DNA from: Torpedo marmorata
Lineage: Eukaryota
Direction of reading: 5' to 3'
Assembly: GCA_977017645.1 (NCBI GenBank)
Contig: OZ360238.1
Coordinates: 63,178,001-63,242,000, forward strand
Length of the DNA stretch: 64,000 bases
Shown here: in pieces, positions 1 through 64,000 of the stretch
Numbering within the stretch: the stretch's first letter is position 1
Layout: every line of letters starts with the position of its first letter
The notes under the pieces: model-generated
Seen by the model: only the letters and a program-made list of their open reading frames with translations
Database searches by the model: none
What the model was told of the DNA's origin: nothing
Position numbers and translations under genes: made by a program

Positions 1-840
1 GTCCTTCTAGTCTGTGCCAAACCATTTTTTTTGCGTAGTCCCACTGACTTTTACCCAGCCTATAGCCCTCCATAACTCTCCCATCCATGTACCTGTCCAA
101 ATTCTTAAATGTTAAAATTGAGCCTGCATTCACCACCTCAGCTGGAAGCTCGTTCCACACTCCCACCACTCTCTGTGTGAAGATGTTCCCCCTCATGTTC
201 CCCCTAAACTTTTCCCCTTTCACTCTTAACCCATGTCCTCTGGTTTGTATCTCACCTACCTTCAGTGGAAAAAGCCTATCTACATTTACTCTGTCTATCC
301 CCTCATAATTTTAAATACCTCTATCAAATCTCCCCTCATTCTTTTACACTCCAGGGAATAAAGTCCTAACCTGTTTAACCTTTCCCTGTAACTCAGTTCC
401 TGAAGTCCGGCCAACATCCTACAATCTTCTCTGCACTCTTTCCATCTTATTGATATCTTTCCTGTAGTTAGGTGACCAAAACTGCACACAATACTCCAAA
501 TTTGGCCTCACCAATGTCTTATACAACTATACCATAACATCCCAGCTCCTATACTCAATACTTTGATTTATGAAAGCCAATATACAACCTTATCCACCTG
601 TGATGCCACTTTCAGGGAATTATGCATCTGTATTCCCAGATCCCTCTGTTCTACCGCACTCCTCAGTGCCTTACCATTTACTGTGTATATCCTTTCTTGG
701 TTTGTCCTTCCAAAATGCAATACCTCACACTTGTCTGCATTAAATTCCATCTTCTATTTTTCAGCCCATTTTTCCAGCTGGTCCAGATCCCTCGATAAGT
801 TTTGAAAACCTTCTTCGCTGTCCACAACGCCTCCAATCTT
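1..840 (-). mobile_element. CR1-clade LINE, degraded 3' part of the RT ORF; continues at 1553-1592 after an insertion
   Basis: Minus-strand ORFs MEFNADKCEVLHFGRTN...QRDLG and LSYRERLNRLGLYSLE..RMRGDLIEVFKIMRG are typical CR1 RT C-terminal peptides. The host resumes as gtgtcacctgcaaacttgctgat at ~1554 (ISKFA.D on the minus strand). Confidence 0.9.
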
Positions 841-1552
841 CAAGATTCAATTTATTGTCATAGTAATAAAACAGTGTCATATTCCACGAAATTTCTTTAT
901 GCCTGCTGCAAGGCAGACAGATTTGCCACCGGCAGAAAGTGCCTAAGCGCCTCTTAACATTCCTTACAGTCAGAGAAAGAGAAGCAAAAGAGAGTCCCCC
1001 CAGAGTCACCCAGTGTCCGTAGATTCGCCTCCAGCGCTTCCGCAGCCTCCGCAGCCTCACAGAGTCCAGTCCAAACCATCGGCAACCCGAGCTCCAGATC
1101 CGAACCTCCAACACGATCGAGGCGCCCTCGGCACCCCCTCACATCCCGGTTCCGATACCTGGTACTCCTCCAGCCAGTTTGAGCTAGCCTCCAGCAGTCC
1201 GCAGCCCGGCGTGAGTCCCCCAACAGTAGTCTCCAGCAGCCCACAGCCTCCGCGGGTTCCTCGCCTCGAGTCGCCAGCAGCCCGCCGCATGCACTGGTCC
1301 TTCAGCCTCAGAGCCCCTCACCGGTCCGCCGCCGTGGTCACCATCCCGTGGGCCGTCTCCTCCGCTTCTCCTTCTCAGACAGGGGGTGATCTTCCCGTCC
1401 TCGGGTGCCCTGCTCCAGTCCTCCGCTTCCCCGCAGTCTGCAGCCCCTCGTGGCTGCTGCCGGTTAAAAGGCGCCGCCATCTTGGGCGCAGACCCCGTGG
1501 TCACGGGATCTTAAATAAAACCACCGTTCAAAGCCCATGCGGAACCGACGGC
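841..1552 (-). mobile_element. Non-autonomous GC-rich retroelement with a LINE-type 3' tail, inserted in CR1
   Basis: Interrupts CR1 collinearity. Minus strand ends ATGACAATAAATTGAATCTTG and has CAAGATGGCGGC (YY1-like) near its 5' end. A highly similar partial copy lies at 48286-48664. Confidence 0.8.
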
Positions 1553-2696
1553 AGTGTCACCTGCAAACTTGCTGATCCAATTTACCACATTATGTCGATG
1601 GGGCGGAGAGAGGTGGAAGGGGGGGGGGGGGTGAGGGACCTTTCATAAGCAGTAGGATTGCACTGTCTTATAAACTATCCACTAGCCCAACCCATCAGGC
1701 AACATCCATGGAAGGGTCTGTGGTTCCCACATCAGCCTTATTTACCACCTCAGAAGCCACAAAACCAGGCTGGAAGCAAGTCATCCTTGATCCTGAGGAC
1801 TACATAAGCTGGGGAAAGATCATAAACTATCACTCAACAGAAGTATTAGGTATTAGTATAAAGTTACTTCCTTAACAAAAATAATCTTATGTTCCTCCAA
1901 CAGAAACCAAAATTAAGAATACAGAATAGTTCCAGCTGATGGGGAAAACCATAAAAAACAATAATACACAAAGGTGAAATAGCAAAGAACAGTGAAACTC
2001 TAACAATTTGTGTTTGCTTCTGTCATGAAGATATTCTATTATCTCCTTTTATTGATAACAAATGAAAATTCACAACTTATTTTACCACTTCCAATTACGT
2101 TATTTCATTTGAGCTCTGATTTAAAATATGCTGTACTTAGGCTCAATACAGGCAGTGAAAGAGACATAATGTTTGACTCAAGAAACGGTGGGAATATTTG
2201 CCTCAGTTTTTGATCCTTATTTCTCTCCGTGTACATATACTTGGGCATTGGCAGAGGTCAGGACTGGGCTCAACTATGACGCCCCATCAACCGTTCAAGT
2301 TTCCGCGTAAAAAAAGATTACGTCAGGCACAATGTTGAAGAATTTTGCCAAAGTGGAATTGCAACAATGATTTACTGAAAGGAAGTATCAAAGATGGAAG
2401 GTTGGGTAAAAGTTGATGAATAATTGTTTTTAAAAGAGCTTGCGTCATCCGTTTCAATGTCCAACTTGTGTTCTCACTATTAATTACTGCTAAGGTAATT
2501 ATTGGGCATTTTTGATTGGTTTATTTTGATTAATTATTTCAAATTAATTCAAACAAAGTCAAAAATCAGACAAATATTGCCTCCAAGATAGTGATATTAG
2601 GATAGTTGACTAATAGCTCGGAAAAGAAAATCCACTGCACAGGAAAAGAGAAACATCGGAAGTTCAAGAGATGAAAATCTAGCCACCTGCAGGTCC

Positions 2697-2770
2697 CACA
2701 TAAGAACATAGAACACTACAGCACAGTACAGGCCCTTCGGCCCTTGATGTTGTGGTGACCTATATATTCC
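2697..2770 (-). mobile_element. Short CR1/SINE 3' tail fragment
   Basis: catagaacactacagcacagtacaggcccttcggccc is the reverse complement of the CR1-type tail gggcctgt..tgtgctgta..gttctatg seen elsewhere in the window. Confidence 0.6.
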
Positions 2771-3134
2771 TACGAAAAGAAAACTAAACTCTTCCTCTGG
2801 AACATAGAATAAGGACTCATTAATCACCTGGAATGGAGGTTGACCATTCTCAATCCCAAGGACCCATCTGAGAAGAGGTATAAGATGGGTGAATGGAACA
2901 TTCTGAGTTAGAATGAGGTTAAATATATAGAAAGTGGACCAAACAATAAGGTGCTGGAGGAACTCCTCATCAGATCACAGAGAATCCATGGGTAGAAAAG
3001 GTCAGTCAACATTTCAGATCGAGACTCTTTATCGAGATTAACATGGGAAAAGGAGATATCAGCTATATCATGGATGGGTGGAGCTGGGGAAGGGCTAAGG
3101 AGTGATAGTGTAATGGACAGAAGATGGGGAACAT

Positions 3135-3494
3135 TATAGTCTTAGAAATAAGTATGATAACTTTGTTAAAGTGTGGCAACCATACTTGGAGCACATTGGT
3201 GCTCAGTTGTAATCAAACCCCTGAGGTATGGTATACTGTAATGTATAATTATTTTAAGGTTGTGTCATCCCCAAATACTTGAACAAAAGTTGTAAGCGCT
3301 GACAGTATGTTTAGTTTTCTTTTTTCTTTTTCCTTCTCTTTTGTCTCGGTTTTATTCTTTTTGGGTGGGGAAGGGAGGGTTAAGGGGTGTAATGTATTCT
3401 GTACTTGATACGTTTGAAATTTGTGTATATTCGTGATTGTTTATTAATGTTTTGTGAAAATTTCTGAAAATGAAAAATAAAATATTTTAAAAAA
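3135..3494 (+). mobile_element. 5'-truncated L1-clade LINE (ORF2 end, 3' UTR, poly-A)
   Basis: Encodes ..YSLRNKYDNFVKVWQPYLEHIG and ends AATAAAA..A-run. 14-bp TSD AAGATG(G/C)GGAACAT at 3121-3134 and 3495-3508. Confidence 0.75.
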
Positions 3495-4587
3495 AAGATG
3501 CGGAACATGGAGACACTGTGAGAGGCAAAAGTTAAAGAGAAAAGTAAGAACAGGAGTAGTTAAAGAAGAGAGGTGGAGTTATCTAAAATTAGAAAAAAAT
3601 GGCATTCATGCCATTGGTTTAAGGCTGTCCAGGAGGAATATGATGTTTTGTTCCTTGAGTTTACGTTTGACCTCATCCTGGCAATGATAAGGCCGAGGAC
3701 AGACATGTCTGTGTGGGAATGGTGAAGGGAATTGAAATGGCTGACTACTGGAAGTTCAAGCTTAGATCCATAGAGCATAGGTCTTTCGCGAAGCAGACCT
3801 CAATCTGTGTTTGGCCTCCCCGATGTAGAGGCGACCACACCAAGTACACCAAATGCATTTGATAGAGTAGATGATGTGCATGTAAAGCTCTGCCTCACCT
3901 GGAAGGTGTGTGGCCCTGGATGGAGGTGAGAGGGGAGATGCAGGGTCAGTTTTTGCACTTTCTGCAATTACAGTGTCTAAGTGGGCTGCAGGGTGGGTGG
4001 GGAGAGAAGAGCGAACCAGGGAGTCCCAGAGAGAGTGGTCCCTACGAAAGGCAGATAGGGGTGAGGAGGGGAAGATGTGTTCTCGGATTACACTGAAGTT
4101 GGCAGAAGTATCAGAGGATAATGTGCATTATCAGAGGATAATGTCAGATGCAAAGGCTGGTGGGGGGGAAAGTGAGGACCAAGTCTGACCTTGTTTTGCC
4201 CAGGGTGGGGGGGTGGGGCGGGGGGAAGATGGGGGAGGACAGAATACAACAAATTGAGGTGATACTGGTACAGGCTTTATCAATGAGAGTAGGGCAGGTC
4301 CACGTTTATTAAAAAAGAGGATATTTTGGATGTCCTTCAGTGACAGACCTTATCCAGAGAACAGGTGTGGCAGAGGCAGAGGAATTGGGAGAAAGGGTTG
4401 CATCCGTACTAGAAACAGGGTGGGAAGAGGTATAATCCAGAGACCTGTGGGAGTCAGTGGGTTTGTAGAAGATGTCTATGAATTGTTTATCTCCTAAGAT
4501 GGAGACAGAGAGGTCCAGAAAGAAGAGAGAGGTGTCAGAAACAGTCAAGTTAAATGTAAAGACTGGGTGAAAATTTACAGTTAAGTT

Positions 4588-4864
4588 CAAGGTTCAAGGT
4601 TCATTTTATTGTCACGTAATAATAGATTAAAAACATAATAGTACATGATATACTTTAACTTTTGTCTGCCGTAAGTCAAAGAGTCGCTATTAGCTCGGTG
4701 CCCCTAACAATAGGAGAAAGAGAAGGAAAAGAGAGTCCCTTCAGAGCCATGGATTCGCTTCCAGCACTCCTGCAGCCGCACAGACTCCTGTTTGATTCAT
4801 TCGCAACCCAAGCTCCATATCCAAACTTCCAACACCGCCAGAAAGCCTTCAGCACCCGAGGCTG
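4588..4864 (-). mobile_element. Truncated, diverged copy of the 841-1552 non-autonomous family
   Basis: Minus-strand tail GTGACAATAAAATGAACCTTGAACCTTG; shared aaagagagtccc / ggattcgc.tccagc segments; 9-bp TSD AGTTAAGTT at 4579-4587 and 4865-4873. Confidence 0.8.
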
Positions 4865-5499
4865 AGTTAAGTTAATGAAATTGTCGAGTTCTGCATGGGT
4901 GCAAGAGGGAACATCAATGCAGTTGTCAATGTATTGGCGGAAGAGTTAGGGAGTGGAACCTGAGTAGGATATATAGCAAAATAGAAAGTGGAAACTGGAT
5001 GGAGACCAATAAAAAAGGTAAAACCTGGAGATAACAAAATTCTCTTGTAATTTTATCAACTATTATCACCACATTTCTGTGATTTTTGTCCAAACATATC
5101 CTCATAAGTAGAAATGGAAATTATATTTGAATATATCTTCTCTCTGCCTCCATTGATTTGATCCAATTAAAGGAATTGTTGATATTTCAGGTTGAAACCC
5201 TTCCCCAACACTGATCATGCAGAGGAGAGATAGGTACATAAGGAGGAGAGGATGGGAGGGGTGACAGGGGCCTTTAGCGGATTGGTGAACCAGGGATGGG
5301 TGAAGGTCAATGGACAGATGGGGAGGGTGAAGTTGGAATTGGGAGACAGAGACAGGTGATTGATAGGTGCCTGAAAAAGTGGAAGAGAAAAGATATAAAA
5401 AAAAGGGAACAGGTGGAGAAAGAAGAGTCAGGGAGGGTTAAGGTAGAGACAGCTAGAGAAGGGTGATGTGGGAACAAAGGTTGCCAGTGCTGGAATCTA

Positions 5500-5825
5500 A
5501 TGGTAGGTGAGACTAGGACGAGAGGGCATAGCCTTCAAGAATTGGGGAGTAGATTTAAGTTGGAGATAAGAAGAAAATGCTTCTCTCAGAGACTAGAGAA
5601 TCTGTGGAATTCTCTGCCCAAACAAGCAGTAGAGGTTGCCTCATTAAATGTATATAAGACACAGACAGAGAAACTTATGCATGGTAGTAGAATTAAGGTT
5701 TTGGTTAAAAGTCAGGTAAGTGGAGATGAGTCCATAACCAGATCAACCATAATTTTGTTGAATGGCAGAGCAGGCTTGATGTATCAGGTGGCCTACTCCT
5801 GTTCCTATTTATTATGTTATTATGG
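5500..5825 (+). mobile_element. CR1 LINE 3' end fragment
   Basis: ORF GETRTRGHSL..RRKCFSQRLENLWNSLP is the CR1 C-terminal signature, followed by the tail ggcctactcctgttcctattt. Confidence 0.85.
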
Positions 5826-5984
5826 TGTAAAGAAGGTGATAATGGGAACCTTAGGAAAGAGGTGAAGGACAGATGGGATTAGATGGAACCAGAAAGGGGA
5901 GGGGATCCAACAGGTAAAATGCTGAGGATGGCCAGGTCAGTGTATGAATGGGATGGGGAATTGAATGGTGAATCTCTTTAATTT

Positions 5985-6510
5985 ACGATGGTGAGACCAA
6001 GCACAGACTTGACGACAGTTTCACAAAGCACCTACGCTCTGTTCACAATGGTCACCCTGAGCTTCCAGTTGCTTACTATTGCAACTCCACTTCCCATTCC
6101 AATATGGACGTATCGATCCTTAGCCTTCTTCACTCTCAGGGAGACCTGCAATGCTAATTAGAGGATTAACACATCATATTCCACCTGGGTTATCTACAAC
6201 TCAATGATATGGACATTGAATTTAGCAATTTCAGGTAACAGTCATCTCCTGTGTTCCCTTCTCTTCTTCTGATCTACCTCTAGAACTTCCTCACCTCTTT
6301 TCTTCCTCTTTCCTACGAACCACCAGTCCCCCCAACCCATTTTCATTCCCCTCCTGCTCCTGGATTCATTCACCTCTACCCACCCATTTTACCCACCTGA
6401 TCCCCTCCCCTGATTCCATCTGGTCCCATCTGTCCCACTGATGCTGCTTGACCCACTGAGTTCCTCCAGCACTTATTTTTTGCTCCAGATTTCACCCTCT
6501 GAAGTCTCTT
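5985..6510 (+). mobile_element. Penelope-like GIY-YIG 3' fragment with pyrimidine-rich 3' region
   Basis: ggtgagaccaagcacagactt (GETKHRL), gagcttccagttgct, LEDxHIIFHLGYLQ-like segment; homologous to the 3570-3900 region in the opposite orientation. Confidence 0.7.
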
Positions 6511-7662
6511 GTGTAACCCCATTAAAGATGCCTTTTAAATGTTGGCCTTGCCATATGTATTGTCTATATCCAGGGAAGCAAATCAAAACAATGAATCAGA
6601 GACAGTGGTGGAAATGCATGAGATTAGGGAGGTCGAGTTTGGTGTTCACGGTGATTGTGAGAATGTAGGGTCAGAAGCTGACTTCATGTTGCTAATATTG
6701 TGAACATGCCAGTTCACTCTAAGGTAGGAGTCAAGAATGGAATGGATGGCTAAGGAGTGGTTATCATGAAAGGTTATTGGCATGCAATATTGATTCTGCT
6801 TCTCTGTCCACATATATTGCCAGAGCAACTGAGTATTTCCTGCATTTTCTTTTTTTAAAATTTCTGAATCCAAGATTCCACAGAATTTTGTTTTTTAGTT
6901 ATGTCAGGGACTAAGTCATTGATTTTGGTCCACCAAAATGTAATTGGAAGAACTGTTTGTTTTTTAAAGTTATAACTTCAAGGAAATCTCAAGTTGAATT
7001 GAAAGAGTAAAATCTTTGTGATCTAATATGAAGTGAAACAATTACAAGTGAAACAAAACATCTCTGTTCTTCTTTGAATAAGTCACTGAGTCACACAGCA
7101 CAGAAACAGGTCCACACCAAACATCAAGCACATATTTTGGATTGATCCTATTTTATTTTCCATTATGATTTGTTCGATGGGTGTTGTCCTGATTTTAATT
7201 CATATATTTAATATCATCCATTTTGTGCGATTTGTGCATACATTTTCTGCAATCAAGAGAAGAGTATTCTACCATGCCTCTCCCATATGCATGCACTACC
7301 ATTCTTCTTTCTTAACTGACATAATTTTGTGGAATATACAGTAATTCAGCAATCCAACATTCCCAATGGAGCAGTAGTACTTTTAGAGTGTGCATCTTGG
7401 CATATACAGGACCTGTACAATGCAATTGAATGCAACATGTGCCTTATAAACATAGCAGAGACCTACAAGCTATGGATTCATTTCCAGCAACACTAACTAG
7501 CAATTTATGAATCTCAGCACTCAGCATCAGCAATGTTATGTGTAGGAAATCAATCACTGGCATGTTCAAACATACCATCATTTAGAAATCAAATATAGTA
7601 TAAGCATTTAGAATAAGATCACCGAATGATGCACATGAGGGAGATCTTTATTCTCCCTAATC

Positions 7663-7784
7663 CAGTGGTTCTCAACCTCTTTTTTCCACTCACATACCAT
7701 CTGAAGTAATCGCTTACTAACCACAGAGCACCTATGGCATAGGTGGTATGTGAGTGGGGAAAAAAAAAAGGTTGAGAACCACTG
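7663..7784. mobile_element. hAT (Charlie/Buster-type) MITE monomer, 122 bp
   Basis: TIRs CAGTGGTTCTCAACCT / AGGTTGAGAACCACTG; perfect 8-bp TSD CCCTAATC at 7655-7662 and 7785-7792. Confidence 0.92.
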
Positions 7785-7947
7785 CCCTAATCTTTATCCA
7801 TGAAAAGGTCTCAAGTCCGCTATAAGTGGACGAAGATGAAACAACCTTAGTCACTTCCCATTTTGTATGTCTCAATACCACATCATGGCATTTGCTCCCC
7901 AAGCTGAGAAGAAACAAATTTACAATTAGAAAAGCTATGAATTTATC

Positions 7948-10003
7948 TCAGATTTCAGGTTTATTATCAGAGTACATACATGACATCACATACAACCCTG
8001 AGATTCTTTTTCCCTGCGGGCGCGGCAGAATTACCAGTAATTGGTAGTGCAAAAATTAAACTGTACACAGCGTAAACATGTAAACAAATAAAATAACTGT
8101 AAACAGATAACGAATGTAAACAAACTAACTGTGCAATACAGAGAGAACAAAAGAAAATCAATAAAGTGCACAAGTAAGAGTCCTTAAATGAGTCTACTAG
8201 AATCCCTGAAAACGAGAAACAGTGCCTACTAGAATCCCTGAAAAGGCTGAGGACCCTATGATATCTGTCTCTGAGGGCGACGTCAGAACATCATTCAAGA
8301 GGGTGAACCCTCGCAAGGCGTCAGGCCCTGATGGCGTACCTGGCAGGGTACTGAAAATCTGCACCAACCAACTAGCCGGAGTGTTCACGGACATTTTCAA
8401 CTTCTCATTGCGGCAGTCAGAGGTTCCCACCTGCTTCAAAAGGGCATCAATCATCCCGGTACCCAAGAAGAGTAGTGTGGGCTGCCTCAACGACTACCGC
8501 CCAGTAGCACTAACTTCTACTGTGATGAAATGCTTTGAGAGGCTGGTCATGGCCAGAATTAACACATACCTTAGCAAAGATATGGACCCACTGCAATTCG
8601 CCTATCGTCACAATCGCTCCCCAGCAGATGCAATATCGCTGGCTCTCCACTCAGCTCTGGATCACCTCAAAAACAGCAATTCATACATATGGCTGCTCTT
8701 CATCGACTACAGCTCGGCCTTCAATACCATTATTATCTCATTGCTGGTCAAGAAGCTACAAACTCTAGGCCTCTGTACCCCACTCTGCAACTGGTTCCTT
8801 GACTTTCTCATCGGAAGACCACAGTCAGTACGAATTGGAAACAACATCTCCTCCTCACTGATTATCAACAAGGATGCGTGCTTAGTCCACTGCTCTACTC
8901 GTTATACACCCATAACTGTGTGGCCAGGCACAATTCCAATGCCATCTACAAGTTTGCCGATGACACCACAGTTGTCGGCAGAATCACAAACGGCAATGAG
9001 GAAGCGTACAGGAGGGAGATAGATCAGCTCGTTGAATGGTGTAATGGCAACAACCTTGAGCTTAACGTCAGCAAAACCAAGGAGATGATTGTGGACTTCA
9101 GGAGGAAGTCAGGGGAACACGACCCAGTCCTCATCGAGGGCTCAGTAGTGGAGAGGGTCAAGAACTTCAAATTCCTGGGTGTCAACATCTCCGAGGATCT
9201 GTCCTGGAGCATCCACGTTGATGCAATCACAAAGAAGGCTCGTCAGCGGCTATACTTTGTGAGGTGTCTGCGGAGATTCTGTATGTCACCGAAGACTCTC
9301 GTAAACTTCTACAGGTGTACCGTGGAGAGCATTCTGGCTGGTTGCATCACTGCCTGGTATGGAGGCGCCAACTCCCAGGACAAGAGTAAATTCCAGAGGG
9401 TTGTTAACTCGGCCTGTGACATCACAGGCACCAAACTTCACTCCATCGAGGACATCTACATGAGGCGGTGTCTTAAAAAAGCAGCCTCTATACTCAAAGA
9501 CCCCCACCACCCAGGCCATGCCCTCTTCACTCTGCTTCCATCGGGAACAAGGTACAGGAGCCTATAGACAAGCATTCAACGGCACAAGGACAGCTTCTTC
9601 CCCGCTGCCATCAGATTCCTGAATAATCAATGAACCAAAGACAATGCCTTACTTTTCGTGCACTATTGTTTATAATTTTTATAGTAATGTTGTAAGATGG
9701 TTAATATGAATATTAATTGCACTATGATGCTGCCGCAAAACACCGAATTTCATGACTTGTTCATGCCAATAAATTCTGATTCTGATTCTGAGTCTTTGAT
9801 TGAGTTTGTCATTGAGGAGTCTGATGGTGACGGGGTAGCAGCTGTTCCTGAACCTGGTGGTGCAAGTCTTGTGGCACCTACACCTCTTTCCTGATGGCAG
9901 CAGCGAGAACAGTGCGTGAGCTGGGTGGTGTGGGTCTTTGATGATTGCTGCTGCCCTCCGACGGCAGCGTTCCCTGTAGATGTACTCAATAGTGGGGAGA
10001 GTT
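7948..10003 (-). mobile_element. Rex-Babar-like LINE 3' end (host, split into 7948-8195 and 9796-10003)
   Basis: 9796-10003 on the minus strand reads ..IYRERCRRRAAAIIKDPHHPAHALFSLLPSGKR..; minus-strand tail ..GATAATAAACCTGAAATCTGA at ~7950-7970. Confidence 0.75.
8196..9788 (+). mobile_element. Rex-Babar-like LINE, 5'-truncated, RT ORF frameshifted by a small deletion near 8870
   Basis: ORFs 8222-9022 ([29 protein letters not shown]) and 8878-9567 (KFADDT, KDPHHPGHALF); tail AATAAA(TTCTGA)n; 7-bp TSD TGAGTCT at 8189-8195 and 9789-9795. Confidence 0.9.
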
Positions 10004-13000
10004 TCATAAACATTAACTGCATCATACTATTTCTTAATCTATATTGTTTAACTTTATTTTCCTGCTTACAATAGTGATAAAAGTAAATGCAAAATGATAT
10101 TTTCATGGTGCCAGTAAGGATGCAATATTACTGGAGGAAAGAGGATGGGATGGCAGTTCAGGTTGAGATGTGGAGTCAGTAAACAAAGTGGTACTTCCTC
10201 AACCTTGGTATACATAAGTGATAGTAGACTGGTATTAAGGCTTGGAAATTAATTTTCAAGTGCATTGAATGTTTTTGCATCTCCAGTGTGCTCACTGCAG
10301 TTATAGATATAATTGCATTCTAGGCATGTTCAGAGAATTATCAAAACTCATAGAATTAATGCAAATTGTTATTCATAAATTATGATATTTGACTACTTTA
10401 CTCTGTTCATGGGACCCAGAACTCCAAGCATTAAATTTTCAAACCTAGTTTTACCATCAGTTGTTATTTTCCAGAATGTTCACAAAATATGTCGATATAA
10501 AGGTTACCTGCTTCCCTGGGAAAAGTTGCATCATCCCCTCTGTTTATTCTGTAGCAGTTTTCAATATTTGGCCTAAGGAAATAAGCAAAATTCATTTTTA
10601 AAAGATACTATAATCTGCAAAAGAAACCCTACAGTCAAAATAATCACTCCTTGCTGTCCTTAGCATCTTAATTGTGAATGTCTGTTCTTTCCATTATTTC
10701 AGAGTAAATGATAGATTTTGCTCACTTTTTTGCCATTCAACGTTTATCTCTCAACATTAGCTCACAGCTACTCTGATTTCAAAAGATCTAATCCTTGACT
10801 GCCAGCCATCCCAATGACAGGGACAATTTAATTAGCCACAATTCCTTCTCGCCTAAAAAAAATGTTCAAAGATCATGAACATAAGTGCTGCTAAAAGTAG
10901 CAGAGGATAAGGGTGCCTCATTTATGGATTCGTTCTTGTGCCAAATATACAAAAAATAATTTGGGCAGTATTTTTTGCCAGATAAGATCTGGAAGTAAAT
11001 TTAAGATCCACATATGGATGCAAGGATGTCGAAGCATATGTTTAAGATTTCCTTATTTTCTCCACTCTCTCTGAGACTACCAAAATTATGATTTAAAATG
11101 TGTAAAAATGCTTGTATATATTTTAAATTAAGGAGAAAATAAAACAAACAACTGAGACATAGAGTAGCAGTTAGTCAAAGGAATTGGCGCAAATACTTGA
11201 ACATATCTCTTTACACCTTTCAATGTGTATTTCAGACAATTAAAAATTCTACATTTCACAGTTTCCAGATAAATTCAGCCAAACAAGGCCAAGATTTGAA
11301 CATCTTCTGGCATTAAAGGAAATCTTCCTGAGAAGGAAATGCTTTGTGTTTGGGGATTTGAAATACAATAATCATTTGTGTTGTAAATGCTCACAAGAAT
11401 CATCGCAGCATCCATTTTTTTCTTTGTCCAAAATCAACAGATTGTGTATTTATGTGTGGTTTTTCAGTTATGGAAGGTCTTTGTTCTTACAGATTAACAT
11501 AATTAACCCATTAAGTTAACTAGTGTGATTTATAATTGTAGTGAACAATAATAATTACCTGCAGATTTAATATTTAGTTTAGCTCAGAAATATACTTTAT
11601 AAGCTTTAGCTTAATTTCTAGATCTCTTTAGCAGTTTGCACACACGGAGTTCCAGTTCAAAGAGGCTGGTACACATCTGAAAGAGTGCTGCCAGTCACAG
11701 TACACCTCCTAGGACATTTAGTTTTCTGGTAGTTATATGATTGCAAAAAAAAAAAACTATATGAAATGCAATGATGCTAATAGAGGAAACTCAGTGACGT
11801 TTGAGGGAGAGGCTAAATTAGTTAAAGTATCAATTTTCAGATGATGGAGATTCTAAAAATACGGTTTTATTTTTTCTCCTCTTTCTTAATTCCACGAAAT
11901 AATTGTAATTAGAATAATTTAAAGCCGTTAAATGTATTTGCCCCTTGTCTGTATATAGCCCAAGCCACTATACCTTCTTGTGTTTAAAATCAAAGAGCGG
12001 ATTTGATAATATATGGAAGTTCCGTGGGAAATCGCGTCGCCAAAAAGCGGCAAAATAGTTCAAACTTCACCGCTGCAAGATAATCATCAAAACTTCGCTG
12101 GAGTAACTCGCTGCAACTCGAAACAAAATTTACACAGCATCACCTATCGCCAAGTTTTTTGTTTGCTTTGGTAGTGAACGACGTTGGAAAATAAACACAA
12201 AAATGCATGTTGTTCTATAGTCAAAGGACTGACTGTATATTTATAATTTCTTTATTGTATTATTTTTGAATATTTAATGTTTAACTTGCCCACTTTTTGA
12301 GATAGTCAAAGTAAGATGCAAGTGTTTATATATGAATGTGTTAATGTTTTGTATTTTATTAGAACTTAAGAAGTAACAACTTTTTAAATGATCCCCGTGT
12401 GATAAAACGCTTGAGCAGAACCAGTATTTATAATGACAGCCGTTATAAATGCGTTCAGACAGAAGGAGGAATGGCCTACAACACAAATATTTTCATTCAT
12501 TATACGATATCCTTGAATTAGCCGATAAATGACAATCTCAAAAGCAAAATAAAAGCACAATGCTGAAGAGAATCAATCGTTGATAAGTTTTGGAACTGAG
12601 CTACAAAAATTGTAATAATCTAATGAGCGAAATAAAATGCGGAAAATAGTTTTGCACACGTGGACATGTTGTGAGAGTTAGCGACAGCTCGATCCTGTGG
12701 AATTGCCAAATTTTACTTTTTTTTTTGCTCTTGCAGGTAAGTTTTGGTAAGCCAGTGAAACAACTCTTGCACTTCGGAGTTTGATTTAGCTGAGCAATCG
12801 ATAGCAGCTATGTTAGGTATGTCTAGTCTGATTAATTCTTCATTCCCCCTGCGAGAGTCTTCATTGACAAGGGAATTCATTCGTCGACGACCCTGGTGTA
12901 TTTCAATGTGTTTATACATTATATGATTTTTTTTTTTTAAACTCCCTACTCGAGTCTGTGGTGGAATAGCCAAAAATCGCCTTCTGTTATTGTCAATATG

Positions 13001-15799
13001 TTCCAAAACTGATAATAGTTGATATAGAAAGTAAATAAAGCGTGGATTTCTTCTGTTCCTTCCACCTAGTTTCAGGGAGGTAGGGGAACCAGTAGATCAA
13101 TACCACCATGTCTTGCACGAAGTTCCCTGCAGCGGCTCCATTTCTCACCCTGGACGTTGATGCTAACTATCAATAACAATAACAGCCTGTCGCAGACAGA
13201 ATTAAGGTACTCTGTCCTGCGTATGTGTCTGGTGGCTGTAGATAAACATCTTGTGCCCAAGACTGCAACAAATAAAACGTTTGAAAAGCTTTGACCCCTG
13301 ATCATTATTTCATGTGTAAGCTTTTGCTGTCATTTCCTAGCGCACAAAAAATTAAACACATTTGTTGCTTGTAGCAAAAAAATTTAAACGTTCAAAATGC
13401 ACGCCAGGCGGCTGCGTTTGGAACGCTAGCGACAGGAAATATGGAAATGTGGACAAGTCTGTTTTATGTGGTCCGTTTTCAATTAACATATGCATTTATA
13501 AATAGTGACAATCTGTCATCTAAAATATAACATAGCGCTTCCATAAAGGTGAATGCGTTATTATCTTCCACAGGTGGGTTGTCAACTGTAAATCTGTAGT
13601 TAATCATCTTAAAGTATGTCTATCAATAAGTGTTAAAGGACAGCACTAGTGGGTTGCTGACAAACAGGTCAAACAAAAGCCATCAAACGTGTTAAGAAAC
13701 AAATCGAGTTAAAATGTTTCACCTCATCTGGTTACAAGGTTAGCAGATTTCTCTAGATTCGCCCTCATACCCTCTGGACATTCTGAAAAATCAGGATCAT
13801 TTTTTTGGCTGCTGCTTTATTAAGTTGGCGCCCTTGACTGACCCATATTGCTGATGATTCAATTATGCGGTGAGAACCTCTGTTCATGAACAATGATCAA
13901 TTATACAATGTCAGCAATAATCAAGGGTGATTCAATTGTGTTCCCTCCTTGTATCGATTATTAGTAAATAAATCACTCTGTGGGATGATGGCTGATGTTC
14001 CACGTTGTAGTGCCCCCGTCAGACCACACTGGACAGTTTGAACATCAGAAATCAGAGGTTGCACCGATCAGAATTAGAAACACCCGGTTTTTAGTTTCCA
14101 ACACAAGCAATGCTGCAGAAAAATAACTCTCTTGTCGAAATAAACTTGCATTTTTTTATCCACAAGAATATTTCTCAGGAATCCTTCAAACATTCCAACC
14201 CTTGGAACCCCACGGAACTCATTATTCTACGATGTATGGTACTGTTATAATGCAGTTTTTTTTAAAAACTTGTTAAGTATGAAACACATACATCTATTTG
14301 TTCACCATGAAGATTGCCGAAGTCAACAAATGTCGAAGAAAAAATGTTTCCCACTGGACTATTTATGCAACAAATAAAAGTCAATTATGAACAAATAAGC
14401 TGCTCCAGATATAAAGTATAGCTTGGTGAGTTTATTATTGTCGTGTTTTTCAATGAACGTTTGTAAATTCCTGTGAATATTATTACAATCTAATTGCATT
14501 TAGATTTTAAGGCTTAAATTTTTTGCCCTGGAGAATTACATTTTGATAATCTTTCACTAGAAGATCATACCCTATTTACAGTCGCATCAACACACTAAGA
14601 TCAATTAACTCAAATTTGATTTTGCCAACTCAGGATCTTATATATTAGAATCAGTACAGTTTATCAAGGGTGTATTACAAGTCAAACCACATTTTTGGTG
14701 TGTGAGAGGATTCTTAAATTATGATATGACACTTTATTAACTAATTTGATTTAAAAATATATAAAAATATTAAACAAATATTTTATCGCAAGGCTTTCAG
14801 GGTGATGCGTTTAAAAATGGAAGCGGAGACTCTTGAGTATCCATCACTGACCAAGTGCCTAGTTAAATATTCCGTGAAAAATAATGGCAACTCCAAAAGC
14901 ACCTAACCACATTATTATCTTCATTCTTCAAAATCATCTCTCCGTGATAGCTTCGTTTGTCTTACCAGTAAAATGAACTCCATAAACGTTACAGAAAAAT
15001 CGTCTTATTAAGGAAGAAATAACCATGGTTGAAAGGTGTGTTTAAAAAATGACGTTATTTTAAACAAGCTAACAAATGTAATTAATTATTCAAAATTGCC
15101 TTTTATTTAAAATCGCCAGCATTTATCTTGCAATCTCTTTCTTTCTTTAGTTTAGTTTTGTCGACATTTTTTCTAATGTGGATATTTATGTTATCAAGTA
15201 ACTATTATCTATCGGGGTTTCTTCGGTAATCGTTGAACTGGGAAATTTGACTCTTTATAATGCATGATTCCTGTGTTAAGTGAATTTTACTAATTTGTTT
15301 AGTTCATAGAAGCACACCTCAACATGTTGCATTTAGACATTTTGAAATTTGTCAGCACCTATGAGTTGGAGGCGATGCATCAACAAAAGAGCCGAATTTC
15401 TGAAAGTTTTCTCATGTTGAATGCTGATGACCCGGCTCCGTTAACGATGGTTTCGTAGGATCTGGTCTTGCATTGCTCATTTTATTAAGTATGCAAGGTG
15501 GGGAGTAGAAGGGCGTACTATCAATGGTTTGAAGGCTGCTGCGGAAATGTCCGTTCAATAATTATCATCACTCACTCCTTTTACAGTATTGAAACAAATA
15601 TGGGGGGAACGAATTCAGGAAGATACAGTGCGATACTAAAATGGATACAGTACATCAGTGAACATGAAGTTGACATGGATATTTGACAGGCATAATTCCC
15701 CTGCAACGTTTCCAAAGCACAACTTGGGTATAAATTACTGTGCAAGAAATTCCAAAAGGTCCATTGATATGTCGCACTGATCAATAATGTACTTTGTTG

Positions 15800-17158
15800 C
15801 AGTCTCACACATCTTCAGTCGCGTGAATGTATCAATTCGTTCGTGCGATCGCACAATTTGTGCGAGATATTCCAGCGGTGGAACGTGGTCGTCAACCACC
15901 CCCACCTTTCACATACATTATCAATATCATTACAGGTAGAAGGCACGTTTCGTTAAAAAGTGCTCGTCAGTGGCTGAACTCACTAAAATGGTGAGTTCTA
16001 GCCATGGCGACGCCGTCTCCCCTGCAAACATAACAGAATTTGATAGTAATCGCGGGATTGCACGACTGAGAGCTCAAGTAACTACTGACTCCCTCGGCAA
16101 CCCCTGACTGACAGTTGGGAATGCCAATAACTGGCGTATCTAGTGGCGATCGTCAGTGTGTGCGAAGAGCCAATGCGAAGAGCGAGGGGCAGCGTGGCTT
16201 CGGTGTTGCAGGCGGACCTTCGGGGCAGGATCAAGCTTGTGACAATTGTTTAACTTCCAAACTCGGGTGAAAGTCCGCAGTAGTTTTATTTCAAGTTTGC
16301 TTTTGCTTTCCGTGTTGGGAGATTTTTAATGTTAGAGGTGTATTTGTTCGGCAGAATGGCGAATGCCACTCGATGCATGATCATTTCAATCAAAACAAAA
16401 CACAGCACCGATGCAAAAGATCAGAGTGCAGCCGAGCGCATGCACGATTTCGCAGCAAGTGGCTCACGACAATGGGCAGACAGCGCTGCCTGGTCGCGAA
16501 TCGGAGCGATTGGCAGGCGAACGCCGCATCCCATGTCGGCAAAACGCACGGGTCCTGCCTCTGCACCGCGATCAGCTGTTCCGTGCCCACGCTGCCCACA
16601 CTTCGGGGCAAGTAGCAACCCGACCGACACTTGTCATGTGTCCGAAAGAAAATCGCTCTTAATACTTCCCCCCATCCCCGCCCGGGCAGAAAGAAGGAAT
16701 TGGGAGAAGCCATGTGCATTCAATGCATTGAACTTAAAAGTGCAACTGTGTAAACACATTTTGAGGTCTAAAGTAGCCCTAGCAACCAGGCGCGTGTAAA
16801 AGGCAATGTGGCTGTGAGTGTGTTGCTAAGGGCTGCAGTATCCAGGGGCCGGGGCCCCGCGCTCCCACATTGACGCGCAGCCACTCATTGGGCGAGCGCC
16901 CGGAGACCGGGTCCCAGAGCCAGAGCGCGCCAGCAAATCACAAGCTAATTGATTAAGTCGAGTAATTTGAATAGTCTTTAAGCCGCGCCTGGAAACGTGC
17001 CAATCGGCTTTCAAGAAGCGGATGATTAATCGCAATGCATTATTGATAATCATAATTATACCCCACACATGCGCACTGAAGGCGGCAGGGTCAATTTCCG
17101 TAATTTTGCAACTCCAGAATTTGTAATTTTTTATTCGCTTGCTGATGTATCAACCACC
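15800..17158 (+). promoter_or_regulatory. CpG-rich SALL1 promoter / 5' UTR region
   Basis: High CpG density directly upstream of the ATG; CCAAT boxes at 16887-16891 (reverse) and 17000-17004; TAAT-rich blocks 16944-16957 and 17021-17060; NRF1-like CACATGCGCAC at ~17066-17076. The TSS cannot be determined from sequence alone. Confidence 0.75.
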
Positions 17159-17231
17159 ATGTCGCGTCGGAAGCAGGCGAAGCCGCAACACATCAAGTCG
17201 GATCAGGATACAGTATTATCTGCAGAGAATG
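17159..17231 (+). CDS. SALL1: Spalt-like transcription factor 1, coding exon 1 (NuRD-binding N-terminal motif)
   Basis: Kozak-like ACCACC-ATG; MSRRKQAKPQHIKSD matches the SALL/FOG N-terminal motif; donor G|GTGAGT at 17231/17232, phase 1. Confidence 0.95.
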
Positions 17232-20200
17232 GTGAGTCTGATTGTGAGTAAAATCTCCCAAAGTTTGAAAAGGGGAGATTTCTGCAGTTGGGAGGCTTGA
17301 AATTAACACGATTTAGCAATTAACACGCTGCCTCTTGTTTGGAGGCTCTGCTACTAATTGTGCAGAAGTGACGATCTGCTCGCAACCACACTGATACACA
17401 CAGAGATGAGCAGAGATGGGGGGGGGAAGCACTTAATGTGATTGAGCCTTTGGCTGTATTTTATTTTTTTTTCTTTCCCCTCCTCCCCCACTAACCCCCC
17501 TCCCTCCCTCCCTCCCACCCCCACCCCCCCAAAATAAAAGTTTAATTTCGTACCTTTGTAGGAGCGTGAAAGGAATCTGGTCCAGCGCAGCACATGTGGA
17601 ATCCAAGTATCTATCACGTCTTCCAAAGTCTCCCTCTAGGTTCGCTGGTGGATTTAAATGGCAGTATTCAGCTGAAATAACGCTGAATGTTTTGATGGAA
17701 AGGAGCCCGCGACCGTAGGCAAGGTTTAAAAATAACCTGCCTGTAATGATGGCAGCGCTGTTGTGTATCCCAATGTGACTGAAGTCACTGGGAGCCGCGC
17801 ACCTTGTTTAGGGGAGAAAAGTTCGCTCGGTGACTGCCGCTCTGCATGGCAGAGGGAGAACGCGGACTTTGTGAGTTATGAAGGCGAAGGAAATCAGCGC
17901 AGAAATTGGTGAGAAGGAGCGAGAGCAAAAAAATAACGAGCATTTGCGGAGAGTTAAAGGCAACGAGATTTTGAGAGACAGACGCGGAAATGACACCGTT
18001 GTTTGGCCTTTTTAAAATCTAGAATCGGGATGGTTTAGTACATTTTCACAAAAAAAAATACGTAGTCTATACGAGAAAGTTCCTGCTCTTCGTCTCAGCG
18101 TTGTACTTAAATGTAAAATGTTCTTTGAGTCCAACTCATTCGTGAGCTTTAGACGATCTGGAAAATAATTAGTTGATAATTCGTACGTCTTTTTATTCTT
18201 TTTTGAAAGACGGTTTCACATTGGAGAAAAAATGTAAAGCTTTAGACCATTTGTTTAAAATACCAAAATTAACTTGCTGTATATTTTGTACATTGTTGAG
18301 TTGCTAAATATTTATTATCTGGTTTTTCACTAGAAAGAAAAGATCGGGCTGTAAAAAAAACAGATAAGTAGAAAATGATTTTGTTCGCAATTGCCAATCC
18401 TGTCGTTTCGGAGGAGACTGGTTATATTTCGTAGCCCCGGGGTTAGGAAGCACCTTTGACTTGTTTCCAAACACTTTAGGACGATTTTTGGACGATAACA
18501 AGTCCGCTATGCAAACTCCACGATTGCTCACCCCGTTACAAAAAAAAAACAACAAATTGCACTATTAGGGAATTTGCAGGAGCTGACGTGCCAGTTCGGA
18601 TGTGTGTGACTCATCCTGATCTGTGAATAGAGCACACAGAGCACTCAGCCTCCTGGATCAGCCAGAGATTTACTATTAAACCAGCCCAACAACACTCAAG
18701 CAGGGTTATTCATTAAACACTGCTATCAGTGCAAAACTGCTTGAACATAGGTATGTATCCTTCACTTTTCCACAAAATTTTAATTGTTTAAAGGCAATTA
18801 ATATTGTATAAACTGTAAATATTTTCCTGGAAACCCTTCAAAATTGTTTTGTTTGTCTCAAGTAAATGGAGATTTTAATACTTCCCTTATAAACTTAATG
18901 TTGAGATAGTGGAAAGTCAGTTATACTTGTGGATTATAGGTCATGTAAGGATAGATTTGCTCCATATAGTTTTACAGGTACAGTAGAAGCAAAATGTACT
19001 AAAGGACTTGTGTTGCAGTGTGTTGGAACTTCTAGTGCATTTTTAACTCATTTGAAGTGGTAGGTGATGTAATTTATGGATGGAAAAATGAAGAAGTTTA
19101 TAGATTATGCAGTTTGGGAATTCTTAAATCTAATATCTTCAAATATGAAATTTATCAGATGTCCCTGACCATTATTTTGTTGTGTGTATCTACAAAGTGC
19201 ATCATTACAAAATCTCAGGCATAAATACTGATTGAAAATAAGTCCTCTTATCAAAAATATTTCAGTAATTTTGTTTTTTGATGACATTTTAGCAATTGAG
19301 ACCTTTTTCAAGTTTGATTATTATTGGTTGAAACCCAAGTAGTCTCATCTAACTTGCTTCATAGTAGAGTTGCAGGACAGAAAGCGATTTTTGGGAGTTT
19401 CTCTCCAAAGACTAACAAAGAGAGAAAGCTAACAATTTGGACCCTGCATAATCTGAAGAACATGCTTACAATGATCAGTTTCGTAACTTTCTGTAAATAT
19501 TTTTTTTTTGCTTTTTGTCTTTTTGAACTAGTTTGGATTAAACTAAAATAATTTATTTATTGTTAAAAATCATTTGATACGTAAACTTTACAGAAATCTG
19601 GGTGAAAATACATTTTGCTAGTGTTGTTTTCGGTGTATTTCTAGGGTATTGGCACATCTATGTAAACGTGAGTTTTTGCACTCTCAAGTAGCATCTGAAG
19701 TCATTTTGCAGCAAGTATGCATTGTTCTTAGCAATATTATTAAAACGGAAGATAAAAATCAACATTTTACTGGATTGATTATCTAGAATTATTTTTGCAG
19801 AAATATGGCATTGGAAATATTGTTCTAGCATTAATGATGAATCAAATGTTTCGTTTGTTGCTGCAAAATGGGGAGCTCATGGGATATTTACTGATTATTC
19901 GATAAACAGTGTAGACAAAAATCTAGAGATTTTGTCTATTTTTTTCTCTCGCTCTACCGTAAATAAACTATTGGTGCTGCCCGTATTTATCCCGGCACTG
20001 TTGTAAACATTGATGTGTGGATCGTAACGTTGGAGGCGACGAAGTACTTAATAGTGTTTCTGCTGTTTTAACCTTTGCCGGCCTCCTTCCATACTAAGGT
20101 GACGAGAGTTCATAATACAAGATGTACTTCAGTATCTTTGAATTGACCCTAGAAATCAGTTCCTCTGCCAGCCTAGCAGGATATCAGCCGTTTGTTTCAG

Positions 20201-22029
20201 ATTTAACCTTATCAGTGCTACACGAACCACTAAGCCGTTCCCCCTTTCCCCTTAAATGCCAGACCCCTGATGAGGTGATTGACGGCTAGTTCCCACGGCA
20301 GAGTTTTACTTTACCTACAACAGGGATTTGGTTTCTTGTCACATTGCCAATGTTTATGCTTGTATGTAGCCCAAAGCAGAAATACTTTGACGTGTGAGTG
20401 GGACAGTTGGGACTGAAGTTTTCCTCATTTCGCTGTCGCAACCGGTACCCCATCTAGTGTTCATTCTGATGCACCCATATTTTCAGCTGACTGCTGGGTT
20501 TATTTCATGAGTTTTGCCCACAAGCAAGCAAATCATTGCAGTTTCGGTATAAATTTTTAATATGGGTTCAGAGTTATAATCGATTTAAGATCTATTGTAA
20601 AATGTTGCAGTTTACTTAAAACGATACGTAACAAATTTGTTAAAGATCTTCAATTTTGAAGTTACGAAATGCGAATTGTTTTAACATACCTAATATTTGA
20701 GCCGCAGTTATGCTTAATAATTACCAAATTTTATAATTGGATAGTTGTTAAAAGTGGATTAATAATTTGTTTGATTTATACGCAGAATACCTGCAGCAAA
20801 AATGAAGTACATACACAATAGTGTCTTTCTGCGATTGATTATTGGGTTTCATTTCTGTACATTCGTTATTTCTTAATGTAAAATTCCAAACATTCAGAGG
20901 GTCCTATAGCAATAAATATTTAATAAATAAAAAACACTAAAAGGAGTATTTTGTATAAGGCATTGCATGGACATTTTTATAAGATGATTATAGTTTTTTG
21001 TTAAATACTCTTTAGTTCTCCATATTTTGTTTGAACGAAAATAGAAGTTTCTGAGATCTTTGAAAATTGTAATTTGAATTATATCCATATTTTGTTGTAA
21101 TTCATAAATCATGAAGGGCTAGAAACTAAATTAGAGGCTGTATTTTGTTGATGATTACTGCTGTACTGTGCTCTGACATTGTGACTTTAATATCAGCTTT
21201 GGTTCATATTTTATTTTTACACGTTTCTTTTATAAAAATGAAATTAGATAGGTATTATCTAATGGAATTAACATTCAGTATTGCATAATTTTACTAATAT
21301 GTACAGTTCATGTGAAGCTTGTGGGTCTGTGCTTCAGATTTTTTCATGAGTCACAGAGCTGAAGTGGATGTTATTTCCCACAGTAGTTAATTTAGTTTGC
21401 ATTAGTAATTATTTGTTTAAGCACAGCTGACCAATTAAACCAGTTTCAAGATTGCCAAGCACAAAAAACTGCAGATGCATTGTTTTGAGGAAAGACATAA
21501 AGTTGAAAAGCATTTTTTTGGCAAAAGATTACAACTTTTTAATGGGCTATGTATTTTCCATACATTTAGGATTTCTGCTAAATTCTCTTTGAAAATAGTT
21601 CATAATGAGTGTGACATGAGTGTTAAAGAAATTTGACACCCTTCACAACTATTTATTTGGCAGATGAACTAAAGGTTGAACACTGGTGTATAAATTATTC
21701 AATATATGAACCAAGTAATTAGGAAAATGCATTTCGTGTTAGTACAGATGGTCTGTGTATTTCCAAAACTTCAAAATTGAGCCCAATTACAAACCATTAA
21801 TTTATTTTGCTGTTTTATTGTTCCTTGAGCCATTTTGTTTTGTTTTCCTTTCTAAAGGTTTACCTATATTTCAGAATAGTACAGAGGAATTTGTCTTGTG
21901 CAATTCTTCTCACCTCTCTAAAAACATGGAGATTTTGAATTTATCTTTATGTAACAATGCAAATAACTGGTAAAACTTTTAAAGTAAAGAGTGCAGCAGG
22001 TCACAGAATTACAACTTTGTACATATTAA

Positions 22030-22700
22030 ACAGATTGTACTCCAGGAGATGACATTAATAGCCATTGTTTGGATGTAGTCGGGCCACTTGGGCAGTTTGG
22101 CAAGTGAGCTACATTATTTCAGATGATCTTCGCCATATCTGAAATTAATTATGCCTGTTCTTTGCTATGGACTTGGATTTTGATGTCATGGCAACCTTTT
22201 ATTATCTAATTCTGTAGTAAAGGGAAACATGCAGGGAGATAATCCCTGAATTAAAACAAGATCAGCTTTCTGTGCCTTCCCTGATGCCCACACACCATTG
22301 TGAGACAGAAGTTTGCTGTCCTCATGCTGAGCAAACAATAGGGAGCCATCCTGTCCTTGAAAAGGATGAAGTGGTTTAAGAGTGCTGAGATTTTTTGTTT
22401 GTTTGCAAATTAATCCGCAGTGTGATGAGAAATGCAAGCAACCAGTGTGAATGAGAAAGGAAGTTAAAGGGTTTTTTTTCCCAGTGAATGGTCTGAATGG
22501 GGACAATTTGCTTATCAATAAATCAGGTTTTGGAACTAAATGTTTCAAATTAACACAAATATTTCCAACTGTGGAGCCTATGTGTTTGTCAAAGATTAAT
22601 CCAGAATTTGGCTCTGCTAAGTACTGTATACCTCCAAAGCCTCTTTGAATTAGTTTAACCAATTTAATACACAAGATTAAATCAGTCATTGCACAGTGTA
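22030..22700. promoter_or_regulatory. Candidate conserved intron-1 enhancer
   Basis: Repeat-free, motif-dense block: three TAATCC (OTX/PITX type), SOX-type CATTGT/AACAAT, RFX-like CATGGCAAC, TCF-like CTTTGAA. Conservation is inferred, not computed. Confidence 0.5.
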
Positions 22701-25228
22701 ACCTTTTTCCATTGTACTTGTTTCAGTGCTCAATTTTAAGATAATTTGTTATCAGATATCATTCTCTTTTAGCGTTGACTTACTTAGTTTTTAGGAAGTG
22801 AAGTGAATTTATAATTGTAATGCAAGTTGATCGAACAGTTGCAAAAATTAAATGGTTTGAAACTGAAAATAACAATGCAACATTTTTGTTACCTTTTTGC
22901 TGGTTTTCTTTGCATGTAACGATTTTGGTATTTAATCAGGCACCCATATTTTTGATAATTAGGTGTAACCCAATAGTTGGGTTTCTGACTACAGTATTAT
23001 CAGATCTAAATTGGTTTGGGAGGCAGCTAGTATAAAGGCAATGTATTTACTCTCTTGGCATCACCTAATGATATAGCTGAGACTTGACTGAGGATTCCAC
23101 ACCACTGTAGCTGCATGGGTTTTGTATGCCATTTATATTTTTTTTAACAGTTCTCGCCCAGTGGGCATAAATCACTTGCTAACATATTGGCACTGCAGGA
23201 AATTTAAAAAAAAATAACATTGGTACACTGTGGTCCTTTTCGGAGTTTGGAAAATTATATCTTGGAGGAAAATTTTGGTCTGCTGGGCATATGAAAGGTG
23301 TACTATTTCTTTATCAATATGCAAAATTTTGCTACACCTAGTGCACAGCTACACCATATTCAGTCAGAAAAGTAAAGTGATGTTTATTTTATATCTGAGT
23401 GTATAGTATTCATATTAGTAGAAATAAGGATAAGTGTACCATTTTACATTACTCAGTGTGAGTGCAATACTTATTGGGGAGGAAGTTTTGCTTCAGTGAC
23501 TTTCAATCATGTAGCCAAGCAAGATGGATTTTGACACCGATACTTCTGTATTGCTCAGTAGTTGGTATCTTCTTGATCTCAGCTTGGCCTGAGTGATATG
23601 GAGAATTCATCCACATTTCATTATTCATGCAATCACAAGTTAACACTCAAGTGTGAATCATAATCACACTGGGAAAAGAAATGTTTAGTGAGACTCCTTG
23701 AAATTGTAGTCATTTATTCTTTGAAAAATTTGAATAGTTATGTAGCACCATTGCAAGAATAACTACTTTTCAAAGTACATCTTTAATCATAAAGAGATTT
23801 GGGGGCTTCTGGGGCCACGAGAGGAACTAAATATTGCATGATTTTTATGATAAGTTGCATTAAGATCTGCTATATTTTTATTCATACCAACTTCCCAAAT
23901 AAATATATTGAAGAAATATTTATTTAATTCTTAAAGAGAAATTATTTCATTTGTGGCAGGAATTCCTAAATGTTCTACACCATGGAAGTAAACTGATCTT
24001 AATACATCATACAACTATTTCCATATTATAACTTGAAACTTAATCTTGTAGCTCAGTTATTTTCTTGAATTCTACTTCTGCAGGGTGCTTTACCGAACTG
24101 TTCCATGAAAACACAGAAATATGCCTTTGGTTGTAAATGGAGCCTTTGATCTTTTTGCATGTCTCCAGCCATTAAAGGGTACAAACACAGTGAATTAATT
24201 GCAATGCTGGTGTCCCTTCTTAACACGCATGTTGTCAGATTGAAAGGGTCAGAGGTCTACAGCAACTTAAATGTTGTAGTTTTACAGTCAGATATCCCAA
24301 GTGGTCCATCAGCTCTGTTCAGCTACCAATGTATAGCAAGAGATGTACATAATCTTGCTTACCGGTAATTAAATGTCCTCCAAAATATAGTGACATAAAC
24401 AGTACCTTTGAAAGACTGGGGAAGAAGTTAACGACTTTGACACCTCATGATGTTGGCAAAAGGCCTTTTTTTGTGAAGTGGTAAATGATATTAGCATTAT
24501 TTAGAATAGTTGTGTTATTTTTTTTAATTGTCTTTTTAATGAGTTAAGTGTTGTACATATAATACTCCTGTATCAATGACATAAAGGGCATATTTTGACA
24601 TTTAATTGCATTTGATCATTGCAAAATTGTTATGTCTGTAGCTTTTGATTTTAAAAGCTGATGCTTCAAGACCTGGATAATTCGAGAACATTGATTAAAC
24701 TACCAGTATTTGTTAATATATCCCAGTATCTCTTGTTTGCATCAAGTTGACTGGCTTCTTTCACCTGTCAAAAGGCGATTTCCGAATGATTACAACTTGG
24801 TTTAGTGACATGGAGTGAACTGTCAAAGATGTATCTTGTTCTGCTGGAAATTAAGAAAATTGGCAGTTGCTGGAGAGTCTAATGAGTCCTTAAATGTTTT
24901 ATTTGCACTTAGTGGGCAAGGGATATGATGGTATGTATGAAATAGTGGGAAATCAATACTTACTATGGAATTTCATTAGGCCCCAATGTCCATAATTTTG
25001 AGAATTTTATATTTTGATGGATCATATAAGCTACAAGATTTATTGAATGATGGAATCTGAATGCAAATTTAGAGATTTTAATTCAAAGTAAGATCTACAA
25101 TATGCAAACATTGATTTCCACCCCCGCCACCAACCTTTCCTTTCCTTTCCTGAAGTTTGTGCCCCATATTTGATGGGAGGTTTTACATATTCTTGATGAC
25201 TAACTTCATATCCATTTGGATTTTCTAG

Positions 25229-28200
25229 GAACTTCACGAAGAGGGCAAGAAGATCGAGTTACTAAGAATGGGGATGCTCATGTCTGTGGCCGATGTTGTG
25301 CTGAGTTCTTTGAACTGCCCGATTTCCTTCATCACAAAAAATGTTGCACTAAGAAACAATTGGTTTTGATTGTAAATGAAAATTCCACAGCTCCTTCAGA
25401 AACCTCTTCTCCACAATCTCCTGATAATCCTCTTGAAGAAGTAAATGACAAGACCGATAATGCAAGTCAAGTGGACTGCAATGACCTTGTAGAGCATAAA
25501 AAACTTGCCCAGGAAGAACCCATGGAGGTGGACACTTCCAGCATCACTAGCAACAGTAATGTTAGCAGTTCTAACAGTAATAACCATAGTAATACAAGCA
25601 GTAATTATCCCACAATGGGTACCTCAGCTGTCACAACACCTCTACCTCATATAGGTGATCTAACAGCTCTGGGAAATTTCTCAATGTTAAATAGTAATGT
25701 GATCATTGAAAATCTTCGAAGTACAAAAGTGGCAGTCGCCCAGTTCTCCCAGGAAACCAGATCTAACAGTTCATCAAATGGTAAAATTGCTGTTCCGGCA
25801 CTTATGGAGCAACTACTGGCTTTGCAACAACAACAGATCCATCAGTTACAGCTTATTGAACAAATCCGTCACCAGATAATCTTATTGGCTTCCCAAAATG
25901 CAGAAATTCCATCGGTCAACTCTTCTCAAGGTACTTTAGGAACTGCTGTTAATCCATTAACTACACTTAGTTCTCATCTATCTCAGCAACTTGCTGCTGC
26001 AGCTGGGCTAGCACAGAGCCTTGCCAGCCAATCTGCCAGCATAAATGGTGGAAAGCAACTTCATCTACCTCAGAGCAGCCCTGGAAGCACCATAGTTCAG
26101 CCTAGCAGTAGTTCTCCAAAAGTAAACACGTCCTCATCGCCTGGTACCATACAGCCCTCTGAAAGCGTGTCCACAAATGCCATCAGTGGTTCTCAGTTAA
26201 TCAGTCCTTCAGTATCGACAGTGTCCACACCAGCTCTTGGAATTAGCAGCTTACTAAGTCCTGCATCCAGTTTGTCCAGCTCACTGCTACCTCAAACCTC
26301 CACATCCACTTCTATGTTTTCCAACCCTCTCTCGAGCATTGAAACAACTTCAGGAAACCTTGGTTCATTGACAGCCCTGGCAAATCAGAGGAAAGGCAAG
26401 CCACCAAATGTGGTAGTATTTGAGACTAAAAGCAGCTCCGATGAAGCTTTCTTTAAACACAAGTGTAGGTTCTGTGCTAAAGTGTTTGGAAGTGACAGTG
26501 CCTTGCAGATTCATTTGCGTTCTCATACTGGTGAGCGGCCTTATAAATGCAACATTTGTGGTAACAGGTTCTCCACTAAAGGAAATTTGAAGGTTCACTT
26601 CCAGAGGCACAGAGAGAAATATCCCCACATTCATATGAATCCATATCCAGTTCCAGAACACTTAGACAATGTTCCAACAAATACAGGTATTCCATATGGA
26701 ATGTCTGTACCACCTGAAAAACCAATAACAAGTTGGCTGGATAGTAAGCCTGTATTACCTACACTGACCACGTCTGTGGGGCTGCCGCTCCCATCAACTA
26801 TATCAGGTTTGTCTGCTATCATGAAATCAGAGGAGTGTCAGTCCATCTCAGTTAATCAGACTTCTTGCAGTCCTCCTGGATCGGTTAAGAGTGATTTGGC
26901 AGCAACAGAGCCCTCCGTGAAAAATGCAAATGATTTGGATGAAGTGGAAGACAGTGCTTCACCTACCTCAAATGGTAAACGAGATGAAAACACACAATCT
27001 ACTAATTCTGTCACCAGCTTGGCTGTTCCTGTCAGCTCAAGTGCATCTGATTCGGGTCTAGGTAGTACTACTGCTTTTACAACGCCACTTATACCACTTA
27101 TGTCAGACCAGTTTAAGTCAAAGTTTCCATTTGGAGGTCTTTTAGATTCTTTACAGACATCTGAAACATCAAAACTGCAGCAGCTAGTCGAAAATATTGA
27201 CAGGAAAATGACTGACCCCAACCAGTGTGTCATTTGCCATCGAGTTCTTAGTTGCCACAGTGCACTAAAGATGCATTATCGTACACATACTGGTGAAAGG
27301 CCTTTCAAATGCAAAGTCTGCGGTCGTGCATTCACCACTAAGGGAAACCTAAAAACTCATTATGGTGTTCATCGTGCCATGCCACCACTGAGAGTTCAAC
27401 ATTCTTGTCCAATCTGCCAGAAGAAATTCACAAATGCTGTCGTATTGCAGCAGCACATTAGAATGCACATGGGAGGCCAGATTCCCAATACTCCTGTAGC
27501 TGACAACTATCCTGAATCTATGGAATCTGACACTGCTTCATTTGAAGACAAAAATTTTGATGATATAGATGACTACTCAGATGAGAATATGGAAGATTGT
27601 CCAGATAGTAGTGTCCCGGATACACCCAAATCTGCTGAGGTGTCTCAAGGCAGTTTATCTCCATCTCCATTGCCATCAGAAATGTCCAGTATTGCAGCTC
27701 TTGAAAATCAAATGAAAATGATTAATGCTGGTCTTATTGAGCAACTCCAAGCAAGCCTCAGGTCAGGTGAGAATGGGTCAGCTGATGGAGACCAAATGAC
27801 TAGTGACTCTTTTTCAATGATTGGGGATATAGAGAGCCAAAGCGTTGGAAGTCCCGCCATTTCAGAATCTACCTCTTCCATGCAGGCTCCCTCCCCAACT
27901 AACAGCAACACAGATAGTCGTAGGTCAAAGTCACCAGGCTGTGAAGAGAGACAGCACAGAACTTTACTATCAGATTTGTCTAATTCAGTGTCTCCAGCAA
28001 CTACCAATGGTGGTGCCTTGGACCTGACTTCCAGTAATGCAGAACGAGTAATTAAAGATGATACCTTCAACTTGCTGTTTCCCAATCGAGATCGTGGTAA
28101 GTTGAGGAATACATCTTGTGATATCTGTGGCAAAGCATTTGCTTGTCAGAGTGCCTTGGACATTCATTACAGAAGCCATACCAAAGAGCGTCCATATATT

Positions 28201-28644
28201 TGCACAGTATGCAATCGTGGTTTTTCCACTAAGGGTAATTTGAAGCAGCACATGTTGACACATCAGATGCGGGATCTTCCATCTCAACTGTTTGAACCCA
28301 ACAATTCTAATGTAGGTCCTAATCAGAGCTCTTCAAATGTGGCTGCCAACAGTTTGACATCCCTAATCAAAACTGAGGTTAATGGTTTCATGCATGGGTG
28401 TTCCCAGGACTGCAAAGATCCACCTGCTAGCCTTATTTCATCAGGGCCTCTGTCTGCATCTGCTATTTCGCCTGTCCTGCCAGCGCAGCAAAGAAGAACT
28501 CCAAAACAGCATTACTGCACAGCATGTGGGAAAACATTCTCCTCATCCAGCGCTCTCCAAATACATGAGAGAACACATACAGGAGAAAAACCATTTGCCT
28601 GTACTATATGTGGAAGAGCTTTTACCACCAAAGGCAATCTGAAG
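25229..28644 (+). CDS. SALL1: SALL1 coding exon 2 (C2HC finger, Q-rich region, zinc-finger clusters 1-3 and most of 4)
   Basis: Acceptor ttttctag|GA restores GGA with exon 1. [34 protein letters not shown], four SAL boxes F(S/T)TKGNLK, GGALDLT motif; donor AAG|GTATTT, phase 0. The N-terminal finger and four-cluster layout fit SALL1 better than SALL2/3/4. Confidence 0.96.
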
Positions 28645-29229
28645 GTATTTTACTGCATTTTGATCTCAAATATGTTTGAATAGTGCAAGTAATTTTTTTG
28701 TTTGTCCAACTTAAATGCATAAGGAGGAACAAATTGAAACTTCTTGTTTATCTGATATAAAGTAAAAAAAAAACATGTCTTTGTCAAATAAATATATTTA
28801 ATCTCCACAAATATTTAACTAAAACAGCAACTATAAATGCAAATTCATGCAATTAAGTTTGGAATTTGAGATGGACAAATGTTTTTCACTGCAGATTTTA
28901 ATTGTATTAAGTTAGGAACTCTTCATTTATGGCCTGGACAAGTAGAATTATGAATGTAGTTGGGTATAAATTTGAAGGATATTAACAATGCACAATAATG
29001 GTTAATGGTGCTGAATTTATTGCAGTTTATTTGTATGTAGATGGGCAAAAAAAATCCCCAAATTATTGAAGGACTTTGTGCAACCTCGTGTCTCACTGCT
29101 CACTTTAAGATCTCATCCAGTAACCGTTTGCTGTTTTTGTTGAATTATTTTTTTTCTGGAATAAATGATATGGACAAAATATTTGCAAGGTAATTGGAAA
29201 GTTTAAAAAGTAAGACAAGATTCCAACAT

Positions 29230-29490
29230 GGGCGGCACGGTTAGTGTAGCCATTAGCACATAACTGTTACAGCGCCAGCAATCAGGACTGGGGTTCGAAT
29301 CCCACACTTTCTGCACGGAGTTTGTACGTTCTCCCCGTGTCTGCGTGGGCTTTCCCCGGGGGCTCTGGTTTCCTCCCACTGTTCGAAATGTACCGGGATT
29401 GTAGGTCAATTGGGTGTAATTGGGCGGCACGGGCTCGTGGGCCAAAAGGGCCTGTTACCGTGCTGTATGTCGAAATTTAAAATTTAAAAA
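29230..29490 (+). mobile_element. tRNA-derived SINE (HE1/V-SINE-like) in SALL1 intron 2
   Basis: A-box-like GGCACGGTTAGTGTAGC, B box GGTTCGAATCC, core gtacgttctccccgtgtctgcgtggg, CR1-like tail ending aaattt repeats. Confidence 0.88.
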
Positions 29491-30184
29491 CATTGAATTC
29501 CAGTTTGGATATGGATTATGGGATTGGATGACAATATTATGAAACCACTCTCAGAGTGAGGTCTATTGTGAGTTGCATGCACGCATCTCATGGATTGATT
29601 TTAAAAAGCCCATTGGTAAATATTCAACTGAAGGGAAAAGCAAGGTAAAGCAAAACTAAATTATAGAGGTGTAATTAACTTTTGCTGTTTGAAAGGCAGA
29701 AGTATGAAAAAAATTACCTCTGTCAAATGATTAAAAGTATAACTTATAATTCAAACCATTTTGGAAGACTGCAGTGTGGCTAATTTGTGTTTGATATGTG
29801 AACCAATGAACTTTTACATAAAATTTGATATATTGTATCTCCTGATATTCATCTGACCACTTGATTTGACTCAGTGTACAAAATGGTCTTCCATGAGGTA
29901 TTTAATTTAAGTACAAACCGATGCTAATTTCTTCCAGTGGAACTATTTCTTGTAAAATACTCCATGTAATATCAGAGGATTAACTATCTTCAGTAGCGTC
30001 ACTTCGAAAAGCAATCAGACTGGCAGAAATTTGTTTGTAAGAATGTGTATTCATGAAGTGAGTGATATTAGACATAATGGGTTATTACAAATAAATTTAA
30101 TGCAGCTGACTAAATCAAATACAGGACATTTGGCATTTATTCATCCAGTTTGCTACCTAGATTAAAGGGTATGTGCTATGGGGA

Positions 30185-30495
30185 AAGGTTGTTTTCCCTG
30201 GAGCATTAAAGGCTGAAGTGAGACCTGATAGAAGTTTATAAAATTATGAGAGGCGTAGATAGGGCACAGGTAAGAATCTCACATACTAGACAACATGCAT
30301 TTAAACTGGTAAAATGGGGAGAGGGGAGTGGTCAAAGGGCAATTTTTTAACACAAAATGGTAAGCGCTTGGAAATGGGCTGCCGGGGTAGTGGTGGAAGT
30401 AGATATTAAAGTGTTTAAGATAGACATGTGAATATGCAAAAGAGTTTTAGTTTACTTTGGGCATCATGTTCTGTCTGTACTGTTCTATGTTCTAT
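30185..30495 (+). mobile_element. Old CR1 3' fragment in intron 2
   Basis: gacctgatagaagtttataaaattatgagaggc (DLIEVYKIMRG) and tail tgtactgttctatgttcta. Confidence 0.75.
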
Positions 30496-30618
30496 TATGC
30501 CAAAGAACATTAATTTCCCTTGATTGTAGGATATAAATCTGCATAGATCCATATGACAACGTTCATGGGTAAACAAAGTGCCTAGAGCTGCATGCTTAAC
30601 ATTATATAATTTTTACAG

Positions 30619-31062
30619 GTTCATATGGGGACACATATGTGGAACAGTGCCCCTGCAAGACGAGGGAGGCGCCTTTCCGTGGATGGTCCAATGGCATTCC
30701 TAGGTGGCAATCCTATTAAATTCACCGAAATGCTTCAGAAGGATTTGGCTGTTAGGGCTCGGGATGGAGACCCTTCTTCATTTTGGAACCAGTATGCAGC
30801 AGCACTAACAAATGGCTTAGCAATGAAGACCAATGAGATTTCAGTGATTCAGAATGGTGGACTTCCCCCAAACCCTGCTAGTCTGGGCAACGGTGGCAGT
30901 TCACCCATCAGTGGTTTGACAGGAAACATGGAGAAGCTTCACAGTACTGATTCCGGTGCATCTCTAGCTGGTCTGGAGAAAATATCAGCCGCCGCTGAAA
31001 ATGGAACAAACCACAGATTCACCCATTTGGTGGAAGACAACAAAGAAATTCTATCGAGCTAA
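30619..31062 (+). CDS. SALL1: SALL1 coding exon 3 (completes the last zinc finger; C-terminus)
   Basis: Acceptor ttttacag|GTT; [47 protein letters not shown]. Total CDS 73+3416+444=3933 nt. Confidence 0.96.
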
Positions 31063-31765
31063 ATTGATTGTCAACATTCTAACAATGGAAGTAATCTGGG
31101 GCGTCTGTCAGGCCAATGGACCAAAGTGTTGTGAGAACACCTTTTGTACAATGCCTAACTTTTAGTGTTGTATGAAAATAAACTTATTTATTAGTGATAA
31201 TAACATTGCTTTGCAAGCAAGTTGCAAATGTAAACTACTGGTCTTCAGCATCTTGGCCTATATACTAATGGACTAGAGTGCTTTAAACATGTAAGTTTCC
31301 TAGCATTTGCAGATCTATTCTGTTAGGTGAATTTTGCCCTTGCATTAACTTATTTTATGATTTGTGAGTAATCTAGTTATAACATGACTGGCATTGGTGG
31401 CAATGCCTCAGAAGACCGTTCCTCACTAAGAAAGGTCTGTATATATATAATGTAAAGTTTTGGTAGTCTGCTGGAGAATTCACAATCAGTTCATTGTTCA
31501 GTCATCCCTTCCATTAACAAAATAACTGTAAATTGCAGACTTCAAACTGAATGTTGATGCTGTCACTCTGTAAGCAGTTTACTCTTTGCTGTTTTTAACA
31601 TCAAGTGAAATTGCAAGTTTTTTTTGTAGGTTATATAATTTCTGTTCAAACTGGTTCTTTGTATTGTGCTTTTCACTTGCATCATCTTAAATGTTGATGA
31701 GTTTCAGTGAAGTAACAAGCACGATGGTCATAGAAGGAAATTCCTGTTATTGTATCTTTAAATAC

Positions 31766-31771
31766 AATAAA
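31766..31771 (+). terminator. Probable SALL1 polyadenylation signal (another AATAAA at 31177-31182)
   Basis: AATAAA ~700 nt after the stop, preceded by TGTA, in an AU-rich 3' UTR. Confidence 0.5.
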
Positions 31772-34700
31772 GATTTCTGCCCCATAGGTATATTTAGTAT
31801 AGAAGAAAATGTGCTGGACTTTCACATTGCTGCTACGTAAATGCATCTTTTGAACAACTTTGAAGGGAGTAATATGAAGCTATTATAGAAAATGTCATGT
31901 GTGTATAAATATATTATATATTTATATATCATCATGACATGTCTTGGGAAAATCATTAATGTATATACTGTACTGGTATGTTGCTTAAGACGAAGCTTCA
32001 TCTTCACTGACCAGACCGATGAGAGATAGTGTTTTATTGTGTAATAATTTTGTATTAGGTATGAAAAACCCTTGTGACTGATATATGCACTTTCTTGGAA
32101 AGCTGGAAGAAACAATCCAGTTTCACTAAAATTTAATACCTACTAACAGCTGAGGTACTGTAATTCTTACTCATTTAATCAAATACATGAGTTTTGCAAC
32201 AGCCATTCTTGAAGCGTGTGTATTTTTGCCTTCCCTGGAAACTTTCTTTGGCGGTTTCGTGCACTTTTTCCAATGCAATTAACTTGGGTTAAATGTCTGT
32301 AAAAGGCTTTTTAAATCAACCTGTTCAATTTTATGCTTTAAACATGCTGATATGACAGATTTCTAAAACACTGTAGAAGTTTAAAAAAACTCATTACAAA
32401 ACGTCATTGGTGTTTGAGAGATTGGACAAGAATATTTAAATATTATTTAACATGCACGAAGACTACTTTGTAATTGAGTGAGTGCATTTCCCAAGACAAG
32501 ATATCAGTCAGAAACGAATCTCAGCAGCAATTAATGGGAAAAGTAAAATATCTGAGTAACATATCAAACGAAATCCGTTACACATTTTAAGAATCTTGGT
32601 AGTTATAAAAAACGGGTTGACGTCTTAAACCATTTGATATCCAATTTGACCTAGTGTCTCCGATCCTGCTCTTTATCTCCTCGGTGGGTATGACGGGCTG
32701 CACCAAGTATCTAATTTAAATATGTGTGCGCTTCTGCTTTATGAATACCTGAGACCAAAATGTCAGCCTCTTTGTTAAAGAGATTCCTCTCCAAGCCTTG
32801 TGGATTGCGCAGGGTGTTTGGCAACTTAATCAAACTGCGTTTTAATATTGACCCAATTGATTGAGGTATTTTCGCTGCCATCTGCTATTAGGAAACAGTG
32901 GGGGAAATTGGACCAAAACGCCTCCTTTCCGTTGGAAATAATTCTTGTTGCGATTTCAAAATAAAAAACGAGCAGATCTTATTGACAGACTTTTGGAGCT
33001 GTCTCCTACTTGCTATTCGCACAGTATTGACATCGAAGGAGACAGTGGGAGCTTTCCCAATGATTTTCTTTCATAAAGTGCTCACGGGGACAGGATTATA
33101 AATTCTTCACGTGCTCCTCACTCTCTGGTCGCTTCATGGGATCTTTAATTACAGTATCGATTAGATCAGGCTCCTTCCGTCCTTCAGTCACTATTGATGG
33201 GAGGAGCTGGGCTTTGGCCCTGGTAATTGCTTTTGCGCTGGATATTTGTTTTCTCTTATCTCTAAAATGAGTTATCGCGCCTTAGCCACTACCTAATGTA
33301 GAATGCAGTTACTTTTAAACAGGTGTACAGTATTTGTAAAGCGCTACAATATATGCTGTTTATGTCAAAAAATGTTGGGGAAAGATCTGCTGATAATTGT
33401 ATAAAGCTATTCGGGGATTGGAAATTTACTAAAAATGAAACATTGATTTTGATGTAATGTTTGTGCCGATTATTGTGAGTGGATGATGCTATTCTGAACT
33501 CCTTTTCTTAAATCTAGAATGTCTTTGCACTGCAAGTTATTTCCTAATGAATGCAGTCAGTTGGCTCAAACTAACTACACCGTGAGTTGGGTAATCACTG
33601 ATGCTGTGGAATGTGGAATATCTACTGCGTTTATCATTAAGCGCAACAAAAACAATGTTCCTATTTCAACAACAGAGGGGCACATTTGAAAGAGAGCACA
33701 GCATTTACAGGGGTGCATGCAATTGTGGATGTCCATGAATGGTTCTAATGGATCATTCAATGAAGTTGCTCAGTCACCTTCGAATTACGGTAACAAAAAA
33801 AATGACTGTTTTAGAACTGCCGCTTTATTAAAGTAAGCGTGACCATTTCGCGTGTTAATGGTTGGTGAAACGAAAGAAAAAGTGGAGGAAGCAGTTAACT
33901 ACGTGTTTAAAATTTATTCTACTTCCGAATAGTTAAGAGATTTATTTAAATGAACGTTGGAGTCTTGTGTTGCATTGATTCCCCTCCCCGTCGTTTCAAC
34001 TTTTATATACGTTGTCCTAGAGAGAAAAAAAAACTTATTTGAAATATACAGAAACTGGGCGTTTCAATAATTGAAATGCAAAGAACTACATACATCCGAA
34101 CATTCAAAACATCTGCCGGTTAGAATAGATCTGATTATCGGTCGGTTATACTGTGGTTTTAAGTTAAAATGAATATTCAAAAATAAAGTGATTAATGTTA
34201 CCGACATAGAATTATGAGTGCTACCGCTTTTAAACGACAATCTATCTATACAATGGGAGCCTCGATACATCCCCCCATGTCCCCAGCCAACTTCGTTGTT
34301 AAAATGGAAAGATCATTTTAAAAGATTTTTTCTCTGCAAGTGGGATGCATACTGCAGTCCATTCTCTTCATTTACATGTAGCAACACCCGCTCAGTCCTT
34401 TTGTAATAATGTCCTATGACTTTACTCTTGATTATAATTGATTGGATGACGCTAAATGGTGAACGCTTCCTTAATGAGGCTAAAAATCTATACCACATTT
34501 TCATGTTTGCTTTCCTATTACCAAGGCCAATCACTTGCAGGGACATTGGGCGAAATAAACACTAAAGCCCTGTTTCAGTAATGCTTTTTACTTTACTGCA
34601 TTTCCATGAAACACTGTCTCGGTCCCTTTTGGAACTTAAGATCTACGAGTCCCAATAAAGATCGCACAGCCTTTATACTAATGAAACCGCAGGTATTTGC

Positions 34701-37199
34701 CTTGAACAGTGCATTTCTTTTATTGAAGTGATCTTTTTCCCCCTCTTTTCGACAGCTGCATTTAATTTTACACATCGTTGCACTTCCTGCAATGCAGGAA
34801 CTGTTAATTCGAGCACGGCATCCTCTCTGGGTTTTACAACAAGCCCAATTCCCCAATATTTTCAGGACAAGATGCTAAATGATCCTTACAAATGCTCTGG
34901 GTACGCGCTTTGCCTTTTTGTCTTCCTCGCATTCAAAGGGGATTGAATTGAACACTTTGTTTGTCTGTGCAGCATCAGCTTCCGGCATGTTTATCTGCAG
35001 ATATACTGACCAGAGAAGGGAGAGCACTATTTATGTATTGTTAAAACATAACTTCTGTCTCCTCTTTCACCGCAAGACAATTAATTTTCCTTGTCAAAAC
35101 GCGAGATGAAGATGAAGGAAATCCTAGCTAGTTATTCATTTTTAAATAAACTGCCACTAATCTAAAGTGCAGTTTGATACAAATTCTTGCTAAATTTCGT
35201 AATTTGTTTGGTGCTTATTTGGTTATCAATACTCTTTGACATTTTTTTCAGTGATAGTCAATGCAAGCGGAGCGATTAAAATACATAAAAAATAAACGAA
35301 GAAAACGATCAATAAAAGGAACATTTTAAGTTCTGCATCCGAAAGTTATTTTCACATTGTTTAGTTTTGTACGTCCGTATTCGAGAATACTATCAGAATT
35401 ATTAGAAATAATTTAACGTGCTTTACTTAAGCGATTATAAACGCAGACTTGCAGGTCGTTTACATGCAAATCAGTACTCAACGGAGTTGTCTTCATTTAA
35501 AAAAAATTATGAAAACGACCGCGTTCCGTGCAAAATATTTTTGTTGGTTTGAGACGCAGTAAAATATATCAAAATGTCACTTTATAAATAACATCAACAC
35601 GTAGTTCATTAGACGGCTCTCAATTTCTGACGTGTGTTTAAAAGATCCGATGAAGTGGTTCGCAGTGTGGTTCCCCTGGCGTGGTAATTCCGTATCATCC
35701 GTTCTTGGATCGGAGAACTAAATTCATAATAATTATACGTGTTCCAATACATCTATATATCTACATTTTTGACACACTTTGTAGTTAATTTTTTTTTCAG
35801 TGTCTTCAAAATATTTTAATTTTATCTGAAATGTTAACCTCGAATGAAATTTAAATGCGAATTGTTTAATCGCCTGCGGTGTTTGCTCGGAAAGAAATCA
35901 CACGGCTTAAGTGTAAATTGTTCTGAAAAGTTCTTCCGTTTGGCATTTATTTGCACAGCCAATTCCCAATGGCCGTCCATACACTGACCTTTAATTTTTT
36001 TAAATCATTTAATTACTGTGTTTAAGTCTTCTGTAATTGAGCGAATCGCATTTGATGCTGGGAAATTAAACGTGCGTTGGTGCTGGTTTGTGCAGGGACA
36101 CATTTGTTTTTCAAAAGTAAAGATCAGAACGCAGGATTGCAACATCGAGACACGGTTGTAAAAAAAGATGAGTCTACATTTGTCGGGCAGGTTGCCAGAT
36201 CCTTCGCATCCTTATTAACAGGCGAGGGCTACGTACCTCAAGCACGGATCTCGTGGCAGGAGTTGCGAAGTATCGGGTGCATCTGATTATTTTTCATATG
36301 CAATGATAACTTATTTTGATTTGAATTTTATATTTTGGTTTGCTAATTATTTTGTCCCTTTCCATCCGTATTATTCGTTTGAAATAGGAATCCATGTGTC
36401 TTCTGTTACATTTTTTCCAACTTAAAATAAAGTGTGAAATACATTTGTCACCTTCTAACAATTATTCAACCACTAACATATGCAGAAAATTATTTCCTCC
36501 AGCGATTTTATTCTAAAGATGAAAATGTCACATATGTTGTGTCATCATCTTTTAACACCAAATATCTCAAAGCTCTTGAAACGATTAAAAAAGCGTGACT
36601 CCAGGAAATTCTATGAACGCCCTAAATATTTCTAGGCCCTGACCACCCCAAGATAAAGTGTATTTTAAATGTTGTAGAATAACTACTTAACCCCCCCCCC
36701 CCTCTAATATATTATTTATGGAACAAAAACGAAAAATGAGTGTAGAACGTTATTTGAAATTTGGCTAAATACATTTGTTTCCATAAAGCACAAAATTTAA
36801 ATTCGGGTGACAAAAGGAGCTTGTTCATTCATTGTTCTCCGTTTTGGATTCTTCAGTAATCCTCTTGATTTGAATTGATACTTATCTGACCCTAAAACAA
36901 ATCCTTGAGGATTACCAAACTCGAAGATCACAACTGTGATCACAATCCTCAAAACAAAACACCCAACGAAAGCCTGTGGAACGCTGTCAAATATTTACAG
37001 AAATCTGAGATGTTGCCAAATGTATCAATAGACCTGCTTTCATTCATTTTTATTAGTTATTTTCCTTTGATTTTTTTTAAAATTGATAGTGTCAACCTTA
37101 AAGGCACGAATCGCCAGCATCTGCTAAATACTTTCTAGTTTTAGAAGATGCCTGTTTTAAACACCTATTTACTTAATGATGACATAATGGAAATATGAA

Positions 37200-37760
37200 T
37201 GTCTGTCCTTTGACATAAAATGCTGATAGGAGCCCGGCTGCGTGTCTCTGCTCCGACGCAGTCGTCCACCTTCCGAGGACCAGTACCGGCCCTTGCAGGG
37301 ATCAGCATTTGTTCTGCGGAGAATGGGGCAGAGGTGATAATACCCTGTGGAGCCAGCACTCAGCTTGGGGGGGGGGGGGGTGGGGTGGGGGTGGAGAGGA
37401 GAGAGAGCCCCCTACCACTTCAATGCACATTTACAGGTAACTTTTTTGAAAGAAAACATCCAAGAGCAGGGTTCTAGATCTGAACTTTGGCAATCATGAA
37501 GCCTGTGCCTGCGCTGTGATTTTGACACCGCAGAACTCGCACCCTCTGGCCAGCGCCTGATGCCGCGCGGCGCCGAACGTCTCAAAGCTCGCTCTCGGCG
37601 CGAGTGCACCGCACCGCGCGCTCCCGATCCGCCCTCCTCCTCCTCCCTTGACGTCACGGGACTAAACCGCCGACGGCAAATGGTGACCGGCCTGAAGGTT
37701 GTGCAGTCAGTTCTGGCCCTTTGCTGAAGTGAAGGTCGGTGTGAATCACAGGTACAGGGT
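37200..37760. promoter_or_regulatory. Orphan CpG island / promoter-like element downstream of SALL1
   Basis: CpG-dense core 37530-37700; GC box CCGCCC 37629-37634; perfect CRE TGACGTCA 37649-37656; G-tract 37367-37391; no TE hallmarks. Confidence 0.55.
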
Positions 37761-38630
37761 GTTGAGCCGCCTTTTGGTGCATCATTCCACAAATGCAAAG
37801 ATACACAGGAGGATTTCAGTCCTGCCTGATGGCAGAAAGTTAAAAACATACAAGGATAACACAGAATCCTTAAGAAAAAAATATTCTCCACTTCTTCAAA
37901 TGGTTAGTGGAACCTGATAAAGCCTAAATCAATAGCTGAAGAATCCATTTGCAGTTTGGCAGGTAACATTTTGTTTATTCTGCCTGGCTGTGAAATTGGA
38001 ATTTCCTGGCCAGGAGGGAGGTCTTTGGTTCCTTGTTGCAGGATTCCACTCCTGGCGCAGACTTAAATAGGGAGAGGACCCAAAACTCTCAAAATGTTTA
38101 AATAAGTTCTGCTGGAATTTATAAATTAGCCCGATTCAGTGCACTTCTCAACCTTGCCAAAACATTGTGCTGTAATTATACTCCACGTGATACCCAGAAA
38201 ATGCAATGTGAGATGGCCTTTTCTGAGAGGTCGCACACTGCTCTGCTTCAGCACTGGAACAGAACCCGATTCAGACTGTTATTTTTGGAGTGTTGTGATG
38301 CAGAAATCAAAACATTGGGTATAATTATGCTCTTGAAATTGTTTGCCAGCTTTCTAAAGACTTTTTTTTCTTATTTAGCTAACTTGCTGCACTTCAGTGT
38401 TAAATGATCATTGGGATCATTTACTAAATTGGTTTATGGCTTTCTTTGGGAAATAATCCTATTGGTCAAGATTTTATGGAACTTTTTGATGTTCAGGATC
38501 TGGATTTGAATCTGTTCTTTAGGTGCATGGATTTCACATCAGTTCAGCGGACTGTCAGTGAAATGGACAACTGTGCTCAGAAACCTTAAGATTGTTGTGC
38601 ATATTCGAAATGGCACTCTGAACTGCTAAG

Positions 38631-38763
38631 AGTAAAATACGTCAGTCTGCAGACACTGAAGTAAAAAACAATGCTGGAGAAACTCAGCATACTTTTATAG
38701 TAAAAATAAAGAAACAGCCAATGTTTCAGGCTTGAGCCCTTCATCAAGGTATGAACAAAGAAG
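38631..38763 (-). mobile_element. 133-bp Penelope-terminus insertion carrying a hammerhead-ribozyme-like motif
   Basis: Perfect 15-bp TSD CTCTGAACTGCTAAG at 38616-38630 and 38764-38778; minus strand TTGATGA-A-GGGC-TCAA-GCCT-GAAA-CATT. Confidence 0.75.
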
Positions 38764-38879
38764 CTCTGAACTGCTAAGTTGTTTAATTTGAACTCAGTTA
38801 CATAAATATGTGACTGATTGTAGAATGAAATAACTTGTTAAAATACAAAAAATAATGCCATTCCCAGTACCAGCTTCCC

Positions 38880-39090
38880 ATAAGCAAAATATTGCAGATA
38901 TTGGCAATCTGAAGTAAAATTGGACCATGCTGGATATATTTAGCAGTTCAGGCAGCATCTGAGAGATAGAAACAGTAATGTTTTGGGTTTTGAATAAAAG
39001 GTAAATGTTCTGAAACATTAAACGTGTTTCACTTTTGACAGACGTTGTCCTACTTGCTGAGCTATCTACAGCATTTTTTGCTTTTATTTC
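38880..39090. mobile_element. Old Penelope-terminus-derived repeat, two degraded halves in inverted orientation
   Basis: atgctggatatatttagcagttcaggcagcatctg is roughly complementary to cagacgttgtcctacttgctgagctatctacagcat. Confidence 0.5.
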
Positions 39091-39944
39091 ACATTAGAGG
39101 CCAATGGTTTTCATCTGTACAGAGAAAGCTACAGATAAAATGAGGAATGATGGAGAGAACAAGTCTATGAATGGATAGAGACCAGGAGAGATTGAATGAT
39201 GCAAGTGTTGGTGGTTGAAGGTGGATGGTAAAAACTAGTCTCTTTTGCTACCACTTTCAATCTTCCTTTCACTTTCACAGTGCATCTCTGACTCTTTGTA
39301 GATGTCTTTCTCCATTTAAATGCAGAGGTTATCAAGTATTCACTGTATATCCGTGGACTCCTATTGCAGTTCAAAATACATTTCCTTTCATCTGCTTGTA
39401 AGGACTTCTTTTCACTCTCCCTTGTTTCTCCATCATTGCATTGGTTATTATAACCCCACCTACTACTCGAGTGTTTCTGACAGGATTTCCATTTTCCTCA
39501 TCCACTTTTTCCACACACCAAATAGTTGACAGTGTTACCAACAAGAATGGTTGTATAAAAAGGGGGCCTCTTTCCTGTAGACTTTTATCGAGATGAGTTG
39601 ACCTCCATTAATGTACCAAGGACATTGACAAATGGAACATTAATACGTTCTCCCGTGTCCAAGTGCGTTTCCTCCCACATTCCAAAGACATACGGGGTTA
39701 GTATGTCAATAGGTCAAATGGATGTGTTTGGGCAGCGTGAGCTTGTGAGCTGGAAGGGCCCGTTGCTGTGCTGTATTTCCACATTACAATTAAATTAATG
39801 CTTACAAAATGTAAACCTGGGCTGGTTTTCTCTGTCAGGTGGATGGGAAATAAAACATAACACACTATTTAAAAAAAAAAGATTAGGATAGTTAACCCAA
39901 ACATCCTCTGCATCATATTATCCCTCAATCAATAAACCGTAGAG

Positions 39945-40180
39945 CGCAATTAGCATAATCGTAAACACAACGTTATTACAGAGACAGTGACCTGGGTTTG
40001 AATCTACCGCTGTCCGTAAGGAGTTGATACGTTCTCCCGTGTCCAAGTGCGTATCCTCCCACATTCCAAAGACATACGGGGTTAGTATGTCAATAGGTCA
40101 CATGGATGTGTTTGGGCAGCGTGAGCTTGTGAGCTGGAAGGGCCAGTTGCTGTGCTGTATTTCCACATTGCAATTAAATT
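39945..40180 (+). mobile_element. Diverged tRNA-derived SINE; its 3' part is duplicated at 39643-39815
   Basis: B-box-like GGGTTTGAATC, core gttctcccgtgtc, tail gggcc.gttgctgtgctgtat. Confidence 0.75.
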
Positions 40181-40414
40181 AATGCTTACAAAATGTAAAG
40201 TTAGCTGATAATTGTAATATTGTTTGCTGAGTTAGCTATACCTAAATTGGTTGTTGATTTCCTAAATTACAACAATGGTTCATAGTGCTTATACTTAATT
40301 CTATTAAGTCCTTAATTAGAGACTTTAGAGGTGAAGTCTCTCCAATGCTCCTCCAGGCTAAGGTAAACCTTTAAATGTACATACCGGTAATGGTCTAGAA
40401 CCTCCTTTGGAGCT

Positions 40415-40660
40415 TCCTGGGATCTGGTTGCCGATGTTTTAAACTGAACTAGATTCTTGTGTGGCTGCGGGAGCGCTGGAGCTGAATCCACAGACACTCA
40501 ATGACTGGGGGACTCTTTTTTTCTCTTTGTTTGACTGTAAGGGGTGCCGGGCAATGCTAATTCTAATGGCAAATCTTTGCTTTATGGCAAACCAAAGGCA
40601 ATTTCGTGTAATATTACATTTCAGTTTTATTACATGACAATAAATAGTATCTGATCTGAT
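40415..40660 (+). mobile_element. Truncated copy of the 841-1552 non-autonomous family
   Basis: ttgccgatg..tgtgtggctgcgg..gggggactctt..gactgtaagg..catgacaataaa is collinear with 48410-48650. Confidence 0.75.
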
Positions 40661-40874
40661 ATTGTACAATTGTACAGATCTGCATGATCATTTATTCATT
40701 TCACATTGAAAATCTTCCAGTCAATTTAATCAAAGAAGTTAGCATTGGAGGAAAGGTAATATTTTGGTATGCTGTCTTTTTCAGTAAAATTCTAAACTGG
40801 TGGAGATTCAACTCATTAACTTTGGTTCAGTTTTTTTTATCATTGCCTCTGGTCATAGATGCTCTGATTTTTTA

Positions 40875-41145
40875 AAATTTAATTTTAAAAAAAAAATTAA
40901 ATTTAAATTTAGACATCCAGCATGGTAACAGGCCCTTTTGGCCCATGAGCCTGTGCCGCCAAATTACACCCAATTGACCTACAACCACCAATACATTTTG
41001 AACAGTGGGAGGAAACCGGAGCCCCCGGGGAAAACCCATGCAGACACGGGGAGAATGTACAAACTCCTTACAGACAGCATGGAATTTGAACCCCTGTCCT
41101 GATCACTGGTGCTGTAACAGCGTTGCGCTAACCGCTACACTAACA
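40875..41145 (-). mobile_element. tRNA-derived SINE (same family as 29230-29490)
   Basis: Reverse complement is collinear with the intron-2 SINE, including the B-box and aaattt tail. Confidence 0.85.
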
Positions 41146-41440
41146 ATTGTCATTGAGCATACTTAATTCTGCAAGCCTTTGGCACAAAATTTAATCTGTA
41201 CTGACAGTATCCAACAAAAACATGGTTGAAGATTTGACCATTAGGTTTCAGGTTTTCCTCCTGTAACATAAATATTGGACTGTGCTGAACTTTATTTATG
41301 TAGAACACTTGATGTGTGCCTATTTTTTAAACAATTGAAACCAAAGTGACTAGTTGAACTGTGTATATGGTGGGGTATGGCTGAAGGGCCACATTTTAGA
41401 ATCATACACTGAATTTGCATGTAATGGAGGGACTGAATGA

Positions 41441-42082
41441 AGGTTCAAGCTTACTTTATTGTCATATGCACAAACACGCAAAATTTGTTTACTTGTGTTT
41501 GTCTGTAAAGATACAAAAAGTGATGCCACTAGTCCAGCGCCCCTGCGAAGAAAAGAAAGAGAAACAAAAGAGATGTCCTGTCATGGATCCCACCATCTCC
41601 TCTGATGCCCTTACTTCCTGCGTTTCCATCACCTTTGTTGCCGCATGGCCTCTTGTCCATTCCACTGGTAAATCAGAACTCCAGGCATCCCAGTCACCCT
41701 CCTTGGTGCCTTGCTGAACCCCCAATATGATTAGGAAGCTGTCAGTGCTCAATGTCCTTCAGGAGACCTGATCACCATGGGCACCGTCACGACTCCTGCC
41801 CTGATACCTGCTTCCCACTAGCCAGTCTCCAGCAGCCCGCAGCCTAGTGTAAGCCCTTTGGCTGCTGAACCTTGTACTTCTCTGCTGCTGCGGTCTCCCT
41901 CCTTGTAAGATCTTCTTCGAGGCTTCTCCCTCTTGATTGGGGTTGGAAGGGTGTTATCCTGCTCTGGGGCCATCATGTCGATGCAATCATGAAGAAAGCT
42001 CTCCAGTCCACTGCTCCTCTGGAGCATATAACTTTTGTGGTGTGGATTGCCAAACATTGGCGCTGCCATCTTGGGCACGGAC
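41441..42082 (-). mobile_element. Older near-full-length copy of the non-autonomous family
   Basis: tttattgtcat tail; ctccagcagcccgcagcc core; 5' CCCAAGATGGCAGCGCC matching the 1470-1490 segment. Confidence 0.7.
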
Positions 42083-44499
42083 TTCCATATCGTTGTAACT
42101 TTATAATTGTAACTTTAGGAATTCATTAGGACAATTTTTATAATTCAAATTTGGGTGGAAGATGAGATTGAAAGTAACAAATAAAGTAGAAAGATTTTTA
42201 TATTAAATTTGGAATGGTTGAATTATTCTTGTCGCCAATTTGAGAAAACGTCAATCATTGACATTTTTATTCAGCAGGCAGAAGAACCAAATCTAATGTG
42301 TAACGATGAAGAGACATTTACTAATTACTTACTAGGGAGTTGAGTTTATATTTTGTTAATGTTTTTCAGTGGACTTGTAAAGGTACAGTAGTATTTTTTT
42401 CTTCAGAAGGATGAACATGTGTTCTTATTTAGAGGAGCTTAGCCATAATTTAGAGAAGATTGTGTTTTTGATGCAGTAAATGCTTATGGAAAGTTGCAAA
42501 AGCAATAGTTTTTAAAGCATTTTTAAACTTTCAAACAGTTTTTAAACACCCTAGTTGCAGGATTGGACCATCTGGCTTCCTAAAGCTATTCTGCCATTTA
42601 ATTTAATTTAGTTGATCTGTACCTTCACTCCATCCATGTATCTTCATTTCATAACTCTCAGCATGCTTGTTTAAAAAATATCTAGCAATTTAAATTTTGA
42701 AGTTTTCTAATGACTCAACATTTTGAGAAGTTCCAAGCTTCCACTTACTTTCCACTGAGTAGCATACCTCAAATTTTAAAGGTAATGAATAGCAAAACCA
42801 GAGGATATACTTTGAACCAATTCTTTCAACTATCTTAAACCTTACTCATTCCAGTCACAGCATCAACTTCTTCCATTTTATTTGGCACCTAAACAGAACG
42901 CAATGTCTGAACGCACTCTCCAGGAGTGTCCAAAAAATGTCAAATATTTTGCTTCTGAGTCATAGAAGGTAAATGACCCAACATCTTGGCAAAGCTGAGT
43001 TTTAAAGAATGTCTTACAGAAGAAGGGAGAGAGAGGAAGGGATGCTTCCTCACTTTTTTGGGGGGTGAATTCCAGGGCTATGGCAGCTGAAGGTATTGCT
43101 AGTGGAGTGATTAAAGCCAGGAGAATTCAAGAGAGCAGAATGAAAGCAATCTCAAAGTCTTGTTGGACTGGAAGTGGTTTTCAGAGGTGGGGTTTGAAAA
43201 CACAATGAAGAGAGACTTAAAATTATGATGTCCATGAGGTTCAGCAAGCCGAGGTGTAGAGTGTGAACACACCTTGGAGCAGGTTATGATATGGACAGCA
43301 GATATTTGCATGATCCAAACCATGTCTATGGAAATAGATAGGATGATAATCAAGAGAACTTTGGATGGTAATTTGTAGAAGTAACAAAGGAATCAATCAG
43401 GATTTTGGCAGTAAAGGGACTGAAATAGGCATAGAGATGAGCTTTGTTACAGAGATGGAAATAGTTTTGGTGATTGAGTGTATATGTAGATGAAATCTTA
43501 GATTTGAATTGAATACAGTACCAAATTTGCTACAGTATTAATTTGGCTCAAACTTTAACCAATTTTATAGGAAGAATGATTAGGCAGCTGAATTTCTGGG
43601 GAAGACCAATATATGATTTAAAGTAAATTCTGCTCATTCAATATTGGATGTCAGACAAAGCTATTTTACAATTGTAACATAATTTCCATCCCTTTATACC
43701 ATTGTCCCCTTCATATTAAGGATGACTTCAATTAGCCGTTCTAATTATTTTTGTTTTGCATATGTTCTAGCTTTTAGCATTTCTTTATTTGAGTCAAATC
43801 TATTTTTTCTTCTCTGGATCCTGGCTTCAACATCATTTTGATTTTTTAAAATCAATTTATCTTAAGAAAAAAGTGTATGGCCAAGCATGGAAATTCATTT
43901 GTCTAATAGGGAACAAATTTTGCATTGATAACTTGTTAGCTTATACCCTTTTAGAAGGGGCATTGTGACTTAATCATAGGTTATTGATTATGTATTTTAG
44001 CATTGGTCCTATTTTTAAGAGGAAATGCGATGTTGAGTGGGAAATTGAACCATTGACATTTGTTGCTGTCTATTTCTGTGTTTTGAGTTTAAGTTTAAAT
44101 GGGTGATGTTTAATTAACAAATTAAAATTATGATCTGGTTGAGTGGTTAAGACTTATGTTGCTGTTTTTATCTCTGTGTTTTGTTACTGTTTGGTCCTAA
44201 TTCCAATATTATTTAAAATGCTATTTAAAGTATTATTCAGCTGTTGTTAGATGAAAGATTGGAAGAGTGTGAGAGGCAATCTGCTAATATTTTCTGTCCT
44301 TTTTTCTTTATGTTTAGGCAATTTCAAAGCACTTCTCGTGGTTACAGGAAGTCCAGATCATGTTGGGACATTAGTCTGCATTTTTTCATTATAGAGACCT
44401 TTGCAATATTTTTACTCTGGCAGGGAGAAGAGTAGCAGCCATAGGAAGAAAATGCAAACAGAACAATATAGACAGAAAATGGAAAGAGGCATACTTCAG

Positions 44500-45360
44500 A
44501 CAAAGTATGTAGACCTAGAACAGTAACAGTTTACTGATGAGCTATAGTGGGGAAACATCTGCAATTCACTGCCACAGCTGGTATGGTATTGTCAAAGTCA
44601 TTGCAACAGGCAATGAATGGTGGTGGACAATTAAACAGCTAATGGCAGGGGGAAGCTCCAAGAAATTTTCTGTTCTCGATGATGGGAGGAACCAGGATGT
44701 GAATACTAAGGTCTAAAACATTCAGACTGTGTTTAGCTGGAAGTACTGAAGAGTTCTCCATTTCAGCTTCTCCTGAGTTCCCCATCATTACAGAAACCAG
44801 TCTTCAGCCAATTCAATTCATTCTATGAAATATCAAGAAATGGTTGAGAAAATGGATGCAGCAAAGTTCAGACAGACAGAAATGTGTTCCAGAACTGTGT
44901 CTCTAACCAAGCTGTTCCAGCATAGTTACAACATTGGGACTGCCTGATAGCGTGGAAAAATGATCAAGTTGGGCCTGTTCACAAAAAGCAGGACAAGTCC
45001 AATCCAATACATAATTGCCCAATCATTCCATTCTCAATCATCATCAAAATGATAGAGGTCATTATAGACAATGCCATCAAAAGGCACTCACTCACAACAA
45101 TATGTTCAATGATGCCTGGTTTGTATTCTCCTTGGATGTCTGTGCACCAGACCCAATCCCAGCCTCATCCAAACATCAACTAAAGAGCTAAGTTTCAGAG
45201 GTGAGCTGAAAGCAACTGACTTTGACAACAAGATAATGTTTGACCGAGAGAGGCATGGTGAAACTGGAATTACTGAGATCAAGGAAAAAATGTTTCAGAG
45301 CTTGGAGATGTACCTCACACAAGGGGAAATAATTGTAGTGTTTGGATATCAATCATCACT
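44500..45360 (+). mobile_element. Ancient CR1/L2-type LINE RT fragment
   Basis: Degraded KLFQHSYNIG..WK..QVGPVHKKQDKSNP..NCPI..SII RT N-terminal peptide around 44910-45060. Confidence 0.65.
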
Positions 45361-47341
45361 TCACAGAATAAAAAAATAAGATGAAATAAGTCTATCATGA
45401 GTGTAAGTTTGATTGCTGCATGGAACCAAATGTATGAGTAAGATAGATCAGCTTGTTTGAGATGTAATAACGGAGTGAATTATTTAATTTGTGCCCAGCA
45501 AATAAAATGATACTTCAAAGACATATTCAGAAGAAAATGAAGGAAGCTGCGAACTTGCGTAGAGACCTTTCTGTATATACTTTATTGACTCAAAGATTTA
45601 TCGTGGTCTGTAGTTAACTTAGTTTTGGAGGCTGCTGTGCTTTCTAGTCTAAATACTAATATGCAAGGACTGATTTGTTTGTACTAAAAAGAGATTGATA
45701 ATGAGATAGATCTGTTAACTTTTTTTATCGTTCCCTTTGTTTTTGAATTTATTGGCAGAACAGTGTTCGAGAAGTGACATAATCCTAGCCTTACCAACAG
45801 GATAGTTGGTTTATAAAATACCTGTTTTTTTACAACAACCTGATCACACAATTGTAGAATCACTTTCTAGTCTTGTACATCTAATATTTTACCAGTACAT
45901 TATCTTGGACTGTGAAGAGAAGTTTGAGATTCTTCACTTCTCAAGTAAATAAGCTCACTGAATACAAGGAGTCCCAACTAATGAAGTTTTGATTATGGTT
46001 CATTGAAATTTCATTTATTATTGGATCATCTTGTCCATTTTGTGATAAATTGAAAGGTTGGTCTGAACACTATTCCATGTCCATGTGAAATACTGTATCT
46101 CTCCTTCACTTCACCAGCTTTATCATTAGCTATTTTTGAGCAAAGTTTATTTATTGTTGCGAATATTTAGTCTGAGGAATGGTTTAAAGATGGAGCAGAT
46201 TAATCTGCATGTGTCAAATGGAATTTTTATTACTACTTATTGGGTGCCTCATGGTGCAGTTTGGGAAGAGCCTATATTTAAGTAGGGAAAACCATATTTA
46301 TCTCCATTGAATGTAATGGCATTATAAATGTTGTGACTTGTGTTTTTGAGCGTTGTGGACAATTTACCACAGAACTTTAACTCCGAATTTTTATAAACAG
46401 CAATTGACATTGAAATACTATCTTCCAATCAAATGGTTTGTTAATTTTGAAGGGGTATCATCATCCTAGTGGGGAAGCAAGTAATTATGGTGATGTATCA
46501 AACCAATCTAAACTGTTGCATGGTGATATACAGTTATTCTCATTCACAATGAAAATTTATGTCATGCATTCACTAAGATTTGTTTAATATTTCCCTCATG
46601 ACAATGTGTCTCTTCTTTAATGAAAAGATTTATTAAAAAAAAGTATCTAAATTAACCATTAATATTAATTTGGTATGTTATTAAACTCATAACATGAGTA
46701 AATGGAACATAAAAGATAGAGTAGCTTTGTTTAATTTATGGTAAAAATACCAATTCTTAAATTATGGTAAAAATATTAATTCTTAAATTAATAGTGACTG
46801 TACATACTTCATAAAACACTTAACACAATATAAAAACAATTAATTTTTGTTTATTTTATTTTTCCATTTTTAATAAAATGGAAAGTGAAATAGATTAACA
46901 TGACTGAATGAATTTTTATCTTTCATTTGTTTATAAAATACGATCGACTAGTACATCAACTATGAGCCACATGTTACAAATTAAGATCCCAAATATGAGG
47001 TAAAGTATTTTTGATAAATAAGAACAATGAATAATAAACCGTTGTTAGGTATGTGATTACAGTTCTCATTTGCATAGCACACACCGATGTAGTTTAAATA
47101 TTTTCAGCATGTCTTTGGTGAAACATTAAGAAAAAAAGCAGATTTCATATCTGTCCTTTGCTTTATGGTTTTGCTTCTGATTATTTGGTGAATTGGCATC
47201 TAGCACTAACCTCAGCACTATTGTAAGGAAAGAGAAATTGATTGGCTCAACCAAGATGATTTACACCAGGCCTTTCTCACAATAGGCAATTGCAGTGTTA
47301 ACCATCATGACAAAAGTCAAGGGCACAAGGATATTCTAGAT

Positions 47342-47717
47342 CAGTGGTTTTCAAACTACCCCCCTAAACTCACATTCCACCTTAAGCAATCCCTATGCCA
47401 TAAGTGCTCTGTGATTAGTAAGGGATTGCTTAAGGTGGTATGTGAGTGGAAAGAAAAAGGTTTGAAAACCACTGTTTTAATTGTACCTAATTGACTCGTT
47501 ATGTGCACGGTTTCATAACTCCAAAGGAAATGGGCCAATGACAATTTTTCTCAAGCAAAATATTTCAGTAACAATTGGGTCTAGAGCAGTGGTTCTCAAC
47601 CTTCCCTTCCCACTCACATACCACCTTAAGTAATCCCTTACTAATCACAGAGCATTTATGGTATAGGGATTGCTTAATGTGGAATGTGAGTTCAGGGGGG
47701 CAGTTTGAAAACCACTG
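47342..47717. mobile_element. Composite hAT MITE (two inverted mini-MITEs plus a 112-bp spacer), copy 1
   Basis: Outer TIR CAGTGGTTTTCAAACT; units 47342-47474 and 47587-47717; 8-bp TSD TTCTAGAT at 47334-47341 and 47718-47725. Confidence 0.92.
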
Positions 47718-47834
47718 TTCTAGATGAAGAGTCGAAACATTTCTGTTGAGTCCCACCCAGGTCAATGTTTGTGATGTATAGGCACATATTTAACTATCTA
47801 CCTGAGTGTAATATGTAATTTTACAAAGCAAAAT

Positions 47835-48712
47835 ATGATTAAGCTAGAGAGGGTCCAGAAAAGATATGTTACCAGGTTTAGAGGGCTTGTGTTATAAGGA
47901 GAGACTGTATGGATTGTGAGTGCTTTCCCTCGAGTGCAAGGAGGCTGAGGGGTGATTATATAATTATGAGAGGTATGGATAAGCAGGATGGTTACAGTCT
48001 TGTTCCCAAGTTATGGAAGTCTAAATTTGGAGGGTGTAGGATCAAGGTGAGGTGGGGGGGGGATGGCTGGGACGGTTTAAAGGGCATGTGAGGGACAATT
48101 TTTTTCACACAGAGGGCAGTTAGTATATGGAGCCATGTACCAGAGGAAGTGGTAGAGGCAGGTACAATTCCAATGTTTAAAACTCATTTGGATGGGTACC
48201 CATACAGAAAGGTTTAGACAGAGGGATATGGGCAAAACACAGACAAATGGAGCTCGCTCAGGTAAGCATCTTGGTTGGCATGGACTCACACCGGGCTGCG
48301 GACTGCTGGAGGCTGGCTCGAACTGGCTGGAGGAGTACCAGGTATCGGAACCGGGATGCGAGGGGGTGCCGAGGGCGACCTGACCGTGTTGGAGGTTTGG
48401 ATCTGGAGCTCGGGATGCCGATGGTTTGGACTGGACTCTGTGTGGCTGCGGAGGCTACGAAATCGCTGGAGGCGAATCTATGGACACTTGGTGACTCTGG
48501 GGGGACTCTCTTTTGCTTCTCTTTATCTGACTGTAAGGAATGTTAGAGGAGCTTAGGCAATTTCTGCCAGTGGCGAATCTGTCTGCCTTGCAGCAGGCAA
48601 AAAGAAATTTCATGGAATATGACAATGTCTTATTACTATGACAATAAATTGAAATTGAATCTTGAAGTTGGACCATAGGGCCTGTTTCCGTGCTGCATAC
48701 ATCATTGACTCT
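47835..48712 (+). mobile_element. CR1 LINE 3' end, interrupted at 48286-48664
   Basis: LERVQKR / GLCYKERL / RRLRGD remnants; tail ggcatggac|aagttggaccatagggcctgtttccgtgctg. Confidence 0.8.
48286..48664 (+). mobile_element. 5'-truncated young copy of the non-autonomous family
   Basis: Highly similar to the reverse complement of 841-1215; tail ATGACAATAAATTGAAATTGAATCTTG; GGAC microhomology at the 5' junction. Confidence 0.88.
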
Positions 48713-48767
48713 AAAGTACTCTAGTTGTGGGAAATGATTTTCAAATATAATTGATTATATTTGAAAA

Positions 48768-48862
48768 CGTACCTGGGTTGTAGGTCAATTGGGTGTAATT
48801 GGGCGGCACGGGCTTGTGGGCCGAAAGGGCCTGTATGTCTACATTTAAATTATTATTTTTTA
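48768..48862 (+). mobile_element. 3' fragment of the tRNA-derived SINE
   Basis: ttgtaggtcaattgggtgtaattgggcggcacggg matches 29399-29433. Confidence 0.8.
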
Positions 48863-49373
48863 AATAGAGGAAGATAGGTTTACATCAGACATACAGACAT
48901 ACTGTACATATATACAGCACGTTAACAGTGGCGTTTGGCCTTATCTTACTGAAAGGAATATACTGCTTTACTGAATCTGAAATAAAACCAGAAAATGCTC
49001 ATTTATAGGAACTCAAACATTTTGAGTTTCCAATAATTTACAGCCTTCTAAGAGGAAATGAATCCTCCTCAACTCTGTCTTAAATGACCATCCCACTATC
49101 CTGAAGCTTAGACCTTAGTTCTAGGTTCTCCACCATGGAAAACATACTTCTTGCATCGACCCTATCAAGCCCCTAAGGTGTATGTTTCAAGACGATCACC
49201 TAAATTGGGAAGAGATGTTAACAAATGTATCAAAGTGAGGGTGGGTGGTGAAGCTGGAGAGGAACTAAGAGGTGATCGGGTTTGGGACAGAAGGTGGGAG
49301 AGGTAGGTAGAGGGAAAGAGCACTGGGAGGGGGGACATTAGAAAAGCGAGAATAGGTGCAGGTAAAGAAGAGA

Positions 49374-49885
49374 TCAGAATTTATTGTCATGAACAGGTCA
49401 CGAAATTCATTGTTTTGTAGCAGCATCACATTCATATAAACCACCTTACAAAAACAAAAGTAAAAATAGTGCACGAAAAGGCAGTGTCTTTGGTTCATTG
49501 ATCATTCGGGAATCTGATGCCAGCGGGGAAGAAGCTGTCTTTGTGCCTTTTTCTGGTAGCAGAGTGAAGAGGGCATGGCCTGGGTGGTGGGGTTAGGGCT
49601 GCTTTCTTAAGACTCCACCTCTTGTAGATATCCTTGATGGAGTGAAGTCTGGTGCCCGTGAAGTCGCCGGCCGAGTTAACAACTCTCTGGAACTTTTTCT
49701 TGTCTGAGCGTTGGCACCTCCGTACCAGACAGTGATGCAACTAGCAAGAATGCTCTCCACGGTTCAAGAGTCTTCGGTGACATACCGAATCTCCTCAGAC
49801 ACCTCACAAAGTATAGCCACTGGCGAGCCTTCTTTGTGATTGCATCGACATGGAGACTCCAGGATAAATCCTTGGAGATGTTGAA
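49374..49885 (-). mobile_element. Rex-Babar-like LINE 3' fragment (same family as 8196-9788)
   Basis: NISKDLSWSLHVDAITKKARQWLYFVRCLRRFGMSPKTL, with a collinear 3' UTR and tail. Confidence 0.88.
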
Positions 49886-49889
49886 CCAG

Positions 49890-51332
49890 ATGGAGTTGGA
49901 GGGGTTACCTAAAATTTGAAAAAAAAAGATTTTCATGCCATTAGCTTAAACCTGTCCGGGGGGGATATGATACATCTTCAAGTTTACATTTGGTCTCACA
50001 TGAGGCTGAGGACAGGCATGTCTGTGTGGGGATGATGAAGGGAATTGAAATGGTTGACAACTGGGAGTTTGTGCTTAGACCCACAGATAGAGTGCAGGTA
50101 TTCGGCAAAGCAGTCACCCAGTCTGTGTTTGGTCTAACCAATGTAGAGGAGACCACACGAAGTATGCTGAATGGCTGGTGGGGGATCACAGAAGTTGGAT
50201 GTGTTGGAAGATAATGTGTTGCATTGAGAAGCTGGTGGGGTGGAAAGTGAGAACCAAAGGGACTCTGCCCTTGTCCTGCCTGGGGGAAGGTGGGGTAAGG
50301 ACAGAAGCACGAGAAATGGAGGTGATACAAGTACAGGCTTTATCAATAATAATAGGAGGGAATTCATATTTATTACAGAAAGAGGACATTTTGTATGCCC
50401 TGAAGTGGAAGGCTTCACCCTGAGAACAGTTTCAGTAGAGGTGTACGAATTGGGAGGTGTAGAGAGTTCCAGGGAGGTGAGAAAGGTGTCTGAAGCAGTC
50501 CACGTAAACATAAGGGCAGGGAGCAAGTTGTTAGTGAAGGTAATGAAATTGTTGAGTTAATTTTTTTTAAAATTTAGACATATAGAATGGTAACAGGCCC
50601 TTTCGACCTACGAGCCCGTGCCTCCCAATTACAACCAATTGACCTACAACCCCCGGTACGTTTTGAAGGGTGGGAAGAAACTGGAGCCACCAGGGAAAAC
50701 CCACGCAAACACGGGGAGAAGTACAAACTCCTCACAGACAGCGCGGGATTCGAACCCCGCTCCTGATCGCTGGCGCTAGTAACAGCATTGAGCTAATTGC
50801 TACGCTAACCGTGTGAGTTCTGCATTGGTGCAAGAGGTAGCACCAATGCAGTTGATGTAATGGAGGAAGAGTTGGGGAATGATAATCGAGTAGGATTGGA
50901 ACTAGGACTGTTGCACGTACCCCACAAAAAAGCAGGCATAGCTAGGGGTCATGTGTGTGCCCATGGCTACACCCTAGATCTGGAGGCAATGGGAGGAGTC
51001 AAAGGACAAGATGAGGAAAAGTATTGGCATGCGGAGGAGAGTGTTAGTAGATGGGGTTATGTGGCTCTGTTTTCAAGAAGAAGTAAGGGCCCTGAGGTCT
51101 TCCTGATGGGGAATGGATGTGTATAGGGATTGCACATCCATGGTGAAGATGAGGCGGTGGCAGCAGGAGAATTGGAATTCTTCAAAGAGATAGAGGGTGT
51201 GAGTGATGTCCAGAATGTTAGTGTGATGACACTGGACAAGATGGTGTCAAGGTATGAGGAGATGAGTTTGGTAGGGCAAGAACAGGCAGAAATAATGCCA
51301 GGATAGTTATGTTTGTGAATTTTGGATAGGAA
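49890..51332 (-). mobile_element. Penelope-like retroelement RT/GIY-YIG fragment, degraded
   Basis: IISACSCPTKLISSYLD, RVPLVLTFHP and GLLYIG peptides; homologous to 3560-4970; contains a SINE at 50559-50813. Confidence 0.82.
50559..50813 (-). mobile_element. tRNA-derived SINE nested in the Penelope element
   Basis: B box GGGTTCGAATCCC on the minus strand; 6-bp TSD TGAGTT on both sides. Confidence 0.88.
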
Positions 51333-51659
51333 CAAAAAGGGGATTCAATTGATCTTGCTTTATATTTTCTCATGGTTATTCAAATCTAATACCAAACGTG
51401 CAATCACAGGAGGAGGCCATTTGGCCCATTATGTCTTTGGTGGGTCCATTCAAGACTGATCCAGCTAATTCCATTCATGTTCTCGCCACACTCTCCTTTA
51501 GATTTTATCTTTTCAAGTACAGTTTTCCATCAAAAGCCATGATTGAATCTGCCTCCATCTACCACACCCCTTCTGCCACAGCTCTGCACTGACATTGCAT
51601 TGCAGATGAAATGAAATTTAACACAGAAAACACAAGGTGTTACAGGTCTTTAGCGTTAA

Positions 51660-52152
51660 ACAAGAAAATTTGCAGACGCTGGGGTCGAGCGCAATGCACA
51701 AATGTGCTAGAGAAACTCGGCAGGACATTTGGCATCCATAGGAAGCAAAGGGTAACCCCAACGTTTCGGGCCTGAGGCCTTCGTCAAGGTCTATGCAAAA
51801 ACAGGCAGGTGCCTAAATAAAAAAAGTTGGGGGGGGGAGGGGGAAAGGGGGGAGGGGAGGAGGAACGGGGAGGAGCACAGGCTAACAGATAAGAGGTTAT
51901 TGGTGGATTTAGGTAGGACAGTAGACGAGAAAAAAGCTGAGGTGATGGGGAGAGGGTAGCTCTCTGATAGGAGAGGGAAGGAGGTGGGAGCTGGCAGAAA
52001 GGAGAGAAGGATAGGGAAAGAGAGAGATGGGGAGGGGTTTAAAGGAAACTGGAGAAGTTGATTTTAATGCCGTCTGATTGGAGACGGAATATAAGGTGTT
52101 GTTCAATTTGCAGGTAGCCTTGGTCTGGCAGTGCATGAGGCCATGGATATGT
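51660..52152 (-). mobile_element. Penelope-like 3' end (GIY-YIG tail, pyrimidine-rich UTR, terminal repeat)
   Basis: HCQTKATCKL peptide, followed on the minus strand by a CT-rich UTR, the hammerhead motif and tgccgagtttctctagcacatt. Confidence 0.8.
51755..51792 (-). ncRNA. Minimal type-I hammerhead ribozyme-like motif in a Penelope terminus
   Basis: Minus strand agacc-TTGACGA-A-GGCCTCAGGCCC-GAAA-CGTT-gggg: core boxes (with C3 replaced by U), helix II and palindromic AACGTT helix III, as known for Penelope minimal hammerheads. Confidence 0.65.
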
Positions 52153-54935
52153 CTGCTTCATGTCTGTTGGAAGAATGGAAACGGGCTATTTAAACTGGAA
52201 AATAAAAATCTACTTTTCCTTTTCTATCAGTTTCTTTGCTGTATTCTGAAAATTCCCAATTCTCAACATGATGTGACTTTCCCTATGATTTAGTTTATCC
52301 ATTTAACATGATAGCTACAGACTGCTTTTAGGGCTTTGTACCTTAAAGAGAAATAAATTTATTGCCATCAAGGTACCACTACTTTAAATATTTTTGAAGT
52401 TTTACAATTCTCACATTTCACCATGCTTCCAATTTTTACGTCTATGTACATTATTCTCCGAAAGTAACTGAGTGATGGGTATGGGTGGCAAACCCCGCTC
52501 AGCAAAACCCGGGACAAATATTTTGGGTCAATGACCTTGGAAACAATATCTCAGTTTCATTCCCCCTTTAACTAGATTTTCACAATGAACTACCTGTTTA
52601 ATTTTAGATGAAAACCATTGTTTTTTTACATGTTAAAGTAAAGTAATTTCTTTCTTGAAGAGAAGGTGGTGTTGAGATCTAATTTTCTTGGATATTTTTT
52701 TAATAATGTACTTATGTTGTAAGTGGTAATTTGATTGATGAACTAGTGAGTGATCTTCCTATTTGATTTCTTGAGCATTCTAAGAATGGGCGTGTTAAAG
52801 CTGGGTTAAGGCCAGCTTAGAATGAAGGTGGAGACCCTTTACTCCCTTTATTTCATGGGTAGTTAGCAATAACATTTTCCAGCTTCTGTGCATTAATCTT
52901 GCTGCTGTCACGATGAAGTGGGGGTCCTTGTAGTAAAGAATATGTCCATAAGAATCCAGCTGTGCTCCATTTGAGCTTGCTCTAGCATTCTTACATACAA
53001 TTGATATCCAATTTACCACTTCATACTTCGATTGAACCTTATTGTCCATTTCCAAAGTAACACGCTTTTCAGTAATTTTTACCACAAAGCATATTTTCAT
53101 TTAATTGTTTATACATGGAATTATCATTGCTTCTAAGAAAGATGAATTTTAAATTCATGATTTCAATATTTGAGGTTATCATTTCCCCACCTTCAAAAAA
53201 ATCACTACATTACAGATTTGGATTTTTCTTCATTGATCTGACTTTAATTTTGTGGTACTGAAATGTTAGAAGATGAATGTTTAAATGACATAATTTTAAA
53301 ATGAAATAGATTTACAAAATGAACATTGCAAAACATGAGGCAAACAATATTGTTTTAAAGTGCAAATTGAAATGTTGAAGGAGGTTGATTGTAAGTATCA
53401 CCATGTCAGTCTGCAGTGATGCCCTGTTTAAAATGTTTAAGAAACTGTTAAACAGGATTTCCAGTAGATTCCTAGTAAACAAAGCCACAGATGGAGACTG
53501 CCTGATTTTATTTTCCTCGAGGGCCCAATTCAGTTCAACATGGTGCATAGCAGCTGTGCCAGATCAACTGTGCCTTCGCCAGGAACCCCTGGTGCAGATT
53601 ATTCATTGAAATGTGCAGTAAATGAATAGCAAGAATTTAAGAGATTTTTTTTCAAAGTTGGCTTGAAATTCTCAATCTAGTATTATATAAAAATGAATTA
53701 AGGTATGATGTTAGGAGATATAAAGTTCAAGAAATTTCCCTTTGTATGGTAACAAAGATATTGGAGAAAAATGAAGAAATCCATTCATATCCAAAAAAAT
53801 GAGTTGAATGTTATTTAGAATAATACGTGGGCTGGTATTGCATTCCATAAGTATTACTCTGACACAACTTGATAATCTTGAAATAGATTCTTGACATGAT
53901 TCTGTTTCAATTGGATAGTTGTTATTTTCTTAATAATTTTAATGGAAGTGCATACGTTCGAATGCCGAGGGACCCTCGCATTAGGCACAGCCCCCTATAT
54001 TTCTATTCCCAATGATTCTGATCCCATCATCCTCAATTTCCAGCTGATACAGTCTAAGGGAAATGGGAATGGTTAACTTCCACTTCAATGATAAAAGAAA
54101 ATGCAAGAAATAAAGAACAAGGCAGGTGGCATATGTGGAGAGAGAAACTGGTTAAACATTTCAGTCAAATGAGCTTTATTTAGAAGCTAAAAAAAATTAG
54201 GAAACAGGCACATTTAATCTTGCAAAGAAGGGAGATGGATGAAGAGAACAAAGGATGGTGACCATAGGAAGATGTATGTCATAAATTGGTGTCAATTCAA
54301 GAGGATCCTGAAGGATTGGTAATGGCAGCTAATCTGTCAGGAGGCAGGGTAACCAGGGTGGCCACTGCATTACCTCTTACATCTGAACTAGCCAAACTGG
54401 GAAATCGGGTTATCTGAAATTGTAAAGCTAAGGATTGTCGTATGCCTCAACAGAAGATGAGTTATTATCCCTCAAACTTCCATTAGACAAATGAGGTATC
54501 TTCTCATTTTCTTGGTTGGTAAATGCACTGTGTATTGCTGCACCCTAAAGAAAGATGATAGGAAGCATTTTGTCGAGAATGATAATGTAATAGGGCAGAA
54601 GGTGCTGAGCCATTTGAAGAACATTAGGGTAGATAAGTCCTTGCATCTGATGGTATGTATCCCAGGTTATTGAAAGAAGCAAGTGAGGAGACTGCTGGGG
54701 ACTTGATGAAGATCTTTGTATTGTCACTAGCAACAGGCAAGATTCCTGAAGATCGTAGCCAATGTTCAGGGGAAAAGGGAAATTATAGGTCGGTGAGCCT
54801 CACATAAATGGAAAGGAAACTACTGGAGGGGTTAGTTAAGGATAGGATTTATACACATTTGGAAAGGCATGGTTAGATTAAGGACAGTCAGCCTGGCTTT
54901 GTGCTGGTCAGGTCATGTTTTACAAATTTGATTGC

Positions 54936-57877
54936 ATTTTTTTCTTTCTTTCTTTCTTTCTTCTTCTTTTCCAATCTTTTTATTGTGTTTAAGCACAAAA
55001 AAAACATAGTATATAGAATGCGAAGTTACAGATTATAAATCAAATGGATATACGTCCTAAACAAATAGTAATTGATACCCCACAGCTCTATAGTTCAGAT
55101 AATAAAAACAGTAGAAAAGATATATATCCTAAACTATCTAACTAATACAAAACGAAGTTAGGTTATCTAACCCCCAACCTAATAGAGAAAAAAGAAAATT
55201 AAAAATTAGTTGGGATGCCTTAGAACAATAAAATTCAGTAATAAACAAGAAAATGTTCCGTTACATAAATGAAAATAGTTAAAATGAAGGGAAAAACGAT
55301 AATAAAACATATCGTATTAAAGCAGGTTTAAGAATAATGAAAAAAATTCATAAATGGGCGCCACGTCCTATCAAACTTAATATCGGAATCAGTTATAGCA
55401 CATCTAATCTTTAAAAAAGATAAAGTTTGGCACATCCACTGGACATAAGTGGGCAGAATAGAATCTTTCCACCTAAGCAAAATAGATCTTCTAGCCATAA
55501 GCATCGTGAATGCAATAACATGGTGATCGGATGGTGACAGATGTATATCTTCCAAAAACACTCCAAATAGGGCCGTAATTGGATTCGTCTGTAAGTTAAC
55601 AGCTAAAATTGTAGATAAAGTATTGAAAATTTCTTTCCAATAAGGTTCCAATGCCGGGTAAAACCAAAATAAATGGGCTAATGATGCCACCCCATTCCTA
55701 CACCTGTCGCAACAAGGGTTGACATCTGGAAATATACGTGCCAGTTTATCTTTAGACGTGTGCCCTGTGTACAACCTTAAATTGGATGAGTGAGTGACGG
55801 GCACAGATTGAGGATGTGTTAACAAGTTTAAAAATCCTTTCCCACAAATCGTCAGGAATAGTTCATTGTAAATCCTGTTCCCATGCTCTTTTGATCTTAT
55901 CAATTGGAACCTGACGTAATTTCAATATAATATAAATGTGAGCAATTAAGCCCTTCTGGGAGGGATGCAAATTATATCCACAACATCTACCTCCTGATCG
56001 TGGGGAAAAGTTATTAATTGGGTATTCAAAAAATTCCTAATCTGCAAATACCTAAAAAATTGTGAATTTGGAAGATTAAATTTAGTAGATAGTTGCTCAA
56101 ACGACATGAGATAACCATCAACAAATAGATCTCGAAAGCAACCAATACCTTTCTCCTTCCAGTTGGAAAAGGCCTGATCAATCCAGGAAGGAGAAAAAAA
56201 ATAATTAAATGGTATAAAACTGGATAAAGACAAATTCTTCAATCCAAAAAATCTGCGAAATTGATACCATATACGTAAGGTATGTTTAACCACGGGGCTT
56301 TCTATCATCTTATTAACCTCGGTTAAAGAAAAAGGAAGTGCAGCTCCAAGCAACGATATTAAAGAGAATTTCTTAATTGATTTCAATTCCAAAGTTACCC
56401 TAGAGGGCCATCTAATTTATCAAAATATTGAATCCAAAAAGTAACATAGCAAATATTAATAGCCCAATAATAAAATCTAAAATTAGGCAAGGCTAACCCT
56501 CCATCCCTTAGTTTTTTGTAAGAAGATTTTATTCAATCTTGGGCTCTTACTTTGCCAGATATAAGATGAAATAATGGAATACAAAGAGTCAAAAAAAGTT
56601 TTAGGGATAAAAGTCGGGATTGTCTGAAAAGAATAAAGTAACTTGGGAAGAACATTCATTTTAATGGCATTAATTCGACCAACTAATGTCATAGAAAGAG
56701 GCGGCCATTTAGTCAGTGATCCTTTCACCTGGCTAATCAAGGGGATAAAAATTTCCTTAAATAGATTCTTGTGATTCTTCATAACTTTATCACCTAAGTA
56801 CATGAAAGAATTATTAACTACCTTAAACGGGATATTATCATAAATTGGCATGGAAGCATTAAAAGGGAATAGTTCACTCTTGTGAAGATTTAATTTATAG
56901 CCAGAAAAGGAACTAAACTGCAACAATAATGACAACACAGCAGGGACAAACTTCTCAGGATCAGAAATATATAGTAACAAATCATCAGCATACAAAGAGA
57001 CCTTATGAACCCTGCCCCCTCTCCGAATCCCTATGATGTCCTCTGAGTCCCGAAAGGCTATAGCCAATGGCTCCAAAGCTAAATCAAACGATAATGGATT
57101 CAGAGGGCACCCCTGTCTAGTACCATGGTATAACCTAAATGAAACGGACCGCTGATTATTAGAAAAGACAGAAGCCATGGGAGAATCATATATCAATTTA
57201 ATCCAGGAAACAAACCCCGGACCAAAGTTAAATCTTCTCAAATTTTCAAATAAATACTGCCATTCTACCCGATCAAAAGCCTTTTCCACGTCCAGGGAGA
57301 TTACACATTCTGTCGTTTTAGATCAGTGGTTTTCAAACTGCCCCCCTAAACTCACATTCCACCTTAAGCAATCTCTATGTCATAAGTTCTTTGTGATTAG
57401 TAAGGGATTGCTTTAGGTGGTATGTGAGTGGAAAGAAAAAGGTTTGAAAACCACTGTATTAATCGTACCTAATTGACTCGTTATGTGCACGGTTTCATAA
57501 CTCCAAAGGAAATGGGCCAATGACAATTTTTCTTAGGTAAAATATTTCAGTAACAATTGGGTCCAGAGCAGTGGTTCTCAACCTTCCCTTCCCACTCACA
57601 TACCACCTTAAGCAATCCCTTACCAATCACAGAGCACTTATGGCATAGGGATTGCTTAAGGTGGAATGTGAGTTTAGGGGGGCAGTTTGAAAACCACTGT
57701 TTTAGATAATGGTGAATAAATAATATTCAGTAAACGGCGAATATTAAAATGTGAGTAACGATTTTTAATAAAACATTGTCTGATCATTAGAGATGATTAA
57801 AGGTAAAAAAATTCCAATCTATTAGCTAACATTTTAGAAAGTATCGCATCAACAGTCAGTAACGAGATTGGCCTATA
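54936..57877 (-). mobile_element. 5'-truncated L1-clade LINE ORF2 (RT plus C-terminal Cys-rich domain), frameshifted
   Basis: EKAFDRVEW, GTRQGCPL, SLYADDLLLY, CDRC..AHLFW; minus-strand tail AATAAAAAGATTGG followed by GAAA repeats and an A-run at 54936-54985. Confidence 0.92.
57324..57699. mobile_element. Composite hAT MITE, copy 2, inserted in L1
   Basis: Same two-unit-plus-spacer structure as 47342-47717; 8-bp TSD TTTTAGAT at 57316-57323 and 57700-57707. Confidence 0.92.
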
Positions 57878-58849
57878 GGAGGCACAAAAGGGGTTGATGA
57901 GGGTAAGGTAGTGGATGTTATCAACGGACGTACAGCATTTGGCAAGGTCCCTCGTGTAGACTGATCCAGAAGGTGCAGATGCATGGGATCCATGATGAAT
58001 TGATTGTTCGGATTTGGTATTGGCTGACCTATTGGAGGACTCAGGATAGTGGTGGATGGGTGGCTGGGGATCTGTGACCAGTGGTGTTCTGCAGAGATCA
58101 CTGTTGGGACCCTGTTGTATGTGATGTATACAAATGACTTGGATGACAAGCAGGTGGGTGGGTTAATAATTTTGCAAGTGACACTCAGATTAGCGTGTTG
58201 TGGACAGTGTAGCTATCAAAGAACATAAAGGATATAGACCAGTTACAGATATGGGCAGAGAAATGGAAGATGGAGTGTAATCCGACAAGTGCGAGGTGTT
58301 GCATTTTGGGAGGTCAAATGTAAGGGGATGGTGTACAGTTAATGGCTGAGAAGTATCGATGTGCAGAGAGACCTGGGAGTTCAGGTTCATAGCTCCTTGA
58401 AAGTGGCCATGTAGGTTGATAGGGTGGTAAAGAAGGCAAATGATGTGCTTGCTTTCATTGAGTGGGGCATTGAGTTTAAAAGTTATGTAGTAGATACTGA
58501 ATATAAAACTTCAGTTAGACAACGTTTGGAGTATTGTGTGCAATTCTGCTTGCCCCATTGTAGGAGGGTGTGGAGGCAATCTTTTGCAAGCAGCAGGGCC
58601 TTAGTTTAATTTTGGTATCACATTAGGCACAGACATGTGAGCCACAGGGCATTTTCCTCTGCTGTACTGTTCTATGTTTTAAAGGTCATGGCTTTGATTT
58701 TTTAAAAATCTGCTTTAATTTAAGATAATGACCAGGGAAGGAGATGGGTGGCTACAAAATAGAAATTATCGTCAGCGTCAGGACTGAACATAATGCTTAG
58801 TTGTCCAAATGTTTATTTTGAGAAAAATTTCATCTCATTTAATGCTAGA

Positions 58850-59120
58850 TATTCAAGATTATTTTATTGTCATGTAATAAAACAGATGTAATATTACACA
58901 CGATTGCCTTTAGTCTGCTGTAAGACATACAGACATGCACCATCAATAGAAATTGCCCGGCACCCCAGAGAAGCAAAAGAGAGTCCCACCAGAGTCACTA
59001 AGTTTGTATGTGTGTTATGTCTGGATGTGTGTCTGCGTGTTTTGCACCGAGGACCGGAGAACGCTGTTTTGTCGGGTTGTACTTGTTCAATCAGATGACA
59101 ATAAACTTGACTTTACTTGA
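58850..59120. mobile_element. Two short retroelement 3' tails joined head-to-head (58850-59000 minus, 59005-59120 plus)
   Basis: Left piece matches the 841-family tail (ttcaagattattttattgtcatgtaataaaacag..aagcaaaagagagtccc); right piece ends ATGACAATAAACTTGACTTTACTTGA. Confidence 0.65.
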
Positions 59121-59454
59121 AAGCATGTTATCCTTATCACTCAGTTGCTGGTATCCTTGATACAAATCAGGATGTTTTGTATTTACTCTCTACTCTAGTA
59201 ATATAAATATGATGGGGCTGTTATTTTTGTTTTGATGAGGTGACAAACCAAGGCTCTGGCAAGACTCTGAATGCAAAAGAGGCCATGGTATAATTTCTAT
59301 GAGAATGGGTAAGCTATTCCCAGTGTCACGGTCAATATTTGTCTCCAAATTACGGCATTAATGTTGTATCATACTTTAGGATACACTGAGGTAAAAGGCA
59401 AGACATTTTCTTTGAATATTTGTTAAGGAATATTGGAGGAATTATTATGGCAGG

Positions 59455-59730
59455 TTAAATTTAAATTTAAATGTAGACGTACAGCACGGTAACAGGCCGT
59501 TTCAGCCCACAAGCCCGTGGCGCCCAATTACACCTAATTGACTTACAACCCCCGGGAAGGTTGGGAGGAAACCGGAGCACCCGGAGGAAACCCATGCAGA
59601 CACGGGGAGAACGTACAAACTCCTTAGAGACAGCACGGGATTTGAACCCCGGTGCCGATCGCTGGCGCTGTAACGGCATTGCGCTAACCGCTACGCCAAC
59701 CGTGCCGCCCCTACGCCAACCGTGCTGCCC
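59455..59730 (-). mobile_element. tRNA-derived SINE with a duplicated 5' end
   Basis: Collinear with 29230-29490; B box GGTTCAAATCC; 20-bp tandem at 59691-59730. Confidence 0.88.
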
Positions 59731-61005
59731 ATTCAAGCCATTGTTGCAAATCCCTTGGTTCAGCCTCTGAAATTTACTTGAGACAATGTTGGAACTGGTG
59801 GCTAGGGGTGCATTTTGTGCCATGAATTGAGAACAATGGTTTAGAATGATCTTCTCAAGTTTTAATAGTCACAAGTTTCCGCTAATCAGATAAGCAGTCT
59901 GGCAATTTTGAGGGAGGTGGTGATGAGTTGGAGCAGGATGTCAGCTTTAGCATGTAGAGGTCAATATTGTGTTTTTGTTTGAGGGTGTCAAAAGATAACA
60001 AGTAGATGTGAATTAGGAAATGGCCCATAAATAAATCATTGGGGAATTCCAGAGAGAATGGTGGAGAAGTGGTTGGAATTTTATTATGGCTACACCTCAT
60101 AAGAATGTAATTAGACAAGTGTAGCTCCATTAAATTGTGCAGGAGCGTATATATATATATATGAAGGATAGAATGTGACATTCCCATCTTATTTGAAAGT
60201 TTACCAGTAATTCTACTACGAGCGTACTATGTTGCAGTAAAATACATCTGCTCTCCAGCAGATGGGTACTCCCCACTAATCAGGGATACCAAAGGAAAGT
60301 GATTATTTACAAGGGTGAAAAACTGCTAAGACAATATTTTTCCAAGTAATTACTTTTCCTGGCCTCACTTTGCAACAATAAGCATGACTGGATGGCTCCA
60401 AACATGATTTTCTCCTTTAGATGACAGCATTTTAGGCAAACTTTGCATTTCTGAGGTGAGAGTGCTGTGGCCTCAATGAAAAGCCAGATTAACTCAAATT
60501 TATCACTTGACTTTGCACAATTTTTGAAGATGTTTTTGAGGTTAAGTATATTTCCACATGGTGCTATTTAACTCCATTTACTTATACTAAACAATTCGGT
60601 CACTTCCATTTAAATAAACAATTAAGGAAAATATCCAAGAGGATACAATTTCAACACACAGACTTCCTTTCTGCCATTTTCAGTGGGAAGCAAACATAAT
60701 TGAGTAAATAATTAAATTAAAAATCAGCAATACCTTATGTTCCACCTCAGCAGTCTCCAACCAGCCTGCGTCAATATCGACTTCTCCAATTTCCGTTAAT
60801 CCCCTCCCCAGGTCTCTCTATTTCCCTCTCATCACTCTGTCTCCCTTCCTCTAGCTCCTCATCACCTTCCATCTCTTCTATCAGCTACCTTTTTAACCTC
60901 TCTGCCATTACTTCTCAGATTCTTTCTCTTCTATCCTCTCATCAGTATCTTACTTGATAGCCTGTGTTCCTCCCCCTTCCACCCCTCCCACTTTTTTATT
61001 TAGGC

Positions 61006-62260
61006 GTCTTCACTCCATTAAGGACATCTTTAAGAGACGATGTCTCAAGAAAGCAGCCTCTATCATCAAGGACCCTCACCACCCAGCCCATGCCCTTTAC
61101 TTAGGCCCTTTCACACCGCCGAGTACATGTGGGTTAAACGGGAAATTTACCCGGTAACTTACCTGGTAATCGTGCGGTGTGAAACGTCCCAACCGGGCAG
61201 GGCAGGTCAAATTCAACTGGGCTCCGAGACCTAGTCAGGGGGTACTCTCGGAGCCCGGCCGAGTTAACCCGCCAATCGCCTTCTGGCGGTGTGAAAGCAC
61301 AAATGGTTTACCAGGTAAGATTAGTGACGTCAGCGATTGCGTGCGTGCGTCACATAAAACCCCTGACTGACTGACAAGCCGTCAAATAACAATAGAAATA
61401 AGAGATACAACAATAGAAATGTTACTTTAACGATGCCAAAGGGAACTAAGCCACAATATTAAAAGTATTTAAAAATTACAAAACCTGTAGCTTTCAACGC
61501 TCCTGTGAAATCAAAAAACAACGGGCCCGCTCAGGGCGGCGGCGGCTCAATGTGGGATCAATGGCCATTTTCGTTACCCATAATCTCCCACGCAGCTGGG
61601 ACAGCTCTGCGTTTCCCTGGCGCTGGCAATGGCAGAGCGGTTCCAGCTGCATGGGGGATTATGGGTAATGAAGACGGCCATTGATCCCGCATTGATTCCG
61701 CCGCTGCAGTTCTCCCGGTCCAGGCCACCTCCAGCCGCTCGCACTGCATGGGCCCTCCAAATGACAGTGGCCCCTCCCCTCCGTGCTTCCCATTGGCCGG
61801 TGAGTGCGTAACGCGTCCCTCGCGCCGTCATCGCTGGAGGCGGGACCCCCCTTAAAATGCCCGGTTGCCGATTTACCAGGTAAGTAAGGCTGCGGTGTGA
61901 AAGGCCCCGGAGGTGCAGCCTTCCCGGGAACTTTACCCGGGTCCTAGGAGGGTCGCCAAACTTGGGCGGTGTGAAAAGGCCTAGTGTTACCGTCAGGAAG
62001 GAGGTACATGAGCCTGAATATGCATACCCAACATTACAAAAACAGCTTCTTTCTCTCTGCCATCAGATTTCTGAATCGACTATATTCAGGTATCTATAGA
62101 TATTGCCTAAATTTTTCTTCTCTTTTTGATTTAATTATTTATTTTAAAATCTTGTATTTACGGAACTGTAATTTATAGCAATTTTGCACCTGTAATGCAC
62201 AATACAGCTGCCGCAAAACAACAAATTTTGTGACACATTCATGACAATAACTCTGATTCT
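61006..62260 (+). mobile_element. Rex-Babar-like LINE 3' fragment, split by a DNA transposon
   Basis: LHSIKDIFKRRCLKKAASIIKDPHHPAHAL before 61104 and LPSGRRYMSL..KNSFFLSAIRFLN after 61983; tail ATGACAATAACTCTGATTCT. Confidence 0.85.
61104..61981. mobile_element. Non-autonomous TIR DNA transposon, PIF/Harbinger-like termini
   Basis: TIRs GGCCCTTTCACACCGCC / GGCGGTGTGAAAAGGCC flanked by TA on each side (TA or imperfect TWA duplication); repeated internal CGGTGTGAAA and TTTACC(A/C)GG motifs; no transposase ORF. Superfamily assignment is tentative. Confidence 0.78.
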
Positions 62261-62878
62261 GCTTGATGTTCAGCACTGTTGAAGAAGAGTTCAGGCCAAC
62301 ATTTCAACTGCCTTTTGCTTTCTATTGATGCTGCTTGACCTGCTGAGTTTCTCCAGCACATTTGTGTACTGAATTAAATTACGTGAAATGTTCTGCTTCC
62401 TTGAAGTCAGTCTTTTCATTGTTATAGAGTTATTTTCACCCTATCTGGTGCGAAAAGTCAAGCACTTTTGACAGTATGGCCAGTTTTATTGAGGTGTGAA
62501 AACCAACTCATTAAGTTGTTAATGCCAAGTATTTGTAATTTTACAGTGTCTTAAATAAGTACCTTGCAGCAGGTATTATCTGTGAACAATGTAGACACTG
62601 CCTCTAAAGAAGATAATTCTTTCTTGTATTAAAAGAAAGTAATTGTAGTGCTAGTTTCTTGCATTCTTCAAGTAAAGCCACAATGTAATTTGGAGTTTTA
62701 TGCCACCTCCCTTCAACAATGTAAAGATCGACATATTGTGTTGTGTATACTGGAGGCAAAATCAACATTTTTAGGTTCACCTTTCTGATTACAATAATTA
62801 ACCTCATCTTATATGTGATAGTTTTACAAGTCAAAACAAAGTTTGTGATGGTTAACCTTTAAAATTATATTTAAATAG

Positions 62879-63255
62879 TGTAGCAGCACGCTACTTGAAA
62901 GAAGACACACACACGTTGAGCAGTCAGGTTAAGTCTGTGTGTTTATTAGGGCTCGAGCCCGACCTTTATAATAAATCAGTTCCCGCCGTGGCCTGCTCTT
63001 ACTGACCACCGGTTATACATGATAAAGGCGGGTACTTTCCTGCATAACAATCCCCTTCTTCCCTCGCGCTGTCCCTGACTGTTGGCTTGTGCAGCAAGGC
63101 CAGCGCCATTTTGGGGCCGCTGGCCTTTAAGTTGCCCTTGCCGTTTACCTGCCGGTTCGCTTGTTGGGGCCAGTGCCGCTGCGCAGGCTGCTGGCCTTTG
63201 GTTGTGCTCGCCGCCTGGAGAGCCGGCTCGAGCGCCGCCGCGATGGGCCGCCACA
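62879..63255 (-). mobile_element. 3' LTR of a Gypsy/Ty3 retrotransposon (377 bp)
   Basis: Minus strand begins TGTGGCGGC and ends GCTGCTACA; preceded by a G-run polypurine tract (C-run at 63259-63268); AATAAA on the minus strand at 62942-62947. Confidence 0.88.
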
Positions 63256-64000
63256 TGACCCCCCCCCCAGAACCGGCAGTATTGTCCTTGGTGCCCTGAG
63301 GCAAAGTCTCTGTGGCCTTTGGTGGCCTGCCTCTTCGGTGTGGTACTGGTGACTCGACCGGGCGCGCCGGGTCCAGGTGTGCCGGCTTCAGCCTGTCTGT
63401 GGTGAACACCTCCGTCTTGCCTCCGACCTCCAGCTCGAACGTGGCCCCGTTGTTGCGGACGACCCGGAACGGACCCTCGTATGGCCTCTGGAGCGGTGGA
63501 CGATGTGGACCCCTGCGAATAAAAACATACTCACAGTCCTGTAGGTATTTGGGTACGTTGGTCCTCGCGTATCCGTGCCTGGAAGGTGGAATCGGGGCCA
63601 ATTTGCCGACTCTTTCCCTGAGCTTGCTGAGGAATGCCGCGGAGTCATCCTGTTGCCCGCCTGGGGATGGCACGAATTCTCCCGGGACCACCAACTGAGC
63701 TCCGTAGACGAGTTTGGCCGAAGAGGTTTGGAGGTCCTCCTTGGGTGCCATGCGGATGCCCAACAGTGCCCATGGCAGCTCGTCTGCCCAGTTGGGACCT
63801 TGGAGCCTGGCCATGAGCGCGGTCTTGAGGTGCCTGTGGAAGCGCTCCACCAATCCATTGGACTGTGGATGGTAAGCTGTCGTGTGATGCAGCTGAGCGC
63901 CCCACAGGCTGGCGAGGTCGGACCATAGACTGGAGGTGAACTGGGCCCCTCTGTCGGATGTGATGTGGGACGGTAACCCGAACCGTGCCACCCAGGACGA
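62999..64000 (-). CDS. Gypsy pol, integrase portion (runs off the window end)
   Basis: RFGLPSHITSDRGAQFTS, TTAYHPQSNGLVERFHR (rve DDE core), RPYEGPFRV (GPY/F motif); uninterrupted frame, CpG-rich. Confidence 0.93.
   Translation of the reverse strand, partial: SSWVARFGLPSHITSDRGAQFTSSLWSDLASLWGAQLHHTTAYHPQSNGLVERFHRHLKTALMARLQGPNWADELPWALLGIRMAPKEDLQTSSAKLVYGAQLVVPGEFVPSPGGQQDDSAAFLSKLRERVGKLAPIPPSRHGYARTNVPKYLQDCEYVFIRRGPHRPPLQRPYEGPFRVVRNNGATFELEVGGKTEVFTTDRLKPAHLDPARPVESPVPHRRGRPPKATETLPQGTKDNTAGSGGGVMWRPIAAALEPALQAASTTKGQQPAQRHWPQQANRQVNGKGNLKASGPKMALALLHKPTVRDSAREEGDCYAGKYPPLSCITGGQ

Follow-up and report, generated by a model that had tools for sequence, protein, structure and literature searches.

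A candidate exitron around zinc-finger cluster 3 of SALL1 in Torpedo marmorata, with splice sites at positions common to SALL3 and SALL4

The SALL1 gene and its candidate exitron

The window, that is the whole stretch of 64,000 nucleotides analysed here (Torpedo marmorata, assembly GCA_977017645.1, contig OZ360238.1, positions 63,178,001 to 63,242,000), contains the SALL1 gene as three coding exons. Zinc-finger cluster 3 (ZFC3) is encoded in the second of these, in a stretch that has canonical GT...AG borders and lies wholly within the exon. The features are as follows, with a slash marking the cut.

17159..17231, plus strand: SALL1 coding exon 1, with ATG at 17159 and a GT donor after 17231
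25229..28644, plus strand: SALL1 exon 2, 3416 nt, encoding ZFC1, ZFC2, ZFC3 and most of ZFC4
28094..28102, plus strand: internal phase-1 donor GTG/GTAAGT, with cleavage after 28096 and GTAAGT at 28097-28102
28097..28315, plus strand: exitron candidate, 219 nt or 73 codons, stop-free and in frame
28117..28179, plus strand: first finger of ZFC3, C2H2
28201..28263, plus strand: second finger of ZFC3, C2H2 with Sal-box
28296..28317, plus strand: weak internal acceptor ending in TAG/GT, with AG at 28314-28315 and the cut at 28315^28316
30619..31062, plus strand: coding part of SALL1 exon 3, whose acceptor is a second possible partner for the internal donor

The four clusters, the three coding exons and the best named matches, which are SALL1 proteins of rays, all identify the gene as SALL1, and the identity to Mobula birostris sal-like protein 1a is 98% across query residues 880-1100. 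The same genome holds two further Sall genes, SALL3-like on contig C30 and SALL4-like on contig C49; the genome search gave at least three matches and no fourth Sall gene. The N-terminus encoded by coding exon 1 presumably has the NuRD-binding role that we take over from the literature on SALL1. Elsewhere in the window there are broken open reading frames at 8210-9567 and 55328-57322, which by their motifs resemble LINE reverse-transcriptase regions.

The G at 28096 occupies the first position of its codon and the internal AG is followed by GT, and a join of the two restores an in-frame glycine. Both fingers of ZFC3 are inside the 219-nt stretch, and the predicted protein of 1310 amino acids would be shortened to 1237 amino acids if it were skipped. 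The stretch is part of an open frame of 1159 amino acids and its length is a multiple of three, as in the EIx3 class of exitrons. An earlier note on this DNA had described the donor, the acceptor, their phase and coordinates and the length of 219 nt, all of which were correct on recheck, and translation confirmed its account of the rebuilt glycine, the removal of both fingers and the product of 1237 amino acids.

GTAAGT is unique within the 3416 nt of exon 2. Some GTAAGT arises in 43.6% of 5000 synonymous recodings of the exon (with its own codon usage), thus the donor by itself is unremarkable. The analytic chance of a site at the exact place in SALL1 is 6% for the donor alone and 25% for the acceptor codon alone. 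Both sites were found at these exact places in 1.6% of the recodings, and the analytic value is about 1.5%.

The polypyrimidine tract of the internal acceptor is weak, as the earlier note had cautioned, with 10/18 pyrimidines and four purines in positions -3 to -12, compared with 12/18 and two in SALL3. The number of T in positions -3 to -20 is five, against 10 and nine at the two real acceptors of the gene. The donor matches the consensus. Other in-frame YAGs 3' of the donor (28207, 28444, 28483, 28522 and 28582) were considered and set aside, none being at the SALL3/SALL4 position.

Exon 2 also has a second donor-like site of the form GT[AG]AG[TA], CAG/GTGAGA at window positions 27764-27772, with its GT at 27767 and in phase 1. 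Joining 28096 to the exon 3 acceptor at 30619 is predicted to give a frameshifted product of 1013 amino acids without ZFC3 and ZFC4, and this transcript would likely escape decay because the stop falls within the last exon.

Splice sites common to SALL1, SALL3 and SALL4

Both paralogs in the same genome have splice sites at the places that match those in SALL1.

G000:C30:62396383-62396598 (L011), minus strand: SALL3 exitron, 216 nt, around ZFC3
G000:C49:50567525-50580426 (L012-L014), minus strand: SALL4 intron, 12,902 nt, with both ends at the SALL1/SALL3 exitron positions

The borders in SALL3 are GTG/GTAAGTTG and ACTCTAG/GT, with the AG at the codon matching that of SALL1. The donor and the acceptor of SALL1 are thus found at codons, and in a phase, homologous to those of the SALL3-type ZFC3 exitron. 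A SALL3 sequence from a metagenome contig (L015) has an identical donor and the acceptor CTAG/GT. In SALL4 the matching donor place reads GCA/GTAAGTAT and a stop follows four codons later. The coding sequence resumes 12,902 nt downstream, after TTTTTAG/GT, at the point that in SALL1 and SALL3 comes directly after ZFC3. A tblastn search of this intron found no remnant of ZFC3 (best E 1.3), and a bird SALL4 protein (P0420) has the identical junction. The statement in the earlier note that mammalian SALL4 lacks the cluster is true of the SALL4 in this genome as well, and the absence of ZFC3 from SALL4 is also given in a figure legend of PMC8699250.

Site identity, phase and frame are common to the three paralogs. 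GTAAGT is invariant in the four sequences (SALL1, SALL3 and SALL4 of this genome and the SALL3 of L015) even though four-fold codons agree at only 70 of the 190 residues identical between SALL1 and SALL3 (37%), so the splice sites are common by descent. The sites of SALL1, SALL3 and SALL4 likely descend from one ancestral optional module.

Annotated skipping of ZFC3 across species

The use of the skip was classified from annotation models in every SALL1 (n=196) and SALL3 (n=215) protein retrieved by protein searches; the protein lists are the best 120 of 373 hits for SALL1 and the best 120 of 606 for SALL3, and one shark SALL1 cluster is represented by 15 of its 18 members. Among the matches listed, the exact skip of ZFC3 is annotated in 89 of 215 SALL3 proteins and in none of 196 SALL1 proteins, a contrast that is possibly inflated because rare junctions go unannotated and known skips are copied between species by homology, and in which species and annotation pipelines are not independent. 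The SALL3 proteins with the skip are from rays, skates, sharks, a chimaera, coelacanth, birds, reptiles, marsupials and elephant, which bears out the statement in the earlier note that SALL3 has an isoform spliced at the equivalent 'RG' positions; the annotated skip is at the R/C-G position. A short form is reportedly described in the original SALL3 and Xsal-1 papers. The donor is joined to the last exon in 11 further SALL3 proteins of the 215. When both genes were searched in the same way, using only the sequence 5' of ZFC3 as query, the skip was present in 36/120 SALL3 and 0/120 SALL1 proteins (best 120 each). In the cartilaginous fishes that could be paired for both genes it is annotated in 17/19 for SALL3 and 0/19 for SALL1, and it is absent from all 36 cartilaginous-fish SALL1 proteins, from 20 species. 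SALL1 therefore differs from a SALL3-type exitron in that the skip is not annotated across species. The stretch of exon 2 that precedes the fingers was also compared with four of 22 sequencing runs. Three gave no contigs and one gave three short records whose loose ends read as the SALL4 paralog, a result that is neutral as to the splice.

The ZFC3 motif is present in 189/196 SALL1 proteins. The donor residues of SALL1 are GKL in 20/20 cartilaginous fishes, as a comparison of residues and not of codons, and one predicted model, Callorhinchus SALL1 X2 (P0146), leaves the frame exactly at the donor, where RERG is followed by exon 3 read in the shifted frame. At the acceptor, all 79 full-length SALL3 proteins have LG, and the residues vary in cartilaginous-fish SALL1 (VG, IG, LA, LM or MG). 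An acceptor AG is permitted by the residues in 18 of the 20 species; it is impossible at that position in Mobula hypostoma (MG) and Rhinoraja longicauda (LM). Outside this group, salamander SALL1 has AKF at the donor, with the glycine lost, and the residues are GPK, GTL or GIF in three SALL1-like proteins of teleosts, so that the donor is lost or weakened. The coelacanth residues, S-K-Y, are compatible with A/GTAAGT as in SALL4, judged from residues only.

Three SALL1 models of Pleurodeles waltl, X3, X5 and X6 (P0153, P0156 and P0157), drop ZFC3 by other sites. The donor is a different one about 15 codons upstream, the acceptor is also different, and the ancestral donor glycine is lost in this lineage. 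The removal of ZFC3 in Pleurodeles is possibly convergent.

Human variant data in PMC9838217 place ZFC3 among the most constrained clusters of SALL1, and ZFC3 of SALL3 is undepleted there (VdVp 1.29). This is the pattern expected if SALL3 often drops ZFC3 and SALL1 does not.

Retention of ZFC3 in SALL1

The SALL1 feature is real and ancient, with an anatomy like that of the SALL3 exitron, and is a candidate exitron on the strength of its sequence; the annotated proteins, as an indirect test of active splicing, are negative. With moderate confidence, we regard the 219-nt stretch as descended from a single ZFC3 exitron of the ancestral gene and as now mostly retained in SALL1. An early jawed-vertebrate Sall gene could, on this model, splice ZFC3 either in or out. 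SALL3 would have kept the switch as an alternative splice, and in SALL4 the splice would have become constitutive, the coding content would have been lost and the intron would have grown to 12.9 kb. In SALL1 a strong donor would have been kept while the acceptor weakened, and the mRNA would then nearly always retain ZFC3. The SALL1 donor is probably still used now and then, with the weak internal AG (1237 amino acids) or exon 3 (the frameshifted 1013 amino acids) as its partner. SALL1 thus probably seldom uses the ZFC3 splice. A counterpoint to a mostly retained exitron is the codon chance of about 1.5% for both sites, which is more in keeping with use that is still under selection than with a mere relic. 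Since codon usage alone would rarely preserve the two sites together, and since the AG is permitted in 18 of 20 species, low-level or tissue-restricted use of the SALL1 splice may be selected.

A stronger claim is that rays and sharks have an active, regulated exitron in SALL1, which gives a substantial isoform of 1237 amino acids without ZFC3, as in SALL3. The perfect donor with an in-frame AG at the SALL3-equivalent codon, the low joint codon chance and the residues that allow AG in most cartilaginous fishes are consistent with such use, and the Pleurodeles models show that SALL1 without ZFC3 is annotated, although by way of other sites. It nevertheless seems unlikely, since the skip is missing from the 36 cartilaginous-fish SALL1 proteins while 17 of 19 of these species have it in SALL3, Mobula hypostoma, a close relative, cannot encode the AG, SALL3 has the richer pyrimidine tract, and human SALL1 ZFC3 is constrained in the variant data of PMC9838217. 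At the opposite extreme, the sites might never be used in SALL1 and persist only through conserved G-K-L and V/I-G residues in a slowly evolving lineage. The lack of any annotated SALL1 skip agrees with a dead relic of this kind, as do the lost or weakened donors of the salamander and the teleosts. It is quite improbable, however, in view of a GTAAGT that is intact although synonymous divergence between the paralogs has almost reached saturation, a donor that is used in the chimaera X2 model and coelacanth residues that still permit the SALL4-type donor.

The proposal of the earlier note that SALL1 still encodes an optional zinc-finger module holds in one respect when set against an inherited and mostly retained exitron. 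The ancestral sites are common to SALL3, where the skip is annotated, and to SALL4, where there is a real intron at both positions. A meaningful output of the form with 1237 amino acids is the part so far unsupported, with the skip in 0/196 SALL1 proteins and in 0/19 of the paired cartilaginous fishes.

The widest reading would have one exitron set the zinc-finger architecture of vertebrate Sall proteins, through a regulated ZFC3 switch in ray SALL1, an alternative splice in SALL3 and a permanent intron in SALL4 that explains its lack of ZFC3, with a 5' border that is maybe an old spalt intron position. As a whole it is unlikely to hold, being limited by its weakest step, which is active regulated use in SALL1. 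The SALL4 part alone, in which the exitron became a permanent intron and so left SALL4 without ZFC3, can be held with considerable confidence.

Origin of the ZFC3 borders

ZFC3 is kept in lamprey and hemichordate Sall proteins. All six lamprey proteins retain it and are without the G-K donor residues, an observation at the protein level that does not date the exitron. ZFC2, ZFC3 and ZFC4 are in one open frame without a donor-like site in 7 of 28 invertebrate ZFC3 contexts from metagenome contigs. The uninterrupted invertebrate frames and the ZFC3 of lamprey and hemichordates favour an order in which there was first coding sequence, then the exitron and then the SALL4 intron.

In 11 invertebrate spalt loci (L058, L059, L064, L065, L069, L072-L074, L076, L077 and L080) a probable phase-1 intron ends 17 or 20 nt before ZFC3, a place that coincides with the vertebrate donor or is one codon away, and the second finger is also interrupted in these loci. 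This position may be an old intron position or a separate gain.

ZFC3 could also have begun as a cassette exon with a true intron on either side. Loss of the exon would then have fused the introns in SALL4, whereas in SALL1 and SALL3 the introns would have gone and splice signals would have reappeared where they had been ('splicing memory'), a route proposed by Marquez et al. 2015 (PMC4484396). The 12 distinct invertebrate spalt contexts in which only a short open frame precedes ZFC3 agree with this, as a YAG ends 17 nt (9/12) or 20 nt (2/12) before the first Cys codon, all in phase 1, and the vertebrate donor is at -20 in the same phase. This origin is very improbable, an estimate that bears on history only, given the seven uninterrupted invertebrate contexts, the failure to find a matching intron at the 3' border, and upstream introns that are deduced only from stops and YAG and may have been gained separately.

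Comparison with known systems

A literature search, apart from subscription papers of earlier years and the PMC4484396 exitron tables, where SALL genes may be listed, found no SALL1 ZFC3 skip, no SALL4 intron described as a former exitron and no paper combining 'exitron' and 'SALL3'. There was nothing on a ZFC3 splice in the parts consulted of PMC7895904, PMC8876671 and PMC12752504. In the part of PMC5892016 that covers the cluster, chick and mouse Sall3 are listed without it and alternative splicing in the region is mentioned, and the word 'intron' is absent.

The system most similar to the SALL1 candidate is the SALL3 isoform without ZFC3 (RefSeq models XP_059828598.1 of Hypanus sabinus and XP_025002796.2 of Gallus gallus), which is like SALL1 in the donor, the phase, the AG codon, the rebuilt glycine and the removal of the whole cluster. 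The SALL3 exitron has 72 codons instead of 73, its acceptor is more pyrimidine-rich with invariant residues, and its skip is widely annotated, whereas the skip is absent from all SALL1 proteins among the matches listed. The SALL4 intron, which separates the large exon from the one encoding ZFC4, has both its ends at the positions of the SALL1 sites and in their phase. Unlike the SALL1 stretch it is constitutive, 12,902 nt long and without a ZFC3 remnant, and it has stops, so it is not an exitron today. The splice that separates SALL4A from SALL4B is also internal to exon 2 and also alters the set of zinc-finger clusters, but according to the isoform descriptions in PMC8876671 and PMC9838217 it takes out ZFC1 and ZFC2, whereas the SALL1 candidate takes ZFC3.

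The gain for SALL1 itself is modest unless real use is seen in junction reads, and the interest is mainly in the series of three paralogs within one genome. The series offers a mechanism for a well-known and unexplained difference between SALL proteins, in that SALL4 probably lost ZFC3 by an optional splice that turned permanent and not by deletion. It would also explain why human ZFC3 tolerates variants in SALL3 and not in SALL1, and it provides a clear example, open to testing, of coding sequence that becomes an intron, in which the sister genes show the intermediate states.

The EIx3 exitrons described in sections of Marquez et al. 2015 (PMC4484396) are, like the SALL1 stretch, stop-free, a multiple of three in length, bordered by GT-AG and situated in a long coding exon at domain borders, and exitrons that remove C2H2 fingers are among those described there. 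They are defined by junction reads, whereas the SALL1 candidate is described here from its sequence. A further difference is that in one of the Sall paralogs the exitron seems to have gone all the way to a full intron.
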